Below are positions 1 through 64,000 of a stretch of 64,000 nucleotides of DNA, one piece after another (within the stretch, counting starts at the first letter, position 1; each line of letters begins with the position of its first letter). Origin of the DNA: an uncultured bacterium (GTDB lineage: Bacteria; Cyanobacteriota; Vampirovibrionia; Gastranaerophilales; Gastranaerophilaceae); NCBI GenBank assembly GCA_902788345.1, contig CADAJP010000001.1, positions 153,795-217,794 on the forward strand. The letters are read 5' to 3'. The position numbers were made by a program, and so were the translations under genes. A model generated the notes under the pieces. That model did no database searches. It was given only the letters and a program-made list of their open reading frames with translations, and was not told the DNA's origin.

Positions 1-750
1 TTCCATAAACTCTACTCCTTTGCCTTTTATTGTATTCGCTACAATAACCACCGGAGAAGAAGAATTTTTAGCTTCTTCAATTGCAGAGTATATTTGTACT
101 ATGTCATGTCCGTCAATTTCTATTGTTTCCCATCCAAATGCTTTAAATTTTTCTGCAACATTACCAAGAGCCATTACATTTTCTGTATTACCGTCAATTT
201 GCAGTTTATTTCTGTCAACAATGGCGATTAAGTTATTTAATTTTCTGTGAGGAGCCTGCATAGCGGCTTCCCAAACATTCCCTTCCTGTAATTCACCATC
301 ACCAAGCATTACAAATACATGAGCCGGACTTTTATCAAGTTTTAATGCCATAGCAAGTCCGCATGCAAAAGATAATCCTTGACCGAGTGAGCCTGTAGCC
401 ATTTCAACACCCGGAGTCATGTGTGTAGGATGTCCCTGCAGTCTGGAACCAAGTTTTCTGAAACTTAACAATTCTTCTTCAGGAAAAAATCCTTTTTGAG
501 CAAGAACAGAATAGTATAGCGGTGATATATGCCCTTTTGACAGTATGAATCTGTCTCTGTTTTTATATTCTTCTTCTGTCATATCGGCAGAAAAGTTCAT
601 ACATTTATGAAACAAAACGGTTAAAATATCTGTAGCAGATAAAGAACCGCCAATGTGACCTGATTGTGCTGTATAAACCATATCTAAAATATTTTTTCTG
701 CTCTTGTGAGCAAGTTCTTTAAGTTCATTAATTTCTTTATCTGTTAACAT
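1..750 (-). CDS. tkt: Transketolase, N-terminal thiamine-diphosphate-binding part. The 3' end of the gene lies beyond the window start. Probably the split-type N-terminal subunit.
   Basis: Minus-strand translation from ATG 750..748 reads MLTDKEINELKELAHKSRKNILDMVYTAQSGHIGGSLS...MLGDGELQEGNVWEA...VANTIKGKGVEFME. It carries the GHxGxxLS and GDGxxxEG TPP motifs. Absent from the ORF track because it is open at the window edge. Confidence 0.85.
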   Translation of the reverse strand, partial: MLTDKEINELKELAHKSRKNILDMVYTAQSGHIGGSLSATDILTVLFHKCMNFSADMTEEEYKNRDRFILSKGHISPLYYSVLAQKGFFPEEELLSFRKLGSRLQGHPTHMTPGVEMATGSLGQGLSFACGLAMALKLDKSPAHVFVMLGDGELQEGNVWEAAMQAPHRKLNNLIAIVDRNKLQIDGNTENVMALGNVAEKFKAFGWETIEIDGHDIVQIYSAIEEAKNSSSPVVIVANTIKGKGVEFME

Positions 751-1489
751 TTGGCACTAACCTTTCTTTCATAACTTTTAAAATAAACAGCGGAAGTGTC
801 GGGAATATCCTTTTTAATCTTTTAGGTTCTTTTACTGTTCTGTATAACCATTCCAAACCAAGTTTTTGATATATTTCAGGAGCTCTGTTAATTACTCCCG
901 ACCATACATCAAAACTTCCTCCGACACCTATCATTATACTGTTTGGAAGTTGTTTTTTTAGTTTGCTTATAAAAAATTCCTGTTTTGGTGCTCCGAGCGC
1001 AACAAGTATTAAATCGGGTGCAAGCGGAACAATCTCGTTTATTATTTCATTTTCATCGGTAAAATACCCGTCATGAGCATATACAATATTTATGTTTGGG
1101 TATTCCGATTTTAATTTTTCACAGGTTTTTTGTAATATTTCAGGTTTTGCACCCACAAGTGCAATATTTTTGTTATCATTTACGCATTTTTGGATGAGTG
1201 CTTTGCTAAAATCGATACCTGCAATTCTTGATACTTTATGACCTAAAATTTTAAGCCCAATTTGTACTCCGACTCCGTCAGGCACTATCATTTCAGAACT
1301 GTTTATAACATCCGAAAAATCTTTATTTTTTTGAGCATTTAGTATCATTTCAGGGTTAATCGTTACAACCTGTCCGTGACGGTTGTATATATACTCTATC
1401 GCATCCTCAAATGTAAATGTATCAACTCCATATCCCAGTATATTTACAACATTTCTGTTCATAAACTTATTATAACATATTATTTTCAA
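737..1489 (-). CDS. WecG/TagA/CpsF-family glycosyltransferase
   Basis: Motifs ILGYGVDTFTFEDAIEYI, VPDGVGV, LVALGAPKQE and GVGGSFDVWSG are typical of this family. Position 1489 is a TTG; the first ATG is at 1462. The stop overlaps the tkt start by 14 nt. Confidence 0.8.
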   Translation of the reverse strand: MKIICYNKFMNRNVVNILGYGVDTFTFEDAIEYIYNRHGQVVTINPEMILNAQKNKDFSDVINSSEMIVPDGVGVQIGLKILGHKVSRIAGIDFSKALIQKCVNDNKNIALVGAKPEILQKTCEKLKSEYPNINIVYAHDGYFTDENEIINEIVPLAPDLILVALGAPKQEFFISKLKKQLPNSIMIGVGGSFDVWSGVINRAPEIYQKLGLEWLYRTVKEPKRLKRIFPTLPLFILKVMKERLVPNVNR

Positions 1490-1507
1490 TTATGCTATAA
1501 TAATTCT

Positions 1508-2356
1508 ATGAAAAAACTAATTTTAAACATATTTTTTAGTCTGGTTATTTTATTCGGATCAAATCTTTGTGTAAAGGCTGTGCAATTTGATTTATTAGTT
1601 TTGCCGGTTGATATTTTTTCAGTTTGTGATAATTATTTTTGCTTCCCTGAAGTTTCAAATATAGTTGCAGATGATGTTATTAAAAATATGGCACAATATA
1701 ACGCAATAAATACAAAATCTTTAACTCAGATGCGTGATGCTTTTGCCAAAAACAACGAATTGAAGTCGAAAACTCAGGCTTTACTTACTCAATACAGGGA
1801 TAAGGATAAAATCGATTTCCCTACATTACAGGCTGTTGCCAATTATTTTGGGGTAAAGTCTGTTTTGTTAATAAATTCTTACGCAATAAATGATAAAACC
1901 GATTTAAGGCGTAATTTGTGGGATATTTTGGAAATCGGCAGTGCTTTTAAACTGACTTATCCGTTTGAATTGAAAACAAATGCAGTTTTAACTGATTGCG
2001 TAAACAATCTTGTTATGTGGAGCGGAAAGTATAGTAAAGATGTATCTGATACATTCGGTTATTACTCTGCCGCTAATCAGATGCAGGCGATGTCTCAGCT
2101 TGAAAAAATTATGATGTATTCTAACGAAACTCTTTCAAAAAATATTAGTCAAAATGTGTTTATGCGGTTTTTCCCGAGAGATGTCAGAACATTCACGATG
2201 AAATCATCACCTGAACAGTCAGGAGAGGATAAAAAATTCGTTCCTAACGCCCTTCAGCATCTTGCAGACCCGCATATAAGAAAAGAGTTTGATGAAAGTC
2301 AGACAAATTCTGAGTTTAGAAAATTTGGTAATGATGATGTTATTTATCAATTTTAA
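1508..2356 (+). CDS. Secreted protein of unknown function
   Basis: ATG at 1508 gives MKKLILNIFFSLVILFGSNLCVKA, a Sec-type signal peptide. The longer track ORF from 1376 overlaps the upstream gene. Followed by a terminator hairpin. Confidence 0.55.
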   Translation: MKKLILNIFFSLVILFGSNLCVKAVQFDLLVLPVDIFSVCDNYFCFPEVSNIVADDVIKNMAQYNAINTKSLTQMRDAFAKNNELKSKTQALLTQYRDKDKIDFPTLQAVANYFGVKSVLLINSYAINDKTDLRRNLWDILEIGSAFKLTYPFELKTNAVLTDCVNNLVMWSGKYSKDVSDTFGYYSAANQMQAMSQLEKIMMYSNETLSKNISQNVFMRFFPRDVRTFTMKSSPEQSGEDKKFVPNALQHLADPHIRKEFDESQTNSEFRKFGNDDVIYQF

Positions 2357-2361
2357 TAATT

Positions 2362-2396
2362 AAAAACGGTAAGAATTAAGTTTTCTTACCGTTTTT
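2362..2396. terminator. Bidirectional rho-independent terminator
   Basis: aaaaACGGTAAGAAttaagtTTTCTTACCGTttttt lies between convergent genes. Confidence 0.75.
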
Positions 2397-2403
2397 ATAA
2401 TAT

Positions 2404-2706
2404 CTATTTTTCGAAGCTTGGTTTTTGCCCTTTTATGTTTTTTCTTTCTCCTTTGAAATGGTGTCCGTGCATACCGCGTTTTTCAATTCTGTATTGTGGC
2501 GGCATCTGTCTTTCAATTCCCGGTCTGTGGTATCTGAAAGCACAAGGACAAGGCGGAAATTTAGGCTGTGTTAGGGCTTTTGCAACTAATAATGCTAATA
2601 ATGTACCTGTAAATACTGAAGCTGTAATCAATAAAAATTTACAAAACATTTTACAGCAGCAGCAATCTTTTTGAGGTGCTTCTACTTTTCTTTCTTCTTC
2701 TGTCAT
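2404..2706 (-). CDS. Small Cys-rich single-pass membrane protein, unknown function
   Basis: Contains a CCCC run followed by a hydrophobic helix (FLLITASVFTGTLLALLV). An AAGGAG Shine-Dalgarno sits 6 nt upstream of the ATG. A promoter-motif copy lies upstream. Confidence 0.5.
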   Translation of the reverse strand: MTEEERKVEAPQKDCCCCKMFCKFLLITASVFTGTLLALLVAKALTQPKFPPCPCAFRYHRPGIERQMPPQYRIEKRGMHGHHFKGERKNIKGQKPSFEK

Positions 2707-2723
2707 AACGATTCTCCTTATTT

Positions 2724-2763
2724 GTTTTACATATTTAAAACGATTTAGAAAAATAATTGTTCA
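2724..2763 (-). promoter_or_regulatory. Weaker copy (F) of the recurrent CAATT-N15-TTTAxATAT promoter-like motif
   Basis: Minus strand reads tgaaCAATT-atttttctaaatcgt-TTTAAATATGTAAAAC. The 15-nt spacer is exact. Confidence 0.35.
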
Positions 2764-2766
2764 TTT

Positions 2767-3819
2767 TTATTTTTCATCTTCAATTTTAACTGTAAAATCA
2801 GGATTTTCATTCATCTTCTCGGTAATTTCATCAAATGATAAAAGTCCTTGTGTTGCTCCAAATACTGAAACTGCTCCGGCTGAATTAATAGAAGCTGCAA
2901 TAAGTGATTTTGCAATATCAATATCATATCTAATCATAGCCGCGCAGAATGTTGACGCAAAAGCATCTCCTGCTCCAAGTGTTGAAGCTACAGGCCCATC
3001 AAAGCATGGACAGTAAAAATATCTCTTACCGTCATAAGCATATGCTCCATGTCCGCCATCCGTAATGACTATTACCTGATAATCCGAAACTTTTAGTTTA
3101 TGAAACATTTCTTTTAAATCGGGATGTATCAGTTCTTGAGAGTATTTAATGTCTTTTGTATCCTGTCTTAATTTTATGCCTGTTGCCATGGAAGCTTCTT
3201 CTTTATTCATTACGACAACATCTGCAAGCTCAAGAATTTTTTTCAGATAATTATACCCTTTTTTAATACCCGTTGTACCTGCATTAAAGCAAACATAAGT
3301 ATCGTTTGCTTTTGCAAATTTAACCAAGTCATCAAGTTGTTTGTTGCTATCACCGTTTAAAGGTGCAATATACAGCAGTTTGGCATTTTTTATGGCTTCG
3401 AAATCAATTTCTGATTTTTTTATATGTGCATTTGCGCCTCTGTGAGCCAGAACTGTTCTGTCACCCTCAAAGCTTGTTAAAATAATAGAAAATCCTGTCG
3501 TATCTTTAGGATCTTGAATTATTGAATCAAGGTTAACATTTTTATTTTTAAAAAAGTCTAATAAACCTTGTGCGTAAATATCATCTCCGATTTTAAAAAT
3601 TACTGCTGTATCAAAGCCCAGATTGGCAAAATTTACTGCGGTATTTACTCCGCCACCGCCTACTTGTGTATCAAAATCTGTTATTTCAAGTTTTGAACCG
3701 TATGGATAACTCATAAAATCTGTAGAACGATCTTTTCTGCGTACTGAAACTACATTTGCATCATCACATTCTACAAATACATCCATTGTCGCACTTCCAA
3801 TTGTAACAATATCACTCAT
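2767..3819 (-). CDS. PfkB-family carbohydrate kinase (ribokinase-like)
   Basis: Has the di-Gly motif DTQVGGGGVNTAV and the C-terminal TLGAGDAF anion-hole motif. Confidence 0.8.
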   Translation of the reverse strand: MSDIVTIGSATMDVFVECDDANVVSVRRKDRSTDFMSYPYGSKLEITDFDTQVGGGGVNTAVNFANLGFDTAVIFKIGDDIYAQGLLDFFKNKNVNLDSIIQDPKDTTGFSIILTSFEGDRTVLAHRGANAHIKKSEIDFEAIKNAKLLYIAPLNGDSNKQLDDLVKFAKANDTYVCFNAGTTGIKKGYNYLKKILELADVVVMNKEEASMATGIKLRQDTKDIKYSQELIHPDLKEMFHKLKVSDYQVIVITDGGHGAYAYDGKRYFYCPCFDGPVASTLGAGDAFASTFCAAMIRYDIDIAKSLIAASINSAGAVSVFGATQGLLSFDEITEKMNENPDFTVKIEDEK

Positions 3820-3930
3820 ACTAAACTCCTTATTTACATATGTAAATTATACCATAAATTGTCATTTTAGCTATAAATAAGGCAAAATTTTTTTTTCTGT
3901 ATTTGTACTATATCAAATGGTTAAAAATAA

Positions 3931-5472
3931 TTATATTTCCTGTGTCATGCAATCTATTCCGCCTAACAATTTTAAATAATTGCCACTCGATACAAAGTAA
4001 ACATTCTTTACCCCGTTTTGTTTGAAAACTTTGCTTGCTGCTTCATTTAATTCAGGATAACCGGAGCTGTTTGTAATGAAGAATGTTCCTTTCATTTTTG
4101 ATGTTCCTCCTACTCCGTTTGCAAAATTAACTTGCGGAACACTATCATCTTTTGGAACAGTAAAACAAGGTATTTTTACTAATTTGTAGCCTGCTTTGGT
4201 TAATGAAGCTTCGGCATCTTTTGTTATTGAGGCTGTTTTTTCTTTCATTTCTTCAAGTTTATCAATAAAGTGTTGTTTTTGGTCTTCAGACATTTCGGAA
4301 ATTTTTGTATTTTTAAGCATGTCTATCCCAGCCTGATAATCAGGTACTGCCATTTCTCCGTTGCCAAGCGGATGATATGTCATGTCAATATGAAAATCAA
4401 ACTGCGGAATGTAGGTTATATCTTCCGGTTTTAATCCCAGATCCGAAGCAATTTGATTTTTTGCCTTAATTCTGTTATCAGGAGTGTCTTCAAGCCCCAT
4501 ACTTTTTAGCGTGTATCCGATGGATTCTTCTCCTATTACGGCTCCGGGTTTGCCATCTGCTTTCAGGGTATTTAAGACATTCCCGCCTTCTAAATATGTA
4601 TTTGATTTTACGATTTCATCTTCAGGAACTGTTTTTATGTATTCACTTGTTTTCCCGTTTATAGCGGCTGAACCTTGTCCTGAAGTCCCTATATCACTTC
4701 TGCGGCTTTGTATGGATTCTATTTCCTCTTTATTAATAAAGTTATATTCATTTTTGCTTTGAGCATAAACTTTTCCGTCAGCTCTTCTGACGGTATAGTC
4801 TTCTACCCAAATGTCAGCAGAATGTACTGTTTCAACCTTAAAACCAAGTTCTTTACCAATATAATTCATTTCTTGCTTAACTTTTTCAAAATTTTCTGAT
4901 TTTGAACTGTCACTCATTTTGATTGTGCGTATTTCTCTGTTTAATCCTTCTGACCAGTTTTGTTCTTTAGGATCTGCGTTATTCTGCATTTTAATCGGTT
5001 CAAGTCTTTCATTACTAACCCCTTTGTCATCATATGATGAAACTCCGTCAAAATTAAGATAGTATTTGCCTTTTGGTAAATTTGATGTGTCAGCCGCAGT
5101 GGAATCAAAATTTCGCATTATTGCTATTTCATCATCAAAAGTGTCAATGTAGGAGTATTTAAGAGTTTCATTTTTTGATGTGTCAATCACTCTGGATTTA
5201 CTGCTGTTGTCCATCATTTGAGATAGGGTTTCGGCTTCTTTCGTGTCTATTACACCGTTTGAATTTGATATTGATGTTTTATTGTCAGCAATATCCATTA
5301 AATCTTTGAGTAAATTAATGTTCTTTTCAGTTATTGTATCGTTATTTCCCCTAATTTTGTCAAATATGGACTGTACGGCAGGGTTATTTACTTTAATATC
5401 ATTCCATTTTGAGCCTGCCGATATTTCTATCTTATAAATTTTGTTTTTACTGTCGTAATACGAAAAGTCCAT
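3931..5472 (-). CDS. Guanidino-group-modifying-enzyme superfamily protein (agmatine/peptidyl-arginine deiminase-like) with a roughly 230-aa unknown N-terminal region
   Basis: The C-terminal half carries ADIWVEDY, YLEGGNV, FHIDMTY and a terminal LLGGIDCMTQEI (GG-x-x-C catalytic Cys signature). No signal peptide. Confidence 0.5.
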   Translation of the reverse strand: MDFSYYDSKNKIYKIEISAGSKWNDIKVNNPAVQSIFDKIRGNNDTITEKNINLLKDLMDIADNKTSISNSNGVIDTKEAETLSQMMDNSSKSRVIDTSKNETLKYSYIDTFDDEIAIMRNFDSTAADTSNLPKGKYYLNFDGVSSYDDKGVSNERLEPIKMQNNADPKEQNWSEGLNREIRTIKMSDSSKSENFEKVKQEMNYIGKELGFKVETVHSADIWVEDYTVRRADGKVYAQSKNEYNFINKEEIESIQSRRSDIGTSGQGSAAINGKTSEYIKTVPEDEIVKSNTYLEGGNVLNTLKADGKPGAVIGEESIGYTLKSMGLEDTPDNRIKAKNQIASDLGLKPEDITYIPQFDFHIDMTYHPLGNGEMAVPDYQAGIDMLKNTKISEMSEDQKQHFIDKLEEMKEKTASITKDAEASLTKAGYKLVKIPCFTVPKDDSVPQVNFANGVGGTSKMKGTFFITNSSGYPELNEAASKVFKQNGVKNVYFVSSGNYLKLLGGIDCMTQEI

Positions 5473-5526
5473 ACAACCTCTATTAATAGATAAATTTATA
5501 ATCGGTCTTTTATGTTTAAAACTTTA

Positions 5527-5573
5527 AAAAAAAATAGCGGGTTGTAATGATAATTTACAACTCGCTATTTTTT
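5527..5573 (-). terminator. Terminator downstream of pnp
   Basis: ATAGCGGGTTGTAAtgataaTTTACAACTCGCTAT, with a T-run on the minus strand. Confidence 0.7.
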
Positions 5574-5588
5574 GTATTAAAAACTGAT

Positions 5589-7733
5589 TTAGCTAATGCA
5601 ATTAGCTTTATCTTCTTCGGTTACCCCTTTTAAAGTTAAGTTTACACGACCTTTTTCGTCAATTTTTATAACTTTAACGATAACTTCATCTCCGATATTC
5701 AAATGTGGTTCAATTGTTTCAATTCTCTCGTTGCAAACTTGAGAAATGTGAATCATACCGTCTTTTCCGCCGCCTAATTCAACGAAAGCGCCGATAGGGA
5801 TAATTCTTACAACTTTACCCTTGATTACCATGCCAACTTCAGGTTTGAAAGTAATATCTTTAATCATTTTGATTGCAATTTTTGCACCTTCCTGATCGTT
5901 AGATGTAATAGTTACAAGACCTGAATCCTGAATATCAATTTCCGCACCTGATGCATCAATGATTTCTCTGATTTGTTTTCCGCCAGGTCCGATAACTGTA
6001 CCGATGTCTTCTGTCGGAATTGTCAATGTTGTAATGCTTGGAGCGAATGGTGATAATTCCTTAGCCGGTTCGGTGATTACTTCTCTCATTTTGCCTAAGA
6101 TATGTAATCTGCCTTCTTTTGCCTGGAATAAAGCTTTGCGTAATGTTTCGTTAGGGATTCCTTTAGCTTTCATATCCATTTGAAGAGCTGTAATACCGGT
6201 ATCGTTACCTGTAACTTTAAAGTCCATATCACCCAAGAAATCTTCAATTCCCTGAATATCTGTTAATACAACAGGTTCATAACCTTCTTCTTTAATCATA
6301 CCCATTGCAACACCGCCGATCATACATTTAACAGGAACACCTGCGTTCATCAAAGCCATTGAAGAACCGCAAGTTGAACCCATTGATGTTGAACCGTTAG
6401 ATTCTAATACATCTGATGTTACTCTGATTGTATAACCAAATTCATCAGGACTTGGCAATGCAGGAATGTTTGCTCTTTCTGCTAAATTACCATGACCTAC
6501 TTCACGTCTGCCCGGACCTCTTAATGGTTTTACTTCACCAACTGAGAAGCCAGGGAAGATGTATTTGTGCATATATGTTTTTTCAGTTTGAGGATCAACT
6601 CCGTCAAGTTCCTGTTTCATTGCAGGGCCGGCTAAGGTTGCAACTGAAAGAATTTGAGTTTGACCTCTTGTAAATACGGCACTTCCGTGTGCTCTTGGAA
6701 TAACACCAACTTCGCACCAAATAGGACGAACTTCGGTTGGTTTTCTGCCGTCAGCTCTGACTCCTTCATCAAGAATCATTGCACGCATAATGTGTTTTTC
6801 TGCAGCTTTGAATTCTTCTGCAACAAAGTCAATACCTGTTTCTTCAATGATTTGTTTAATATAATCATCTTCAGGTAAAGCGTCAATTTTTTCTTTAACT
6901 AATTTTTTTGCTTCTTCAAGTTTATTTTGGCGATATTCTCTGTCAAAGTTATGATAAGCATCAAATATCATATCGTGAGCAGTTTCTTCAATAATCTGAG
7001 CGATTCTTGAAGTATCATAAGGATTTACAAATTCTTCTTTTACAACTCCGCAAGCTTTTGCAAATTCAACCTGTGCGTCACATTGTTTTCTGATTTCGCC
7101 TTGAGCGAATTCAACAGCATTCATAATATCGTCTTCAGTAACAAATTTACATCCTGCTTCAACCATGATAACGCTGTCGTGAGTACCTGCTACAACGATA
7201 TCTAAATCTGATTCGTGTGCTTGTTTGTGTGTCGGATTAGCAATAAAGTTTCCTTCAGAGTCACGAGATACTCTTACAGCTCCGATAGGTCCTTCAAATG
7301 GTGCTCCAGAAAGCATTAATGCACAAGATGCACCTAACATAGCCAATGTATCAGGCTGATTTTCCTGATCATAACTAAATAATTGAGCAACGATTTGAAT
7401 ATCGTTTCTATATCCTTTAGGGAAAAGCGGTCTGATTGGCCTGTCAATTAAACGGGATACCAAAATAGCTTTGTCGCTTGCTTTCCCTTCAGATCTGTTG
7501 TATCCGCCCGGAATTCTTCCGATTGCAGACATTCTTTCTTCATAATCGATTAGTAAAGGGAAGAAATCTATACCAACTCTTGGCTCTTTTGATACAACGC
7601 AGTGAACAAATAACATTGTATCGCCGCATCTTACGGTAACAGAACCATTAGTGGATTGTGCATACTTCCCTGTTTCAATTGTGACGGTTTTTCCGCCGAT
7701 TTCTAATTGAAAACTCTTTGTTTCAGGTTTCAT
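5589..7733 (-). CDS. pnp: Polyribonucleotide nucleotidyltransferase (PNPase)
   Basis: Full-length 714 aa with two RNase PH domains followed by KH (GPGGKQIREI) and S1 (KVVRIIPIGAFVEL) domains. Confidence 0.95.
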   Translation of the reverse strand: MKPETKSFQLEIGGKTVTIETGKYAQSTNGSVTVRCGDTMLFVHCVVSKEPRVGIDFFPLLIDYEERMSAIGRIPGGYNRSEGKASDKAILVSRLIDRPIRPLFPKGYRNDIQIVAQLFSYDQENQPDTLAMLGASCALMLSGAPFEGPIGAVRVSRDSEGNFIANPTHKQAHESDLDIVVAGTHDSVIMVEAGCKFVTEDDIMNAVEFAQGEIRKQCDAQVEFAKACGVVKEEFVNPYDTSRIAQIIEETAHDMIFDAYHNFDREYRQNKLEEAKKLVKEKIDALPEDDYIKQIIEETGIDFVAEEFKAAEKHIMRAMILDEGVRADGRKPTEVRPIWCEVGVIPRAHGSAVFTRGQTQILSVATLAGPAMKQELDGVDPQTEKTYMHKYIFPGFSVGEVKPLRGPGRREVGHGNLAERANIPALPSPDEFGYTIRVTSDVLESNGSTSMGSTCGSSMALMNAGVPVKCMIGGVAMGMIKEEGYEPVVLTDIQGIEDFLGDMDFKVTGNDTGITALQMDMKAKGIPNETLRKALFQAKEGRLHILGKMREVITEPAKELSPFAPSITTLTIPTEDIGTVIGPGGKQIREIIDASGAEIDIQDSGLVTITSNDQEGAKIAIKMIKDITFKPEVGMVIKGKVVRIIPIGAFVELGGGKDGMIHISQVCNERIETIEPHLNIGDEVIVKVIKIDEKGRVNLTLKGVTEEDKANCIS

Positions 7734-7918
7734 AAATAATACCCTTTCTTTCTCGTACTCTGTCTTAGTACGTTTTACTATACACTTCCATTAAGTTCAT
7801 ATTAATTTTACAACAAAAATATAAATTTTGTTATTTATTTGTAAAGATATATCTTTCAATATATCAAATTTTATTTGTTTGGGGTATTATTGTTTTGGAT
7901 ATTGGTAGAATTTAGATT

Positions 7919-8563
7919 ATGAGAGTAGAAAACATTAACCCTAATATAAATTTCAATGCAAATGTTTTGCGTTTCAAAAACGATTTTGTTCCTAAAGTTG
8001 GGCATTTGTCAAAAATTACGGGCAAATATGAGCAAAGTAGTGTTAATTGTTTATTGATAGATGATTCATCAGAGGCTGATATAACGGCGCTATACAATAT
8101 TGCTCGGGATTGGCAGTATGTCAATTCTCAGGGACATAATGCAAATTTCATCACTAATATTTACTATTACGCGCTAAAAAAATCGCAGGGCAGCAGTTTT
8201 TATGACAAGGTTAAGACTTATGTTTTAACATCTCAAACTGATAATTTTGAGAATCTTGATGGACAAAAAATTCTTGCTGTTGCAAGCGTTGAAGATTCTA
8301 TTCCAAATATTGCCGGTCATATATCTTATATTCAGGGAAATCCGGATTATACTTATGTAAAAGGCTCTTTATATGCAGGTGTCGGAACTTCTCTTATGAA
8401 ATGTCTGCAAAAAGTTTATAATCATATAACTTTAAAATCTGAAAAAAGTTATAGTGTAAAACAATTTTATAGAAAAAATAATTTTATAGAAGAACCAAAA
8501 AATTCTTGTAATTTCAAATGGTCAAATGATATTTTTTCAATACTTGGTATTAACTCTAAATAG
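7919..8563 (+). CDS. Hypothetical protein, possibly GNAT-fold acetyltransferase
   Basis: C-terminal YAGVGTSLMKCL...FYRKNNF resembles GNAT motif A. This is weak evidence. Confidence 0.35.
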   Translation: MRVENINPNINFNANVLRFKNDFVPKVGHLSKITGKYEQSSVNCLLIDDSSEADITALYNIARDWQYVNSQGHNANFITNIYYYALKKSQGSSFYDKVKTYVLTSQTDNFENLDGQKILAVASVEDSIPNIAGHISYIQGNPDYTYVKGSLYAGVGTSLMKCLQKVYNHITLKSEKSYSVKQFYRKNNFIEEPKNSCNFKWSNDIFSILGINSK

Positions 8564-8576
8564 GCTTACCTAAAAT

Positions 8577-8610
8577 AAAAAGCTGTTTACCAAAATGTAA
8601 ACAGCTTTTT
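8577..8610. terminator. Rho-independent terminator
   Basis: aaaaAGCTGTTTACcaaaatGTAAACAGCTtttt. Confidence 0.75.
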
Positions 8611-8613
8611 ATA

Positions 8614-8700
8614 CGGAGAAGCGGGGATTCGAACCCCGGGTGGAGTCTCCCCCACAGCGACTTTCGAGATCGCCACCTTCAACCACTCGGACACTTCTCC
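8614..8700 (-). tRNA. tRNA-Ser (anticodon CGA)
   Basis: The reverse complement folds as a cloverleaf. The acceptor is GGAGAAG/CTTCTCC, the anticodon loop is CTCGAAA, the variable arm is long, and the T-loop is GGGGTTCGAATCCCC. No CCA is encoded. Confidence 0.9.
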
Positions 8701-8703
8701 AGT

Positions 8704-9426
8704 TTATTTATCTATAATAACTTTGTCTAAAAGTTGTATGTTTATCTTGTCTCCGGCTTTAGCCTTATAATATAACCCCGGAGTTACCAAACCGGCAACT
8801 GCACCAATTGCAAAACCTATCGGTAGTCCGATTGCAAAACCGCCAACAATAACTGCACCTGCAGCAACACCGATTCCGCATCCTGCTCCGATACCGATTG
8901 CACTGCCGCCAAGTGTTGAACCCAAACCTTTACCCAATGCATTTAATTTGCCTCTTGATAAAAAGTCCTTATTGCTGAATAATTTTGCTTTTATATCTAT
9001 TTGTTCGCCGTCAGGTAGTTCTATTCTTTTGAAATTTAAGTGAATTTTTCCGCTGCGGTTAAATGATTTTGGCCTTTCCACATTGCAAATCTCTGCAATA
9101 ACTTTTGTTCCGACCGGAAGTATCTGTGTGCCTTCTTCAGTTGATAAGCAATCAGGTAATATAAAAACAATTTCATCGCCTACATTTGCATATTTACTGT
9201 TAAAATTCTGTCCAAATGCAACTTGTAATGTGTTATATGAAACTATTTCAGTTTCTTCCGCACTTGAATTTACAATGTTTGTCGGTGTCTTTTTAGCCAG
9301 TTTTTTAGGCAATTTCATATGTTCAATACTGACACTTCCATTATTTTCATTTGCTAAAAGCATACCCGCAGGCATACTAAGATTTAAAAATAAACTACAC
9401 AATAATAAAGCAATAACTTTTTTCAT
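8704..9426 (-). CDS. Secreted protein with a C-terminal glycine-zipper membrane segment, unknown function
   Basis: ATG at 9426 has a GAGG upstream and gives MKKVIALLLCSLFLNLSMPAG, a signal peptide. The C-terminus is GLGSTLGGSAIGIGAGCGIGVAAGAVIVGGFAIGLPIGFAIGAVAG. Confidence 0.55.
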   Translation of the reverse strand: MKKVIALLLCSLFLNLSMPAGMLLANENNGSVSIEHMKLPKKLAKKTPTNIVNSSAEETEIVSYNTLQVAFGQNFNSKYANVGDEIVFILPDCLSTEEGTQILPVGTKVIAEICNVERPKSFNRSGKIHLNFKRIELPDGEQIDIKAKLFSNKDFLSRGKLNALGKGLGSTLGGSAIGIGAGCGIGVAAGAVIVGGFAIGLPIGFAIGAVAGLVTPGLYYKAKAGDKINIQLLDKVIIDK

Positions 9427-9542
9427 ATTATATAACCTCATAATTTGTAAACTTCAATTTAATAAACATATTTCAGATTTTTATATTTTTATTCCTCAGG
9501 GGTTCTCATCCCTCGCATATTTTGTTTTCAATTTTCTAAAAA

Positions 9543-9629
9543 ACAGAGAGGAGGGGATTCGAACCCCTGGTGGAATTGCTCCCACACAACCTTTCCAAGA
9601 TTGCACCTTAAACCGCTCGGACACCTCTC
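9543..9629 (-). tRNA. tRNA-Ser (anticodon GGA)
   Basis: In the reverse complement the acceptor is AGAGAGG/CCTCTCT, the anticodon stem is CAATC/GGTTG with loop TTGGAAA, the variable arm is long, and the T-arm is AGGGGTTCGAATCCCCT. Confidence 0.85.
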
Positions 9630-9644
9630 TTTAGTTTTTACGGT

Positions 9645-9851
9645 TTAATTATCTCTTAAATTTTGGATTTCGTCAAGCTGAAGCATCTCATCTGATTCAT
9701 AATATTCTCGAGTCTTTTCCATTTTTTCTATCTTTGCATCAGCCAGGCGTTCCAAAACTTTGGCATAATCCGTGCATTTTGCCCCTTTTATGCCTTCAGT
9801 TTCCATCTTTATGCTTCCGTCAGGAAGTAATCTTATTTTAATTTTACCCAT
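9645..9851 (-). CDS. DUF2997-like small protein
   Basis: MGKIKIRLLPDGSIKMETEGIKGAKCTDYAKVLERL...TREYYE matches my recollection of the DUF2997 pattern (I-x-pDG-x-v...G-x-x-G-x-x-C...EYY). It is the last gene of the operon. Confidence 0.55.
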   Translation of the reverse strand: MGKIKIRLLPDGSIKMETEGIKGAKCTDYAKVLERLADAKIEKMEKTREYYESDEMLQLDEIQNLRDN

Positions 9852-9857
9852 ATATTT

Positions 9858-11111
9858 TTACACCTCAATCGTCAGCAATATAGAATTGTCTTCCAATACT
9901 TCTTCCTTTTCCAAATGCAAATTCTCACTTTCAATTCTGTCCAGAATTTTTTTATAAGTTATTTCCTGTATATTCAAGCCATATTCATCATTCAAATCTG
10001 ATATTAAGCCTTCACATTCACTTTTATCTGTTACCCTCTCTATTACAAGATTATACGCCTGATTGTCAGCATCTTTTGTATAAGACATCTGCATGCCAAA
10101 TAATTCACAGGAAATTTTGTCATCTGTTTCTGAAATTTTTTTTGCACCGTGTTCAGTTAATGTATTCAACAAAACGCCCTTATCCGTATAATTTGTTTTG
10201 TATGTATAGGTTAATTCTGACTTGTTATCAGTAATTCTTAAATCTCTGCCGGCTTTTTTGTTCATTGCCGCAAACAGATGCTCTACTTCCCCTTTTAAAT
10301 GTGAAGATGAAATATTGCGTAGTTTTGCAGTATAATAATTATCTTTTAAACTCCATTCAATAATGTTACTTGACATTTTTAGAGGTGTTTGATTGGTAAT
10401 TTCATTAAAGTCATACCCAAAATTATTTAGTAAACTTTTAATTTCTTCAGGAGTTATGTTTGTTTTAATTTCAACCATTGCAAGATTTGAATCATCCATT
10501 CCTATATTAACAAGCGAAATTTTCTGTTCTGTTTCAAGAATGAATCTATTTGTGTAATAATCCTGATAATATCTGATGTTTTGCTTATTATATGTTGCTT
10601 TAATCTCTTTTTCAGAGGTTTTAACAATATTTTCAGCTTCACGCATTTTTAGTTCGGTAATTATTTGGTCTGCATCGGTATATTCGGTTATATAGTTGTA
10701 ATAAAAGTATTCTTCCGAATTTATATCGCGAACATTAACATTTTTTATCTTGTCTAAATTCTTGAATAACTCTTCTCCGTACTTTGGGACAATTTTGGCA
10801 GTATTTTCTGCTGATAATATTGCACAGCAATAACCGTCTATATACTTCCATTCAACATTCAGTCCGTTTTTAAAAGTATATTCAAATTCGCCAACCCTTT
10901 TAACTTCGTCAAATGCAGCCATTAATCTTGGGGCTTCACTTATGCGAAGATTAGTTAAAATTCGTATATTTCTCAGCGAAGAATAATTTGTTATCAAAGA
11001 TTTAAGTTTTTTATTTTTTATTTTATCAGCAATTTGTGCTAATGTTATTTTCTTTGCTGTGTCCGGACTGACTAAAAATGCAGTAGGGAATGCTGTTAGT
11101 GTAATTGACAC
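9858..11111 (-). CDS. Expanded, multi-module DUF1257-like protein
   Basis: GTG start with an AAAGGA Shine-Dalgarno. The C-terminal ~110 aa (..DEYGLNIQEITYKKILDRIESENLHLEKEEVLEDNSILLTIEV) is DUF1257-like. The N-terminal signature recurs four times. Confidence 0.5.
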   Translation of the reverse strand: MSITLTAFPTAFLVSPDTAKKITLAQIADKIKNKKLKSLITNYSSLRNIRILTNLRISEAPRLMAAFDEVKRVGEFEYTFKNGLNVEWKYIDGYCCAILSAENTAKIVPKYGEELFKNLDKIKNVNVRDINSEEYFYYNYITEYTDADQIITELKMREAENIVKTSEKEIKATYNKQNIRYYQDYYTNRFILETEQKISLVNIGMDDSNLAMVEIKTNITPEEIKSLLNNFGYDFNEITNQTPLKMSSNIIEWSLKDNYYTAKLRNISSSHLKGEVEHLFAAMNKKAGRDLRITDNKSELTYTYKTNYTDKGVLLNTLTEHGAKKISETDDKISCELFGMQMSYTKDADNQAYNLVIERVTDKSECEGLISDLNDEYGLNIQEITYKKILDRIESENLHLEKEEVLEDNSILLTIEV

Positions 11112-11128
11112 CTGTATTATCCTTTCTG

Positions 11129-12739
11129 TTAAAAATCAAGAGCTCTTCCGCCTCTGAAGGCATTTACATCATCCTGATTATCATTATTGTATTGCTCGTC
11201 AACAGGAGTTGCCGATACAGCTCTGACATTTGCCCAGTCCCTAAGCTCAAATATTTGTTCTTCCTGCGTTACTGATAAAGGTACAATAGTGTTAATTGTG
11301 TTTGTCAAATCTTCCAAAGTTAATGCTCTTTTATTGAAAAATGCTTCATACAATGAAGTTATTACAATCTGTTCTATTTCTGCGCCGACAAAACCTTCTG
11401 TTAATTGCGCCAGTTTTTTAAACAATGCATTATTTATTTGGATTTTACCGCTTACTTCAGGGGTTTTAATCCTTTTTGTCAAATGCAGTTTGAAAATTTC
11501 TTCTCTTTCCTTTTGCGTAGGCATATCTACAAAGAAAATTTCATCAAATCTCCCTTTTCTTAACAATTCGGGCGGGAGTCCGCTTATATCGTTTGCCGTA
11601 GCAATTACGAATACCGGTGCTGTTTTTTCCTGCATCCATGTAAGAAAAGTCCCAAAAATTCTTGAAGATGTTCCGCTGTCACCATTGGAATTTAAACCGC
11701 TTAAACTTTTCTCAATTTCATCTACCCACAGAATAGACGGAGATACTGCTTCTGCCGTTTTCAATGCCTTTCTCATGTTTTCTTCGGAACTGCCGACAAT
11801 TCCTGAAAAAATCTTACCGAAATCAAGTTTTAATAACGGCAACTGCCATGCGCTGCTCATTGCTTTTGCTGTCAAACTCTTACCGCAACCCGGAACTCCT
11901 GTAACAAGTACTCCTTTAGGGGCAGGCAAACTGTATTTTTTTGCCTGCTCTGACCAAGAGTTATTGCGTTTCATCAACCAGCTTTTTAAATTTTCAAGTC
12001 CGCCGATATCATCCATTTTTAAATCGGTCTTGATAAATTCGAGAATACCTGTTTTTCTTATGATTTGCATTTTCTCATTCTGAATTGTGTCCAAATCTTC
12101 TATGCTTATTTTCCCGTCATTTACCATTGCAAGAGCAAATGCATTTTCTGCTTCCTGAAGTGTAAGCCCGAGAGCTGCTTTGCATAATTTTTCCGAAGCT
12201 TCTTCATCAAGTTCCGATGAATCTATCTGTGAATTTTGGGTGACCATTCTGTCAAATTTAGCTTTTATATCTTCCAAAGTTGGCAATGGCATATCAAGAA
12301 CAGTAATTTCTTTCTGCATTGTGTCAGGTATAATCAGTTCAGGAGATATAAAAATAACATTCTTTCTAAATTTGTCAGTTTTTAATTTGCCGATTATATC
12401 TCTTAGGTGTCTTACAACATTGTAATCAACCTGACGACCTTTCACACCGAAATATACATGAAAATCACACATTACAAATACTGCGTTTTTTTGAACATCA
12501 TTTATAAAATCTATTGCTTTGTCAGGACTGTTTGTTCCTTCGATAACTTTGTCATTTTGAGTAAAACCTTTTGTTTGAGTCCATACAAAAACTTCTCTTG
12601 GGATTTTTATCAGTTTTTCTGATGCTGATAAACTTTTGATAAGTCCGAGTGCTCTATCTTCTTCATAGGTAGTAATGTATATGTACGGGAATCTTGCCCT
12701 GTATAATCTTGTTAATTGCGAAATAAATTTATTGTCCAT
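11129..12739 (-). CDS. AAA+ ATPase (classic CDC48/FtsH-clade AAA module) with a roughly 250-aa N-terminal non-ATPase domain
   Basis: Walker A is GVLVTGVPGCGKSLTAKA and Walker B is ILWVDEIEK. The second region of homology is ATANDISGLPPELLRKGRFDEIFFV. Confidence 0.85.
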   Translation of the reverse strand: MDNKFISQLTRLYRARFPYIYITTYEEDRALGLIKSLSASEKLIKIPREVFVWTQTKGFTQNDKVIEGTNSPDKAIDFINDVQKNAVFVMCDFHVYFGVKGRQVDYNVVRHLRDIIGKLKTDKFRKNVIFISPELIIPDTMQKEITVLDMPLPTLEDIKAKFDRMVTQNSQIDSSELDEEASEKLCKAALGLTLQEAENAFALAMVNDGKISIEDLDTIQNEKMQIIRKTGILEFIKTDLKMDDIGGLENLKSWLMKRNNSWSEQAKKYSLPAPKGVLVTGVPGCGKSLTAKAMSSAWQLPLLKLDFGKIFSGIVGSSEENMRKALKTAEAVSPSILWVDEIEKSLSGLNSNGDSGTSSRIFGTFLTWMQEKTAPVFVIATANDISGLPPELLRKGRFDEIFFVDMPTQKEREEIFKLHLTKRIKTPEVSGKIQINNALFKKLAQLTEGFVGAEIEQIVITSLYEAFFNKRALTLEDLTNTINTIVPLSVTQEEQIFELRDWANVRAVSATPVDEQYNNDNQDDVNAFRGGRALDF

Positions 12740-12766
12740 ACTGCCCTCTGCTTCTTAATATTAAAT

Positions 12767-13378
12767 TTATTTTACAATATTTTCTCCAAGATGTAAACAA
12801 AACTTGCTTTCTATTTCTTTAAAATCCCCCATTCCGTTGATTTCAAGTTTGCCGTCAGGTTTAATATGTACTTCTACTTTGTTTTTATAGTTTAAAATAT
12901 CTTCGGAAGTGTATTTGTCTGACAAAAATATATAATTTTGATTTGAGGAGCCAACCCAAGGTCTTGAAAGATCAAATTTTTCTTCTTCAAAACCTCCATC
13001 TATTAGTAAATCTATGTATTTTAATAAGTTTTCAGTACCTTTGTCTTTTTTATTTTTTAATTCTTCGTATGTATATCCGCTAAAGCATACAAGTGTCAGC
13101 TTTAAATCGTTTTTTATAAGCTGTGCCAGTTTTGATAATTCTGCACTCTGTTCAAACGGCTCTCCGCCAAGAAAAGTTACCCCTTCAATATTATTTTTCT
13201 CTGCTTTTATAATCTCAAAAAGCGATGAAACGCTATATGGTGTTCCTGCATCAAAGTCCCACGTTTGTTTTGCATAACAACCATGGCAATGCTTTTTGCA
13301 CCCCTGAACCCACAGGCAAAACCTCTTGCCCGGTCCCTCTGCTGTAGTATTTTTTAATATTTTATAAACTCTTATCAT
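12767..13378 (-). CDS. NrdG-type (anaerobic RNR activase family) radical-SAM activating enzyme
   Basis: LWVQGCKKHCHGCYAKQTW (GCxxxCxGC cluster motif) and FLGGEPF; 203 aa. Confidence 0.7.
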   Translation of the reverse strand: MIRVYKILKNTTAEGPGKRFCLWVQGCKKHCHGCYAKQTWDFDAGTPYSVSSLFEIIKAEKNNIEGVTFLGGEPFEQSAELSKLAQLIKNDLKLTLVCFSGYTYEELKNKKDKGTENLLKYIDLLIDGGFEEEKFDLSRPWVGSSNQNYIFLSDKYTSEDILNYKNKVEVHIKPDGKLEINGMGDFKEIESKFCLHLGENIVK

Positions 13379-14343
13379 TAATCAACGATTCTTTCGTTGT
13401 TTAGCCTTGGATTTTCTACTATTGCTTTTGAAGATCTGTCCACTGTAATAATATCTTTTATTTTTTCAATAAAATGATCTTTAAGTCCTGCAACTTTGCA
13501 AAAATCTTCTTTGGTTTTAAAAAAGCCGTTTATGTTTCTGTATTCTACAATTCTTTTTGCTTTTACTATATTTATTCCGGGAAGTGCGGAAAGTTTTTCG
13601 GCATTTGCTACATTAACATCAATTTTCCCGTCTTCTGTGTGCAGAATGTCATTCATTTCAACCAGGTCGTTATTTGCATTAGATTCTGCCTTTGTGCTTT
13701 CATCTTTTGTAGGCTTTTTATCAAGTTTATCTATATTAACAAGCGGCTCGCCGTATTCTGAATATACTACAGCATCAGGGGCGTATTCAGGTTCTTTATG
13801 CGTGTAATTATGCGTTGATTCAACTGTTTTATCAACATTTTCTTCTTTTTTACGATGTATAAATGTAAGCCTTAATATTCCTGAATTTTTATCAATATAT
13901 GAAAATAATGTATCAAAAAATGTATATTCATCAAAAACAGAACAAATATCATGCCAGACCTTATCAACATTTCCCACATTTTCCTTTGAAACTTCAAATG
14001 TTCTGAGTTCGGTCTTAATTCGTGATTCCGGCTGATCCATAACTACAATTTTTTTCTGTGCCGGAAAATATTTTGCAATGCAATGAACATTACTAAGCGT
14101 GTTTCTGTCTTTTAAAAATTCTTTTGGAACATTAGTATAACTTATTATTGATTCTTCCTGTTCTTTTTTCTTGGCAAATTCTATAAAAATCATACATGCC
14201 ATTGCCAGTATCAATAAGGTTAAATACAGCCACATTTTTTGAGGATGTTCGTGTATAACAGCAATAAAAAGGACAATCCATATTACATATATGTCAATTT
14301 TTGTGAATTTTCTTCTTTTTTTGAAACCAAGTTCTTCCCACAT
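13378..14343 (-). CDS. Membrane-anchored ComEA-like helix-hairpin-helix DNA-binding protein
   Basis: Two N-terminal TM helices. The C-terminus VNVANAEKLSALPGINIVKAKRIVEYRNINGFFKTKEDFCKVAGL is a ComEA-type HhH motif. The stop overlaps the next gene's start by 1 nt. Confidence 0.65.
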   Translation of the reverse strand: MWEELGFKKRRKFTKIDIYVIWIVLFIAVIHEHPQKMWLYLTLLILAMACMIFIEFAKKKEQEESIISYTNVPKEFLKDRNTLSNVHCIAKYFPAQKKIVVMDQPESRIKTELRTFEVSKENVGNVDKVWHDICSVFDEYTFFDTLFSYIDKNSGILRLTFIHRKKEENVDKTVESTHNYTHKEPEYAPDAVVYSEYGEPLVNIDKLDKKPTKDESTKAESNANNDLVEMNDILHTEDGKIDVNVANAEKLSALPGINIVKAKRIVEYRNINGFFKTKEDFCKVAGLKDHFIEKIKDIITVDRSSKAIVENPRLNNERIVD

Positions 14344-14410
14344 ATTTATATTTTAACCTAATTTAAAAAAAAATGATAATATTTAATATTATTTATGATA
14401 GGATTGGTCT

Positions 14411-15688
14411 ATGAAAATTTCTGTAAAAAAGAATTTTAAATCTTTAAATGGGGAAATTATTGTTCCGCCGGATAAGTCTCTTTCTCACAGGGCGATTTTG
14501 TTTTCTTCTCTTGCGTCTGGAAAATCAGTTATTAAAAATTTTTCATCAGGTAAAGATCCTCATTCTTCTTTAGATGTATGCAGGTCACTTGGTGTAAATT
14601 TTGATATTAAAGATGATAGAATTGTTGTAAATTCTTCAGGGAAATTGGCAGCACCCGATAAAGATTTATACTGTGGTAATTCCGGAACAACAATGCGTCT
14701 TATGGCAGGTATTTTATCCGGACAAAGCTTTTTGAGTGTATTGTGCGGTGATGAAAGCCTTTCATCGCGGCCTATGAAAAGAATAATTGAACCGTTAAAG
14801 TTAATGGGGGCTGATATAAAGTCAGATAATAACCGCGCACCGTTAGAAATTAAAGGTTCTCATCTTTTTGGGGTTACATACAATTCTGCGATTTCTTCCG
14901 CTCAGGTTAAATCGTGTGTTTTGCTCGCAGGCTTGCATGCAGAGGGTGAAACAGTCTTTTCTGAACCGTATCTTTCAAGAAATCATACTGAGATAATGCT
15001 AAAAAATATGGGTGCGGATATTTTTTCAAACGGGAATACTGTTCATATAAAAAAATCTAAATTGTCCCCTATAGAAATTGAAATTTCAGGCGACATTTCA
15101 TCTACAGCATATTTTATTGTTGCAGGGTTAATTGTCCCTAATAGTCAAATAGTACTAAAGAATGTGAATATAAATCCGACTCGTACCGGAATATTAGATG
15201 TTGTTAAATTAATGAACGGTAATATTGAAATTTTAGACCAAAGAGAAGTGTGCAGCGAACCTGTTGCTGATATCAAAGTATCATATTCTCAAAACTTAAG
15301 ATCCTGTACTATATCAGGTGATTTAATACCTAAATTAATTGATGAAATTCCTGTGATTTCTCTATTGGCGACTCAATGTGACGGTCAAACGATAATTTCT
15401 GATGCTCAGGATTTAAGAAATAAAGAGTCAGACAGAATCTCATCTACGGTTAGTGAACTTAAAAAATTGGGTGCAGACATTGAAGAAACTCCTGACGGTA
15501 TGGTTATAAATGGTAAATCTTTTCTTTCAGGCGGTATAATTGTTGACTCGTACAGAGATCACAGATTGGCAATGACGCTTTATGTTGCAGGATTGATTTC
15601 ACAAAAAGAAATATCAATAAAAGATTTTGAGTGGGTAAATATATCTTTTCCTGAATTTGAAAGATTATTTGAAAATTTGAAGGTATAA
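14411..15688 (+). CDS. aroA: 3-phosphoshikimate 1-carboxyvinyltransferase (EPSP synthase)
   Basis: PPDKSLSHRAILF, GNSGTTMRLMAG and RDHRLAMT motifs. Confidence 0.95.
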   Translation: MKISVKKNFKSLNGEIIVPPDKSLSHRAILFSSLASGKSVIKNFSSGKDPHSSLDVCRSLGVNFDIKDDRIVVNSSGKLAAPDKDLYCGNSGTTMRLMAGILSGQSFLSVLCGDESLSSRPMKRIIEPLKLMGADIKSDNNRAPLEIKGSHLFGVTYNSAISSAQVKSCVLLAGLHAEGETVFSEPYLSRNHTEIMLKNMGADIFSNGNTVHIKKSKLSPIEIEISGDISSTAYFIVAGLIVPNSQIVLKNVNINPTRTGILDVVKLMNGNIEILDQREVCSEPVADIKVSYSQNLRSCTISGDLIPKLIDEIPVISLLATQCDGQTIISDAQDLRNKESDRISSTVSELKKLGADIEETPDGMVINGKSFLSGGIIVDSYRDHRLAMTLYVAGLISQKEISIKDFEWVNISFPEFERLFENLKV

Positions 15689-15698
15689 ACATACAAAA

Positions 15699-15735
15699 CA
15701 GAGTAACGAAATTAACGTTACTCTGCCAAACTTTT
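15699..15735 (+). terminator. Terminator after aroA
   Basis: CAGAGTAACGaaattaaCGTTACTCTG followed by ccaaactttttt. Confidence 0.65.
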
Positions 15736-15745
15736 TTGTTTGCGG

Positions 15746-15958
15746 CTATAATATAAAGCTGCTAAGTCCTCTTTGATCAAACATTTCAATAAATTTTTCT
15801 TCGGTGATATTTACTTCATCTCCGCATTCATCAAGAATCTGAATGACATTGTCAAAATCTTTGTCTTTACAGTCTTCAGCTTTTGATATTGCTGCAATTA
15901 ATCCGAAAGATGAAATGTCTAAATCTTCTTCAAATTGACCATTTAATGCTTTTTTCAT
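15746..15958 (-). CDS. Small acidic hypothetical protein
   Basis: 70-aa ORF with coding-like composition and no recognisable motif. Confidence 0.35.
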   Translation of the reverse strand: MKKALNGQFEEDLDISSFGLIAAISKAEDCKDKDFDNVIQILDECGDEVNITEEKFIEMFDQRGLSSFIL

Positions 15959-16140
15959 TTCGACCTGCCTTACATGATTTGTTCTTTCATAATATATATA
16001 CGGATTTTAACGCTTTTATCTTTAATTTTATAAATTTTTTTTACATTTCTTAATGTTTAATTATCAGGTATTTTATATTGTCCTGTATATTAAAATGTGC
16101 TATAATTTTCCTGTGTATTGCATATATCAAAGGAGCTTTT

Positions 16141-16845
16141 ATGAATAAAAAATTATTATCAGGAATTATTTTAGTTTCTATTTTAGTTATAGGACTTGTT
16201 GCTTATTTCATTGGAAGACGCAATTATCTTAGTAAGGAAATAAAGCCTGGTGTCGGAGCAATTTCAACTCAGAGAATTGCTATTGTTTATCATCCGATTA
16301 ATCAGGGTATTATTCGTATTGCTGATATTATTAAATCTCGTGTCGGCGGTGATGTTTATACTCTTGAACCTTATACTCCGTATCCGTCAAATCCTGCAGA
16401 ACTAAAGGCTCGTATTACATATGAACAAAAACATCCGGAAAAAATTGTATTCAAAAATAATAATTTTGATATAAAAAAATATCATATAATTTTTATCGGA
16501 GCTCCTGTTTTGTATAATCAAATGTCACCTATTATGATGCGTTTTGTAATGGATATTGAGCCATCTATGAGTGAAAAATATATTACTATACCTTTTGTTT
16601 ATTATGAAGGTCGTGATGAAGCTAAAGAAACTTACAAATATATATACAGCTATACAAAATATTCAACTCGTAAAAACGGATATACATCTACATTGCTTGA
16701 TAAGCAGGCAAATGAAATGTATATAGATTTGTGGCTTAATGATATTAATTTTTACAGATATGAACTTGAAGATGTAAAAGATTCCTCAAAAAATGCATCT
16801 TCCTCTAATGATAAAAAAGTAAAAAAATCTATATTTAAAAAATAA
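16141..16845 (+). CDS. Membrane-anchored flavodoxin-like-fold protein
   Basis: ATG 16141 is preceded by AAGGAG. It has an N-terminal TM helix, then IAIVYHP...IFIGAPVLYNQMSP in a flavodoxin-like pattern. Confidence 0.45.
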   Translation: MNKKLLSGIILVSILVIGLVAYFIGRRNYLSKEIKPGVGAISTQRIAIVYHPINQGIIRIADIIKSRVGGDVYTLEPYTPYPSNPAELKARITYEQKHPEKIVFKNNNFDIKKYHIIFIGAPVLYNQMSPIMMRFVMDIEPSMSEKYITIPFVYYEGRDEAKETYKYIYSYTKYSTRKNGYTSTLLDKQANEMYIDLWLNDINFYRYELEDVKDSSKNASSSNDKKVKKSIFKK

Positions 16846-16877
16846 TTTCCACTCTTTTATTATGTTGGAGGTATTTT

Positions 16878-17672
16878 ATGAACATACTTATATCAAATGA
16901 TGATGGCATTGCGGCTAATGGTATAAGAGTTTTAGTTGCAGAGTTGTCTAAAAAGCATAATGTGTATGTTGTTGCACCTGACAGAGAAAGAAGCGCTGCC
17001 GGTCATTCCCTTACTTTACATACCCCATTGAGAGTTGAAGAAATTGAGGATACAAGTTTAGGTACAAAAAGGGCATGGGTAACAACAGGTACACCGGGCG
17101 ATTGTGTCAAAATTGCGATTAGTGCAATTTTAAATAAAGATGAACAGCCAGATGTTGTTATTTCCGGTATTAATCACGGACCAAATTTGGGCGCAGACAT
17201 TTTGTATTCGGGTACTGTCAGTTGTGCGATGGAAGGTGCTATGCTTGGGTTACCCTCTATTGCTGTTTCTCTTGCTTCCATGAGTGCAAATTATGAAGAT
17301 TTTAAATATTGTGCTCATTTTACTTCACTACTTTTGGAAAAGTTAAAAGGATTTAATTTCCCGCCAAAAAGTATTTTGAATGTAAATGTACCTTTATTAC
17401 CGGAAGAAGATATAGCAGGGGTTGCTATAACAGAACTTGGACGTAAAATGTTTACAGATGCTTATGAAAAGCGTATAGATCCCAGAGGTAAGGTTTATTA
17501 TTGGATGGCTGGTAAACTTATAAATGAACCGCAAAATTCCATGACCGATATAGCCGCTGTCAGAAATAATAAAATTTCAATAACCCCTGTAACCTATGAA
17601 ATGACAAGGCATGAAACTATAAATGAACTAAATTCGATACTATGTTCTGATAATTCTTGCCAATGGTATTAA
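16878..17672 (+). CDS. surE: 5'/3'-nucleotidase SurE
   Basis: MNILISNDDGI, GINHGPNLG and YSGTV motifs. Confidence 0.9.
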   Translation: MNILISNDDGIAANGIRVLVAELSKKHNVYVVAPDRERSAAGHSLTLHTPLRVEEIEDTSLGTKRAWVTTGTPGDCVKIAISAILNKDEQPDVVISGINHGPNLGADILYSGTVSCAMEGAMLGLPSIAVSLASMSANYEDFKYCAHFTSLLLEKLKGFNFPPKSILNVNVPLLPEEDIAGVAITELGRKMFTDAYEKRIDPRGKVYYWMAGKLINEPQNSMTDIAAVRNNKISITPVTYEMTRHETINELNSILCSDNSCQWY

Positions 17673-17725
17673 TAAAAAAGACGCAAGAAAAATTCTCGCG
17701 CCCTTTTATTGTAAATTTTAAATGA

Positions 17726-18220
17726 TTATTCACTAATTTCAGATGTGCAATGCGGACATCTTGTTGCTCTGATGTCGATTTGAGAAAAACATTTAGGGCA
17801 TGCTTTTTGAGTTGCAGCTGTTTCTGTAACTTCTTCTTTTTTGGCTGCTGCCTGTAATTTATTAACACCTTTAATTAGTAAAAATACTGCAAATGCTACT
17901 AAAATAAAGCTTATTAATGTATTAATAAATACACCATAGTTAATAGTTACCGCACCGGCAGCTTTTGCCGCTGATAATGAATCATAATGCGGCATATGTC
18001 CTAAATCATCTAATTTTGTCGGCATTGTCAGGTACAAATTTGTAAAATCAACTTTGCCCATCAACCATCCTAAAGGTGGCATGATTACATCATTAACCAT
18101 TGAATCAACAATTTTACCAAAAGCGGCACCTATAATGATACCTACAGCCATGTCAATTACGTTGCCTCTGATTGCAAATGCCTTAAACTCTGCTGCTTGT
18201 CTTTTAAAAAATTCTAACAT
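17726..18220 (-). CDS. mscL: Large-conductance mechanosensitive channel MscL with a C-terminal CxxC...CxxC zinc-ribbon extension
   Basis: [37 protein letters not shown]. The tail is [18 protein letters not shown]. Confidence 0.85.
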
Positions 18221-18235
18221 ATAAATTCTCCTTTT

Positions 18236-19459
18236 CTATGTATTTATTTTATCACAAATATCTTTCCTGTATTTTATGTCTTTATATTCAAATTCTTCAA
18301 TTGCCTGTGATATTTTATGTTTCGCTCTTGTGAGAGTCGGAGCTGTTTTGGTTAAAATTAAAGAAGATGAATATACATTATTCCCGTTTAAATATGTATT
18401 ACAAAAATCGATGTCATAATCATTTGTGTTTTTTATATCGATTAGTGATGTATTTATTTTTACTGATACTGATGAACAGTTATTTGTTTTAATTTGTTCG
18501 TATTCATCTGAAAAATATCCGTTTATGCAGGAATTTATAACATTTAAAATATTATCCTCGCATAAGTTCAGAATTGCTCTGGCATCGTGCTCCTGCAAGA
18601 ATGGTTTTATATCCTGCACAACAAATCGGTCATCATCTGTCAGAGTACATTCAAGTCCTATAATTCCCAAATATGCACATGAATTAAATTCAAAATTATT
18701 TATAATTTTTTCTGCAAGCCCTTTAATTCTTTCCGATACGGTTTCATTAATTCTGTATTCGGGAGAGTAACAGCCTATGCCGTCTGTATATTGTCCGCTT
18801 TTATCAGCATTTGTAAATTTGAAATTCCTGACTGAACCAAACGGGATTGCGCTGTATCCGTCAGAAATAAAATAGTATGTGCAGTTTGTTCCGTACGGGA
18901 ATTCCTGTATAAGTACATCTGTTTCGCCATTTGCAAATATTCTGTCAAGATAAGATTGTGCCTGCTTTATTGTGGTACAGATTGTATTTTGTTCTTGTGC
19001 CGATTGTTCTGTTTGCGTAATGATAAGCGGAAATGCTGCAGTTGTCAGATAGTCAATTGCCTGCGAATATTTAGAGAAGATTGCGAACTTTGGACACTGC
19101 GCTTTATTTTTGTATAAAAACTTTTGGCAGTTTGCTTTGTTTAAAAAGAATAAACAGGTTTTTCTTGACGGAGCAAATATATTTTGTCCGTTTGACTGGA
19201 AAAATTCAACTATATCGGATTTAAAAGCTCTTTTTGATATGGGAATTGTCAGAGTTATTTCATTTTCAAGAGCGAATTTTAACAATGATGTTATGTCATC
19301 ATCTCTGATATCTACACACTCATAGTAGTCAGTTTTGTATTCGCAGGAATCAGTAATAAATATTTTACCCGTATTTTCGTATTCATTCAGTTTTTTTGCC
19401 AGAGCCGATGCAACTGCCCCGTTCCCTACTATAAGAATGTTAATACTATCATTATTCAT
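18236..19459 (-). CDS. PurD-like ATP-grasp protein, divergent with degenerate motifs
   Basis: ILIVGNGAVASALAKKL aligns with PurD VIGNGGREHALAWKL. DGIGCYSPEY aligns with GGMGAYSPAP. DHKR is replaced by NFKF. Confidence 0.45.
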   Translation of the reverse strand: MNNDSINILIVGNGAVASALAKKLNEYENTGKIFITDSCEYKTDYYECVDIRDDDITSLLKFALENEITLTIPISKRAFKSDIVEFFQSNGQNIFAPSRKTCLFFLNKANCQKFLYKNKAQCPKFAIFSKYSQAIDYLTTAAFPLIITQTEQSAQEQNTICTTIKQAQSYLDRIFANGETDVLIQEFPYGTNCTYYFISDGYSAIPFGSVRNFKFTNADKSGQYTDGIGCYSPEYRINETVSERIKGLAEKIINNFEFNSCAYLGIIGLECTLTDDDRFVVQDIKPFLQEHDARAILNLCEDNILNVINSCINGYFSDEYEQIKTNNCSSVSVKINTSLIDIKNTNDYDIDFCNTYLNGNNVYSSSLILTKTAPTLTRAKHKISQAIEEFEYKDIKYRKDICDKINT

Positions 19460-19588
19460 AGGTGTATTATACTACATAATTTGAATGATTTTGTTAAGAA
19501 ATTTTAAATTTTTTTGATTTTAGGTGGTATAATTATGACAAACAGATATTAATTATTAAATAATAACTACAGTAGAAAGGTTGTATAT

Positions 19589-19828
19589 ATGGCAGGATTA
19601 GTTAATTTATTATCAAATGTATTTCAAGCACCGCAAGTTACTCAGGCACCTCCTGTAGTTAGAGAAGCTTCAAATCCATACGGAAATAATCCGTTTGTTA
19701 ATTATAGTGCCAGAAGTTTTCACACTCAATATTATGCTCAAAACAGACCTGTCAAAGGCGGATACTTTGCAGGTTATTATAACGGAAAACAAAATATAGT
19801 AGGCAGAAGGTTATTTGTGGAAGTTTAA
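19589..19828 (+). CDS. Small hypothetical protein containing an NPF motif
   Basis: Preceded by GAAAGG and an extended -10 (TGGTATAAT), and followed by a terminator. Contains NPYGNNPFVNY. Confidence 0.45.
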   Translation: MAGLVNLLSNVFQAPQVTQAPPVVREASNPYGNNPFVNYSARSFHTQYYAQNRPVKGGYFAGYYNGKQNIVGRRLFVEV

Positions 19829-19852
19829 TTATTTCTCAAAGAAAAGGATTTT

Positions 19853-19885
19853 AAAAACGGCATACTTTTAAGATATGCCGTTTTT
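19853..19885. terminator. Bidirectional terminator
   Basis: aaaaaCGGCATActtttaagaTATGCCGttttt. Confidence 0.75.
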
Positions 19886-19902
19886 GTTATCTTTTTTTAT
19901 TT

Positions 19903-21144
19903 TTATTTATCGCTTATATAACCATTAATTGCCGAATAAGCTGCAACATAAGGACTTGATAGATATATAAATCCTTTTGTGTTTCCCAGTCTTCCGATAA
20001 AGTTTCGGTTTTGAGTTGTTAAGCAAACTTCCCCGTCTGCAAGTATTCCTGCGTGAATTCCAACACAAGGACCGCACCCCGGAGGCAAAATTGTTGCATT
20101 CGCATCAATAAATGTTTCAAGCAAGCCTTCTTTTAAAGCTTGTTTATATACAGTTCTTGAAGCAGGACAAATAAGCATTCTGACGCCTTCATGGACTTTT
20201 TTGTCTTTTAGGATTTTTGCAACTACACGCATATCTTCAATTCTGCCGTTTGTACATGTTCCGACATATACCTGATTAACTTTTACATCATTGAGCTCTT
20301 TTGCAAGTTTTGTATTATCGACTGTGTGAGGGCAAGAAACTGTATGTTCTATTTTTGAAGCATCAATTTCGATGACTTTTTCATAATTGGCATCTTCATC
20401 AGGCGTTATTGTCTTAAATTTATCACCTCTGCCTTTTTCTTCAAGATATGCTTTTGTTTTTTCATCAGCGACAAATAAACCGCATTTTGCTCCGGCTTCC
20501 ACAGCCATATTCGCAATGGTAAATCTGTCTGCCATTTCCATATTATCAACGGTTTCTCCGCAAAATTCCAAAGCTTTGTATGTTGCACCGTCTGCTCCTA
20601 TCATTCCGATAAGGTGCAATATTAAGTCTTTTGCGCAAATTCCCTCTCTAAATTTTCCGGTTACAACAACTTTAAATGTTTGAGGAACTTTGAGCCATGT
20701 TTTACCTAAAGCCATTGCAACAGCAATATCGGTTGAGCCCATTCCTGTTGCAAAAGCTCCTAAAGCACCTGATGTGCAGGTATGAGAATCTGCACCGACT
20801 AGTATTTCACAAGGGTTTACAAAACTTTCTACAAGTCTTTGATGGCAAACACCTGAGCCAACTTCAGACAAAACTGCACCATAATCTTTTGAAAAATCTC
20901 TCAAGGTTGTGTGCATATTTGATAGTTCTTTTCTCGGACTTGGCGATGCGTGGTCAATAAATAATATTGTGCGTTCAGGATTAAATAACTTATCTTTGCC
21001 AAGCTTTTTAAATTCTTCTACTGTCAGCGGACCTGTGCCGTCTTGTACTGCACAAACATCAACATTTGCTATAACAAGTTCCCCTGCTCTGACATTGTGA
21101 TCAGAGTGCATTGATATTATTTTTTCTACTAAAGTTTGTCCCAT
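19903..21144 (-). CDS. leuC: 3-isopropylmalate/homoaconitate dehydratase large subunit (aconitase family)
   Basis: VGADSHTCT, GTCTNGR and PGCGPCVG cluster ligand motifs. No small subunit lies adjacent. Confidence 0.85.
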   Translation of the reverse strand: MGQTLVEKIISMHSDHNVRAGELVIANVDVCAVQDGTGPLTVEEFKKLGKDKLFNPERTILFIDHASPSPRKELSNMHTTLRDFSKDYGAVLSEVGSGVCHQRLVESFVNPCEILVGADSHTCTSGALGAFATGMGSTDIAVAMALGKTWLKVPQTFKVVVTGKFREGICAKDLILHLIGMIGADGATYKALEFCGETVDNMEMADRFTIANMAVEAGAKCGLFVADEKTKAYLEEKGRGDKFKTITPDEDANYEKVIEIDASKIEHTVSCPHTVDNTKLAKELNDVKVNQVYVGTCTNGRIEDMRVVAKILKDKKVHEGVRMLICPASRTVYKQALKEGLLETFIDANATILPPGCGPCVGIHAGILADGEVCLTTQNRNFIGRLGNTKGFIYLSSPYVAAYSAINGYISDK

Positions 21145-21423
21145 AATTTATCCCTCTTTTTTTATTTATTTTATCACGAAAATATTATGAAAATGTTTTT
21201 AACCTCGAATATCAAAATTTTGTTTATAAATTATGAATCTGTTATTTATTAACAAAGTGTAACAAACTAAATCTCTTTTTTATAATCACTTGCAAATCAT
21301 TTTTTTTTATAATAGTATCAATATACTAACGTGCGTTTGTGTGGATTTTTATGTGGAAAAAATCATTATCACACAAATTAAGGAATTGTAAGTAGCAAAC
21401 ATAATAATATAAAGGAAAATGAT

Positions 21424-21780
21424 ATGATTAACCCTGTTATTGATGAATTAGAAAAAGAATATTTAAAATCTGAATTACCTACATTCAATGCCGGTGATAC
21501 AGTTAAAGTTTTTGTAAAAATCGTTGAAGGTAACAAAGAAAGAATTCAGGCTTTTGAAGGTACTATTATTAAACTTCACGGTTCAGGTTTAAACAAAACT
21601 ATTACAGTAAGAAAAGTATTCCAAGGTGTTGGTGTTGAACGTGTATTCTTGGTAAATTCTCCGAGAATTGACAGAATTGAAGTTTTAAGACGCGGTGATG
21701 TTAAACGTTCAAAACTTTACTATTTAAGAGAACGTTCTGGTAAAGCTACACGTATTAAGGAAAAAATTGAAAAGAAATAA
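21424..21780 (+). CDS. rplS: 50S ribosomal protein L19
   Basis: [30 protein letters not shown]...[24 protein letters not shown]. Confidence 0.95.
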
Positions 21781-22618
21781 GACACATATTCACTGGTATC
21801 CGGGGCATATAGCCAAAGCCGAAAGGAAACTGAAAGAACAGCTTTCTTTAGTGGATTGTGTGATAGAAGTAGTTGATGCAAGATTACCTCTGTCAAGCAG
21901 ATATGATAATATTTCGGGACTTCTTAATCAGAAGCCCCGTTTTTTACTTGTTAATAAGGCTGATTTGGTTGATAAGAATGAACTTTCAAAGTTTATTGAA
22001 TTTTTAAAAGAAGATACAAAAACTGCGGTTATTCCTACTACTTCAAAAAATTCAAAAGACATGAATGTTATTGTTAAAGAAGCCGTCAGGCTTGCTGAAC
22101 CGAGAATACAGGCAATAATGGCTAAAGGGTTATTAAGACGACCTGCAAGAATAATGGTTGTAGGGCTTCCAAATGTCGGTAAATCAAGTATAATTAACAA
22201 GTTGACAAAATCCTCCAAAACAAAAACCGGTGCAAAAGCAGGAGTTACACGCCAGCAGCAATGGGTAAGAATAAATCCGCAGCTTGAACTGTTGGACACT
22301 CCGGGGATAATACCAATGAAACAGGAAGATCAGGAACGTGCAATTAAGCTCGCATTTGTTAATTCTGTCGGGGATAATGCGTATTCAAATGAGCCTGTTG
22401 CAAGAGAGCTTTTGAATATTCTGAATGACAAACAGATTAATGTGTTTAAAGAATATTATAATATTCCGCCTGAACAAGAGTTAACATTGGAAAATGTTGC
22501 ACTTTCAAGAAAATGGCTTATTCAAAATAATGAAACCGATAATGAGCGCACAGCAGGATATATTTTAAAAGATTTCAGAGATGGCAAAATCGGTAAATTT
22601 ATCCTTGATAATCTGTAA
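21767..22618 (+). CDS. rbgA: Ribosome biogenesis GTPase A (YlqF/RbgA, circularly permuted GTPase)
   Basis: NKADL precedes [14 protein letters not shown] and DTPGI. It overlaps rplS by 14 nt, keeping the conserved rplS-ylqF order. Confidence 0.9.
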
Positions 22619-23023
22619 TTAACTGTGTATCTGAAACGGACACTTGGTACAATGAGCTTTTGGATGCAGTACAAGATTGTCTTCCAAATCATATAATTTT
22701 GCTATGCGTGTTACTAACGGTGCTCCGCATTTTGGGCATTTTAATCCCCCTGCACCGTTAAGTATCAATTCTTTAAGGCTTTCTATTATTTCTGCAGAAA
22801 CTATATCACTTGAAATATCTTTTTCGTATGTTTTAATTTCGTCAGGCTCACACTTCAGAACTTTAGCTAATGCCTGTCTGACAGTTGTTGATAAAAATAA
22901 AACCTTACCTTCTTCTATTTCATCAATGTCATTTAATGGTATATTAGCACTTATTGCAAGTGCTTTTCTCGTAAGATCAAGTTCTTCTCTTTTTGTTGAT
23001 ATAAATTTTGCAAGTGTTTTCAT
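22619..23023 (-). CDS. XRE-type HTH protein with a C-terminal zinc ribbon
   Basis: The N-terminal LTRKALAISANIPLNDIDEIEEGK is an HTH. The C-terminus has CPKCGAP...CTKCP. Confidence 0.6.
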   Translation of the reverse strand: MKTLAKFISTKREELDLTRKALAISANIPLNDIDEIEEGKVLFLSTTVRQALAKVLKCEPDEIKTYEKDISSDIVSAEIIESLKELILNGAGGLKCPKCGAPLVTRIAKLYDLEDNLVLHPKAHCTKCPFQIHS

Positions 23024-23057
23024 ATTTGCATGATAACATGATTTGTCTTTCGGTAAT

Positions 23058-23081
23058 ATATGTTAAGAAATGTTAACATAT
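23058..23081. promoter_or_regulatory. Inverted repeat and candidate operator upstream of the HTH gene
   Basis: ATATGTTAA-gaaatg-TTAACATAT, 35-58 nt upstream of start codon 23023. Confidence 0.35.
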
Positions 23082-23143
23082 TATTAATCCTCAAAACTCA
23101 CTAATATCAATACTTTTGAATTTTATAAAAAATATTTTTTCTT

Positions 23144-23188
23144 AAAAAGGCAATTTTTTAAAATGTAAATACTTTATATATACACAGG
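23144..23188 (+). promoter_or_regulatory. Copy B of the recurrent promoter-like motif
   Basis: aaaaagGCAATT-ttttaaaatgtaaat-ACTTTATATATACACAGG. Confidence 0.55.
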
Positions 23189-23216
23189 GGATATTAAAAA
23201 CACGGGGAACGGAAAA

Positions 23217-24323
23217 ATGATTTCAAATTTATCAATTGCAAATGCACCATATTTAGGATTACCTGGAACAGGTGTCGTTGATTTAGCAGGAAGAACTCAT
23301 ATCTTCACTAATGATCAATTTGGTTCTACTTCAAACGGCGGTATGACATTATTTGGTCAGCAGGGTGCAACACATATTGGTACTGATTATACAGCACCGG
23401 CTGCTCAACCAAATCCATTCGCAGTTGTAAATCAAGCTCAAAGTATGTTAGCTGAAGTTTTCAACAAACTTACTTCAAGCAATATTGATTCAGCATTAGG
23501 TGCATTGACTACTCAAAAAAATCAATTGATCTCTAAATACAATAGCGGTAATGCTTCAAATGAACTTAAAACTGTTATTAAAGAACAAGTAGATCAACTT
23601 GAAAATTATGAAAGACAATTAAACTATTTGAAAGCTAACGGCGGAAACTTAGATCCTCAAACAGCTTATCAAAGATCTGAATACATCAAACACGGTGTTA
23701 CTAATTTAATCAATTTAAGCACAACAACAATCAAGGCTATGGAAGCTCAATCTACCCAAGCAACTCAACAAGCTTCTGAAACTCAACAAGGTCAAAAACC
23801 TGAAGAAGATTCATTAGAAGCAAAAGCTCAAAAAGTTAAAAATGACAATATTTACACAAGAGCAGGCGAAGATGACTTAAATCCTGATGAAGTTTCCGGT
23901 AAATATTATGACGAATTGATAAAAGATTTATATGATTCAATGAAGGGTATCGGAACTGACGACAAAAAACTTGAAGAATCAATGAACAAAATCAATAAAA
24001 ACAATGTAATTGAACTTATGTTCATGTGGAATCAAAAATATCCAAATGAATCTTTAATGGAAATGTTTATGGCAGACGCAGGTTCTCATCAGAAAAAAGA
24101 ATTTGGTGAAAAGGTTGCAACCGCATTAGAACAAGCAGCAGCTGATTTAGGTGTTGACTTATCAAATGATGAAGATATGAAAGCAATCAAAAAAGAAGTA
24201 CACAACAGCTGGTTCTGGATTAACAATGATGTAGCTGACAACTATAACAATATCGTTAAAAAGTTATTGGCAGCTGCAGGAGTTGAATATAACTACTCTC
24301 CATACTCAATGTTTTCAAAATAA
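23217..24323 (+). CDS. Hypothetical protein with one annexin-like repeat near the C-terminus
   Basis: DLYDSMKGIGTDDKKLEESMNKINKNNVIELMFMWNQKYPNESLMEMFMADAGSHQKKEF compares with the annexin consensus L..AMKG.GTDE..LI.IL..R......I...Y....G..L...I..E.SG. No signal peptide. Confidence 0.6.
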   Translation: MISNLSIANAPYLGLPGTGVVDLAGRTHIFTNDQFGSTSNGGMTLFGQQGATHIGTDYTAPAAQPNPFAVVNQAQSMLAEVFNKLTSSNIDSALGALTTQKNQLISKYNSGNASNELKTVIKEQVDQLENYERQLNYLKANGGNLDPQTAYQRSEYIKHGVTNLINLSTTTIKAMEAQSTQATQQASETQQGQKPEEDSLEAKAQKVKNDNIYTRAGEDDLNPDEVSGKYYDELIKDLYDSMKGIGTDDKKLEESMNKINKNNVIELMFMWNQKYPNESLMEMFMADAGSHQKKEFGEKVATALEQAAADLGVDLSNDEDMKAIKKEVHNSWFWINNDVADNYNNIVKKLLAAAGVEYNYSPYSMFSK

Positions 24324-24424
24324 TAAATCATAAAATATAAATACACGAATTACCAAAAAAAATATCCACCACATAAATATTCTCATAATATGAAATAAGG
24401 TTAGGTAGTTAGTGTAGAAAATTT

Positions 24425-24450
24425 ATCCCGCAATTTGCGGGATTTTTTTT
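24425..24450 (+). terminator. Terminator
   Basis: ATCCCGCAAttTGCGGGATtttttttt. Confidence 0.8.
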
Positions 24451-25975
24451 ATTCCATACGTTTTTTCTCGCCAAGTCTTTTTTGGTTATAGCCATAGAAT
24501 ACATATATGAGTAATCCGGCTACCAGCCAAAATACAAAGTATAAAGATGATGTTTGGAGTGTTTTCATTGAGAATACAATAAGAACACCGCATATAATCA
24601 TACCTAAAATTGGAAACCACGGACAAAGCGGAACTTTAAACGGTCTTGGTCTGTTCGGTTCTGTTTTTCTTAATATTAAAACAGCAAGGCAGATAATAAC
24701 AAAAGATGTAAATGTTCCGAAATTACATAATGCAGCAGATATATTCAAATCCATAAATAAACCGCAAACAATTACTACAATACCTGATATCCAGGTCATA
24801 ATGTGCGGTGTTTTATATTTTTTATGTATCATTCTCCATGAACGAGGCAAAAATTTGTCACGACTGATAGCATACAGAATTCTTGTTGTTCCGAGTTGAT
24901 ATACAAGCAAAACCGTAGTTAAAGCACATAAAGCCCCAACTGAAATTAGCCCTGCAAACCAGTCTTTGCCGATATAACTCATAGCGTGTGCAATTGGTGC
25001 GGTTACATCAATTTTATTAACAGGTACAATTCCTGTTAAAACTAATGCAACGCTTACATATAAAATTGTGCATATAATCAGTGTGCCTAAAATCGCAACA
25101 GGTAAATCTCTTTGAGGGTTTTCAGTTTCTTCTGCAGTTGTTGAAATTGCATCAAAACCAATATAGGCAAAAAATATTAAAAATGCTCCCATTATTATCC
25201 CTGTCGGGTCTGTAGGAAAAAATGGCGTCCAGTTTTCAGGCTTTACATAAAATGCTCCGACAATTATAAATGACAATATCATAAACATATTTACGCCAAC
25301 CATTATACTTGCAACTTTTGTTGATTCTTTTATGCCTCTTATAAGAAGCATTGTTAATATGATTACTATTGTAACAGCAGGAAGGCTTATTGCTATTGGT
25401 ATATGACCAAAAAGATAAGGTATTTTATCGTGTATATCCCATCCGTTTGTGCTGCATATATTTGCCAATGTTCTGTAATCATATCTTAACCATATTGGGA
25501 AATTTACAACAAAATCAGGCAAATATTGTTTAAAACCTTTTAGTAACTGAATAAAATAGCCTGTCCAAGCGCTTGCAACTGTTATATTCCCGATGGCATA
25601 TTCAAGCATTAATATCCAGCCTATCATCCACGCCATAAATTCACCCATAGTTGCATATGTGTATGTATAAGCACTGCCTGCAACCGGAATCATTGCGGCT
25701 ATTTCCGAATAACATAAAGCTGAAAACACGCACGCTATAGCTGCTAAAACCATTGATATAATAATCGCAGGTCCGGCACCTGCACTTTCGGTGCTTCCTG
25801 TAATAGCTGTACCTATAATTGTAAAAATACCCGTACCGACAACTGCGCCTATGCCTATAATTATCAGATCAAAAACATTCAGAGTCTTTTTTAATTCTGA
25901 ATTTTTACTTGTAGAGACAAGTTCATCAATACTGCGTTTTTTTAATATATTTCGGCTAATTTCTTTAAAATTCAT
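24449..25975 (-). CDS. APC-superfamily amino-acid permease (paralogue 2)
   Basis: About 12 TM segments. It shares motifs with the upstream paralogue, including GAGPA, MIPVAGSAYTY and FFAYIGFDA. Confidence 0.85.
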   Translation of the reverse strand: MNFKEISRNILKKRSIDELVSTSKNSELKKTLNVFDLIIIGIGAVVGTGIFTIIGTAITGSTESAGAGPAIIISMVLAAIACVFSALCYSEIAAMIPVAGSAYTYTYATMGEFMAWMIGWILMLEYAIGNITVASAWTGYFIQLLKGFKQYLPDFVVNFPIWLRYDYRTLANICSTNGWDIHDKIPYLFGHIPIAISLPAVTIVIILTMLLIRGIKESTKVASIMVGVNMFMILSFIIVGAFYVKPENWTPFFPTDPTGIIMGAFLIFFAYIGFDAISTTAEETENPQRDLPVAILGTLIICTILYVSVALVLTGIVPVNKIDVTAPIAHAMSYIGKDWFAGLISVGALCALTTVLLVYQLGTTRILYAISRDKFLPRSWRMIHKKYKTPHIMTWISGIVVIVCGLFMDLNISAALCNFGTFTSFVIICLAVLILRKTEPNRPRPFKVPLCPWFPILGMIICGVLIVFSMKTLQTSSLYFVFWLVAGLLIYVFYGYNQKRLGEKKRME

Positions 25976-27585
25976 TATTTATTACTTTCTTCTTTTAAAA
26001 AACCATGAACTAATTCTCTGTGAATTTTATTTTCATTATCTCTGTTTCTTATAAATCCGTAGAGAAGATATATAATAGCTCCAACACCAAGCCATACAGG
26101 AAATAACAACGCAGAACCTCCTGCCTGCATAGATTTATATGCCATTAAGCCTCCGCAGCACAAAATACCCAACAATGGTGTAACAGGTGAAAATGGAACC
26201 TTAAACGGTCTTGGTCTTTTTGGATCTGTATGTCTTAGTATTAAAACAGCAACGCATACAATAATAAATGATGTAAATGTACCATAATTACATAATTCTG
26301 CCGCAACATTAAGATTTAATGTTAAAATACCGATAACCGCAAGTCCTCCGACTGTCCATGTTAAAAGTGCAGGAGTTTTGTATTTAGGGTGTATTTTCTG
26401 AAATCTTTTTGAAATAAAATGATCTCTGCTCATTGCAAATAAAATTCTTGTTGCAGCCATTTCAAGTACCAATAATACAGATGTCAACCCTGCAAGTGAG
26501 CCTACTGAAATTAAACATGCCAATTTGTCGTGATGAATAATATTCATACAATAAACCATTGGTGCCTTTAAAAATTCAATAGGTGTGCTTACGGTTGTAT
26601 CAACCATACCAGTTAATACTAAAGCTACAAGAACATAGACAACTGTAGTCAATGCAAGTGATCCTATAATGCCTACAGGTAAATCCTTTTGAGGATTTTT
26701 ACATTCTTCGGCCGCCGTTGCCAGTGCATCAAATCCGATATATGCAAAAAAGATTAAAAATGCGGCAGAACAAATACCTGCAAATCCGTTTGGAGCAAAA
26801 GTATGTGCATTAAATGGCAGCCAATGAGGCGGAGTGTGTGCAAAAGATAAAGCTCCAACCAATACAAATAAAAAGATTACTGCAAGTTTTATAAATACCA
26901 TTATACCCGCCATTTTGGCAGAATCTTTTGTACCTTTTACCAAGATTGCGGTTATTATCAGTACAATCAAAATTGCAGGAATATTTATACATATAGGCAC
27001 ACCAAACAATGTAGGTACAGAAATTTGCGGATTTTCCGCAGCAATCTTTGAAACTGTAAATACATCATTTGTTAACCAAACAGGTGGATGAACAATCCAG
27101 CTTGGCAGACTTTTTTCAAATAATTGTAAAAACTGCATAAGATAATTTGACCATGCACAAGCAACCGCAATAAATCCGATTGCATATTCCAACATCAAAA
27201 CCCAGCCAACCATCCACGCCGCAAATTCACCTAATGTTGCAAAGGTATATGTATAAGCACCACCTGCAACAGGTATCATTGTTGCGAATTCTGAATAGCA
27301 CAAAGCTGAAAATATACAGGCAATAGCTGCGATAATCATTGAAACCATCAATGCAGGACCAGCACCTAATGAAGATCCGTCACCCGCCGCAGCAATACCG
27401 ACAACAGCAAATATACCTGAGCCTATAATTGCACCGACTCCAAGGATAATTAAATCCCATACGCCAAGTGTTTTTTCAAGCCCGTCAGCTTTTGCTTCTG
27501 CTATCATTTCGTCAGGGTTTTTAATTCTTGTAATGTTTTTCAAAAAATTGCGAGTAAATGTCGCTCTGTTAAATTTTTCAGCCAT
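25975..27585 (-). CDS. APC-superfamily amino-acid permease (paralogue 1)
   Basis: Same motif set (MIPVAGGAYTY, FFAYIGFDA). The stop overlaps the paralogue 2 start by 1 nt. Confidence 0.85.
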   Translation of the reverse strand: MAEKFNRATFTRNFLKNITRIKNPDEMIAEAKADGLEKTLGVWDLIILGVGAIIGSGIFAVVGIAAAGDGSSLGAGPALMVSMIIAAIACIFSALCYSEFATMIPVAGGAYTYTFATLGEFAAWMVGWVLMLEYAIGFIAVACAWSNYLMQFLQLFEKSLPSWIVHPPVWLTNDVFTVSKIAAENPQISVPTLFGVPICINIPAILIVLIITAILVKGTKDSAKMAGIMVFIKLAVIFLFVLVGALSFAHTPPHWLPFNAHTFAPNGFAGICSAAFLIFFAYIGFDALATAAEECKNPQKDLPVGIIGSLALTTVVYVLVALVLTGMVDTTVSTPIEFLKAPMVYCMNIIHHDKLACLISVGSLAGLTSVLLVLEMAATRILFAMSRDHFISKRFQKIHPKYKTPALLTWTVGGLAVIGILTLNLNVAAELCNYGTFTSFIIVCVAVLILRHTDPKRPRPFKVPFSPVTPLLGILCCGGLMAYKSMQAGGSALLFPVWLGVGAIIYLLYGFIRNRDNENKIHRELVHGFLKEESNK

Positions 27586-27626
27586 TTTTAATCCTTATTT
27601 TAAGCTATTTAAGTGCCAAAAGTTTA

Positions 27627-28499
27627 TTATTTGCAAAGAGGAAATCCCATTTCTTCTCTTTGTTCTACATATAACTTTGCAACTGCAGATGCCATTGTCC
27701 TTACTCTGCCTATAAAGTTATTACGTTCATCTTTGCTTATTACACCTCTTGCGTCAAGAAGGTTAAATGTGTGTGAGCATTTTAATACATAATCGTATGC
27801 AGGAAGTACAAGTTTAGAATTTACACAGTTATCAACTTCTTTTTGGTATAAATCAAAACTTTTGAATAAATCCTCAGCATTTGATACTTCGAAATTATAT
27901 TTTGATTGTTCCACTTCATTTTGGTGGTATATTTCACCATAAGTCAGCTTATTATTCCACATAATGTCGAATACTGACGATTTATTTTGGAGATACATAG
28001 CTATTCTTTCCAAGCCATATGTCAATTCCAATGCTACTGGTTTAATTTCTATTCCGCCAACCTGTTGAAAATATGTGAATTGAGTTACTTCCATTCCGTC
28101 AAGCCACACTTCCCAACCTACACCGGCTGCACCTAATGTTGGTGATTCCCAATTATCTTCAACAAATCTGACATCGTGCTCTTTTAAATCTATGCCCATA
28201 GCTTCAAGGCTTCTTAAGTAAAGCTCTTGCGCATCGTCAGGACAAGGTTTTAATATAACCTGAAATTGAAAATAATGTCCTAAACGATTAGGGTTTTCAC
28301 CATATCTTGCATCTGTTGGGCGTCTGCATGGTTCAATCATTGCTGTTGACCACGGCTCAGAGCCAAGTACACGCAAAAATGTTGCCGGATTCATTGTAGA
28401 TGCGCCTTTTTCAATGTCATAAGGCTGTTCTATTATACATCCGTAATCAGCCCAGAATTTTTGTAAGTTTAAAACTAAATTTTGAAAATTTAATGCCAT
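27627..28499 (-). CDS. glyQ: Glycine--tRNA ligase alpha subunit
   Basis: [17 protein letters not shown]...[14 protein letters not shown]...[12 protein letters not shown] prefer ATG 28499 over TTG 28511. Confidence 0.95.
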
Positions 28500-28644
28500 A
28501 ACATATTCCAATATTGTAATGTGTACACTCGTTATTCTATAGTATTACCAAAACAGTGCAAATTCAAGCTTATAATAATAAATGTTAAGTATGGTAAAAC
28601 ATTGATTTTGCTTGTGTTAGAATTTATTTTAAAGGAGCTTTAAT

Positions 28645-29172
28645 ATGGCTGATAAAATTATTATTTTTTCGGGTAAACAATACTCAGGAAAAGATACTTT
28701 GGCAAAGATTATGCTAGAATTAATGCCTGATTTTCGCCGTTGCGCAATGGGGGATATAATCAAGTTAACTTATGGCAAAAAAAATAATTTATCCTATGAA
28801 GAAATAGAAAAAAATAAAGCACTATACAGACCTGATCTTATTGAACTTGGGAATTGGGGCAGAGCCCAGAATCCTGATTACTGGCTTAATAAAATTATTT
28901 CTCAAGAGGGTAATATTATGGTTACTGATGTAAGGGTTCAGCACGAATATGATGTTTTTAAGAGTGCCGGAGCCATATCAATAAGAGTGGAAGCTTCTCG
29001 TGATACAAGATTGTTAAGAGGCGGAAGTCTGTCAGGGGAAGATGATGTAACAGAAATTGGTCTTGATCATATAAAAAATTGGGATTTTATTGTAAATAAT
29101 GATTCAGATTATAAAAATTTAAGAGATAATGCAATAAAAATTGTTGAGAGTATAAAATCTAATATAAAATAA
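28645..29172 (+). CDS. P-loop kinase of the animal-type phosphomevalonate kinase (P-mevalo_kinase) family
   Basis: [14 protein letters not shown] aligns with human PMVK [14 protein letters not shown]. Further colinear matches include [16 protein letters not shown] / [19 protein letters not shown] and [14 protein letters not shown] / GLDNFGDFDWVIEN. The human sequence is recalled from memory. Confidence 0.6.
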   Translation: [175 protein letters not shown]

Positions 29173-29203
29173 ATATCCGCAAGTGTTTGAAATTTGCGGA
29201 TAT
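29173..29203. terminator. Hairpin between convergent genes
   Basis: ATATCCGCAAgtgtttgaaatTTGCGGATAT. Confidence 0.6.
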
Positions 29204-29230
29204 TATCTTATGGGTATTTATGAGTTATGA

Positions 29231-29779
29231 TTAGATAATTTTTGATAATGCATTTATATCATTATATTTTTGGTCAATAGCACCATCATTTCTGTCATGC
29301 TGTCTTATAATGTGGATTGCGCCGCCTACGACTGCCGCTAATCCGGCTGCAACTAACATGTATTTGCCTCGCTTTGCACTTGATGAGCTTGCAAATTTTT
29401 CAACTGCGTCAATTACTTTTGTTATAACTTTTTTACCTTTTTCGGTTTTACCGATTTTCTTTCCTGCTTTTGTAATCCATTCGCCTAATTTTGTTGTGAT
29501 TTTGCTTCCGATTTTTGTACTGTTAATTTTTTCAAGTGCTTTACCGCCATAAGTCGTTGCCAAATCAAGACCTTTTGTTACATATTTATCTGCAGCTTTA
29601 TACAATTTAACCATTTTTTTAGGGTTTGCTTTTGCGACTGTATTAACTGCATAAGCAGCACCCCCAGTTCCTGCAAGTGCAACGGCCGTCCCAAAATTGT
29701 TGGCAAATTTTTCCTGACTTTTAGCTTTGTTGTAATCGTAACGAGCACCTACATAACTTCCAAAATTTACACTAGACAT
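29231..29779 (-). CDS. Lys/Gly/Ala-rich hypothetical protein with one hydrophobic Gly/Ala segment
   Basis: 182 aa with no signal peptide. Contains KIGKTEKGKKVITKVIDAVEKF and LVAAGLAAVVGGAIHII. Promoter motif copy D lies upstream. Confidence 0.55.
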   Translation of the reverse strand: MSSVNFGSYVGARYDYNKAKSQEKFANNFGTAVALAGTGGAAYAVNTVAKANPKKMVKLYKAADKYVTKGLDLATTYGGKALEKINSTKIGSKITTKLGEWITKAGKKIGKTEKGKKVITKVIDAVEKFASSSSAKRGKYMLVAAGLAAVVGGAIHIIRQHDRNDGAIDQKYNDINALSKII

Positions 29780-29817
29780 AAAAACCTAACCTTTCTATAA
29801 AAAATACACTATCACTA

Positions 29818-29856
29818 CCTACATTATTAAAGTTATTTTTTTTTAATTTATTGCCA
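29818..29856 (-). promoter_or_regulatory. Copy D of the recurrent promoter-like motif
   Basis: Minus strand reads tgGCAATA-aattaaaaaaaaata-ACTTTAATAATGTAGG. Confidence 0.5.
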
Positions 29857-29935
29857 TTGTATTTCTTATTTTCTTAAAAAATTCTATTATTACTAAGTTT
29901 TAGCGCTTAATAAATCTTAATAATATTATACAAAA

Positions 29936-29963
29936 TTGATTAAGCAAAAATAATTGATATAAT
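29936..29963 (+). promoter_or_regulatory. Sigma-70-like promoter placed for a leaderless fliI transcript
   Basis: TTGATT (29936-41), 16 nt, then TATAAT (29958-63). Only 6 nt (taaaat) separate the -10 from ATG 29970, and there is no Shine-Dalgarno. Confidence 0.4.
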
Positions 29964-29969
29964 TAAAAT

Positions 29970-31319
29970 ATGAGTGCAGATATTGATAAATCTAATATTG
30001 AAGATTTAAAACATCGAGTTAGGCAAAAACTGAATGAAACGCAACTTCTTACATATAAAGGGTCTGTTTCAAAACTTTTGGGTTTGACTGTTGAGGTAAA
30101 ACTTCCGGGACTAAAAATCGGTGATTTATGTTTTATTGAAACTTATGACGGGAAACAAAAACCTGCAGAAGTTCAGGCTTTCAAGGGTGAGGTTGCTCAA
30201 CTGTCTTTATTGCTTGATGGCGGTGGTATCGGGCAGGGTAGTCTTGTTACATCGACAGGAAAGCCAATAATTATTCCTGTAGGTGATTTTTTATTAGGAA
30301 GACTGATTGATCCGATGGGTAATCCCATTGACGGAAGACCGCTTGACCTGACTGATGCATCATGGCGTGCTATTGAAGGGCCTCCTCCGGGTCCGTTTGA
30401 AAGACCAATTATTACTGAACAATTTTCAACAGGTGTCAGAGCAATTGACGGGTGCATGACAATGGGGTGCGGTCAACGTCTTGGTTTGTTTGCAGGGTCA
30501 GGAGTCGGTAAAAGTACTTTGTTGGGTATGATTGCAAGAAATTCTGATGCGGATGTAAACGTTGTTGCGTTAATTGGTGAACGTGGCAGAGAGGTTAAAG
30601 AATTTGTAGAAGATGCTCTTGGCCCTGAAGGTATGGCAAAATCTGTTTTAGTTTGTTCAACAGGTGATAAACCGCCGTTAATCAGACAAAAATGTCTTTT
30701 AACCGCAACTGCTGTTTGTGAATACTTTAGGGATCAGGGTAAAAAAGTTTTCTTAATGACTGATACTATAACTCGTTGTGCAATGGCAGGGCGTGAAGTC
30801 GGTTTATCATTAGGCGAGCCGCCGACAATGAAAGGGTATCCTCCGTCTATATTTTCCTGGCTGCAAAAAGCTTTAGAAAGGGCCGGAAACAGTGAAAAAG
30901 GCTCTATTACCGCTTTATACACCGTTCTTATGGAAGGGGATGATATAAACGATCCTATTGTTGATATTGTTCGTGGTATTGTTGATGGTCACATATTTTT
31001 ATCAAGAAAGGTTGCAGAATCCAATCATTATCCTGCTATTGATGTTTTGGGGAGTATTTCCCGTTTGATGAGTGCAATTGCATCTCCTGAACACAAAGAG
31101 GCTGCGGCAAAATTAAGGACAATAATGTCATTGTATCGTGAAAATAAGGATTTAATTGATGTTGGTATGTATCAGCCGGGGTCAAATCCTCGCCTTGATA
31201 CAGCTATTGAAATGATGCCGAAAATTAATGCATTTTTACAGCAAAGAACAAGTGAGAGTGTAACAATGGAAGGTACAATAAGTCAGCTTGTTGATATGAT
31301 GGAAGGAATTGAAATATAA
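29970..31319 (+). CDS. fliI: Flagellar/type III secretion ATPase (FliI/YscN family)
   Basis: Walker A LFAGSGVGKSTLLGMIAR, Walker B KVFLMTDTITR, and an F1-beta-like core (GYPPSIFS). Confidence 0.9.
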   Translation: MSADIDKSNIEDLKHRVRQKLNETQLLTYKGSVSKLLGLTVEVKLPGLKIGDLCFIETYDGKQKPAEVQAFKGEVAQLSLLLDGGGIGQGSLVTSTGKPIIIPVGDFLLGRLIDPMGNPIDGRPLDLTDASWRAIEGPPPGPFERPIITEQFSTGVRAIDGCMTMGCGQRLGLFAGSGVGKSTLLGMIARNSDADVNVVALIGERGREVKEFVEDALGPEGMAKSVLVCSTGDKPPLIRQKCLLTATAVCEYFRDQGKKVFLMTDTITRCAMAGREVGLSLGEPPTMKGYPPSIFSWLQKALERAGNSEKGSITALYTVLMEGDDINDPIVDIVRGIVDGHIFLSRKVAESNHYPAIDVLGSISRLMSAIASPEHKEAAAKLRTIMSLYRENKDLIDVGMYQPGSNPRLDTAIEMMPKINAFLQQRTSESVTMEGTISQLVDMMEGIEI

Positions 31320-32054
31320 CTATCTCAGGCGTAAAAAGGCTTCAATTTTTGCTTTAACCGAATTAGTTGCATAATCATCAATATCAATATAGAGTCCGTT
31401 ATATTTGTTTGCTAAATACTTTGCAAGTTGAGTTTTAGAACAAAAGGCCTGTGCATAGAATACTGTCGGAACTTCAGGTTCTGCATACATTTCAAGTTCA
31501 ATATCTGCCGGTACTCCTGCTTCAACACATCTTGTCCATCCGTACACATGTGTTTCATCAGGAAATAGTTTTAATACTTCCAAATCGTTTGGCGGAACAC
31601 CCCAAAAGCCGAATTTTGCTTTGCATTGAGTGTATTTTGTATCAATTATGTCTGTGTCTTTAACAATATTTGCCGTAATTGTTGTGATTTTGTCATAAAG
31701 CGGCATATTACTTGTTGAAATTTTTAAAGGTTTTCTGTATTCAAATGTTTCAAATATTGTTTCTTCCACATCAAACCCCATATCTTTAAGCAACTGAGCT
31801 GCAAACCAGCCGCTGTCACATTTATCCTTCCCAATCGGTGCAACAATTTTGATTAAATCATCTCTAAAATATATTGAATTATTAATTATTTGTTTAATAA
31901 TTTTGCAATAGCTTTCCGGCAGGATATTAAAGTCGGGTACTTTATCCGAAAAATCAAAATCCAAATCAAACCATTGAGCATCAGGATATTGCTGTTTTAT
32001 TCTTTTTATTGTCTGTGGGTGCGGATATCCCCAAAAACCGATTTTATTCTTCAT
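31320..32054 (-). CDS. Hypothetical protein with an internal duplication
   Basis: The N-terminal KNKIGFWGYPHPQ...YPDAQW is mirrored by KAKFGFWGVPPND...FPDETH at about residue 145. The stop codon abuts the fliI stop with a 0-nt gap. Confidence 0.5.
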   Translation of the reverse strand: MKNKIGFWGYPHPQTIKRIKQQYPDAQWFDLDFDFSDKVPDFNILPESYCKIIKQIINNSIYFRDDLIKIVAPIGKDKCDSGWFAAQLLKDMGFDVEETIFETFEYRKPLKISTSNMPLYDKITTITANIVKDTDIIDTKYTQCKAKFGFWGVPPNDLEVLKLFPDETHVYGWTRCVEAGVPADIELEMYAEPEVPTVFYAQAFCSKTQLAKYLANKYNGLYIDIDDYATNSVKAKIEAFLRLR

Positions 32055-32060
32055 TTTGGT

Positions 32061-32813
32061 TTATTCCATAATTTTATCCAAACCGTATGTAAAGTTATTG
32101 TTTTGGTATAAATATCTGGTCGCAAGTAAAACTCCGTCCATATAACATTTACGGTCATGTGAATCGTGTCTGATTGTTAGTGTCTGACCGTTTGCTCCGC
32201 ATATAACTTCCTGTGAAGCCATAAACCCTGGCATTCTGACTGAATGTATCTGAATATCAGAATAAGATGAACCCCCTCTTGCACCTGTTATTGTTTCGGT
32301 TTCAGGACAATTGCCTTCTTTAAAAGTATCTTTTTCATTAGACATCATTTGGGCCGTTTTGATTGCTGTTCCTGACGGTGCATCTTTTTTCTGATTATGA
32401 TGAAATTCAATTATTTCAGCGTTAGAAAAATATTTTGCGGCTATTTGTGCAAATTTCATCATTAAAACTGCACCTGTTGAGAAATTCGGAGCAATAAAAC
32501 AACCTGTATTATTTTTTTGTGCAAGCTCTTTTAGTTCTGCAATTTGCTCATCTTTTAAGCCTGTTGTCCCGATTACAATTTTAATATTGTTATTAAGGCA
32601 GTATTTTGCGTTTTCATAAATCGAAGCAGGTTGTGTAAAATCAATAAGAACATCTATTTGTGTGCTGTTTTTTGCCTGCTCAATATTCTTAAATGTATCT
32701 TCACCAAACAAATCTATTTTTGCACATAATTCCATATCATTGCTATTTAAAACGGCATTACAAACTTCTTTTCCCATTTTACCGTTTGCACCGCAAACTG
32801 CTACTTTTATCAT
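32061..32813 (-). CDS. dapB: 4-hydroxy-tetrahydrodipicolinate reductase
   Basis: MIKVAVCGANGKMGKEV and EFHHNQKKDAPSGTA. Confidence 0.95.
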   Translation of the reverse strand: MIKVAVCGANGKMGKEVCNAVLNSNDMELCAKIDLFGEDTFKNIEQAKNSTQIDVLIDFTQPASIYENAKYCLNNNIKIVIGTTGLKDEQIAELKELAQKNNTGCFIAPNFSTGAVLMMKFAQIAAKYFSNAEIIEFHHNQKKDAPSGTAIKTAQMMSNEKDTFKEGNCPETETITGARGGSSYSDIQIHSVRMPGFMASQEVICGANGQTLTIRHDSHDRKCYMDGVLLATRYLYQNNNFTYGLDKIME

Positions 32814-32841
32814 TTTTACTCCTTAATTTTGGATATTTGTC

Positions 32842-33381
32842 CTAGTATTCACCATCACTCATTATTGGGGCATCTTCTTCGTCTTTTAATGCTGACAAGT
32901 CATCGCTATATGCTGAATCAAAATCTTCAGGTAACATATCAGAATCCGGCCACTGTGTGTCTGCATCATATCTTGCAGATGCCAAATTTTCCGCAGCAGA
33001 AAGATCTGAATTTGATAAATCTGTTTCTGATAATATGCAGCCTGCCATATCTGCGCCTGTAAAAGTACAATAAGGCATTTGAGCATAACTGCAATCTGCA
33101 CCCGTTAACAATGAATCCGTAAAATCACATTCAACAACTGATGCTCTTGTAAAATCAACTGATGTTAAATCGGCATCCGTAAAATTTACCAACGACAAAT
33201 TACTGTCTGCAAATGAACTTGAATTTAAGTCAACATTGCTAAAATCAACTTCTTTCAATGTGATATTTGAAAAATCAACTTCACTTAAATCTACTTCTTC
33301 ATTATCTTTCTTCCATTCATTAAATTGTTCGGGACTTCTTTCCAATAAAGACATTAATTCATCTTTTGTATAATCCAGCAT
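32842..33381 (-). CDS. Pentapeptide-repeat protein with an acidic tail
   Basis: Tandem A(D/N)LxX repeats, e.g. VDFSNVDLNSSSFADSNLSLVNFTDADLTSVDFT. Confidence 0.85.
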   Translation of the reverse strand: MLDYTKDELMSLLERSPEQFNEWKKDNEEVDLSEVDFSNITLKEVDFSNVDLNSSSFADSNLSLVNFTDADLTSVDFTRASVVECDFTDSLLTGADCSYAQMPYCTFTGADMAGCILSETDLSNSDLSAAENLASARYDADTQWPDSDMLPEDFDSAYSDDLSALKDEEDAPIMSDGEY

Positions 33382-33399
33382 TTTTATCTCCTTAAAATG

Positions 33400-33627
33400 T
33401 TATAAATTCATTTGCATTGCCGTAAGAATTGCACGTGTTCTATTTTTAACGTTTAATTTTTTGAATATATTTGAAACATGGCTTTTTACGGTAAATTCTG
33501 TTACATACAGTTTATTTGCTATTTCTCTGTTTGTATAACCTTGCTTAATTAAGAGTAAAACATCTTTTTCCCTTTGAGTCAAGGGCAAGGTCGCATATTT
33601 TAATTGTTTCTCTTTATCTGTTTGCAT
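33400..33627 (-). CDS. Stand-alone LuxR/FixJ-type HTH protein (75 aa)
   Basis: LTQREKDVLLLIKQGYTNREIANKLYVTEFTVKSHVSNIFKKLNV. Confidence 0.8.
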   Translation of the reverse strand: MQTDKEKQLKYATLPLTQREKDVLLLIKQGYTNREIANKLYVTEFTVKSHVSNIFKKLNVKNRTRAILTAMQMNL

Positions 33628-33640
33628 AAAACTCCTAATT

Positions 33641-34288
33641 CTATACTATTTTGTTATTAATTGCTTTTAGCACTGCATTTAATCTGTCATCAACTTCCAA
33701 TTTTTGCAATATACTCGCAACATGAGCTTTTGTTGTATTGACACTTATGACAAGTTTTTTGGCTATTTCCATATTTGAGCATCCTTCTGTCATAAGCTTC
33801 AGTATCTGTGCTTCTCTTAATGTTAAATCATAATTTTTGTATTCACTGCTTAAGTCTTGTGCTTTTGAATTAGTGGTTGCTTGTAATACTATGTGTGCAA
33901 TACTCGGATCAAACCAAGCCGCACCTTCGGATACAGACTGCACAACCTGAACAAGTCTTTGCAGGTTTATTTCCTTTGAACAATATGCATTTGCACCGGC
34001 TTTTAAACTGCTCAAAACCTCTTTCTCATCATTGTGGGATGTTAAGATGATAATTTTAACATCTTTGTTTATGTTGCGAATTACATTTGTTGTTTCTATA
34101 CCATTCATTTTGGGCAAGCCTAGATCCATAATTATAATATTAATGGTGTTATTTTTGAATATTTCAACAGCTTCTTCACCTGTTGATGCTTCATAAATTG
34201 TGCCGACATATTCAACATCTTCAAACGTTGTTTTAAGCCCAAATCTTGTAAGCTCGTGGTCTTCTACAATTAAAAGGTTGTTTTTCAT
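33641..34288 (-). CDS. NarL/FixJ-family response regulator (receiver plus LuxR HTH)
   Basis: LLIVEDHELTR...IIIMDLGLPKMNG is the phospho-acceptor Asp context. The C-terminus is LTLREAQILKLMTEGCSNMEIAKKLVISVNTTKAHV. Confidence 0.9.
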   Translation of the reverse strand: MKNNLLIVEDHELTRFGLKTTFEDVEYVGTIYEASTGEEAVEIFKNNTINIIIMDLGLPKMNGIETTNVIRNINKDVKIIILTSHNDEKEVLSSLKAGANAYCSKEINLQRLVQVVQSVSEGAAWFDPSIAHIVLQATTNSKAQDLSSEYKNYDLTLREAQILKLMTEGCSNMEIAKKLVISVNTTKAHVASILQKLEVDDRLNAVLKAINNKIV

Positions 34289-35844
34289 ATCTGCAGTTCC
34301 TCTTTTGCCGGTGTGAAATCAGGATTTAGTTTCAAACTTTGTTCAAAATTTTCTTTTGCAGAAGCAAACAAACCTTTTTCTTTTAAAACTAATCCAAAAT
34401 AGTAATAATATCTGTAATCGCTTTCGTTGATGTGTTTTGCAATACCAAGATATGAAAGAGCCTGTTCAAACATATTTTTCTTAATCATAACTCTGGCTAA
34501 ATCAACCCAGCCATCTTCAAAATCAGGATTTATAGAAATTGATTTTTTAAGGTATTCTGTTTCTCTGTCAGGTTCAAGCAAAGCCATATTATAATATGCA
34601 AGATATGATTTTGATGAATCTTTCAGAATTTTTGAATATATTTCTTTTGCTTTGTTAATTTCTTTTAATTTCAGATATGTTTGTGCAAGTTTTAAAGAAG
34701 CCTCATAATCGTGTTCACGAGATTGAGCTTTTTTATAAAATTTTATGGCTTTTTGGTAATCTTTGTTCCTGTATGCAACATCACCTATAACAGTTAACGC
34801 TGCATAATTTGAGCCGTCAATATTAAGAGCTTTTTGAGCATAGTCCTGTGCTTTTTCAAATTCTTTAGTTTCAAAATATATTTGTGAAGAAAGTGCAAAA
34901 ACATCTTTATTTATATTCTTTTTTGTTGATACTGATGTTTGTAATACCCCAAGAGCCTTGTTATATTCATCTTTATCAAAATAATAATGAGCAAGATAAT
35001 ATTTTCTTATATAATCATTTTTGGCTGTTTTATACATAATATAATCAACAGATGAATGAATTTCATTGTTAAATATAACTGTTTTTAAATCAGCTTTAGA
35101 AAGCTCTTTGTGAATACTTAATGCTTCTTTTTGGTTTCCGTTTTGGGCATATATTTCAGCTTTAAGTTTTTTATAATTAAGATTTTTCGGATTTTTGGCC
35201 GCAGCTTTATTTATATACTCCAGAGCTGCTTTTGAATTTCCGTTTTTCATTGAACCAAGAGCGAGTATATAATTTGCGTAATCAGATTCCATCAGTAATG
35301 TTGATTGCTTTGATAATTCGCTCGTAGCCTCTTTACTTTGGTCGTTATACATAATATTTGAGTATAATTCCGCAAGATATAACTGGTCTTTTTGAGTTAA
35401 ATCTGAAGACGGGAAATAAAACTTTTTAACATCATCCTCAACGCTTGAACACAATGTAGAATCTTCAATTTTTGACATTGCAAGTTCTGCAAGATTAAAA
35501 AATCCAATAGATGCCATTTCCTGAACTAATCTCATATAAACATAATCATTCGGTGCGACACTGTCAATCAAAACTTTAAAATCAGCATATGAAGCTCTTA
35601 CGTTGCTTCTTGTAAATTTACTCATTGCAATTGCATACTGATTTTTTATTGCATTTTTGGTGAGTTTAGCTCGTTTTAGTTCAAATATCGGCATTGATAA
35701 TTCTTTATTATAATTTTTTGTTTTTTCATCAAGAGGGTTTACAGGAGCAATGTCATTAAGGTCAAACGCATATGCACCGCCGACTGAAGTCAGGGTAAGT
35801 AATAATATTATAAATTGTTTTATGTATATTTTATTCATTTCCAT
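34285..35844 (-). CDS. Secreted TPR-repeat protein
   Basis: Signal peptide IILLLTLTSVGGAYA, followed by many 34-aa TPR units (A..Y...A......Y..A...Y..AL..NP). Confidence 0.8.
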   Translation of the reverse strand: MEMNKIYIKQFIILLLTLTSVGGAYAFDLNDIAPVNPLDEKTKNYNKELSMPIFELKRAKLTKNAIKNQYAIAMSKFTRSNVRASYADFKVLIDSVAPNDYVYMRLVQEMASIGFFNLAELAMSKIEDSTLCSSVEDDVKKFYFPSSDLTQKDQLYLAELYSNIMYNDQSKEATSELSKQSTLLMESDYANYILALGSMKNGNSKAALEYINKAAAKNPKNLNYKKLKAEIYAQNGNQKEALSIHKELSKADLKTVIFNNEIHSSVDYIMYKTAKNDYIRKYYLAHYYFDKDEYNKALGVLQTSVSTKKNINKDVFALSSQIYFETKEFEKAQDYAQKALNIDGSNYAALTVIGDVAYRNKDYQKAIKFYKKAQSREHDYEASLKLAQTYLKLKEINKAKEIYSKILKDSSKSYLAYYNMALLEPDRETEYLKKSISINPDFEDGWVDLARVMIKKNMFEQALSYLGIAKHINESDYRYYYYFGLVLKEKGLFASAKENFEQSLKLNPDFTPAKEELQI

Positions 35845-37543
35845 TACTCATATTAAGATAATATTTGTTAAATAAGTCCAGCAGGTATGTTTCGTTTTCA
35901 TTTTGAGTCTGGTTGTCTGAAATATTTTTTATATCATATAAATTGTGTTTTGACAATACTTCATTGTCTTGAGCTGAAATATTGCCGCCTGTTTCAGATA
36001 AAAATACATTTATAATCTTATCAAGGGAAATCTTCATGAATGTATCGGCAAGCATAGGATCAAAGTGTTTACCTGAACCTTCAATAATAATATTTAGAAC
36101 ATTTTTAATAGGCATTTTATCACGATAGTGTCTTTTTGAGGTTATTGCATCAAATACATCCGCAACGGCAAGTATTCTGCCTCCAAGAGTGATTTCTTCA
36201 CCTTTAAGGTGCCTGTAATATCCTGTGCCGTCATATTTTTCGTGATGCGATGATGCCATTTCCGTAATAATTCTAAAATCAGGCGACATATATAACTTGT
36301 TCAGAATATTATGGGTAATACGCACATGCTCCTGAATATGCTTGTATTCTTCGTCTGTGAGCTTGCCTTCTTTTTGTAGTACGGAATCTCTTATGCCGAT
36401 TTTACCGATATCGTGAAGTGTTGCAGCTTTCTCAAGCAAACTCTTATCTTTTTTATCAAGATTTAATTCGTCTGCAAGCAAAGATGAATACATACGAACC
36501 CTTGTAGAGTGACCTGCGGTAATTTTATCTCTTGCGTCAACTGAAGTTGCCAATGTATCAATAAAACTTTCAAACAAAAGTTTTTGCTCTCGGTACATTT
36601 GCAGCTGTTGATCAAATAATTGTGCATTTTCAAGTGCTATACTCGCACTTCCGCCTATTGCTATAAGTAAATCTTCGTCATTCTTTGTAAAAATTCCGTC
36701 TATTTTATTTAAAACCTGAAATGCACCAATAATTTCGTGGCTGTTATTCATAATAGGCATACATAAAATTGTTTTTGTTTTATAACCTGTTTTTTTATCA
36801 ACTTCAGGATTAAAACGCGAATCCGAATACGCATCAGTAATGTTTACTGTTTCGCCTGACTGAACAACATATCCTGCCAAACCTTTATCTGCAGGAAATC
36901 TTATTTCTTTATTTTCAACACCAAGAGCAACCTTTGACCATAATTCATTTGATTCTTTATCCCATAAAAATACGGTACATCTGTCGGCCTGCATTGCATT
37001 TTTTGTTTCTTGGGCAATGACTTTTAACAGTTCATCAATATCTGTCAATGCAGTAATAGAACGGCTGATTTTTACAAGCGAAACAAGCGGATCGGTTTGT
37101 GTCGGCAATGAATAATCCATACCGTTTTGCAACTGTTTAATTCTCGTATTGATAAGTTCTGACAGAGAAAATTCGTCATTCTGTGATGCGGTTTTTAGTG
37201 CATTATTGTAATGAATAAGCGCAATATCTTTATTATTTTCCGCAAAATTTATATTCCCTTTTACAAATTCATTTATCAATGTAGCTGTTTTATCTTCTTC
37301 ATTTTTGGCTAAAAAACTTGCCTCATCAAGAAATTCGGAGCCGTCACTTGTTCCGATTGAATATTGAATCATTGCATTAAGGCTGAGAACTATTGATAAA
37401 ATTTTATTATTGTTTGTATTTTGTGCAACATTATAAATGTCTGAAATGTAATTTTGCGCAGCAATATAGTCTTTTGAGCTGATACATTTTATACAGTCAT
37501 TTATAAGTTCATGCGTATTATCTTCAGATTTAGTTATTGTCAT
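35831..37543 (-). CDS. GAF plus HD-GYP domain protein (putative c-di-GMP phosphodiesterase) with an N-terminal helical repeat region
   Basis: The GAF core lies around residues 160-310. The HD motif is ATLHDIGKIG, and HHEKYDGTGYY matches HHExxDGxGY. Confidence 0.85.
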   Translation of the reverse strand: MTITKSEDNTHELINDCIKCISSKDYIAAQNYISDIYNVAQNTNNNKILSIVLSLNAMIQYSIGTSDGSEFLDEASFLAKNEEDKTATLINEFVKGNINFAENNKDIALIHYNNALKTASQNDEFSLSELINTRIKQLQNGMDYSLPTQTDPLVSLVKISRSITALTDIDELLKVIAQETKNAMQADRCTVFLWDKESNELWSKVALGVENKEIRFPADKGLAGYVVQSGETVNITDAYSDSRFNPEVDKKTGYKTKTILCMPIMNNSHEIIGAFQVLNKIDGIFTKNDEDLLIAIGGSASIALENAQLFDQQLQMYREQKLLFESFIDTLATSVDARDKITAGHSTRVRMYSSLLADELNLDKKDKSLLEKAATLHDIGKIGIRDSVLQKEGKLTDEEYKHIQEHVRITHNILNKLYMSPDFRIITEMASSHHEKYDGTGYYRHLKGEEITLGGRILAVADVFDAITSKRHYRDKMPIKNVLNIIIEGSGKHFDPMLADTFMKISLDKIINVFLSETGGNISAQDNEVLSKHNLYDIKNISDNQTQNENETYLLDLFNKYYLNMSNGNE

Positions 37544-37604
37544 AGTTCCCCTCTGAAGATTATTATATCATTTTTTTTATAAAATAAAAGACTTTTACAA
37601 AATT

Positions 37605-39221
37605 TTATGCTGCTTTTTCAGGCTCTTGTTTTCTGTATTGTTCTGTTCCCGGGAAACTATTTTCGCCGGTTCTTAATTTTGTAATAAGATATTGCATCTT
37701 AGGTATAAGGGTGGATAAGAAAAGTGCTGATATTGCAAATCCTGCACCCCAGTTAAGAGCATTGAGTTTAAAGTTCTTCTTTGATGCTTTGTCTATGATT
37801 TCGCTTGTAATTTCTTTTGCGCCCGATTTGTTTGCTTCTTCAATAACAGACTTAACATATCTTGTAAGGTCATCTTTAAGGCTGTCAAGCGAAGATTGAC
37901 TGATATATTTGTATTTGTTCATGAATTTTTTGCCAAATGCATTTGTATAGAATGCTTTTAAAAATTCAGGTTTATTAATTAAGCCTTCTTTGATAATATC
38001 TTTAGCCTGACCGGATGTTAAGATTGATTGTCCTTTAATCTGCGGCTGTAATTCTGACATGCGTTCGGCAACTTTTTCAAATTTTGCAATCTTGCTTTCT
38101 GATAAGCCCGAGTTTTTCAGTTCAGCTTTGAATTCATCAAGTGTAATTACCGCATTATTATTTAGTTTTTCAATAAATTCTTTTGGCAGGTCTTTTCCTG
38201 TGCCAAGCATATCTTTTTCGAATTTTGATAGGTCAACACTTCTTCCGTCAAGATAATTTTGCATATATTCAGTCGCAAATTTAGCAGAGGAAGTATCAAG
38301 TCTTGTTGTATGTTTATTATCCCAGCCCTGTTCAACTCTGTTTAGCAGACTGTTCATATGTCCCATACAGAACATGTAGAAATAAATTGAAGAAAGATCT
38401 CTGAATAATATCTCAACTCTTTCATTGTTGTTTCTTGCTGAAATAGCTCTTCCGCTTGCTGTACCTGCATCGACTGATAATAGTTTTACATTTCTGTTAT
38501 TTTCAAATGCATTTGCTATTTTTAAGTAATCCAGACCGTTAAATGATACATTTTTGTCTTTGTTTTGTTTACCAAATGCATTAAATTCAGGTCTCTTTAT
38601 ATAATTATCAGTATTAACCTGCGGTTTTTGTTCTGCGGCCTTGTCATTCTTGTGATATGAACGCGTAATTGCCTGATTAATTTTCGGTAGTATAAATCCT
38701 ATAAATGCGTTTGCTATCAGTACACTGGATATTACTTTTATAAATTTGAATCTGGCGATAAGCTTTTGAGGGATTTCTTTTTCTACAACTTTATTTACAG
38801 TTTTTTCTGTGCCGTCAGCTGCTTTTTCAATAACTTTCTCAACTTTCTTCATTTTTTCGGAAGCCAAGAAGTTATCTAATGGTTTACGAACATTATCACT
38901 TGCAATGTCAACCGTTTCTTTCGGTAAATTAAGAATTTTCTTGCCTAATTTTTCAAATAACCAGTTAAGTCCGGTTACACCGCCTAACCAAAAAACTGCG
39001 CCCGAAAATTCTTCAGTTATTCTTTCTCTTGCTTCGTCAAAACCGCCTCTTTTATAAGCCTGGTATGTTCTCCCTGCTTCTACAAATGCTTCGAGCGCGA
39101 TAACAGGTAAAAATCCGTCACTTGCCATTGATGAAACAATATTGTGCGGTTGAAACTGTTTTTTTACATTTGCAAGAGAGAATTTGGGGTATATTTTAAC
39201 TTCCGGTATTTTTACGGTCAT
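37605..39221 (-). CDS. Large membrane protein of unknown function
   Basis: 538 aa with hydrophobic segments at about 70-90, 165-185 and 490-510. No motif recognised. It is the first gene of the long minus-strand cluster. Confidence 0.5.
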   Translation of the reverse strand: MTVKIPEVKIYPKFSLANVKKQFQPHNIVSSMASDGFLPVIALEAFVEAGRTYQAYKRGGFDEARERITEEFSGAVFWLGGVTGLNWLFEKLGKKILNLPKETVDIASDNVRKPLDNFLASEKMKKVEKVIEKAADGTEKTVNKVVEKEIPQKLIARFKFIKVISSVLIANAFIGFILPKINQAITRSYHKNDKAAEQKPQVNTDNYIKRPEFNAFGKQNKDKNVSFNGLDYLKIANAFENNRNVKLLSVDAGTASGRAISARNNNERVEILFRDLSSIYFYMFCMGHMNSLLNRVEQGWDNKHTTRLDTSSAKFATEYMQNYLDGRSVDLSKFEKDMLGTGKDLPKEFIEKLNNNAVITLDEFKAELKNSGLSESKIAKFEKVAERMSELQPQIKGQSILTSGQAKDIIKEGLINKPEFLKAFYTNAFGKKFMNKYKYISQSSLDSLKDDLTRYVKSVIEEANKSGAKEITSEIIDKASKKNFKLNALNWGAGFAISALFLSTLIPKMQYLITKLRTGENSFPGTEQYRKQEPEKAA

Positions 39222-39422
39222 GACACACTATTCTTTCACTAAATAAGATATCATGCATAAAACTGGTGAAGTTTAATTTTTGTCTTAAATACACTTTTTG
39301 TTAAATTTTTGTTACATGTTCAGCGAATATTGATAAAAAATAAGTTATATACTTGCAAAAACTTGAAAAAAAGAGTATTATTCTTATGTGGTCAATATAG
39401 TACTGTAACTTGGAGAAAAAAA

Positions 39423-39734
39423 ATGTACGAAGATGAAAAATTAGTGTGTGAAGACTGTGGTTGTGAGTTTGTTTTTACTGCCGGGGAACAAGAATTTTAT
39501 GCAGAAAAGGGTTTGGTAAATAAACCAAAAAGATGCCCTGAGTGCAGAAAAACAAGAAGAAAACTTCATCGTAAATCGAGAAGAATGTATGATGCTGTTT
39601 GTTCAAAATGCGGTGTTCAGACACAGGTTCCGTTTAAGCCGGTTCCTGGTAAAGAAGTTTATTGCAGAGATTGTTTCAAGGAGGTTGCAGAGTCAACACC
39701 TGCAGAACAGCCTGAATCAACGACAGTTGCGTAA
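39423..39734 (+). CDS. Zinc-ribbon protein (two CxxC-N-CxxC units)
   Basis: GGAG precedes ATG 39423. Sequence includes CEDCGCEFVFTAGEQEFYAEKGLVNKPKRCPECR and CSKCGVQTQVPFKPVPGKEVYCRDC. Confidence 0.7.
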   Translation: MYEDEKLVCEDCGCEFVFTAGEQEFYAEKGLVNKPKRCPECRKTRRKLHRKSRRMYDAVCSKCGVQTQVPFKPVPGKEVYCRDCFKEVAESTPAEQPESTTVA

Positions 39735-39751
39735 TAATTTTATATTATAAA

Positions 39752-39790
39752 AAAAATATCGACTTTATTATTAAGGTCGATATTTTTTTT
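39752..39790 (+). terminator. Terminator
   Basis: aaaaATATCGACtttattattaagGTCGATATtttttttt. Confidence 0.8.
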
Positions 39791-39840
39791 CGCAAAAATT
39801 ATTTTTAGGTGTTTTATATAATTTCAGTAGGATAAAAAAT

Positions 39841-40905
39841 ATGAATTTTGATATAAACACAAGCAGGTCATCTTTTTCCTTTAGGGGAAAAATACCTAAT
39901 ATAAATAAAAAGACTGAAAAAATACAGGAGCTTGCCGCAAGAGGCAAAAGTCTTCCGCAAATTTCTCGCAGGTGTGATATCCCATATGAAACTCTAAGAA
40001 ATTATCTTGGCAAATCCGGTGTGCAGACGGTATGTCAAAGAGCGTTACATGAGGTTTCAAAGTCTGAAATTTTAAAACTTGTGAATCAGGGATACACAAC
40101 TGGTGAAATATCTTGTGCGCTTGGTATTGATGTTTTAACAGCTGATAAATTATTTAAAAAATTTGGAATAAAGTCATATAATACTCTTATTAATGAAAGT
40201 ATTGCCGAATATGTTGAAAATCCGAGTAAAAATAGTAAAACAAAGGCTGTTAAAGTTGTAGATAAATATCTTCAAAATATAGCAAAAAGTGTGGTTTCGA
40301 AAAATGAAGCTTGTTCATATGATGATTATTTACAGAATCTTCGATTAGATTTTCTAAATAGGCTTGAAGAATGCCGAGAGGGAATTATTAATCCGAGCAA
40401 AGTTATTTTTTACATGAAACAGCTTAAACCTACAAAAAATGATTTGTATTTGTATGCAAAAAACTATAATACTGAATTGCTAGGTTCAGGTGATTGTAAG
40501 CCGATTTCTTGGGATGATATTGTTGTTGAAAAACCAAAAATAAAATTTGTTGATTTAGATAATTTTTATTCAGAAGACAAAAATATTTTATCTTTTGAAA
40601 ATAGTGATTATAATTCGCGTTATCTTCGCAATCTATTATATGAGCTTACTTGTGATGAACGCACAGCTTTAAATGCACGATACGGCATCTATAATTATAA
40701 TAATGTAAAAAGAGGGTACGAGTTTGGGCTTGGAGAAATACAAAGATTATTACGCTTTAAAACAAAAGATGCTGCCGTAAATATTCTTGAACGGGCAAAA
40801 CGCAGTTTGCGTGATATTTTAAATGAAAAACGTGATTTAAAGGCAGCATTATTTGATAGCGCAAGTATTACTCCTAATGTTAAATATCCCCCAAAAGAGA
40901 TGTAA
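39841..40905 (+). CDS. Multi-HTH protein with a sigma-70 region-2/region-4-like C-terminal half
   Basis: N-terminal HTHs are LAARGKSLPQISRRCDIPYETLRNYL and LVNQGYTTGEISCALGID. The C-terminus LTCDERTALNARYG...GLGEIQRLLRFKTKDAAVNILERAKRSLRDIL resembles sigma region 4. Confidence 0.4.
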   Translation: MNFDINTSRSSFSFRGKIPNINKKTEKIQELAARGKSLPQISRRCDIPYETLRNYLGKSGVQTVCQRALHEVSKSEILKLVNQGYTTGEISCALGIDVLTADKLFKKFGIKSYNTLINESIAEYVENPSKNSKTKAVKVVDKYLQNIAKSVVSKNEACSYDDYLQNLRLDFLNRLEECREGIINPSKVIFYMKQLKPTKNDLYLYAKNYNTELLGSGDCKPISWDDIVVEKPKIKFVDLDNFYSEDKNILSFENSDYNSRYLRNLLYELTCDERTALNARYGIYNYNNVKRGYEFGLGEIQRLLRFKTKDAAVNILERAKRSLRDILNEKRDLKAALFDSASITPNVKYPPKEM

Positions 40906-40910
40906 TAATT

Positions 40911-40940
40911 AAACCCGGCTAACAAAAGTTAATCGGGTTT
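40911..40940 (+). terminator. Imperfect hairpin after the 39841 gene
   Basis: AAACCCGgctaacaaaagttaatCGGGTTT. Confidence 0.45.
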
Positions 40941-40944
40941 AAAT

Positions 40945-41033
40945 CGGAGAAGGTGGGATTTGAACCCACGGTGCAGGTAACCCCACACAACACCTTAGCA
41001 GGGTGCCGCCTTAAGCCACTCGGCCACTTCTCC
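40945..41033 (-). tRNA. tRNA-Ser (anticodon GCU)
   Basis: In the reverse complement the acceptor is GGAGAAG/CTTCTCC, the anticodon loop is CTGCTAA, the variable arm is long, and the T-arm is GTGGGTTCAAATCCCAC. Confidence 0.9.
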
Positions 41034-41188
41034 ATTTGCGGCATAACCTTTTGCCAAGATTATACAATCATGCTATCATAAAAAAAATATTTTGAAAAGT
41101 CTTTAAAAAAAAATTTTGCAGGATATAATATAGATAGTGATTTTGGATTATTTGCCTGTTTTAAACACTGGCAGAAAGGTTATAAATT

Positions 41189-41704
41189 ATGATAGAAATG
41201 AAGGTTATGGGTATAGCACTCGACACAAGAACAGGTTCTCCAATTGTTGTTTTACACGATAAAGAGAACAGGCGTGCATTACCAATTTGGATTGGTTCAG
41301 CTGAAGCAAGCTCTATTATCCGTAAAATTGAAAATCTCTCTGTTTCAAGGCCTATGACTCACGATTTGGTTATAAGTATAATTGAAAAAACAGGCTATAA
41401 ACTTGAAAAAGTTGAAATTAATGATGTTGAAAAAGAAACCTATTATGCAACTATTTACCTGAAAAATGAAAAAGATGAAGTTGTTGAAATTGATTCAAGA
41501 CCTTCAGATGCAATTGCGGTTGCAATAAGGGTAGAAGCTCCTATATATGTAAATGCAAAAGTTCTTTCAACAGGCTCTGTTTCAACCGACAGTGCAAAAG
41601 ATGCTCAAGAAGCGGAAGAATTTAAAACATTTATTCAGGATATTAAACCTTCTGATTTTGCAAAACTTATGAAAGATACTGATACGCACGAAAGCGATCA
41701 GTAA
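41189..41704 (+). CDS. Bifunctional nuclease (BFN/DUF151) family protein
   Basis: VMGIALDTRTGSPIVVLHDKENRRALPIWIGSAEASSI...RPSDAIAVAIR. Confidence 0.8.
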   Translation: MIEMKVMGIALDTRTGSPIVVLHDKENRRALPIWIGSAEASSIIRKIENLSVSRPMTHDLVISIIEKTGYKLEKVEINDVEKETYYATIYLKNEKDEVVEIDSRPSDAIAVAIRVEAPIYVNAKVLSTGSVSTDSAKDAQEAEEFKTFIQDIKPSDFAKLMKDTDTHESDQ

Positions 41705-41709
41705 ATAGT

Positions 41710-42501
41710 TTATTTGCAAAATCTGCGTAAATAATGTACATCATCTCTGAATTTAAAAACATCTATTGGCTCTTTAATTATTGTATTTAATGTAATTAAG
41801 GCATTGTTTCTTATTATTAATGATAATTTGGAAAAATTATAATCGCCGCCGCTTATATTCCCGCCTGTTACATCCTTTGTTGATATATTATTACCGCTTA
41901 TATGATAAATTATAGGGTTCAGTATATTTAATTCTCTTAGAAAATCATACGGATCTCTGTCAGTTATGTTAGCAGAGCAAACAGCATTTTCAATATCAAG
42001 ACAAAAGCCGCAATAAGTATCTTTTTTAACCATTTCAAGTTCTTCACCGCATGAGCCTATACCCGCAGCGCTGCTTAGTTCTGCAATTCTATACACATTA
42101 TTTTTAACAATTATATTTTTAGGTTTAAATTCTTTTAGTTGTCTTATTGTTTCGCTTATATTACCTCTGTAGCCGGGGGTTATTATCGTGCATCTTGAAT
42201 TTAGAGCTTGTCTGAACTGTTCTATTTCATCAAAAATTCTTCTGTTAATTTCAAAATTGTCAGGGTTGGCAAAATTTATTTTATGATGATAATCAGGAGC
42301 TTCAAGCATTATAGGTAGGCTGATTTTTTCGCCGGATAAACCTGTTGACTGGAAATTCTTCCATTTTTCTATTGTATCGGTTGTGTTTGGTACAACATAA
42401 AGCTCTACATAATCAAATAATTTTTTTGAATACAATTCGGCAACAGCGTTTATACATTCGCTGTCAGCTGTAGATAAAAGTTTCAGCCCGACTTTTGCCA
42501 T
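41710..42501 (-). CDS. Hypothetical protein, possibly a TIM-barrel (xylose-isomerase-like) fold
   Basis: 263-aa ORF with an alternating beta/alpha-like pattern. No diagnostic motif. Confidence 0.35.
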   Translation of the reverse strand: MAKVGLKLLSTADSECINAVAELYSKKLFDYVELYVVPNTTDTIEKWKNFQSTGLSGEKISLPIMLEAPDYHHKINFANPDNFEINRRIFDEIEQFRQALNSRCTIITPGYRGNISETIRQLKEFKPKNIIVKNNVYRIAELSSAAGIGSCGEELEMVKKDTYCGFCLDIENAVCSANITDRDPYDFLRELNILNPIIYHISGNNISTKDVTGGNISGGDYNFSKLSLIIRNNALITLNTIIKEPIDVFKFRDDVHYLRRFCK

Positions 42502-42640
42502 TAAAGACTCCTCTATATCTTATTTAATCCCTGAATTTAGAAAATAATAACATACTTAGATTATTTTTACAAAATGATTAAGATTATTTGATTTATATTG
42601 ATCAATGTTTGTGATAAACTCATCTTACGAGGTATTTAAT

Positions 42641-43690
42641 ATGATTATAATTATGGAAAAGACAGCTACTGTTGAAAATATACAGGCTGTTATGGATAAA
42701 TTAAAAGAACACGGATTTAGGGCAATTCTTCACGAAGGGGATGTTCACACCGTTATTGATGCTCTTGGTGATAAAACAACCCTGTCTTTAAACAGATTAG
42801 AAGCTATGGAAGGTGTCAGCCAGGTAAAAATGATTAGAGAACCGTACAGATTAGCTTCTCGTGACAGAAAGCCGGAAGATACCGTTATAGAATTTGATAA
42901 TGGTGTAAAAATCGGCGGGAATAACAGACCTGTATTTATGGTTGGTCCTTGTTCCGTTGAAGATGATTATGATGGGTTATTAGAAGTTGCGGTTGCAGCA
43001 AAAGAACTTGGATGCCAATTTTTAAGAGGCGGAGCTTTTAAACCTAGGACTTCACCTTACGATTTTGACGGATTGGGTGAAAAAGCACTTCAGTATTTGC
43101 AAAAAGCCGGTAAAGAAACAGGATTGCTTGTTGTTACCGAGTTAATGGATGCTTCTGACTTAGAGCTTGTTGAAAAATATGCTGATGTAATTCAAATCGG
43201 TGCAAGAAACATGCAGAACTTTCGCTTGCTGAAAGCTGTTGGTAAATGCAATAAGCCTGTTGTGTTAAAAAGAGGTCCTGCAAGTTCTATAAAAGAATTT
43301 TTGCTTGCCGCTGAGCATATTATGTATAACGGGAATGAAAAAGTTATATTATGTGAAAGAGGTATAAAAGGCTTTGATTCGTCTTATACTCGTAATGTAT
43401 TAGATATTTCGGCAATTCCTGTTATCAAAAAGTATTCACATTTACCTATTATAGTAGATCCAAGCCATGGCACAGGTCAAAGATATTTGATTGAGCCTAT
43501 GTCAAAAGCCGGTTTGGTTGCCGGAGCAGATGGTGTTATGGTGGAAGTGCATTCAAATCCTGCAAAAGCATTGAGTGATGGTAAACAGAGCTTGTCTATT
43601 CCTCAATTTAGGGATGTATTTGCCAAGCTAAATAATTTAATTGATGTATTACATCTTGAAAAGACTAATGTTGCATCTCAGGTTGAATAA
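42641..43690 (+). CDS. 3-deoxy-7-phosphoheptulonate (DAHP) synthase, type I-beta, with an N-terminal ferredoxin-like regulatory domain
   Basis: GPCSVE, LRGGAFKPRTSPY, IGARNMQNF, KRG and DPSHG motifs. ATG 42641 is preceded by GAGG. Confidence 0.9.
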   Translation: MIIIMEKTATVENIQAVMDKLKEHGFRAILHEGDVHTVIDALGDKTTLSLNRLEAMEGVSQVKMIREPYRLASRDRKPEDTVIEFDNGVKIGGNNRPVFMVGPCSVEDDYDGLLEVAVAAKELGCQFLRGGAFKPRTSPYDFDGLGEKALQYLQKAGKETGLLVVTELMDASDLELVEKYADVIQIGARNMQNFRLLKAVGKCNKPVVLKRGPASSIKEFLLAAEHIMYNGNEKVILCERGIKGFDSSYTRNVLDISAIPVIKKYSHLPIIVDPSHGTGQRYLIEPMSKAGLVAGADGVMVEVHSNPAKALSDGKQSLSIPQFRDVFAKLNNLIDVLHLEKTNVASQVE

Positions 43691-43698
43691 TACGAAAA

Positions 43699-43757
43699 CC
43701 CCTTTCGGCAGAACGCAAACTGTCTAATGCAATTCTGCGTTTATTGAAAGGGGAATG
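43699..43757 (-). terminator. Compound hairpin between convergent genes; plausible terminator for the minus-strand ATPase gene
   Basis: Outer stem is CCCCTTTC (43699-706) with GAAAGGGG (43746-753). Inner stem is GCAGAA with TTCTGC. A TTTT follows on the minus strand. Confidence 0.4.
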
Positions 43758-43785
43758 AAAATCTTTATAGGTATATTTATACTTA

Positions 43786-45492
43786 TTATTTGGTTTTGTC
43801 TGTAAATTCTGTACCGCCGACAATTCGCAGGTGACGATTTTCACCTTCTCCAACGGATGTTGAATCAAGATTATGCTGTTGAGCAAGTTCGTGCTGCAAT
43901 TTTCTAATCTGCTGATTTTGCGGTTTTAATTCAATATCCTTTACTGAGCCGGTAAGTATTTTTTCAATAGCAGATTTTGCTTCATCCAATGCACGTTCTG
44001 TTATGTCATAAAAAGATTTTGTTTCTTTTAAGTCTGCAATATCCAAAGCTTGCTTTATAACTTTTTGAATTTGAGCCATTGAATTTGTTTTTACATAGAA
44101 AATTTGTAATCTGTCATGTTCTGCGGTTGATAAGACTTTCGCACCACCTTTAACAAAGTTTTTGTGTGCAATTACTATATCAGCATCATCAATATTTCTG
44201 GTAATTTCCGCATTCAAATCAAGACGCTCGATAACTTTTTCCGCAATACTTCTTGAAACAGCATACAGATAAATTTTCTTGTAATTTTTTACATCTTCAA
44301 CATATTTTTGCCTTGAAAAACTGAATTTAAGGCTTTCCGGATGGTCAATTGTATCATCAAGTTTATTAATTTTATCCAATACATTAGGAACTCTTTGGAT
44401 AGACTGAATCGGTGCAGAGGCACTAAATTCATAAGTTTTATCAACTTTTCTGATTTCAGGCTTAATCGGCCATCCTCTTAATATGTAATCTACTGCCTCT
44501 GCAGTATTCTTATAAACCGCCAGTGTATTTCTGTCTAAAATTTCTATTACAATATCAAATGTAGGTTGTTTTTCACGCTCTAAAACCGTTTTTTGAGATG
44601 CTCTGCGTTTTGCTTCATCATCGCCCAAAGTTACAGATTGAATTCCGCCAACAAGGTCTGATAAAGTCGGGTTTTTAATCAAGTTTTCTAATGTATTACC
44701 ATGAGCAGTCGCAATAAGCATTACGCCGCGTTCTGCAATAGTTCTTGCTGCCTGAGCTTCTTCTTCAGTACCGATTTCGTCAACGATTATTACTTCAGGT
44801 GTGTGATTTTCAACCGCTTCAATCATAATATCTTTTTGAAATTCAGGTTGTCTTACCTGCATTCTTCTTGCATGACCAACTGCAGGATGAGGAACATCGC
44901 CATCACCGGCTATTTCATTTGAAGTATCGACAATTACAACCCTTTTTGAAAGCTCATCTGCAACAAGTCTTGAAATTTCTCTTAATTTTGTTGTTTTTCC
45001 GACACCAGGACGACCTAAAAAGAGAATACTTTTATTTTGCAGGCAAATATCTTTTATGCAGGATATTGTACCTGTTACTACGCGGCCAATACGGCAGGTT
45101 AGCCCGACAACTTTGCCCTGACGATTTCTTATTGCACTTATTCTGTGCAAAGTACCTGCAATTCCCGAACGATTATCTGAAGTAAATTCCTGAACTCTGG
45201 AAGTTATATAAATGATGTCTGAATCATTAACAAGTTCAGTATCGAGATAAGTGATATTGCCGCCGGAATTACGAATTTCCGGAACTCTGCCCAAATCAAG
45301 CACTATTTCAATAGCATCTTCAAGCATCTGCGGATTTAAACACTGCCTGATTTTTTGCGGCAATATGTCCAGCAATTTTTCAATATCATTCTCTAATTTC
45401 AGGTTGCTCACGTTCGCCACCTCTCCAGTGAGATTATACCAAATTATTTTTATTGGGGTAAAATTGGTATTTCTTCTATTTATATTATACAT
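43786..45492 (-). CDS. Ycf45/SpoIIIAA-like P-loop ATPase with a C-terminal R3H domain
   Basis: EIVLDLGRVPEIR and GRPGVGKTTKLREI (Walker A). The C-terminus QIRKLQHELAQQHNLDSTSVGEGENRHLRI is R3H-like. The exact start is uncertain. Confidence 0.75.
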   Translation of the reverse strand: MYNINRRNTNFTPIKIIWYNLTGEVANVSNLKLENDIEKLLDILPQKIRQCLNPQMLEDAIEIVLDLGRVPEIRNSGGNITYLDTELVNDSDIIYITSRVQEFTSDNRSGIAGTLHRISAIRNRQGKVVGLTCRIGRVVTGTISCIKDICLQNKSILFLGRPGVGKTTKLREISRLVADELSKRVVIVDTSNEIAGDGDVPHPAVGHARRMQVRQPEFQKDIMIEAVENHTPEVIIVDEIGTEEEAQAARTIAERGVMLIATAHGNTLENLIKNPTLSDLVGGIQSVTLGDDEAKRRASQKTVLEREKQPTFDIVIEILDRNTLAVYKNTAEAVDYILRGWPIKPEIRKVDKTYEFSASAPIQSIQRVPNVLDKINKLDDTIDHPESLKFSFSRQKYVEDVKNYKKIYLYAVSRSIAEKVIERLDLNAEITRNIDDADIVIAHKNFVKGGAKVLSTAEHDRLQIFYVKTNSMAQIQKVIKQALDIADLKETKSFYDITERALDEAKSAIEKILTGSVKDIELKPQNQQIRKLQHELAQQHNLDSTSVGEGENRHLRIVGGTEFTDKTK

Positions 45493-45676
45493 TATTTTAC
45501 GTAATTTATCTTTAATAAATTTAAAAAAAATAACTCAATTTTAACAAAACTTTACATTTTAAAATGGGCCATATGCGTGTAATAGTAACACTTTTCATTT
45601 TAAAAAATAAAATAAAAATAAAAATTTTATATAAAATTATATATGTAAGAATAAGAAAAATTTATGTGAAGATATA

Positions 45677-46513
45677 TTAATATTCAATATCTCTGAGAGC
45701 TTTAAAAATTCTGTCTGTTATATCCTGAATATATTTTTGACTGACCATACCATTTATTATTGCATCAGATATTTGGTAAGCAGGTCTTATATATTGCTGA
45801 GCCGTTTTATTTACATCTGCAAACTGTAAATCAGCAGCTTTACCTTCTTTTCCTCTTTCTTTTGCTCTTTTGTACCAGCGCTCTTTAATAACTTCTAATG
45901 GCGTATATACATAAACTTTGACATCCATAATATCTCTGATGCCTTCATTCAAAACATATAATCCTTCTGTTAAAATTACTTTTGCCGGTTTTTTCTCTTC
46001 CCCGTCAGGATTAGATTCACAAGTTACAAAATCATATCTTGGAGATTTTATTGTCATTCCTTCTTTTAGGGCTGCTAAATGATTTTTCATTAAATCTAAA
46101 TCAATTACATCAGGAGTGTCAAAGCTGAAACCTGTTTTAAAAAGTTCCTCATAGCTTCCTGCTTCCTGTAATTCTTTTGAAGTATCTTTATAATAATCAT
46201 CACATCTTATTACTGTGTAAATTCCGTCTTTTTTCTCTTTTACGCATGCTTTTATAGTATTATCGACAAAAACTGTTTTTCCTGATGCACTTTCGCCCGT
46301 AATACCGATTAAAAAGGTCTTTTTTCTGTCATGTACAACTTTTCTTGCAATGTTCATTATCAGTGTATCTGATATTTTTAAAAACAGGGGTTGTTCTTCC
46401 TTTTTGTCTTCTTCAAGTATTTTATTAAGTGCGTCAACAATTGAAGATATTATCTCCATATCGCGCCTGCTTGAATAAAAATCATATCCGGTTAATTCGA
46501 AATCCCTAATCAT
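45677..46513 (-). CDS. Uridine kinase/phosphoribulokinase-family P-loop kinase
   Basis: FLIGITGESASGKT is the Walker A motif, and the overall PRK/Udk layout is present. Confidence 0.65.
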   Translation of the reverse strand: MIRDFELTGYDFYSSRRDMEIISSIVDALNKILEEDKKEEQPLFLKISDTLIMNIARKVVHDRKKTFLIGITGESASGKTVFVDNTIKACVKEKKDGIYTVIRCDDYYKDTSKELQEAGSYEELFKTGFSFDTPDVIDLDLMKNHLAALKEGMTIKSPRYDFVTCESNPDGEEKKPAKVILTEGLYVLNEGIRDIMDVKVYVYTPLEVIKERWYKRAKERGKEGKAADLQFADVNKTAQQYIRPAYQISDAIINGMVSQKYIQDITDRIFKALRDIEY

Positions 46514-46670
46514 AATTATCCCCTATAAAAACTTATTATTATTGTACTTTAAAATATTTTAAACAGATACATATGATGAAATTTTGTAACAAAATTTTTA
46601 ATATTATTAAAGTTTTATTCAAAGCATGTCGATTAAAAAGTTGTTGAAAGTTTAAGAGGAGTTGTAATTT

Positions 46671-46841
46671 ATGCAGGACACATTATTTGATTCAGAGGTA
46701 GAAGAAGCAAGATTATCAGGATTAAAAAGTTTAAAATGTGAAATGAAATCCGTTGAAGCATTAATAGAAAGATTCTTAGCACAGCTTTTAGAATGTTCGA
46801 GTTCATTATCTGAACGCGATTTTAATGTATGCGGATTATAG
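46671..46841 (+). CDS. Small ORF (56 aa), hypothetical; too short for the ORF track
   Basis: AGAGGAG Shine-Dalgarno 8 nt upstream of the ATG. Sequence is MQDTLFDSEVEEARLSGLKSLKCEMKSVEALIERFLAQLLECSSSLSERDFNVCGL. Followed by a hairpin terminator. Confidence 0.4.
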   Translation: MQDTLFDSEVEEARLSGLKSLKCEMKSVEALIERFLAQLLECSSSLSERDFNVCGL

Positions 46842-46866
46842 ATAAAAGAAAATTATTGCATAAGAA

Positions 46867-46893
46867 AAGGAACCTTTAATTTAAAGGTTCCTT
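46867..46893. terminator. Bidirectional terminator
   Basis: AAGGAACCTTTAAtTTAAAGGTTCCTT is a perfect palindrome. Confidence 0.75.
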
Positions 46894-46920
46894 ATTATAT
46901 ATTGGGGGGGAATATTACCT

Positions 46921-48042
46921 TTATGCCATCATTCCGAATCCGTTACCTTGATATTGGAATTTGTATCCCATTGGGTATCTTTGGAAGATGTTTGAACCTG
47001 CATCAAGTCCGAATGGATTAGAGTATGTTGTGTATGCACTTTGTGCAACCGGATTTGATGTGAATGATTGAACTGATGTATCAGATGGTTCTAATTTTTC
47101 AGGAAGTCCTGAATTATTTTGTGCTTGCTGAACAGTTGTTTGATCTGTTGCTTGTGCTTCATCAGTACTTTCAGCTTGTTCAGAACCTTCTTGAGTTTGT
47201 TGTGCTGTTTCAGCTTCAGGAGCTAAACTTCTGATTCTGTCTCTTAAAGCTTGTGTGTTAGTTTCGTCTTGAGCAACTTCTGTCGGCTGTTCTTCAGGAT
47301 TTGCTTCTTCTGTTTCAGCTGCGTGAGTTTCTGCATATGAAGCTCCCATTATTTTGTTTGCAATCCATTCACCTGCAACATAACCTGCGATACCGCCAAT
47401 TGCTCCGCCACAAGCTGCACCAACTGCGCCAAGTGCTGCACCTGCTGCTATTTTAATGCAGGATTTACCGGTTTCTTTTAAACCTGCCCAGAATCCTTCA
47501 TTTTTGAATGCCGGATAGATATTTTCATATGTTTCATATCCTAAAGTTACGAGAGATGCTATTACAGGCATTTTGCAAAGTGGTTTTAAAACTGCTTTTG
47601 TTCCGCCTAATGCTTTGCCAAATTTACCGAGTTTACCTAAGTATTTACCTGTAGTTGCCGCAGCAGCACCTGCTTTAAAAGTTGAAGAAATTGATTTACC
47701 AACTGCACTTGCAATACCTTTAGAGCCTGCTGCAATTTTTTGCAATGATGATAATTTTTTAGCTGCACTTGCTGCATTTACAGCTGCTGAATATTGTGCT
47801 TTTGCTTTTGCATATAAGCCCGGTCTTGATGCAGTTGCAATAATATCAGATTTCAAAGTCTGAAAACCTATTTTTGCTTTTGGTACAAAGTTTTGGAATA
47901 TAGTACGTCCGCCAACTGATTTTCTTGCGTTTTGAATAACACTATATCCTTCGCCAAAAGCATATCTTGGTACAACAGATGCATATTTTAATCCTGTTTT
48001 ACCATATTGTAATCCCAGTTTTGCTAATGATGCGATACTCAT
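46921..48042 (-). CDS. Gly/Ala/Lys-rich protein with a glycine-zipper segment and an acidic/Q-rich tail (paralogue of 52356..53279)
   Basis: GAALGAVGAACGGAIGGIAGYVAGEWIANKIMGASYAE. No signal peptide. Promoter motif copy A lies upstream. Confidence 0.6.
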   Translation of the reverse strand: MSIASLAKLGLQYGKTGLKYASVVPRYAFGEGYSVIQNARKSVGGRTIFQNFVPKAKIGFQTLKSDIIATASRPGLYAKAKAQYSAAVNAASAAKKLSSLQKIAAGSKGIASAVGKSISSTFKAGAAAATTGKYLGKLGKFGKALGGTKAVLKPLCKMPVIASLVTLGYETYENIYPAFKNEGFWAGLKETGKSCIKIAAGAALGAVGAACGGAIGGIAGYVAGEWIANKIMGASYAETHAAETEEANPEEQPTEVAQDETNTQALRDRIRSLAPEAETAQQTQEGSEQAESTDEAQATDQTTVQQAQNNSGLPEKLEPSDTSVQSFTSNPVAQSAYTTYSNPFGLDAGSNIFQRYPMGYKFQYQGNGFGMMA

Positions 48043-48067
48043 TTTTAAATCCCCTTTATATATATCC

Positions 48068-48111
48068 CCTGTGTATATATAAAGTATTTAATTTATAGAG
48101 AATTGCTTTTT
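48068..48111 (-). promoter_or_regulatory. Copy A of the recurrent promoter-like motif
   Basis: Minus strand reads aaaaaGCAATT-ctctataaattaaat-ACTTTATATATACACAGG. Confidence 0.55.
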
Positions 48112-48146
48112 TGTTAATTTTATATTAAGTTTTGTAAAGTTATAAT

Positions 48147-49088
48147 TTATTCGTTGAAGTCTGCATCATTGATATATTCATACTTTTGGTCGTTATTGTT
48201 TTGATTTCCAGCACCGCTATTAATTGTTGAACCGGATGGTTTTGATTGAACGGAACGATTAATTACTGTAGTAAAATCAGATAAGTTGTTTATATTATAA
48301 AAATGACCGCCTGTTGTGTTTGAAAGACAGGTTAAATTTCTTGAATAAGACGAAACTAAAACTACATCAATATGCACATCTGAACGCTTTGTCATAAGGC
48401 GTCTTGCAAATTCACACGGATCACCTCCGCAATTTTCACCGCCATCAGTAATAAGAACAATTTTTTTAGGGGTTGTCATATCAAGGTTTGCAAAATCTTG
48501 TGCGACTGTTCTGTCAAGAGCATACACTAGCGGTGTTGCTCCTCCTATATCAACAGAATTCATACCGTTTAACAAGGATGATGCGTTAGCACTTACTATT
48601 GGAGCAACTTGTGTTGTAGCCGTACATACTCCTGATGTGTTTCCAAGATAGCTTTTAACTGTTACAACTGACATCTTGTTCCCTTTTTTAACTATTTTTT
48701 TAATATCCTGAACAGTTGAGGAACGCGGATTATTTCCATAATTATCATGACCAAAAACTCTGAAGCCAACCTTTACTGATGACGGAATTTGTGAAACAAT
48801 TGATGCCATGCTTCTTTTTGCAACAGTAATCCAGTTTGCCATACTGCCGGAATAATCCATTACAAATTCAATAATCTCTGTTTCATCACGATTAACGGCA
48901 TTTGAGTCAATATAAGTTTGGGTTGTATATGTATTATAAAAATTCTGGTTAACAACATTTCCCGGTGAATTTAAAACTTTTCCCTGTTCAGATTTAACAA
49001 CACCGGAAGAATTTACGCTGTATTTAGCCGCAAAACATCCGCAGCAAGTGAATACTGACAACATTAATATTAACAAAAGTTTTTTCAT
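48147..49088 (-). CDS. Secreted or lipoprotein von Willebrand factor A (vWA) domain protein
   Basis: Signal peptide MKKLLLILMLSVFTCCGC. The MIDAS motif is VMDYSGSM (DxSxS). Also LITDGGENCGGDPC. Confidence 0.8.
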   Translation of the reverse strand: MKKLLLILMLSVFTCCGCFAAKYSVNSSGVVKSEQGKVLNSPGNVVNQNFYNTYTTQTYIDSNAVNRDETEIIEFVMDYSGSMANWITVAKRSMASIVSQIPSSVKVGFRVFGHDNYGNNPRSSTVQDIKKIVKKGNKMSVVTVKSYLGNTSGVCTATTQVAPIVSANASSLLNGMNSVDIGGATPLVYALDRTVAQDFANLDMTTPKKIVLITDGGENCGGDPCEFARRLMTKRSDVHIDVVLVSSYSRNLTCLSNTTGGHFYNINNLSDFTTVINRSVQSKPSGSTINSGAGNQNNNDQKYEYINDADFNE

Positions 49089-49149
49089 AATAAACCTTTC
49101 ACAATAATATACTCATATAATATATTAACGATAAATAATTCAAAAAGTT

Positions 49150-51033
49150 CTAAATTTTTTCAAATTCTGATATTGACGGGTCCAGCAACCTGCGTCCTAC
49201 ATTGTCAAATGTAATTGAACAGAGAGTTTTATTGCCGTATTTGATAATTTTTTCAATTACACCCTCGCCGTATCTTGGGTGACTGACTTTTTCTCCCTTA
49301 CTGTAGCCTATCTCATCACCGGAAACTTCTTCTCCTTCATCTTCTTCCGGAGTGTAAACAGGAACAACAGGCACGCTTTCATCATCATATCCGTCTATAT
49401 CAGACAGATCAATGTCATCAAGATTATCAGCGGCATCATCTTCCTGTGTATTCTCAATAAAATCTAAATCGTCTTCTGTAAGCTCGTCCTGATCAAGATC
49501 ATTATCACTTTCTTCAGAAGTACTTATATCGTCTTCAGAGGCATAATCATCAGACAATACATTCTCTACAGGTTCTATAACCGAAACATTAGCATCAATT
49601 TTTTCTTCAGGAGCTTTTTCAGCTGCTTCAACTTTTTCAGGTTGAGGCGGCATAGTAACATCTGCCTTGTTGATTGTTTCAACCGGTTCTTGAACATTTT
49701 TAGCTGTATCTTTATTTACTTTGGCGTCCAATGTTGGTATAGGTGTCTTTTTACTTTCCGGAACATTCGTTTTCTTCTCAATTGCAGGGAAAAACATCTG
49801 CACATCACCAAAAACATCTTCTTTGGTCAAGTCTAAATCAAGATTTTCAACAGATATTATTAAAGGTACTCCTTGTGTTAACCCGCCGCAAATTACAGCT
49901 TCCTGCGGATTTAACTTATTGAGGAATGTATTATATGCCGCAAAATCATGTTGTATATCCTGCGGAGCAAAGAACATTATATCCTGCGCATGATCTTTTA
50001 GCTCAGATGCATATTTATAATTATGTGGAGCTATAAATGTTGTAAATACGTGATTATTATTAATCATCTTTTTAATCAATTTTTTATCAGAATTTTCATT
50101 ATTTACAGGTACAAAGAAATAGATATACTTATCTATTGCTTCAAGTTTTGAATGAATATGGGTAATAATTTCTTTTTGCAATTCACCGTTTATATTTTTC
50201 AAATCAATTACAGTGCAATTTCCTTCGTTAAGTTTTTCATTTATAATACTAAATTCATCACTTGAATTTGCAAAGATTCCTGCTTCCTGATATTTTAACA
50301 GTTTGTTTTTAAGCAAAGCAAGTTCAGGCATTTGTGTCTCTTTATATTGGGCGGTAACGACTTCTATAAAGCTGTCAATCGGCAGAAACTGATCTTTGAG
50401 CGTTTTTATATACTGGCAAACAGCACTAAATATATCCTGAATAATTGCTTTTGTAGTTTTATCAACTTCTTTTAAGTCATATTCAAAAATGTAATCAATC
50501 ATATCAACTGTTAAAGGAAGTTTAAAATCTTTTGCCAGTTTCAGACTTTTATACTCTGAATAAATGCCGTCAATATCAATGATTACGCTTTTTTCTTTTA
50601 GTCTGAAAAGTTGTCGTACCAGGTTTGATATAACCATATTTTTCTCATTATCATAATGTGAAAAGATTGTAAAATTATGCTCAAACACTGATATATCAAT
50701 ATTTAGCATTGTATTTTGACCGGCTATTTTACCCATTTTAATAGGGGTTTCTATAGGGAGTAAATCAAGCAGTTCTTCCGGAGCAAGATTAACAAGCGAA
50801 CAAGCAGCACTTGGAATAGAACCGTCATACTCGCTTACAACACCGTCCTTTGTAAATGTAAACATCAATCTTGCAACTGCAAAATTATTCAAAGAATCAG
50901 CCTTTAAATTTACATACTGCGCGACATAAGATTTGTTGTTTGTTGTAAGAGCAATAAACTGTCCGAGCTGTGGACTTTCTTCTTCTCCATACGAAAACTT
51001 TACCAGATTATTCCTTATTTCAATAATATCCAT
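49150..51033 (-). CDS. HerA-like protein (HAS-barrel plus degenerate P-loop domain), acidic linker, C-terminal PcrA/UvrD-type Tudor domain
   Basis: The N-terminal barrel-like region is followed by MGKIAGQNTMLNIDISVFEHNFTIFSHYDNEKNMVISNL, where HerA has ...RH.AI.G.TGSGKS. The C-terminus is GEKVSHPRYGEGVIEKII...ITFDNVGRRLL. Confidence 0.5.
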   Translation of the reverse strand: MDIIEIRNNLVKFSYGEEESPQLGQFIALTTNNKSYVAQYVNLKADSLNNFAVARLMFTFTKDGVVSEYDGSIPSAACSLVNLAPEELLDLLPIETPIKMGKIAGQNTMLNIDISVFEHNFTIFSHYDNEKNMVISNLVRQLFRLKEKSVIIDIDGIYSEYKSLKLAKDFKLPLTVDMIDYIFEYDLKEVDKTTKAIIQDIFSAVCQYIKTLKDQFLPIDSFIEVVTAQYKETQMPELALLKNKLLKYQEAGIFANSSDEFSIINEKLNEGNCTVIDLKNINGELQKEIITHIHSKLEAIDKYIYFFVPVNNENSDKKLIKKMINNNHVFTTFIAPHNYKYASELKDHAQDIMFFAPQDIQHDFAAYNTFLNKLNPQEAVICGGLTQGVPLIISVENLDLDLTKEDVFGDVQMFFPAIEKKTNVPESKKTPIPTLDAKVNKDTAKNVQEPVETINKADVTMPPQPEKVEAAEKAPEEKIDANVSVIEPVENVLSDDYASEDDISTSEESDNDLDQDELTEDDLDFIENTQEDDAADNLDDIDLSDIDGYDDESVPVVPVYTPEEDEGEEVSGDEIGYSKGEKVSHPRYGEGVIEKIIKYGNKTLCSITFDNVGRRLLDPSISEFEKI

Positions 51034-51096
51034 TTGAGCTCCCTATTTTTGAATAATTGTATCATGAATATTATTTAATCTTAAATAATTATTAAG

Positions 51097-51702
51097 TTAG
51101 TTAACATTTAGTTCTTTGAGTAATTCATTATAAATATCAATCGTTAACGGGCAAATTCTTAAATTTCTGTCGCATAAACTTTTTATAGTTTCCTTATAAC
51201 TGGCTAAAAGTCCTTTGTCTAAATTATTTTCTTCTTCTATGAATGGGGCAATTTTATTTCTGAACTCGGGCTTTCTCGTTTTTTCTTCAATTTTATCCGC
51301 AAGAAAAATGATTTTTTCAAATGTTGTCATTGATAATTTCCCAATTGTATGAAAACGAATTGAGGATAAAATTTCAGAATCATTTACACCAAAGACTGTT
51401 TTTGAAATATATGAACTCACAGGAGCATGGAGAGTTTTATAACTGGCCTGCTCATCTTCTGATACTTCAGGTAAATTTTTCCTGATTATATCAAGCAATT
51501 TTTCTGTTGAAAAGCACTTTGCACAGTCATGCAGAAGTCCTGCAAGATATGCTTTGTCGGTATTTACATTAAATTTTTCCGCTAATTTCTTCGCACATAA
51601 TGCTGTGCCGATAGAGTGGTTATATCTTTTTTCATCCAAATTTTCTTTTAACCACTTTAATATTTCTTCTTCGCTATATTTTGTATAATCCATAGTTTTC
51701 AA
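51097..51702 (-). CDS. yqeK: HD-domain protein YqeK (bis(5'-nucleosyl)-tetraphosphatase family)
   Basis: RYNHSIGT...GLLHDCAK. Overlaps nadD, keeping the conserved nadD-yqeK pairing. Confidence 0.85.
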   Translation of the reverse strand: MKTMDYTKYSEEEILKWLKENLDEKRYNHSIGTALCAKKLAEKFNVNTDKAYLAGLLHDCAKCFSTEKLLDIIRKNLPEVSEDEQASYKTLHAPVSSYISKTVFGVNDSEILSSIRFHTIGKLSMTTFEKIIFLADKIEEKTRKPEFRNKIAPFIEEENNLDKGLLASYKETIKSLCDRNLRICPLTIDIYNELLKELNVN

Positions 51703-52270
51703 TATATTCCTTTACTCTAATATTTACATAATTGGTATAATCTTTACCGTTTTTGATTAGTTCTCTTAATTCTGTTGAAGATATGTCATTAAATTCAAGT
51801 GTCTCCGTAATAAAATCGTACCCTTTTTGCTTTAAGTACTCATATTTGTCAAAATCAAAATTATTTTCCCGTTCAAAAACAATAAATTTTAATATATCCT
51901 TTAGTTTATCAGATTCATACCATGATTCAATTTTGTTAAATGCATCCGTACCAATTATAAAGTGAATTTTCCCTTCAGGTTTATAAATTTTATATAATTC
52001 ACAAATTGTTATATATGTGTATGATTTTTCATTTCTCTGATATTCAATGTCACTTACATCAAATTTAGGGTTATTAACATCATTAACAGCAAGTTTTGTC
52101 ATATTTAGGCGATGCATTGCTATACTTTCATCACACTTTTTATGAGGAGGCTTGTATGCAGGTATGAAAAGAAGACTGTCAAAATTATACTTGTTAATTG
52201 TATATTCCGCCAATCTGATGTGTGCATTGTGAAACGGATTAAATGTTCCCTGAAAGACGCATAATTTCAT
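51674..52270 (-). CDS. nadD: Nicotinate-nucleotide adenylyltransferase
   Basis: VFQGTFNPFHNAHI (GxFxPxHxxH) and ISSTELR. Confidence 0.9.
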   Translation of the reverse strand: MKLCVFQGTFNPFHNAHIRLAEYTINKYNFDSLLFIPAYKPPHKKCDESIAMHRLNMTKLAVNDVNNPKFDVSDIEYQRNEKSYTYITICELYKIYKPEGKIHFIIGTDAFNKIESWYESDKLKDILKFIVFERENNFDFDKYEYLKQKGYDFITETLEFNDISSTELRELIKNGKDYTNYVNIRVKEYIENYGLYKI

Positions 52271-52290
52271 AAGATTATCATATCATTAAA

Positions 52291-52330
52291 ACGGCAAAAT
52301 GACTATAATTATCATTTTACCGTTTTTTTT
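52291..52330 (-). terminator. Terminator downstream of 52356..53279
   Basis: ACGGCAAAATGActataattaTCATTTTACCGT, with A/T runs on both sides. Confidence 0.65.
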
Positions 52331-52355
52331 AGATTAATTTATGGCTTTTGTTTTG

Positions 52356-53279
52356 TTATGCGGTCATATTATACTGAAAATTCGGTTTCATAATATCATC
52401 TGAATAAGGTTGGTTTTGAACTGCGAACGGATTATACGCACCCGGTGTATTTACTGCCGGCATTGCAGGGGTTTGAGGTGTTGGAACATTTCCTTGCATT
52501 GTCGGACTGTTTGTCATTTGCATTTGTGGGTTAGCAGCAGGAGTCTGTGCTATTTGTTCTGCTTGCGGATTTTGCATCCAGAACGGATTACCGTTTGGTT
52601 GATGTTCTTGTGCTTGTTCCGGAGTTTGCATTTGCTGTTGTTGTTCAATAAATGTTCTTAATTGTTCTTCTTTTTCAGCTTTTTCTTCCGAATAAGATTT
52701 ACCTACAATTTTACTTGCAAACCATTCACCTGCAATCCACCCTGCCATTGTACCGACAAAAGGAATTGGTATTACGGCTGAACCTATTGCGGCTCCTAAA
52801 CCGCCGCCTGTAAGTTTAGCAGTTGATTTAATTACTTCTGCTCCGCCCTGGAAGATGCCTTTTTCTTTTGTTGCTGTAAATATATTTGGAAGTTCAAACA
52901 ACATCATTGACAATGCACCAATAAACGGCATCTTTTTGCCAACGCCTTTGAAAAATCCTTTTGTGCCTTCTAAAAACACATTCCTACCGGTTAATCTTGC
53001 CGCTGATGTTTTTGTTAAAATATTTGATTTTATGCAAGGTATGAAATTTTTGAAGTTCTTTATAAAATTTTCGAAAAAATTTCCGGCACCGGCTTTTTCT
53101 AATGCGTGCCAGCCGGCCTGTGCTTTTGTAAATAATGAGCCGTTTGTTTTTCTTAAAGTTTCACCAATCGATTCACTAGCACTTCCAAAAATCAGTTCCG
53201 GAACTACCTCTCCTACACGTTTTGTGTAGCCCCAGGCTTTACCTAAATTGCTCATTGCCATTGATACGCCGCTAACCAT
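52356..53279 (-). CDS. Gly-zipper/Q-rich protein (paralogue of 46921..48042)
   Basis: GGGLGAAIGSAVIPIPFVGTMAGWIAGEWFASKIVGKSYSEE aligns with the paralogue. The Q/P-rich tail carries NPFWMQN and NPFAVQNQ. Confidence 0.6.
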   Translation of the reverse strand: MVSGVSMAMSNLGKAWGYTKRVGEVVPELIFGSASESIGETLRKTNGSLFTKAQAGWHALEKAGAGNFFENFIKNFKNFIPCIKSNILTKTSAARLTGRNVFLEGTKGFFKGVGKKMPFIGALSMMLFELPNIFTATKEKGIFQGGAEVIKSTAKLTGGGLGAAIGSAVIPIPFVGTMAGWIAGEWFASKIVGKSYSEEKAEKEEQLRTFIEQQQQMQTPEQAQEHQPNGNPFWMQNPQAEQIAQTPAANPQMQMTNSPTMQGNVPTPQTPAMPAVNTPGAYNPFAVQNQPYSDDIMKPNFQYNMTA

Positions 53280-53338
53280 AATAACCTTTTCCTTTTATTG
53301 TTTGCATTTTGATATTACACACAAATGCATAAACCTAA

Positions 53339-53383
53339 CCTACATATATATAAAGTTTTTCTTTTTTGAATAATTGCTTTTTT
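53339..53383 (-). promoter_or_regulatory. Copy C of the recurrent promoter-like motif
   Basis: Minus strand reads aaaaaaGCAATT-attcaaaaaagaaaa-ACTTTATATATATGTAGG. Confidence 0.55.
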
Positions 53384-53415
53384 GTAACAAAAAGTTAATA
53401 TTTCTCTAAAAAAAC

Positions 53416-53443
53416 TAAAGATATAAGAAAAAATGCCGACATA
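53416..53443 (+). promoter_or_regulatory. Sigma-28 (FliA/SigD)-like promoter
   Basis: TAAA (53416-19), 15 nt, then GCCGACAT(A) (53435-43). Compared with the consensus TAAA-N15-GCCGATAA/T. Lies 46 nt upstream of ATG 53490. Confidence 0.6.
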
Positions 53444-53489
53444 GTAATTGCAGATATAAAAATGTCAAGAAAGGATAAAGCGTTCTACT

Positions 53490-55010
53490 ATGGGAATGGC
53501 AGCATCACAAGGCAGATTGTTATTTATGACAGCCAGAATTTCAAACAACGAGTTTGAACAGCAGGCTGTTGCATATTCAAAGCAGCGTCTTGCTGATGAT
53601 TCACAAGAGGCTAATGACCAATACCTAGAAGCTTTACAACAGACAGAATATCAGGTATTGACAGGTTATTACGGTGATACGGCTCAATATGAAGCTGTTT
53701 CTTATAATATTTTAACCGGATTTAATAATGTAGCCCAAAGCAAACAGTACATTATCTCTGATAATAGAGGAAGAATTATTGTTCCTTCAGCTATTGCTCA
53801 GGCTTTTGAAAACTCAAAACATAACTACAATTTGTTTTTAGAAACAGTTGAAAGCAGTCAGGGTAATCATTTTACTCAAGTATCAGAAGAAAACATTACA
53901 GAAGGCATGGTTCATGATGCTTGGGATAAATACCTTTCATCAATAAATAGAGGTGATGTTAACGGTATCTATGCAGATGATGTTACCTCAGCTAATAAAC
54001 TAAGACATATTGTCGGATTTTCTTATAATGAAGTTGCAAGCGGTGATTCTGCAACAGATTATGTTACATATAATACTTCTTTTATCGGAAGCGGTGCAAA
54101 AAGAGTTTATCTGAATAAGGATAAGGATAATAACTACTACTATAATAACTATAAAGTTGAGGTTGAATCTTATATTGATGCAAACGGATTAACCCAGTAT
54201 GCCGCATATTTCCAGGCAACAGAAGAACCACAGGAAAATTCTGAAAAATGGTATCTTAATGAAATACAGGTTGAAGCAAGCGGAAATGACTTTATATTTA
54301 AAGACAGCAATGGTAAAAGAATTCAGGAAGATTCAAACGGGAATATTTACATTGAAAAACAAGACTTTAACTTAAATAATACGGTTAATGTTGTTAATAA
54401 TGCAACAACTAACAGAGGTACTGCTTCTGCGACTACCGAGAAAAATGTATTGTTCTATGAGGGCGGTACACCGGAACAAAGACAACTTTATGACTATGCA
54501 ATGGCATTAAACAAAAAATATGCCACACAATATAAGCCAAATTCGACAAAATTAACATATGATGCTGACAAGGTACAGTATTATAAAAATATCTTTAATG
54601 AAATGACCACAAAAGGTTATACAACATATGATGATATGATTAAAGATAAGTATATAAATACTGAAGCAGAATCTGAAACTACACCATTTGCAAGTAATGA
54701 ATGGCTTGTAAGATACGTAAAACAGGGCAAGTTTGTAATCTCGTTCTACAGTAAAAATGATGAAAGCTTTATTAAAACGACACTTGATGATGATGAGTCT
54801 ATTGTAAATAAAGAAGATAAATCAAAAATGGCTATTGCTGAACAGATTTATCAAACTCATATGGATAAAATTGAAGCAGAAGATAAAAGATTTGATATGG
54901 AGCTTACAAAACTTGAATCAGAACACTCGGCACTTGTTACCGAATATGATTCTGTTGCAAAAGTTATATCAAAGAATGTTGAAAAATCTTTTGGAATTTT
55001 CAACGCATAA
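53490..55010 (+). CDS. Unknown-family protein with conserved helical termini and an N/Y/T-rich variable centre (paralogue at 63526)
   Basis: N-terminus MGMAASQGRLLFMTARISNNEFEQQAVAYSKQRLADDSQEANDQYLEAL. C-terminus EDKRFDMELTKLESEHSALVTEYDSVAKVISKNVEKSFGIFNA. No signal peptide. Confidence 0.65.
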   Translation: MGMAASQGRLLFMTARISNNEFEQQAVAYSKQRLADDSQEANDQYLEALQQTEYQVLTGYYGDTAQYEAVSYNILTGFNNVAQSKQYIISDNRGRIIVPSAIAQAFENSKHNYNLFLETVESSQGNHFTQVSEENITEGMVHDAWDKYLSSINRGDVNGIYADDVTSANKLRHIVGFSYNEVASGDSATDYVTYNTSFIGSGAKRVYLNKDKDNNYYYNNYKVEVESYIDANGLTQYAAYFQATEEPQENSEKWYLNEIQVEASGNDFIFKDSNGKRIQEDSNGNIYIEKQDFNLNNTVNVVNNATTNRGTASATTEKNVLFYEGGTPEQRQLYDYAMALNKKYATQYKPNSTKLTYDADKVQYYKNIFNEMTTKGYTTYDDMIKDKYINTEAESETTPFASNEWLVRYVKQGKFVISFYSKNDESFIKTTLDDDESIVNKEDKSKMAIAEQIYQTHMDKIEAEDKRFDMELTKLESEHSALVTEYDSVAKVISKNVEKSFGIFNA

Positions 55011-55053
55011 AGTTTTTTATTCCCGAAATGACATTTTATATTTTTCCCCTTTG

Positions 55054-55082
55054 CCGCTCAATCTTGAAGCGGTTTTTCTTTT
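55054..55082 (+). terminator. Terminator
   Basis: CCGCTCAAtcTTGAAGCGG followed by tttttctttt. Confidence 0.6.
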
Positions 55083-55139
55083 CTTAACATAATTGACATA
55101 TATGATATAATTGACTTGTAGGTTAATGGGGAAACTTAG

Positions 55140-55847
55140 ATGAATATTTTGGTTACAGGTGCTTCAAAAGGTATAGGCAGAGTTATAGCACAAGAATTGA
55201 AATCAATCGGGAATGTTTATGCAACAGCAAGAAATGAACAGGCTTTAAAAGAACTTAAACCTGCAGGATATTTTTTGTGTGAACTGAGTGATGAATATGA
55301 ACTCTCAAAACTTGGCGATTATATATGCGAGAATAAAATTGATGTTCTTGTAAATAATGCAGGTGAATACACTTATACTCCCGTTGATGAAACCAAAATT
55401 AATAAACTAAATCACATTTTGGCTGTTAACCTAAGAGCTCCTATATATTTGGCTTCAAGAGCCGTTCCATATATGAAAACCCAAAAATTTGGCAGAATCA
55501 TCAATATTGGTTCTATTTCAGGTGTTATGGGTGAAGCAAATGCATCTCACTATGCGGCTACTAAATCAGGACTGATTGGCTTTGCTAAATCCACAGGTTT
55601 AGAGCTTGCACAATATGGTATTACCGTTAATACAATTAATCCGGGCTGGGTTGATACTGATTTAGGCCATGCATCAATCGAAATGAGTGATTTTCTAAAA
55701 GAAGAAATTCTTGATACAGTCCCTCAAAAACGATTTGTTGAACCTATTGAAGTTGCAGGGCTGGTAAAATACCTTATTTCAGACAGAGCTAAAGGTATTA
55801 CAGGACAATCAATTAATGTCTGCGCAGGTTTAAGTGTCGGAATTTAA
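55140..55847 (+). CDS. Short-chain dehydrogenase/reductase (FabG-like)
   Basis: VTGASKGIGR, NNAG and the YAATKSG (YxxxK) catalytic motif. Confidence 0.85.
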   Translation: MNILVTGASKGIGRVIAQELKSIGNVYATARNEQALKELKPAGYFLCELSDEYELSKLGDYICENKIDVLVNNAGEYTYTPVDETKINKLNHILAVNLRAPIYLASRAVPYMKTQKFGRIINIGSISGVMGEANASHYAATKSGLIGFAKSTGLELAQYGITVNTINPGWVDTDLGHASIEMSDFLKEEILDTVPQKRFVEPIEVAGLVKYLISDRAKGITGQSINVCAGLSVGI

Positions 55848-55855
55848 TTGTTTTA

Positions 55856-56518
55856 TTAGTCTTTTAAACCGTTATCTACAATAACTTTTGCAAGTATTCC
55901 GTTTATAAACGAAGTGCTGTCGTCTGTTGAATATTTTTTTGCAAGCTCCAGTGCTTCATCAACAACAACCTTCATTGGAGTTTCTTTTATAAAGAGTAAT
56001 TCTGACAATGCGATGCGTAAAATATCTTTATCCATCTTGACAAGACGGTCAAAATCCCATCCTTTTGAATATTTTTTGATATTTTCATCAATTTCTGAAT
56101 AGTTATCTCTGTATGCCTGAGCGATTTTAAGTGCATAAGTTTTTACTTCTTCCTGAGAATCAAGAGCACAAAACTCAGCAATTTCAAGACCAAGCAATGC
56201 TTTATCAGCAACATCAATAATTTCATCTATTTGAGTTTTCATATCAGCTGTCATAACCATAGGTACAGGTATGTTTGATGAACCTAAAGGACGATTCAAA
56301 TTTATATCATGTTCTGCTTCATAGTCATCAATCCTGTTTTTCATATCTGTTAAAACGCCAAGTGATGTCTTTAGTTCTTCAGTTGAGTTATTTATAAGTA
56401 TTCTTATAGATTTTATAATTATATCTTCCATATTTTCTTTTGAATAGGAAGCGATTTTATTATCAAACTGTGAAAATAATATAAATGCTAATTCTCTTGA
56501 TGCTCTGCGTGCCTGCAT
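55856..56518 (-). CDS. nusB: Transcription antitermination factor NusB (long form with a central insertion)
   Basis: ATG 56518 is preceded by AAGAGGTG. The N-terminus is MQARRASRELAFILFSQ and the C-terminus is FINGILAKV. Confidence 0.75.
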   Translation of the reverse strand: MQARRASRELAFILFSQFDNKIASYSKENMEDIIIKSIRILINNSTEELKTSLGVLTDMKNRIDDYEAEHDINLNRPLGSSNIPVPMVMTADMKTQIDEIIDVADKALLGLEIAEFCALDSQEEVKTYALKIAQAYRDNYSEIDENIKKYSKGWDFDRLVKMDKDILRIALSELLFIKETPMKVVVDEALELAKKYSTDDSTSFINGILAKVIVDNGLKD

Positions 56519-56683
56519 ATTCACCTCTTTTTCAATAAATGTATAACAATTTGAATATATCATAAAAAAATATTGATGTAAATGAATATTGTATTGTTCA
56601 CTTATTGCAAGTTCAGGGTTTTATGCTATAATTGTCCTTGGCATTTAAAATGCTGATATTACTTAGTAAGAAAGGAATTTATT

Positions 56684-56821
56684 ATGGACAAATGGGTATG
56701 TAGTGTTTGCGGTTATGTTTATGATCCTGCGGAAAATGATGGTGTCGCATTTGAAGATTTACCGGCAGATTGGACTTGTCCTTTATGCGGGGTTGGGAAA
56801 GATCAGTTTGAAAAACAATAA
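56684..56821 (+). CDS. Rubredoxin (45 aa); too short for the ORF track
   Basis: [45 protein letters not shown] has both CxxCG knuckles. Confidence 0.9.
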
Positions 56822-56829
56822 CTTAATCT

Positions 56830-56858
56830 GATGCACTCAAACAGGGTGCATCTTTTTT
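56830..56858 (+). terminator. Terminator after rubredoxin
   Basis: GATGCACtcaaacaggGTGCATCtttttt. Confidence 0.8.
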
Positions 56859-56935
56859 GTTTATAAATTGTTAAGCGTTTGACAGTATGTATTATTAGCT
56901 GTATCATTGATATAATAGCTGACTTGGGAAGATTT

Positions 56936-59900
56936 ATGTACATAAAGAAGTTAGAGATAGATAATTTCAAATCATTTGCCAATAAAACGGATATACCCCT
57001 ATTGGAAGGTTTTACCACGGTTTCCGGCCCTAACGGTTCGGGTAAAAGTAACATTATTGACAGTGTTATGTTTGCTCTTGGGCTTCGTTCCGGCAGTGCT
57101 TTGCGTATTGAAAACCTTTCAGACTTTATAACAACCTTTAACAACAAAAATGAAGCAACCGTAAAGGTTACTTTCGGCGGAGTTAAAGATTTAGGCGAAA
57201 TATCAGTAACAAGAAGAATAAGAAAAAATTCCCAAGGATATGCAAGTACATATTACCTTAATGATAAAGTTGATACCCTTACAAATATCAAGTCAGTTTT
57301 AGAGGAATATAATATTACCCCAAACAGCTATAATGTCATTATGCAGGGTGACGTAAACAGTATTATATCCTGCTCATCAAAAGTCAGAAGGGGTATCATT
57401 GATGAAATTGCAGGTGTTGCTGATTTTGACAGAAGAATTGATTTGGCAAAATCCGATTTGGAAAAAGTTCAGCAGCGTGTTGATTCTGCTTCTTTGATTT
57501 TGTCAGAGGTTGCATTGCAGCTTGAACAATTAAAAGAAGAAAGAGAAGTCGCACTAAAATACAAAAAATTAAAAGATGAAAAATCTGTTCTTGAAGCCCA
57601 GATAGGTACTGTTAAATTCTTTGATTTAAAGCGTAACCTTGAACTTGCCCATGAAAATATTTTAAAAGCTAATAAAGAATTAAAAGAAAAAGAACTGAAT
57701 AAGAAGGATTTAGAAGAAAGAATTAAACTTATTCAGGCAAAATATGACGAATTAAACGCTAAACTTCAGGAGCAAGGCGAAGAAGAACGCAAAAAACTAA
57801 AAGATAAGCAAAGTGACCTTGTTTCTCAAATTCAGACTAAAGAGCATGCTATTGATTTTGCCCAAACTCAATATCAAAGGGGTTTACAATCTATTGAAAA
57901 TGCTAAAAACGGAATTGAACAATGTAATAAAAAAATTGAAGATGAAAGACTAAATATAAAACTTTCTCATGATAAAATCGGCATTATCGAAACTCAGTTA
58001 AAAGAGAAAAAAGATGAACTTGCCAAAAAACTTAAAGAACAAGCAGGTTTAAGTGATACAGCCGATAAGTATATTACAGAAAGAAGCGAAACATCAAAAG
58101 TTTTAGATGAATATAAAGATAAGGATAATGAACTTTTAAAGGACTCCCTGACTAAAGAAAATGAATTAAACAATTTGAAAAATACGGTTGAAGAAGCCAA
58201 AACATTTATTGAAACTGCAAATAAAGATAAAGAAACATTTGAAGATAAAAAGTCTTTAAAAGAATTAGAAGTTTCTAATTTAAAGAAAGAAATGGATGAG
58301 TTGAAAGAAATTCAGACTACTTCAATGCATAAACTTGATGATACAAAAACTCTTGTTGAACAATCTGATTTTGATTTAAGAGCTGCGGAAAGACGTTTTA
58401 ATCAAATGGAAGCGCAAAAAAGTGCAATGTCTTCATCAGGAACAACATTACCGATTACAACAGTAATGGATGCACATTTTGAGGGTGTGCATGCACCTAT
58501 TATGCAGTTGGGAAAAGTTGATGAAGAATATTCACTTGCTCTTAATATTGCATTTGGCGGCAGGCTGACCAATATTGTTGTTGACGACACTCATGCGGCT
58601 TATGTTGCGATGGAGCACTTGAATGCAACCCACTCGGGCAGAGCAACATTTATACCTTTGAATAAAATTAAACCTGCGCCTTCGCGCCTGCAACTGCCTA
58701 AAGGCAAGGGAGTAATTGATTTTGCAATAAATCTTGTTGATTTTGATGATAAATATATTGACGCATTTTATAATGCTGTCGGTGAAACTTTAATTGTTGA
58801 AGATATTGATGCTGCTGAACCATTGATTGGCAAATACAGAATGGTTACATTAGACGGCAAATTGTATGAAAAATCAGCGGTAATTACCGGCGGATACATG
58901 AAAAAATCAATGATTGGTTTTGGTATGAACGAGGATAAAGAACTTGCAAATGCCAAGAAAAAAGTTGATGAATTACAAAAACAATATAATGATGCAGTTG
59001 CAAAGAAAAAAGAACTTGAAGAAAAACTTGATAAAATAAGAGTTTCTTATTCAAATGCTTCAACGGAATATTCAAAAGCTAAAATTGAATATAACAATAT
59101 GATTTCGCAGTACACTAACAGTCAGGGTTTATTGGATGAAAAGCAGAATATAATTAATGAAAATGAACCTAAAATTGAAAAATTAAATGTTGAATTAGAT
59201 AAAATTGAATCAAAAAGAATTGAATATGCTTCAGTTATTCAGGCAAAACAAGACCGATTAAAAGAGCTTGATGAACTTTTGGGTGATAAAAATCTTAAGG
59301 AATTAAAGGAAAAAACTCAGGGGATAGAGGATGAAATCCGCACTCTAAATGATAAAAAATTAAATGTTAACAATGAAATAAACGGTTTTGAAGCAACTAT
59401 TAAATTTAATGAGCAAATAATATTATCTAAAAAAGAAGATATAAAAAATACCGAAACTAACAATGTTAATTTACAAAACGACCAAAAAACTTACAAAGAG
59501 GAGATTGAAGTTCTAAAAGAAACTCAAAAAGCTCTTGACGAAAAAATTGCAGTTATTGATGAAAAAATCGGTACTTTATTAAATGAAAAAGAAGAAATAA
59601 ATAATAGTCTTATTCAGCTTAAAACGGATTCAAATGTTATGCTTAGTGATATTGAACGTGTAAATGAGCAGATTGAATCATTTAAAGCTCGCAGAAGAGA
59701 GCTTGAACCTCAACTAAAAGAGGCACAGCAGCTTTTAACTGACGGCGGTATTGATATTGAAAAACTTGAACCTGTTGAAATTTCCGAAGAAGAACTTAAT
59801 TCCAAAATTCAAAGACTTGATAAGCGTATGCAGGAGTTAGGTGACGTTAATATGCGTGCAATTACTTCTTTTGAGGAAAAATCAAAACGAAAAGAAGAAA

Positions 59901-60445
59901 TTGAAACCCAAATACAGACTCTTACGGTTGAAAAATCAGCAATACTTGAAAAAATGTCCGGCTTTGAGCAGCAGAAAAAAGAAACATTTATGACTACATA
60001 TACAGCTATAAATGAGAACTTTAAAGATATTTATCATCAATTATCAGAAGGGGAAGGCAGATTAATACTTGAAAATGAAAAAGATCCGCTTTCAGCCGGA
60101 ATGACAATTGAAGCAAAACCAAGAGATAAAACTACAAACAATAAGTTAGGTGCTCTTTCAGGGGGAGAAAAGGCACTTACGGCATTGGCACTGGTATTTT
60201 CAATTCAAAAATACCTGCCTGCTCCTTTCTATGCGCTTGATGAGGTCGATGCAAATCTTGACACGATGAATGTTGAACGTATCGCAGACATGATTAAAAA
60301 GCAGTCTTCTGATACTCAGTTTATTGTTGTAAGTCACAGACGACCTATGATTGAAGCTGCAAGCAGAACTATCGGTGTTACTCAAAAAGAAAAAGGTAAA
60401 ACAAAAGTTACGGGTGTAAAACTTAGAGATGACAATGAACAATAA
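56936..60445 (+). CDS. smc: Chromosome partition protein Smc
   Basis: MYIKKLEIDNFKSF...GPNGSGKSNIID, long coiled coils, a hinge, LSGGEKALTALALVFS and YALDEVDANLD. ATG 56936 is preferred over the track start 56879. Confidence 0.95.
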   Translation: MYIKKLEIDNFKSFANKTDIPLLEGFTTVSGPNGSGKSNIIDSVMFALGLRSGSALRIENLSDFITTFNNKNEATVKVTFGGVKDLGEISVTRRIRKNSQGYASTYYLNDKVDTLTNIKSVLEEYNITPNSYNVIMQGDVNSIISCSSKVRRGIIDEIAGVADFDRRIDLAKSDLEKVQQRVDSASLILSEVALQLEQLKEEREVALKYKKLKDEKSVLEAQIGTVKFFDLKRNLELAHENILKANKELKEKELNKKDLEERIKLIQAKYDELNAKLQEQGEEERKKLKDKQSDLVSQIQTKEHAIDFAQTQYQRGLQSIENAKNGIEQCNKKIEDERLNIKLSHDKIGIIETQLKEKKDELAKKLKEQAGLSDTADKYITERSETSKVLDEYKDKDNELLKDSLTKENELNNLKNTVEEAKTFIETANKDKETFEDKKSLKELEVSNLKKEMDELKEIQTTSMHKLDDTKTLVEQSDFDLRAAERRFNQMEAQKSAMSSSGTTLPITTVMDAHFEGVHAPIMQLGKVDEEYSLALNIAFGGRLTNIVVDDTHAAYVAMEHLNATHSGRATFIPLNKIKPAPSRLQLPKGKGVIDFAINLVDFDDKYIDAFYNAVGETLIVEDIDAAEPLIGKYRMVTLDGKLYEKSAVITGGYMKKSMIGFGMNEDKELANAKKKVDELQKQYNDAVAKKKELEEKLDKIRVSYSNASTEYSKAKIEYNNMISQYTNSQGLLDEKQNIINENEPKIEKLNVELDKIESKRIEYASVIQAKQDRLKELDELLGDKNLKELKEKTQGIEDEIRTLNDKKLNVNNEINGFEATIKFNEQIILSKKEDIKNTETNNVNLQNDQKTYKEEIEVLKETQKALDEKIAVIDEKIGTLLNEKEEINNSLIQLKTDSNVMLSDIERVNEQIESFKARRRELEPQLKEAQQLLTDGGIDIEKLEPVEISEEELNSKIQRLDKRMQELGDVNMRAITSFEEKSKRKEEIETQIQTLTVEKSAILEKMSGFEQQKKETFMTTYTAINENFKDIYHQLSEGEGRLILENEKDPLSAGMTIEAKPRDKTTNNKLGALSGGEKALTALALVFSIQKYLPAPFYALDEVDANLDTMNVERIADMIKKQSSDTQFIVVSHRRPMIEAASRTIGVTQKEKGKTKVTGVKLRDDNEQ

Positions 60446-61241
60446 TCTTATTAATTCAAAAGACTTAAATTCACAATTATATGAAGGGTACGATCAATCA
60501 TCAGACGGTATTGGTATTCTTGTTGAAATGGCAAAATCAGGAAAGATTGATCCCTGGAACATTGATATTGTGGATGTTACAGAGAAATATTTTCAAAAAA
60601 TGTTTGAAATGAACTCTCTAAATCTTAAAGTCGCGAGCAGAACACTTTTATTTGCGGCGATTTTATGCAGAATGCAGTCAAATGTTCTTGCAGGATTAAC
60701 TATTGATGAATTTAAAGATGAAGAACCGGAAATTATATATGACGATGATGGTTTTATTGCTGATTATGGTGATGAGGACCAGCCGTTTGTTCCGACAAGT
60801 AATGTTGTAAAATGGGATGAAGCCCTACAAAGAAGAACAAGTATAAGACTTAACAGAAACAGAGTTGTTACCTTAAAAGACCTCATTAAACAACTTGAAT
60901 TTTATGAAATACTTGAAAAACGTGCATCTTTAAAAAATGCACATGAAAGGGCAAAACGCCATGTGAGAAACTACTCAAGGTTAACACCGGAAGAAATTGT
61001 TTCAATGGCACATGAGGAATATATTGAAGAAGCTGTTATAAAATTAAAAGACAATTTGGAACAAATATTTTCGAACAATGATAGAATTGAGCTTAATGAT
61101 TTGCTTCCGCTTGGTTTGGATAAAATTAGTGCATATTTAGCATTATTATTTATCAGCAGAGATACTGATTATGAGCTTGAACAAGAAGAATTTTATTCGG
61201 ATTTATATATTGTAAGGGGTGGAAGTCATGCAACAGCTTAA
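60429..61241 (+). CDS. scpA: Segregation and condensation protein A
   Basis: GKIDPWNIDIVDVTEKY and LLFAAILCRMQS. Overlaps the smc stop. Confidence 0.85.
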   Translation: MTMNNNLINSKDLNSQLYEGYDQSSDGIGILVEMAKSGKIDPWNIDIVDVTEKYFQKMFEMNSLNLKVASRTLLFAAILCRMQSNVLAGLTIDEFKDEEPEIIYDDDGFIADYGDEDQPFVPTSNVVKWDEALQRRTSIRLNRNRVVTLKDLIKQLEFYEILEKRASLKNAHERAKRHVRNYSRLTPEEIVSMAHEEYIEEAVIKLKDNLEQIFSNNDRIELNDLLPLGLDKISAYLALLFISRDTDYELEQEEFYSDLYIVRGGSHATA

Positions 61242-61743
61242 ATCAAGGATTGAAGCAGTATTGTTTGTTACGGCAAAAGCACTTTCGCTAAATGAAATTG
61301 CAGCTTATGTTGCGGCTGAACCTGAAGAAGTGGAAGAAGCCGTGCTTGATTTAATTATGGATTATGCTTCAAGGGATGGAGCATTAGAAATTGATGACGA
61401 AGACGGTTATATTTTGCAAGTAAAAGAAGACTATTCCGATATTGTTGAAAAAATTTGTCCGATTGACCTTTCTCCTGCGGTGTTGCGTACATTGTCAGTT
61501 ATTGCAATAAAAAAATCTATAAGGCAGTCTGAATTAGTAAAATTGCGTTCAAATGCCTATGAACATGTTGCAGAGCTTGTAGAAAAAGGACTGGTTTCCA
61601 AAAGCAAAGATAAAAATGGCAGGAGCATTAATCTTAAAACTACTGCTAAATTTAGGGAATATTTCAAATTAAAAGGTGACTTAAATGCCCTTGCAAAACA
61701 GCTTGAAAATGGGATAGATATTGATGAAAAAAAGGATAATTAA
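61219..61743 (+). CDS. scpB: Segregation and condensation protein B
   Basis: IEAVLFVTAKALSLNEIA, LRTLSVIAIKKSIRQSEL and GRSINLKTT. Confidence 0.85.
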   Translation: MEVMQQLKSRIEAVLFVTAKALSLNEIAAYVAAEPEEVEEAVLDLIMDYASRDGALEIDDEDGYILQVKEDYSDIVEKICPIDLSPAVLRTLSVIAIKKSIRQSELVKLRSNAYEHVAELVEKGLVSKSKDKNGRSINLKTTAKFREYFKLKGDLNALAKQLENGIDIDEKKDN

Positions 61744-63043
61744 TTTAATTCTTATATTTGTTTTGATTGTATTAGGAGGGATACTGCTTTGGCGTTATAC
61801 TCCTATTTGTGCCAATTATTACTACAATAAAGGCAAACTTTTATATGATGCAGGCAACTACAATGAAGCGGTTTCTATGTTTGAGCAGGCTACAAATATA
61901 AACCCTGATAATGCTGCTTATACTCATTTTTATGTTGCCAGTCTTACCAAGGTTGAGCCGACATATTTTGTTCAGGAAAAATTATATAACATTTCTCGCT
62001 CAAACGCTGAATATAGCGCTAAAAGTCTTGCAAAATCGTATGTATCTAACTTGAGAAATGAGTTTCTTGAAGGTTTAGAAGATAATTATATAGTGCGTGC
62101 TGTCGCAACAAGTGAAATTATTCATTGGAATTTAGAAGATTTTCCTATAAAAGTTTATATTCAAAAAAATGACAGTATTCCTGATTATTATTGTAAAATG
62201 GTTCGTTCAGCATTAAAAGAGTGGGAAAAAAGATCAGGTTTTATATCATTTTCAGAGGTTAAATCAGAAAGTGAAAGTAACATATCTGTAGTTTTTAAAG
62301 ATACGCCCAAAGGTAATTGTGATAAAAACGGATGTCCTTATGTTGTTGCCACAACAGAGCATAATGTTAGTAATAAAAATGTTTTAGAAAAAATGGTAAT
62401 TTCTTTCTTTAAAACAAATCCGTATGGAGATGATTTTTTATCGAATGAAATTTATCATACCGCGCTGCATGAATTAGGTCATGCGCTGGGTATAATGGGG
62501 CATAGTGACAGTTCATCGGATATTATGTACTCAAACAACTACAAAATTTATGATTTATTTGCAGCTTACAGACCTAAACTGATGGATATTTCTCAAAGAG
62601 ATATAAATACGCTAACATTGTTATACAAGATTTATCCGACAATAACAAATTCTAAAATTAAAAATAAAGAAAAATATATTTACGGACCAATTGTAATTGG
62701 TAATGATGATAGTGTTTTGCAGGCAAAATTAATTGAACTAAAAAAATATATAAATAAATATCCTCAAATTTCTGCCGGTTATATCAATATATCCGCAATA
62801 TATGAACAACTCGGAGAATACGAAGAAGCTGTTGAGAACTTAAAGAAAGCTTATGAATTTGCCAAAACTCCGGATGAATATTTCTTGATTGAATATAACT
62901 ATGCAATTATATCTTTTAATTCGCAAAAATTTGAACAGGCTAAAGAGCATGTCCAAAAAGCATTATCATACAGAGAAGATAAAGATGTTAGAAAGCTTCT
63001 TGAGGATATTGATAAAATCATGTCAGAAATTGATAAGCATTAA
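61721..63043 (+). CDS. Membrane-anchored TPR plus matrixin-like (metzincin) zinc metalloprotease
   Basis: N-terminal TM helix. HTALHELGHALGIMGH matches HExxHxxGxxH, with a downstream DIMY Met-turn. TPR units flank the catalytic domain. Confidence 0.75.
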   Translation: MMKKRIINLILIFVLIVLGGILLWRYTPICANYYYNKGKLLYDAGNYNEAVSMFEQATNINPDNAAYTHFYVASLTKVEPTYFVQEKLYNISRSNAEYSAKSLAKSYVSNLRNEFLEGLEDNYIVRAVATSEIIHWNLEDFPIKVYIQKNDSIPDYYCKMVRSALKEWEKRSGFISFSEVKSESESNISVVFKDTPKGNCDKNGCPYVVATTEHNVSNKNVLEKMVISFFKTNPYGDDFLSNEIYHTALHELGHALGIMGHSDSSSDIMYSNNYKIYDLFAAYRPKLMDISQRDINTLTLLYKIYPTITNSKIKNKEKYIYGPIVIGNDDSVLQAKLIELKKYINKYPQISAGYINISAIYEQLGEYEEAVENLKKAYEFAKTPDEYFLIEYNYAIISFNSQKFEQAKEHVQKALSYREDKDVRKLLEDIDKIMSEIDKH

Positions 63044-63044
63044 A

Positions 63045-63066
63045 AAACCCCTTACTAAAGGGGTTT
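63045..63066. terminator. Hairpin terminator
   Basis: AAACCCCTTactaAAGGGGTTT. Confidence 0.7.
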
Positions 63067-63134
63067 ATACAATTCCTAATTCCTTCTTAAAATTAAATCC
63101 TTTTCCTTATCCATATATTCCAACGAAACTTGTT

Positions 63135-63311
63135 TTAAGCAATAAAGTTAGTTCCAAATCTGTTTGCTCCTTGGAAAAATGACTGTTTCATCATTTCAGT
63201 TAAAGTCTTTCTGACTTTTCTTTTGTCATTCAAATTAACTTCGCTTATTGCTATAGATGTATCTTTATATGTATTTGTAACCGCATCAGAAAATAACAAC
63301 ATAGTTGCCAT
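63135..63311 (-). CDS. Small ORF (58 aa), hypothetical; too short for the ORF track
   Basis: ATG 63311..63309 is preceded by AGAGAGGA. Sequence is MATMLLFSDAVTNTYKDTSIAISEVNLNDKRKVRKTLTEMMKQSFFQGANRFGTNFIA. Promoter motif copy E lies upstream. Confidence 0.4.
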   Translation of the reverse strand: MATMLLFSDAVTNTYKDTSIAISEVNLNDKRKVRKTLTEMMKQSFFQGANRFGTNFIA

Positions 63312-63370
63312 ACTTAAATCCTCTCTTCTTTAAATACTTAATTAAACGTTCTCTTTTTCTTTATTTAACT

Positions 63371-63415
63371 CTTACATATATATAAAAACTCCACTTAAAA
63401 AAATATTGACTTTTT
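63371..63415 (-). promoter_or_regulatory. Copy E of the recurrent promoter-like motif
   Basis: Minus strand reads aaaaagTCAATA-tttttttaagtggag-TTTTTATATATATGTAAG. Confidence 0.5.
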
Positions 63416-63468
63416 ATATTCAATTTATATAAATTTTGTTACATTACTTTACATTAACTCTAAAAAAC

Positions 63469-63498
63469 TAAAGAATAATTGCATTTGTGCCGTCATAA
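63469..63498 (+). promoter_or_regulatory. Second sigma-28-like promoter
   Basis: TAAA (63469-72), 16 nt, then GCCGTCATAA (63489-98). The upstream CTCTAAAAAACTAAAG is shared with locus 53404-53420. Confidence 0.5.
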
Positions 63499-63525
63499 AG
63501 AATATCAGATAATAAAGGAATAATT

Positions 63526-64000
63526 ATGGGATTATCATCTTCACAAGGACGATTACTAACAATTACGGCAAGACTCACATCAAATGAATATGAGTCACAG
63601 CAGATTTCGAATGCAAAAATGCGTCTTGCAGTTCAATCACAGGAAGCAAGTGAAGAGTATATTGGCGAATTAAATAAACAAGTATTCAACGTAGTTTCAT
63701 ATGACAGCAGTGGTAATATGACTTCAACCCCATTAACTGCAGGTTCATTGTATGAATATAACGATACAAAAAATCAATATATACTTACAAATTCTTCAGG
63801 AAAACCTATTTTAAACCACAAGGATGCCGAGAATTACAGAAATTCAAGAAACTTAGAAGATTTCTTAAGTAAATACGGCTTGAAAAAAATATTCAAAACT
63901 CAGGCTTTAGCTGATGCATACGCAGATGTAAGAGCAAAAATGGGCTATGATGCTAATGGCAATTATAATAAAAGAAATGACTATAAAGCTCAATATGATG
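63526..64000 (+). CDS. Paralogue of 53490..55010 (5' part; runs off the window end)
   Basis: MGLSSSQGRLLTITARLTSNEYESQQISNAKMRLAVQSQEASEEYIGEL aligns residue for residue with the N-terminus of the 53490 protein. Confidence 0.6.
   Translation, partial: MGLSSSQGRLLTITARLTSNEYESQQISNAKMRLAVQSQEASEEYIGELNKQVFNVVSYDSSGNMTSTPLTAGSLYEYNDTKNQYILTNSSGKPILNHKDAENYRNSRNLEDFLSKYGLKKIFKTQALADAYADVRAKMGYDANGNYNKRNDYKAQYD

Follow-up and report, generated by a model that had tools for sequence, protein, structure and literature searches.

A sigma-28-type promoter and a nameless protein superfamily with conserved ends in the Gastranaerophilales

The locus and its promoter

The window analysed here, a stretch of 64,000 nucleotides, comes from an organism placed in the Gastranaerophilales (Melainabacteria). 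On its forward strand, an open reading frame that starts with ATG at 53490 and whose stop codon ends at 55010 (53490..55010) encodes a 506-aa protein, and the terminal peptides quoted for it in the original prediction agree exactly with the translation. Upstream of this ORF, TAAA (53416-53419) is followed after 15 nt by GCCGACAT (53435-53442), at the positions claimed for a sigma-28 promoter; the gap between the −10 element and the ATG is 47 nt, not 46 nt as first given. The full −35 element, TAAAGATA (53416..53423, forward strand), corresponds to a family consensus of TAAAG(T/A)TT, and the −10 element (53435..53442, forward strand) to a family consensus of GCCGTAAA, the canonical form being GCCGATAA.

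Conservation of this arrangement is extensive. All 74 orthologues have TAAAG and NCCG upstream, separated by a spacer that measures 15 nt in 65 cases and 14 nt in 7; the letters of the spacer drift, and GCCGTAAA is the most frequent −10 element. The distance from the motif to the ATG varies between 58 and 116 nt in these orthologues, with a mode of 72. Across the family, the two-part consensus reads TAAAG(T/A)TT, 12 variable bases, GCCG(T/A)AA. A search of both strands of the window for TAAAG-N13-16-GCCGWMA returned 2 sites, compared to 0.10 expected from shuffled sequences, and both lie directly 5' of the two family genes that the window contains. When the pattern TAAAGTTT-N12-GCCGTAAA was scanned against metagenomes, 15 of the 121 sites among the matches listed were located upstream of ORFs that match the family HMM, at 15-57 nt from the called start, and 2 more of the listed sites preceded flgM (PF04316), in contigs L135 and L150, where flgM is located near sigma-factor genes that match B. 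subtilis SigD.

The site in the window fits the −10 consensus at only 6 of 8 positions and TAAA strings are numerous in AT-rich DNA, so that a chance resemblance in AT-rich intergenic DNA, with the gene transcribed by a housekeeping sigma factor, has to be considered. This explanation, however, deserves next to no credence given the excess over shuffled sequences at precisely the two family genes, the retention of both elements and their spacing in every orthologue despite the drift of the spacer, the occurrence of the same pattern before flgM elsewhere, and the lack of any comparable sigma-70-like site facing the ORF in the intergenic region. At the level of sequence, these comparisons show that ORF 53490-55010 is a real gene behind a sigma-28 (FliA/SigD)-type promoter that is maintained, along with its spacing, throughout the Gastranaerophilales. 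The promoter call of the original prediction thus gains strong support from order-wide conservation, from the presence of the motif 5' of paralogues and before flgM in flagellated bacteria, and from a FliA/WhiG-family sigma factor in the lineage.

The promoters of this family share with sigma-28 (FliA/SigD/WhiG) class-3 promoters the TAAA(G) element, a spacer of 15-16 nt and a −10 element of the GCCG(A/T) type. They differ in that the −10 element found most often is GCCGTAAA, not GCCGATAA, in that the regulon seen consists of unknown proteins without recognised flagellar late genes, and in the addition of a fixed upstream element, TGTWACA-N4-TTAACA. In the window, the latter takes the form TGTAACA-N4-GTTAAT (53383..53399, forward strand), two half-sites about 11 bp apart that are conserved in orthologues. 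Half-sites of the TGTWACA or (T/G)TWACA type peak at about −33 and −22 from TAAAG in the full set of 73 orthologues whose upstream flank is long enough, and the TGTAACA-type element is also found before paralogue promoters. One possibility is that it serves this family alone, as an activator site or an UP-like element.

The 5' leader (53443..53489, forward strand) contains a conserved A-rich GAAAGGA element (AAGAAAGGA at 53467-53475). Because one clade has a longer leader with a second GGA motif adjoining the ATG, the first GGA is not simply a Shine-Dalgarno site. For a leader with GGA motifs, CsrA-type control is conceivable. A conserved RNA structure in the leader was considered and rejected, as RNAalifold predicted 0 pairs and Rfam gave no match. 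Downstream of the ORF, a hairpin with the stem GCCGCT/AGCGGT and a 9-nt loop, followed by TTTTTCTTTT (55053..55082, forward strand), is a probable intrinsic terminator read from the sequence; it was missed by the terminator scanner, which allows loops of up to 8 nt. With this probable terminator, the gene would be monocistronic.

The protein family and its predicted fold

The product belongs to a large superfamily that is nameless in every library searched. The superfamily comprises at least 3,044 clusters at 50% identity, with lengths of 256-956 aa, and more than 369 full-length homologues; the members with a taxon assigned so far all come from gut or rumen Gastranaerophilales. No relatives of the 506-aa protein were found in Pfam, NCBIfam, PHROGs, PDB or BFVD, the PDB yielded no match to the target or its paralogues by sequence or by profile, tblastn of the same proteins against plasmids and phages returned nothing, and we found no description of the family in the literature.

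The layout of conserved ends around a variable middle, predicted from the single sequence, was borne out by comparison with 38 homologues, to which the protein shows 82% identity in residues 1-60, 24% in residues 176-320 and 77% in residues 431-506. The middle segment, rich in N and Y, is 148-253 aa long among homologues, and the shortest members of the superfamily (256-281 aa) have almost no insert. The AlphaFold model of the 506-aa protein (pLDDT 79.6) agrees with the helical termini anticipated from the sequence: it consists of a long N-terminal helix (residues 2-49), a small alpha/beta core, a variable beta-rich insert (residues ~176-320) and a long C-terminal helix (residues 444-505). A second model from the family has a pLDDT of 85.6. 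Family members are predicted to have in common a nearly invariant helix of about 50 aa at the N-terminus, another helix of about 60 aa at the C-terminus and a small alpha/beta core, which holds an inserted beta-rich domain that varies and can reach several hundred residues. No hydrophobic core is seen in the N-terminus, MGMAASQGRLLFMTARISNNEFEQQ, and no Sec signal peptide is apparent on reading the sequence; across paralogues, conservation of the first 22 residues extends to all faces of the helix. The first residues, MGxxxS, recall an N-myristoylation motif of eukaryotes, a match that we set aside as too short to carry meaning alone.

The second family gene of the window (63526..64000, forward strand) encodes a paralogue that starts with MGLSSSQGRLLTITARL and runs past the end of the window (the fragment matches the family HMM with E = 2e-19). 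Its full-length counterpart, 440 aa, is found in the near-identical contig L081 (20037-21359; E = 2e-28), and its own sigma-28-type promoter, TAAAGAAT, 11 nt, GCCGTCAT (63469..63495, forward strand), repeats the same two-part motif. With two copies in 64 kb, there are probably several per genome. A further conserved orthogroup was found in the family, and several distinct orthogroups are kept side by side, which suggests a multi-component assembly or a set of displayed proteins rather than one enzyme. The inserts of two long paralogues contain GLUG motifs above the Pfam threshold; such motifs are typical of secreted, surface and extracellular proteins.

Foldseek comparison of both models to the PDB, and of the full-length model to BFVD, gave nothing below E = 0.03. 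None of the analogues is significant, and the best are stalk proteins with an antiparallel N/C coiled coil, such as F1-gamma, the SMC hinge and IpaD. For the minimal 258-aa paralogue, the top match is F1-gamma (probability 0.66, TM 0.35-0.44, E = 0.3), and the SMC hinge with its coiled coil is also among the top analogues, all of which have E >= 0.3. In gross topology and size, this paralogue resembles F1-ATPase gamma/FliJ-type stalks, with an N helix, an alpha/beta domain and a C helix that pairs with the N helix; apart from the poor E value, the difference is that those stalk subunits are single-copy and have no hypervariable inserts of hundreds of residues. Type III secretion system (T3SS) tip and filament proteins (IpaD/SipD; EspA) offer an analogy only: they too combine a long antiparallel coiled coil with a distal globular or variable part and are exported independently of Sec, but the IpaD matches are non-significant (E 0.5-3, TM ~0.2), EspA was not recovered by the fold search, and no injectisome genes were seen.

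With flagellar axial proteins (FliC/Hag, FlgL, FlgK, FliD, FlgE), the comparison behind the original prediction, the family shares the lack of a Sec signal, conserved terminal helices around a middle that varies, the presence of several paralogues in a genome and transcription of the late sigma-28 class. Nevertheless, the 506-aa protein belongs to none of these classes (flagellin, hook, hook-associated protein, cap). As had been noted from the sequence, N-terminal signatures of flagellin, hook and HAP proteins are absent: Pfam and NCBIfam contain no flagellin match (PF00669/PF00700) even at E = 0.01, there is no Pfam or NCBIfam match to rod/hook/HAP models (Flg_bb_rod PF00460, Flg_bbr_C PF06429) or FliD, and no such match in the PDB by sequence or profile. 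The hhalign comparison of two family alignments (A1 and A2) to a hand-entered two-sequence Hag/FliC alignment gave probabilities of 0.2-0.6%. In the Foldseek comparison of the full-length model to the PDB, flagellar filament, cap and junction chains appear at E 0.4-2.8 with TM <= 0.2, and none is among the 50 listed matches of the minimal paralogue. Furthermore, the core topology differs, the family genes lie outside flagellar clusters, and one member comes from Zag_111, which belongs to a clade described as having no functional flagella. Of the axial reading, the sigma-28 promoter stood, and a likeness to flagellin, hook, HAP or cap proteins by sequence, profile or fold did not.

A highly diverged canonical component (flagellin/FlgL or FlgK/FliD), which would supply the filament gene that seems to be 'missing' where flagellar sets were judged incomplete, would account for the promoter, the terminal helices with a variable middle and the several paralogues, and would fill a gap in published gene tables, which have no FliC, FlgK, FlgL or FliD where the export core is kept (PMC4040986). 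We nevertheless consider this very improbable. Neither Pfam nor NCBIfam gives a match, the hhalign probability is below 1% (with the two-sequence flagellin alignment), and TM to flagellin, cap and junction proteins is 0.2 or less despite models with pLDDT of 80-86, in which one N helix, one C helix and an alpha/beta core take the place of the D0/D1 helix bundle of flagellin. Moreover, flagellated Melainabacteria have ordinary flagellins (PMC3787301), and hook and motor genes are also missing from the tables in question (PMC4040986).

Genomic context and flagellar genes of the lineage

The genes around the 506-aa gene are housekeeping genes, and no flagellar or T3SS gene adjoins any family member in about 100 loci. 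A paralogue within a flagellar cluster was sought and rejected: the contexts of P0001, P0133, P0264, P0134 and P0259 are housekeeping, bar one CheR and one PilZ gene. Small conserved ORFs of unknown kind adjoin some paralogues.

The recurrent partner is the divergent neighbour (52356..53279, reverse strand), a 307-aa protein with a glycine-zipper hydrophobic hairpin (hydrophobic segment at residues 160-183), a Q/P/N-rich tail and no signal peptide. Of about 77 loci, 39 have a gene of this kind beside the family gene, in divergent orientation upstream or on the same strand downstream, and a paralogue has weak Gly-zipper_Omp matches. A second conserved promoter-like element, GCAATT-N17-TTTATATATATGTAGG (53339..53375, reverse strand), precedes the glycine-zipper gene; in 1.5 Mb of related loci, 21 of its 30 sites precede glycine-zipper family genes.

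Elsewhere in the window, fliI, encoding the flagellar/type III secretion export ATPase (29970..31319, forward strand), was identified by Pfam ATP-synt_ab and T3SS_ATPase_C and by NCBIfam TIGR01026 (547.8 bits, cut-off 379.5); its presence is evidence that the genome keeps flagellar export components. This fliI is solitary, adjoined by neither fliH nor fliJ, and an adjoining ORF of 182 aa has no BLAST-detectable homology to the glycine-zipper neighbour. No FliA-family sigma factor is encoded in the 64 kb window. A fliA gene is present on a Zag_111 contig (L052:4858-5694; TIGR02479, FliA/WhiG family, 233 bits, cut-off 189.6), which also carries a family gene. It was recovered by phmmer with a hand-entered SigD query, the sole such query to give a result in the 1.5 Mb of flanks of family genes: flagellin, FlgG, FliP and FliG queries returned nothing, and neither did FliS-, FliW- and CsrA-like ones, a weak test confined to the flanks. 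Likewise, no export chaperone (FliS/FlgN/FliT-like) was recognised beside family genes with hand-entered queries, again a weak test. A weak FliC-C match in L055 proved to be an HlyD-type membrane-fusion protein, not a flagellin.

Published work describes reduced flagellar sets in this lineage. The gene table has Gastranaerophilales genomes without flagellin, hook, C-ring and motor genes, genomes without FliC keep FlhA/B, FliP/R, FliI, FliE/J and FlgB/C/F/G, and the reduced sets have no FliF, C-ring or P/L rings (PMC4040986). Soo et al. (2014, PMC4040986) describe the clade of Zag_111 as one in which functional flagella were lost. Sets with genes for the export gate, the ATPase and the rod but none for flagellin are reported from about 75% of Gastranaerophilales genomes, with a postulated role in secretion (bioRxiv 10.64898/2026.04.24.720558; PMC4040986). 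We found no literature on Gastranaerophilales ultrastructure and no report of a culture. As a refutation of the flagellar reading, the original prediction named family members in non-flagellated genomes that lack FliA; the family gene of Zag_111 falls short of this, since its clade is described as being without functional flagella but its contig has fliA. The window itself has fliI.

Export as a possible role of the family

Our leading interpretation, to which we assign a probability of about 0.42, is that the 506-aa protein, expressed under sigma-28 control, is exported independently of Sec as cargo of the flagellar type III export core that the lineage retains. Under this model, it would be a late, class-3-like substrate of the flagellar export apparatus, carried out by the parts that the lineage retains (fliI here; FlhA/B, FliP/R, FliI and rod genes in the tables), with the conserved helices serving as interfaces for export and for assembly, and with the exposed surface formed by the variable insert. 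Late export substrates are judged by the lack of a Sec or Tat signal and by a sigma-28 late-class promoter, and the protein has both features. The glycine-zipper membrane-hairpin partner likewise has no signal peptide. Against export, there are no flagellar or T3SS neighbours in about 100 loci and no axial or tip-protein similarity, and regulons unrelated to flagella can likewise be under the control of FliA-family sigma factors, as with WhiG in Streptomyces and sigma-28 in Chlamydia. Working export and the crossing of the outer membrane are in doubt because the published reduced sets have no FliF, C-ring or P/L rings (PMC4040986).

The two long predicted helices would suit a cytoplasmic coiled-coil protein equally well. 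Such a protein, under sigma-28 control and never exported, could be cytoskeletal, scaffolding or regulatory, with the N/C stalk docking on a partner; insertion into an ATPase ring in the manner of F1-gamma/FliJ is one possible form. The missing signal peptide, the lack of an export chaperone or secretion gene nearby, the cytoplasmic stalk proteins (F1-gamma, SMC hinge) heading the Foldseek list of the minimal paralogue and the published lack of the rings needed for a complete conduit (PMC4040986) all fit this alternative, but we regard it as somewhat unlikely because the 256-956 aa size range with a poorly conserved N/Y/T-rich beta insert and the multiple copies (the 64 kb window has two) are unusual for a scaffold, GLUG motifs occur in two inserts, and the structural matches are non-significant (E >= 0.3).

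Display at the surface could also be reached without the flagellar machinery, by a variable, adhesin-like 'lollipop' protein that leaves through a type I system or with the assistance of the glycine-zipper partner, sigma-28 being merely the regulator. Recurrent adjacency to a membrane-hairpin protein, conservation of both ends up to the very C-terminus, which is the site of type I signals, the variable insert with its GLUG motifs and the lack of a genomic link to T3SS genes are in line with this route. It appears distinctly unlikely, however, since ABC/MFP/TolC genes are not consistently found near family genes (an HlyD-like ORF occurs in L055 only and is incidental), RTX repeats are absent, and sigma-28 control together with the retained fliI points more directly to flagellar export.

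If the family is indeed flagellar export cargo, the system would resemble reduced flagellar sets used or proposed as secretion machines, in that export-gate, ATPase and rod genes are kept without flagellin; the difference is that the Gastranaerophilales system has so far been without a proposed cargo, for which the family becomes a candidate through the shared sigma-28 logic. Precedents for reduced flagellar sets include the basal bodies of Buchnera and the orphan FliI, FlhA and FliF of Chlamydia. A bolder and rather doubtful extension is that the incomplete sets, present in about three quarters of Gastranaerophilales genomes, are not relics but a working, FliA-controlled export and assembly machine, whose principal cargo would be the stalk family and its glycine-zipper partners, building an unseen appendage or a variable surface display that replaces the filament.

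The Gastranaerophilales are widespread in gut and rumen, and the family, wired to the flagellar late-gene sigma factor, provides a concrete, testable cargo candidate for the core of export and rod genes that, according to published surveys, is all that about 75% of their genomes keep of the flagellum. If exported, it would show how a flagellum can be put to new use once motility is lost and would add a new class of host-facing variable surface protein. Even if not exported, it represents the dominant sigma-28 regulon in the sampled DNA of the order and a new protein fold family.

Promoter of the family gene

The family gene (53490-55010, +) encodes a 506-aa protein, the translation of which matches exactly the peptides quoted in the original prediction. 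Upstream of it lie TAAA (53416-53419), a 15-nt spacer and GCCGACAT (53435-53442), with 47 nt separating the −10 element from the ATG. The proposal that this is a sigma-28-type promoter is borne out by the rarity of the motif, by its conservation and by its recurrence before a known target. The pattern TAAAG-N13-16-GCCGWMA is found at 2 sites on both strands of the 64 kb window, compared to 0.10 expected from dinucleotide-preserving shuffles, and the second site (63469-63495) is located 5' of a paralogue. TAAAG, a spacer and NCCG are present in all 74 orthologue upstream regions; the −35 element is extended by TTT or ATT, the commonest −10 element is GCCGTAAA, and the spacer measures 15 nt in 65 regions and 14 nt in another 7. 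With both elements conserved across orthologues and a variable spacer sequence between them, the alignment amounts to a classical phylogenetic footprint of a bipartite promoter.

Public metagenomes were searched for exact matches to TAAAGTTT-N12-GCCGTAAA, which yielded at least 121 sites. Among the 121 listed, at least 15 lie 15-57 nt upstream of the called start codon of ORFs recognized by the family HMM, and 2 others are directly upstream of flgM (PF04316, 61 and 59 bits), on unrelated high-GC contigs and close to sigma-factor genes matching B. subtilis SigD (4e-48 and 2e-42). Given that flgM is a textbook sigma-28 target, these two sites constitute a positive control for this variant of the motif. 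No sigma-70-like site of comparable quality faces the family gene in the intergenic region. Chance resemblance to a sigma-28 promoter is effectively excluded.

The surroundings of the family gene are housekeeping genes, namely nadD, yqeK, an SDR reductase, nusB, smc and scpAB, and a stem-loop followed by a T-run (55053-55082), read from the sequence 3' of the gene, would leave it monocistronic. In the NusB homologue (55856-56563, −; 235 aa), the NusB domain is confined to residues 130-227, so that the protein is extended N-terminally by about 125 aa.

The paralogue starts 8.5 kb downstream of the family gene (63526-64000, +; MGLSSSQGRLLTITARL...) and is truncated by the window end; its full length, 440 aa, was taken from a 98%-identical contig (L081, 20037-21359). 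It belongs to the same superfamily but to a different orthogroup, and carries its own sigma-28-type promoter, the site at 63469-63495, together with the same upstream TGTTACA element as the family gene.

Protein architecture and extent of the superfamily

The predicted layout of conserved ends and a variable middle holds across 38 homologues, with identity of 82% in residues 1-60, 24% in residues 176-320 and 77% in residues 431-506. The middle segment ranges in length from 148 to 253 aa and is N/Y/T-rich, and the protein contains no cysteine. AlphaFold, run with the family alignment, predicts a helix (2-49), beta-rich domains and a second helix (444-505) at a mean pLDDT of 79.6. In the model of a minimal, 258-aa paralogue (pLDDT 85.6), only a small alpha/beta domain lies between the helices (5-50 and 196-257), and this model shows the predicted core common to the family: N helix, small alpha/beta domain and C helix. 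Across paralogues, residues 1-22 (MGMSASQARLLSLTARLSDLEL) show conservation on all faces of the helix. The inserts of two long paralogues contain GLUG motifs (PF07581) above the Pfam threshold (P0133, residues 453-481; P0134, residues 380-401; loci L082 and L204); such motifs are characteristic of proteins that are secreted or located at the surface.

The promoter type is already known; the protein family, in accord with its original designation as unknown, is undescribed in Pfam (2025), NCBIfam (2026), PHROGs, PDB and BFVD, and no description was found in the literature searched. More than 369 full-length homologues were identified, none with a Pfam domain, and the few source names are all 'hypothetical protein'. 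A scan of species-representative genomes detected 150 loci encoding a relative, 80 of which were kept. Almost all of these 80 are labelled Gastranaerophilales, Melainabacteria or uncultured gut/rumen bacteria; 4 (L021, L044, L051, L056) bear the labels Methanomethylophilaceae archaeon, Bacteroidaceae or Muribaculaceae, and two termite-gut proteins are labelled Heliobacteriaceae. Such labels are probably due to mis-binned or mislabelled MAGs.

A profile search of 1.84 billion representatives recovered 3,044 cluster representatives at E <= 1e-3. Among the best 150 of these (E <= 7e-40), full-length members span 256-956 aa and most match in two stretches, one N-terminal (~120 aa) and one C-terminal (~150 aa). 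With a divergent member as the query, a further, wholly unnamed orthogroup of ~495 aa was retrieved; together with the length range, this indicates that the superfamily consists of several widely conserved orthogroups along with minimal and very long forms. The 64 kb window contains two copies, and a further 5 occur in ~1.4 Mb of flanks.

Reduced flagellar systems and a possible export role

The suggestion that the product is a flagellar axial or filament protein fared unevenly: the sigma-28 promoter favors it, but the protein has no relation to known flagellar proteins and, in ~100 loci, no family gene has a recognizable flagellar neighbor. Foldseek found no significant match in PDB or BFVD; the nearest analogues, none of them significant, were F1-gamma, the SMC hinge and IpaD, each with a globular tip borne on an antiparallel stalk of its N- and C-terminal helices. 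Chains of flagellin, the cap and the junction were matched only at E >= 0.4 and TM <= 0.2, and profile comparison with flagellin, for which the flagellin alignment consisted of only two sequences, gave a probability below 1%. In kind, the family resembles sigma-28 late genes whose products have an axial-protein-like layout. A hyper-diverged flagellar component is one of the less likely readings.

The window itself encodes the type III/flagellar export ATPase FliI (29970-31319, +; T3SS_ATPase_C domain; TIGR01026, 548 bits, cut-off 379.5). This fliI is solitary, with no fliH or fliJ alongside, and its neighbors (29231-29779, −; 31320-32054, −) have no Pfam match. Complete flagellar gene sets have been reported in only 3 of 9 Gastranaerophilales genomes, whereas 4 genomes keep most of FlgB/C/F/G, FlhA/B, FliE/I/J and FliP/R and lack FliC, FliD, FlgE/K/L, FliF/G/M/N and MotAB (Soo et al. 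2014, PMC4040986). In a 2026 preprint, the sets are complete in ~25% of genomes, and the remaining ones keep flhB, fliI and flgG, with a 'postulated' secretion role (bioRxiv 10.64898/2026.04.24.720558).

The genome Zag_111, from a clade described as having lost functional flagella (PMC4040986), has both a family member and fliA: a FliA/WhiG-family sigma factor (L052:4858-5694, +; contig MOYD01000036.1; TIGR02479, 233 bits, cut-off 189.6) is encoded 3.6 kb away from the family gene on the same contig. Judging from IMG gene-id ranges, Zag_111 appears to correspond to column three in the Soo table. Thus, the family is not confined to flagellated genomes and probably occurs in genomes keeping FliA and the export core. 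Taken together with the ordinary flagellins of flagellated Melainabacteria (PMC3787301), these data also imply that the family is no flagellin replacement in flagellated cells.

We infer that the protein exits the cytoplasm as a late-class substrate of the flagellar type III export core that the lineage keeps; under this model, the conserved helices of the stalk would function in export and assembly, with the variable insert exposed. We put the probability that the family is cargo of a repurposed flagellar machine at roughly one in four, a reading of high interest if true. The leading alternative to type III export is that the product is a coiled-coil protein of the cytoplasm, likewise under sigma-28 control; export by a non-T3SS route is less likely. 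The link between the family and the reduced flagellar systems of Gastranaerophilales, although indirect, is new and testable.

Accompanying elements and other promoter-like sites

Located 16-34 nt before the −35 TAAAG, the element TGTWACA-N4-(T/G)TWACA (53383-53399, +) keeps its position in each of the 73 orthologue upstream regions and is a perfect palindrome, GTTACAAATTTGTAAC, in some loci. Because the window's other sigma-28-like site lacks it, it may be a family-specific regulator site. The leader UACGAAAAUUAUUGAAAGGAA (53443-53489, +), conserved among orthologues in L001-L080, is unstructured. In one clade (L057, L067-L071, L076) it is lengthened, with a second GGA motif at the ATG, an arrangement that resembles two-site CsrA-type control; neither csrA nor fliW was found in the flanks of family genes. 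The upstream region of the paralogue P0264 (L083:9870-10000, +) contains no sigma-28 motif. An 18-nt sequence, TCGGAAAGGACTAAAAAA, is present there in two copies, one at about −130 and one that overlaps the ribosome-binding site.

Further intergenic sigma-28-type sites precede unknown proteins, all without a signal peptide, including genes in relatives at L056:14537-15451 (+), L065:7565-8473 (−) and L049:4345-6066 (−). One product in relatives is an MgtE_N (FliG-like repeat) protein of about 303-304 aa; another, of 573 aa, has a Ser/Asn-rich N-terminus and an anthrax-lethal-factor-like metalloprotease match of 25.4 bits, below the Pfam cut-off of 27.4. Within the window, TAAAGTTT-N11-ACCGATTA (5500-5526, −) comes after a T-rich stretch ending the upstream pnp gene and stands 28 nt upstream of a 513-aa ORF of unknown family (3931-5472, −; no signal peptide; C-terminus ...GGIDCMTQEI), which may be another sigma-28 target.

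Divergent from the family gene is a recurrent partner gene (52356-53279, −; 307 aa), adjoining it in 39 of ~77 loci in two different arrangements. The partner protein lacks a signal peptide; its features are a hydrophobic hairpin of the glycine-zipper type, a tail rich in Q, P and N, and a C-end that is conserved (YANDIMM..MPFN..A in relatives). Partner genes have a conserved upstream element of their own, CAATW, ~18 nt and TTTAWWWATGTAGG, for which 30 sites were counted in 1.5 Mb (the window plus L001-L083), 21 of them preceding partner-family genes. The three sites in the window are at 53339-53375, 29818-29860 and 63371-63410 (all −); among the genes they precede are a 58-aa ORF, which diverges from the paralogue, and a 182-aa small membrane-protein gene divergent from fliI. 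The element would constitute a second promoter-like class.

What the first reader, a model, noticed from the sequence alone, without database searches (positions are those of the whole stretch)
63458..64000. Second copy of the sigma-28-like promoter and paralogous gene at the window end
CTCTAAAAAACTAAAG (63458-73) is almost identical to CTCTAAAAAAACTAAAG at 53404-20. It is followed after 16 nt by GCCGTCATAA (63489-98). The gene starting at 63526 encodes MGLSSSQGRLLTITARLTSNEYESQQISNAKMRLAVQSQEASEEYIGEL. Its first ~50 residues are colinear with the 53490 protein and it then diverges. Conservation of both the promoter and the N-terminal segment across paralogues suggests selection on each. The pattern parallels multi-flagellin loci.
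Basis: seen in the sequence. Interest (0 to 1): 0.6.

Follow-up and report, generated by a model that had tools for sequence, protein, structure and literature searches.

The report
Sigma-28 promoter driving hairpin-family gene
The window ends in a real, deeply conserved flagellar-type (sigma-28) promoter. It drives one of about eleven paralogues of an undescribed two-helix "hairpin" protein family of gut non-photosynthetic cyanobacteria. The family is laid out like flagellin but is not flagellin, and it may be what these bacteria's leftover flagellar export machine secretes.

Summary
**Observation.** It is confirmed. TAAAG-N15-GCCGTCAT (63469-63496) lies 29 nt upstream of the ATG at 63526. 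It parallels TAAAG-N14-GCCGACAT at 53416-53442. That pattern occurs twice in the window and never in 100 shuffles.

**Gene.** The cut gene is 438 aa in full. Its C-terminus is also conserved with the 506-aa paralogue (42% over 67 aa).

**Family and promoter.**
- The genome holds 9 complete copies plus 3 fragments at contig ends.
- 8 of 11 gene starts carry a strong sigma-28-type box and 10 of 11 a recognisable one.
- In 59 orthologues from other species, 55 keep TAAAG-N15-(G)CCGA. The boxes are invariant and the spacer is free.

**What the protein is.**
- The family core is a 109-aa helical hairpin found across Vampirovibrionia. Here a 325-aa domain is inserted at the hairpin tip.
- It is not flagellin: there are no Pfam, NCBIfam or PDB hits, hhalign gives 1% probability, and Foldseek finds nothing significant.

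**Context.** The genome has FliA, FlhA, FlhB, FliI, FliF, FliE, FliH and rod genes. It has no flagellin and no hook.

**Best reading.** This is a FliA-dependent late gene for a probable exported or polymerising subunit. Regulation is well supported. Export is only inferred. The family is undescribed in the literature I could search, but this scan has met it in several other genomes.

The parts
63469..63476 (+). -35 element TAAAGAAT of the sigma-28-type promoter
   Evidence: Read directly. TAAAG is invariant (2.0 bits per position) in 55 orthologous loci anchored on it.
63489..63496 (+). -10 element GCCGTCAT, 12 nt after the -35 octamer (TAAA-N16-GCCG)
   Evidence: The orthologue consensus is GCCGAT(A/T)A, at 1.41 bits per position against 0.46 in the spacer. 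It ends 29 nt before the ATG here and 34-36 nt before it in most orthologues.
63514..63519 (+). Shine-Dalgarno AAAGGA
   Evidence: AAAGGA is invariant in the 9-locus alignment. GAAAGGA recurs before other paralogues.
63526..64000 (+). First 158 codons of the 438-aa hairpin-family gene. The full gene is G000:C1:217320-218636 and would end at window coordinate 64842.
   Evidence: -.
- Full-length orthologues are 38-93% identical.
- The AlphaFold2 model has pLDDT 86.3, with an N helix at 3-49, an alpha/beta insert, and a C helix at 376-437.
- A terminator lies 35 nt after the stop.
63436..63453 (+). Conserved upstream box TTGTTACA-N4-TTTACA, about 16-33 nt upstream of the -35. It is a candidate regulator site or UP-like element.
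   Evidence: It is conserved in orthologous loci. Similar TTGTWACA boxes lie upstream of most other paralogue promoters. Its function was not tested.
63372..63433 (.). Nearly invariant intergenic block. It holds TTACATATATATAAAAAC (probably the leftward promoter of the 58-aa gene) and TTGACT-N16-TATAAA (a sigma-70-like promoter pointing rightward).
   Evidence: Earlier AI notes e1-3048927 and e1-3048931 describe the leftward element. Neither reading was tested here beyond conservation.
63135..63311 (-). Divergent 58-aa gene (MATMLLFSDAV...GANRFGTNFIA), a syntenic partner of the 438-aa gene
   Evidence: It lies within 450 nt upstream of 55 of 59 orthologues. It has no Pfam or PHROG hit.
53416..53442 (+). 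The first promoter copy, TAAAGATA-N11-GCCGACAT
   Evidence: score 23.5.
53490..55010 (+). The 506-aa paralogue of the same family
29970..31319 (+). FliI/YscN-family export ATPase, part of the reduced flagellar-type export apparatus of this genome
   Evidence: TIGR01026 scores 547.8 bits against a cut-off of 379.5.

Best explanation
**Shown.**
- Positions 63469-63496 form a sigma-28 (FliA)-type promoter.
- It drives a monocistronic gene: a short leader with an AAAGGA ribosome-binding site, a 438-aa ORF, and an intrinsic terminator.
- The protein belongs to a large, unnamed family restricted, as far as I can see, to Vampirovibrionia (Melainabacteria).
- The family core is a 109-aa two-helix hairpin. 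It starts MG(L/M)xASQ(A/G)R, has a P-x-S-P turn, and ends ...VxKVIxKNIxxSFKxF.
- In this gene a conserved 325-aa alpha/beta domain is inserted at the hairpin tip.
- The genome is a 1.85-Mb Gastranaerophilaceae-type MAG with at least 11 such genes. Almost all have the same promoter type.
- The genome has one FliA gene and a flagellar-type export core with rod (FlhA, FlhB, FliI, FliH, FliF, FliE, FlgB, FlgC, FlgF/G). It has no flagellin, no hook and no FlgK.

**Inferred.**
- FliA-RNA polymerase transcribes these genes as a late class.
- The products have no signal peptide. They are probably exported through the reduced flagellar type III apparatus.
- They probably assemble through the near-invariant hairpin into a surface or extracellular polymer that displays the variable tip domains. 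The 438-aa protein would be a conserved, specialised member.

**Odds.** Regulation about 0.85. Family membership about 0.99. Export or polymer formation about 0.4.
For: **Promoter**
- The sequence matches the textbook sigma-28 consensus TAAA-N15/16-GCCGATAA.
- The genome has 27 sites scoring 22 or more, against 3.7 in shuffles, and they are mostly intergenic.
- 8 of 11 family gene starts score 22 or more and 10 of 11 score 20 or more. Among all 1583 ORFs of 100 aa or more, family members included, 15 reach 22.
- 55 of 59 orthologues in other species keep TAAAG-N15-(G)CCGA at a fixed distance. The reverse-strand and far-upstream controls gave 0 of 59. Boxes carry 2.0 and 1.4 bits per position against 0.46 in the spacer.
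- The same box precedes hairpin genes in other families of the class.
- The cognate factor is present: TIGR02479 scores 235 bits against a cut-off of 189.6.

**Family**
- Paralogue census.
- 3910 and 652 homologues were found in the two searches, none with a Pfam domain and none with an informative name.
- 109-aa minimal forms occur in four other families of the class, including Vampirovibrio chlorellavorus.
- 3072 representatives of 109 to about 770 aa have N and C stretches flanking inserts.
- The hairpin models are confident, with pLDDT 86 and 89.5.

**Context**
- Export apparatus genes.
- No flagellin or hook.
- All 125 family-positive genomes of 251 are FlhA-positive.
- The same promoter type precedes a 1077-aa protein with an ADP-ribosyltransferase exoenzyme domain, which hints at a secreted regulon.
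- A preprint (10.64898/2026.04.24.720558) says the partial flagellar sets of Gastranaerophilales are postulated to serve secretion.
Against: - There are no transcript data.
- Nothing shows export.
- The hairpin family coexists with canonical flagellins in families f2, f5, f9 and f11 and in genus g15. It is absent from four FlhA-positive families: f4 and f10, which have flagellin, and f6 and f7, which lack it. It is therefore neither a simple flagellin replacement nor needed by every reduced apparatus.
- FliA is also kept in f7 and in most f6 genomes, which have neither flagellin nor the hairpin family. FliA retention is thus not explained by this family.
- The co-occurrence with FlhA is confounded by phylogeny.
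- There is no sequence, profile or fold link to any axial or needle protein.
- The genes do not sit beside export genes.
- One paralogue, the apparent ancestral one with the conserved partner gene, lacks the promoter.
Confidence: 0.55

Rival explanations
1. The family is an intracellular coiled-coil protein family that FliA happens to control. It could be a scaffold, cytoskeletal polymer, chaperone or regulator of the export apparatus. It is never exported.
For: - The best geometric matches of the 109-aa model are generic long hairpins. They include the flagellar regulator HP0958 and its Chlamydia relative CT398 (TM up to 0.88) and prefoldin, all at non-significant E-values.
- The helices are predicted to be folded from residue 3.
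- The family is present in fully flagellated relatives without any flagellar gene neighbourhood.
- The family is absent from other lineages that have the export apparatus.
- FliA/WhiG-type factors control non-flagellar genes in other phyla (my own knowledge: Streptomyces WhiG, Chlamydia sigma-28).
Against: - Large, paralogue-specific domains rich in N/S/T/G/Y/D (42-48% of the middle) are inserted exactly at the hairpin tip. Together with 9-19 copies per genome, this fits displayed surface domains better than a chaperone or regulator.
- Conservation covers all faces of both helices (78% mean column identity), as in packed polymers.
- A conserved partner gene has glycine-rich hydrophobic segments.
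- An ADP-ribosyltransferase-domain protein sits behind the same promoter type.
Confidence: 0.3
2. The family is the true, extremely diverged filament (and hook or junction) set of a working flagellum in flagellin-less Gastranaerophilaceae. On this view the reader's multi-flagellin parallel is literal.
For: - 72 of 74 genomes of the window's own family lack Flagellin_N yet keep FlhA and FliA, and all have the hairpin family.
- No hook or FlgK is detectable, while rod genes are kept.
- The paralogues fall into size classes (341-478, 438-506 and 597-844 aa), which could mimic filament, junction and cap roles.
Against: - hhalign probability against class flagellins is 1.1%.
- There are no Pfam Flagellin_N or Flagellin_C hits.
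- Foldseek finds no flagellin.
- The same family coexists with normal flagellins in four other families and in genus g15.
- The gene at the fliG position has no FliG signature, and no MotA was recognised, so a rotating motor is doubtful. I made no complete inventory of the switch, the stator or FliPQR.
Confidence: 0.08
3. The two promoter-like strings are chance AT-rich matches, and the shared N-terminus reflects low-complexity coiled coil.
For: The genome is 33% G+C, so TAAA-rich strings are common. 257 loose matches to TAAA-N15-17-CCG[AT][ACT]A exist.
Against: - The pattern occurs in 0 of 100 shuffles.
- Strong sites are enriched 7-fold genome-wide.
- 55 of 59 orthologues keep the boxes with a free spacer.
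- The protein matches have E 1e-15 and 2e-12.
Confidence: 0.02

Closest known systems
Sigma-28 (FliA / SigD / WhiG) late-class promoters. The consensus is TAAA-N15-GCCGATAA or GCCGATAT (my own knowledge of E. coli/Salmonella class 3 and B. subtilis SigD promoters).
   Same: - The same two boxes and spacing.
- The same position just upstream of monocistronic genes.
- The cognate FliA-family factor is encoded in the genome.
   Different: - In this genome the target genes are not flagellin, motor or chemotaxis genes but an unannotated hairpin family and other lineage-specific proteins.
- The -10 element often reads GCCGACAT.
- An extra conserved TTGTWACA box lies upstream.
Flagellin (FliC/Hag; Pfam PF00669 and PF00700) and flagellin-like secreted proteins such as Campylobacter FlaC (my own knowledge)
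   Same: - Conserved helical N- and C-termini that pair up.
- A variable middle domain inserted at the tip.
- Many paralogues.
- No signal peptide.
- Sigma-28 control.
   Different: - No sequence, profile or fold relationship.
- The conserved ends are only about 45 and 60 aa, a single hairpin without a D1-like domain.
- The family coexists with real flagellins in relatives.
Type III needle and filament subunits and the translocator coiled coils (SctF family, IpaB-type hairpin)
   Same: - A small helix-turn-helix hairpin with a proline-containing turn (P-x-S-P).
- The top Foldseek geometry match is the IpaB coiled-coil hairpin (TM 0.84).
   Different: - That match has E 0.03, which is not significant.
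- No T3SS_needle_F Pfam hit appears even at E 10.
- The helices are about twice as long as in needle subunits.
- The apparatus here is flagellar-type, not an injectisome.
FadA adhesin of Fusobacterium, a helical hairpin that forms filaments
   Same: A helical hairpin of about 110 aa. It appears among the fold matches with TM 0.55-0.59.
   Different: FadA has a Sec signal peptide. It has no tip inserts and no sigma-28 link. The match is not significant.
Reduced flagellar systems used or proposed for secretion: Buchnera basal bodies (my own knowledge) and Gastranaerophilales partial sets (bioRxiv 10.64898/2026.04.24.720558)
   Same: The export gate, ATPase and rod are kept and flagellin is lost.
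   Different: No cargo family or regulon has been proposed for Gastranaerophilales in the papers I could search.

Membership tests
Sigma-28 (FliA)-dependent promoter class | -35 TAAA(G) and -10 GCCGATAA-like boxes separated by 15-16 nt from TAAA | tested here: met
   TAAAG-N15-GCCGTCAT at 63469-63496. Score 22 on the genome scan.
Sigma-28 (FliA)-dependent promoter class | A cognate FliA/WhiG-family sigma factor is encoded by the organism | tested here: met
   C6:72542-73366(-). TIGR02479 scores 235 bits against a cut-off of 189.6, and NF005413 scores 218 against 201.
Sigma-28 (FliA)-dependent promoter class | Boxes conserved and spacer free in orthologous loci (phylogenetic footprint) | tested here: met
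   55 of 59 orthologues keep the boxes. Information content is 2.0 and 1.41 bits per position in the boxes against 0.46 in the spacer. Controls gave 0 of 59.
Sigma-28 (FliA)-dependent promoter class | A transcript start downstream of the -10 element, and dependence on FliA | not testable with these tools
No culture or in vitro system is available.
Flagellin (PF00669 Flagellin_N + PF00700 Flagellin_C) | A match to the N- and C-terminal flagellin domain models | tested here: not met
   - No hit at E of 1 or less for the 506-aa protein and the 158-aa window part of the 438-aa protein, nor at E of 10 or less for the minimal forms.
- The genome-wide best Flagellin_N hit is 18 bits, in a NadC-like ORF.
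- Flagellin_C scores at most 13.7 bits.
Flagellin (PF00669 Flagellin_N + PF00700 Flagellin_C) | Profile-profile or fold similarity to flagellin | tested here: not met
   hhalign probability is 1.1% against flagellins of the same class. Foldseek against the PDB finds no flagellin and nothing at E of 0.001 or less.
Flagellin (PF00669 Flagellin_N + PF00700 Flagellin_C) | Conserved paired terminal helices with a variable central domain | tested here: met
   This is a resemblance of layout only.
Type III needle subunit (SctF, Pfam T3SS_needle_F) | A match to the family model, and an approximately 80-aa hairpin | tested here: not met
   No such Pfam hit at E of 10 or less. The hairpin is 109 aa with helices of 43 and 56 residues.
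Unnamed Vampirovibrionia helical-hairpin family (defined here by alignments A2 and A3) | An N-terminal MG(L/M)xxSQ(A/G)R...TAR helix and a C-terminal ...TE.D.VK..I.KN...SFK.F helix that match the family profile | tested here: met
   The 438-aa protein has both. The A3 profile hits the genome at 2e-19. The A2 profile hits all own-family genomes.
Substrates of the flagellar type III export apparatus | Export that depends on FlhA/FlhB/FliI | not testable with these tools
   Only circumstantial evidence exists: no signal peptide, sigma-28 control, and co-occurrence with FlhA in 125 of 125 genomes.

The most novel reading that the evidence does not exclude
The hairpin family builds a previously unknown extracellular appendage. 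It would be assembled by the hook-less, flagellin-less flagellar export apparatus and rod of gut Gastranaerophilaceae.
- Bare or small hairpins would form the shaft.
- Long paralogues would display swappable tip domains.
- The 438-aa protein, conserved as a 1:1 orthologue with its own conserved promoter and divergent 58-aa partner gene, would be a specialised junction-, cap- or adhesin-type subunit.
- FliA would time its synthesis, as for late flagellar genes.
Probability: 0.2. Interest if true: 0.9.

Novelty: new variant of a known kind. Interest (0 to 1): 0.6.

Why it matters
**Open question.** Gastranaerophilales are widespread gut relatives of cyanobacteria. Their "incomplete flagella" have been debated since the first genomes: motile or not, and secretion or relic.

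**What this gives.** A lineage-wide, FliA-controlled family of hairpin proteins with variable tip domains is a concrete candidate for what the reduced apparatus exports or builds. The conserved promoter gives a handle to define the whole regulon. In this genome that regulon also includes an ADP-ribosyltransferase-domain protein.

**If confirmed.** It would be a case of a flagellar export system re-used with a non-homologous cargo or filament family. It would also add a large new protein family, with more than 3000 clusters at 50% identity, to annotation resources.

**If export is refuted.** It would still be a clear example of a sigma-28 regulon re-targeted to non-flagellar genes.

Tried and rejected
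- **Flagellin homology: rejected.** I tried Pfam and NCBIfam scans, a PDB sequence search, profile-profile comparison with class flagellins, and Foldseek on two confident models.
- **The single weak Flagellin_N hit in the genome** (C9:21260-21460, 18 bits) lies in a NadC-like ORF and is spurious.
- **Needle-subunit membership: rejected**.
- **Phage origin: rejected.** PHROGs gave nothing meaningful. The one "phage" record with a 60%-identical hairpin (MW495066.1) carries secDF, smc, scpAB and acpS, so it looks like bacterial chromosome.
- **FliA retention test: not discriminating.** I asked whether FliA is kept only where flagellin or the hairpin family exists. FliA tracks FlhA, including in families that have neither.
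- **Promoters in flagellated relatives.** Four canonical flagellin genes of relatives showed no clear sigma-28 box in my simple scan. I could not compare the two gene classes there.
- **One wasted search.** A family-wide search with the 438-aa protein at E 1e-40 was too strict and found only a congener. I replaced it with the look-up of encoding contigs and the search for related loci.
- **Motor and switch inventory: incomplete.** Regex and Pfam found a MotB-like OmpA protein. They found no MotA, no FliG signature at the fliG position, and no fliPQR trio by size. This is not proof of absence.

Full report
**1.
- All strings sit at the stated coordinates, and the ORF from 63526 translates as quoted.
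- Counted from TAAAG the spacer is 15 nt (TAAA-N16-GCCG). The copy at 53416-53442 has TAAAG-N14 (TAAA-N15).
- TAAAG-N14/15-GCCGNCAT occurs exactly twice in the window and in none of 100 dinucleotide-preserving shuffles.
- The two proteins align at the N-terminus with 32% identity over 111 aa, E 1e-15. Over the first 45 aa the identity is 53%.

**2. Completing the gene.**
- The window is C1:153795-217794 of a 1.85-Mb, 21-contig, 98.8%-complete genome with 33% G+C.
- The cut gene runs to C1:218636 and encodes 438 aa.
- Its C-terminus matches that of the 506-aa paralogue at 42% identity over 67 aa, E 2e-12.
- An intrinsic terminator follows 35 nt after the stop, so the gene is monocistronic.

**3. 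Family census in this genome.**
- There are nine complete paralogues of 341-844 aa and three fragments at contig ends.
- All share an N-terminal helix starting MG(L/M)xxSQ(A/G)R and a C-terminal helix ending ...VxKVIxKNIxxSFKxF.
- By N-terminus the 438-aa protein is closest to the 844-aa paralogue (71%), then to the 506-aa one (53%).

**4. The promoter is real and of the sigma-28 type.**

*Within the genome:*
- A two-block scan for TAAAGTTT-N11/12-GCCGACAT finds 27 sites scoring 22 or more, against 3.7 +/- 1.9 in shuffled genomes.
- Twenty of the 27 are outside long ORFs, although about 83% of the genome is inside them.
- Eight of 11 family gene starts score 22 or more and 10 of 11 score 20 or more. 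Among all 1583 ORFs of 100 aa or more, family members included, 15 reach 22.
- The -10 box ends 29-48 nt before each ATG.
- The scoring matrix was tuned on these promoters. However, its consensus is the textbook FliA/SigD consensus.

*Across species:*
- I fetched orthologous loci. The record titles name Candidatus Gastranaerophilales, Gastranaerophilaceae or Melainabacteria.
- 59 of them are full-length orthologues from other species. In 55 of these, TAAAG-N15-(G)CCGA lies at a nearly fixed distance from the ATG.
- No site scoring 20 or more occurs on the reverse strand or further upstream of the same loci.
- Anchored on TAAAG, information content is 2.0 bits per position in the -35 box and 1.41 in the -10 box. 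In the spacer it is 0.46. That is the signature of a promoter, not of a conserved RNA or a coding remnant.

*The cognate factor:* the genome encodes one FliA/WhiG-family sigma factor above the curated cut-offs.

**5. What the protein is.**
- No Pfam, NCBIfam, PHROG or PDB sequence hit explains any member.
- Homologues are numerous. The two searches found 3910 and 652 clusters. Most carry no name, and the named ones are "hypothetical".
- The 438-aa protein has full-length orthologues at 38-93% identity. Among them the N helix is 83% identical, the C helix 71% and the insert 40%.
- AlphaFold2 on a 65-sequence alignment gives pLDDT 86.3. The model has an N helix at 3-49, a mixed alpha/beta insert, and a C helix at 376-437.
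- In four other families of the class the same two helices occur alone, as strictly 109-aa proteins in 3 to more than 16 copies per genome. One such protein is named as Vampirovibrio chlorellavorus.
- These minimal forms show 78% mean column identity and an invariant proline in the turn. They are modelled as a plain hairpin with pLDDT 89.5.
- An exhaustive profile search finds 3072 representatives of 109 to about 770 aa, in which N and C stretches flank inserts of every size.
- The family is therefore a hairpin scaffold with domains inserted at its tip.
- Foldseek finds nothing significant for either model. The geometric look-alikes of the bare hairpin are generic: the IpaB coiled coil, HP0958/CT398, FadA and prefoldin, all at E of 0.03 or more.
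- Profile-profile comparison with flagellins of the same class gives 1.1% probability.

**6. Context.**

*This genome:*
- It has FliE, FliF, FliH, FlhA, FlhB and FliA in one region of contig 6.
- It has FliI inside the window at 29970-31319, and FlgB, FlgC and two FlgF/G-type rod proteins on contig 10.
- It has no Flagellin_N or Flagellin_C. Only three Flg_bbr_C matches exist, all in rod genes, so there is no hook and no FlgK.
- The gene at the fliG position has no FliG signature and no MotA was recognised. That inventory is incomplete.

*Across 251 genomes of the class:*
- The hairpin family is in 125: all 74 of the window's own family plus families f2, f5, f9 and f11. Two different profiles give the same result.
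- All 125 have FlhA, which 177 genomes have in total.
- Flagellin is present in f2, f4, f5, f9, f10 and f11, but in only 2 of the 74 own-family genomes.
- FliA follows FlhA.
- The family is thus confined to lineages that have a flagellar-type export system. It is not a substitute for flagellin, because it coexists with flagellin. It is not universal among reduced systems, because f6 and f7 lack it.
- This co-occurrence is confounded by phylogeny.

*Literature:* a recent preprint reports that about a quarter of Gastranaerophilales have full flagellar sets. The rest keep genes such as flhB, fliI and flgG, postulated to serve secretion. I found no paper describing this family or its promoter.

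**7. Further links.**
- A conserved three-gene module occurs in other families of the class and in GenBank MW495066.1. It consists of a hairpin gene, a glycine-rich "MSYKN..." partner of 273-320 aa, and a small gene.
- In this genome the partner directly follows the 349-aa paralogue. That paralogue is the only one without the sigma-28 box.
- In MW495066.1 the module has TAAAG-N15-TCCGATAA upstream. Several hairpin genes of f9 and f11 have similar boxes. The promoter-family link is therefore older than the window's own family.
- Other sites of the same type in this genome precede lineage-specific proteins. One is a 1077-aa protein with a C-terminal ADP-ribosyltransferase exoenzyme domain (PF03496, E 4e-14). 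Another is a LysM protein beside flhA.

**8. Mechanism.**

*Shown:*
- the promoter anatomy and its conservation;
- the presence of FliA;
- family membership and hairpin-plus-insert architecture;
- the reduced flagellar gene set.

*Inferred:*
- FliA dependence;
- export through the flagellar-type gate;
- assembly through the hairpin.

The inference rests on the following:
- there is no signal peptide;
- both helices are conserved on all faces;
- the inserts sit at the tip;
- copy number is high;
- the family is under late-flagellar-type control;
- it is restricted to FlhA-positive lineages.

*Odds:*

| Reading | Probability |
|---|---|
| Regulation by FliA | 0.85 |
| Export or polymer formation | about 0.4 |
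| Intracellular coiled-coil role | about 0.3 |
| Literal diverged flagellar filament | about 0.08 |
| Chance | about 0.02 |

**9. Standing.**
- Earlier AI notes of this scan describe the same family and the same idea in this genome and in others. They are not independent evidence.
  - the completed gene with its conserved C-terminus and terminator;
  - the 59-species promoter footprint;
  - the conserved divergent 58-aa partner gene;
  - the class-wide four-way comparison of family, FlhA, flagellin and FliA;
  - the finding that a "phage" record carrying the module is bacterial.

Noticed in passing
window 63135-63311 (-): A 58-aa gene (MATMLLFSDAV...KQSFFQGANRFGTNFIA) lies divergent from the 438-aa gene. 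It is present within 450 nt upstream of 55 of 59 orthologues in other species, whatever the outer flanks. It is single-copy in this genome and has no Pfam or PHROG hit. Function unknown.
   Followed up: partly
window 63372-63453: This intergenic block is conserved more strongly than the flanking coding DNA across genera. It holds TTACATATATATAAAAAC, a sigma-70-like TTGACT-N16-TATAAA pointing at the 438-aa gene, and TTGTTACA-N4-TTTACA. A TTGTWACA box also lies 22-35 nt upstream of the -35 of most other paralogues. It is a candidate regulator site.
   Followed up: partly
L002:2852-3090 (G000:C1:218671-218909, just past the window end): Directly after the terminator of the 438-aa gene, another TAAAGTTT-N11-GCCGTATA box precedes a small ORF (46 aa from the ATG). 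The gene caller also called this ORF, at 61-62 aa, in close relatives.
   Followed up: no
G000:C2:297751-301048 (+): A sigma-28-type box (score 23) precedes a 1077-aa protein. The protein has a glycine-zipper-like region and a C-terminal ADP-ribosyltransferase exoenzyme domain (PF03496, E 4e-14). It looks like a toxin or effector in the same regulon.
   Followed up: partly
L074 (GenBank MW495066.1, 124602-140928): The record 'Microcystis phage MaAM05' (273,876 bp) carries secDF, smc, scpA, scpB and acpS. It also carries the hairpin + MSYKN-partner + small-gene module with a sigma-28-type box. It looks like a piece of a Vampirovibrionia-type bacterial chromosome rather than a phage genome.
   Followed up: partly
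G000:C6:144230-146122 (-): A conserved two-gene module: the 349-aa hairpin paralogue followed by a 273-aa glycine-rich 'MSYKN...' protein. The same pairing occurs in distant families of the class. The partner's C-terminal helix faintly resembles the family's C-terminal helix.
   Followed up: partly
class-wide FlhA search; G000:C6:63178-65283 (-): FlhA genes of the class fall into two score classes, about 1e-260 and about 1e-218 against PF00771. This genome has only the lower-scoring type. Genus g15 of the own family and family f4 have both. This hints at two paralogous flagellar-type export systems in the class.
   Followed up: no
G000:C6:65985-67037 (-) and C2:100784-102388 (+): The 350-aa gene at the fliG position between fliF and fliH has no FliG Pfam signature. 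A MotB-like OmpA protein follows a 300-aa membrane protein that has no MotA_ExbB match. The motor may be lost or strongly diverged.
   Followed up: partly
window 52356-53279 (-), G000:C6:146327-147439 (-): Glycine-zipper proteins without signal peptides recur next to hairpin genes. Examples are the 307-aa protein divergent from the 506-aa paralogue and the 370-aa protein upstream of the 349-aa paralogue.
   Followed up: no
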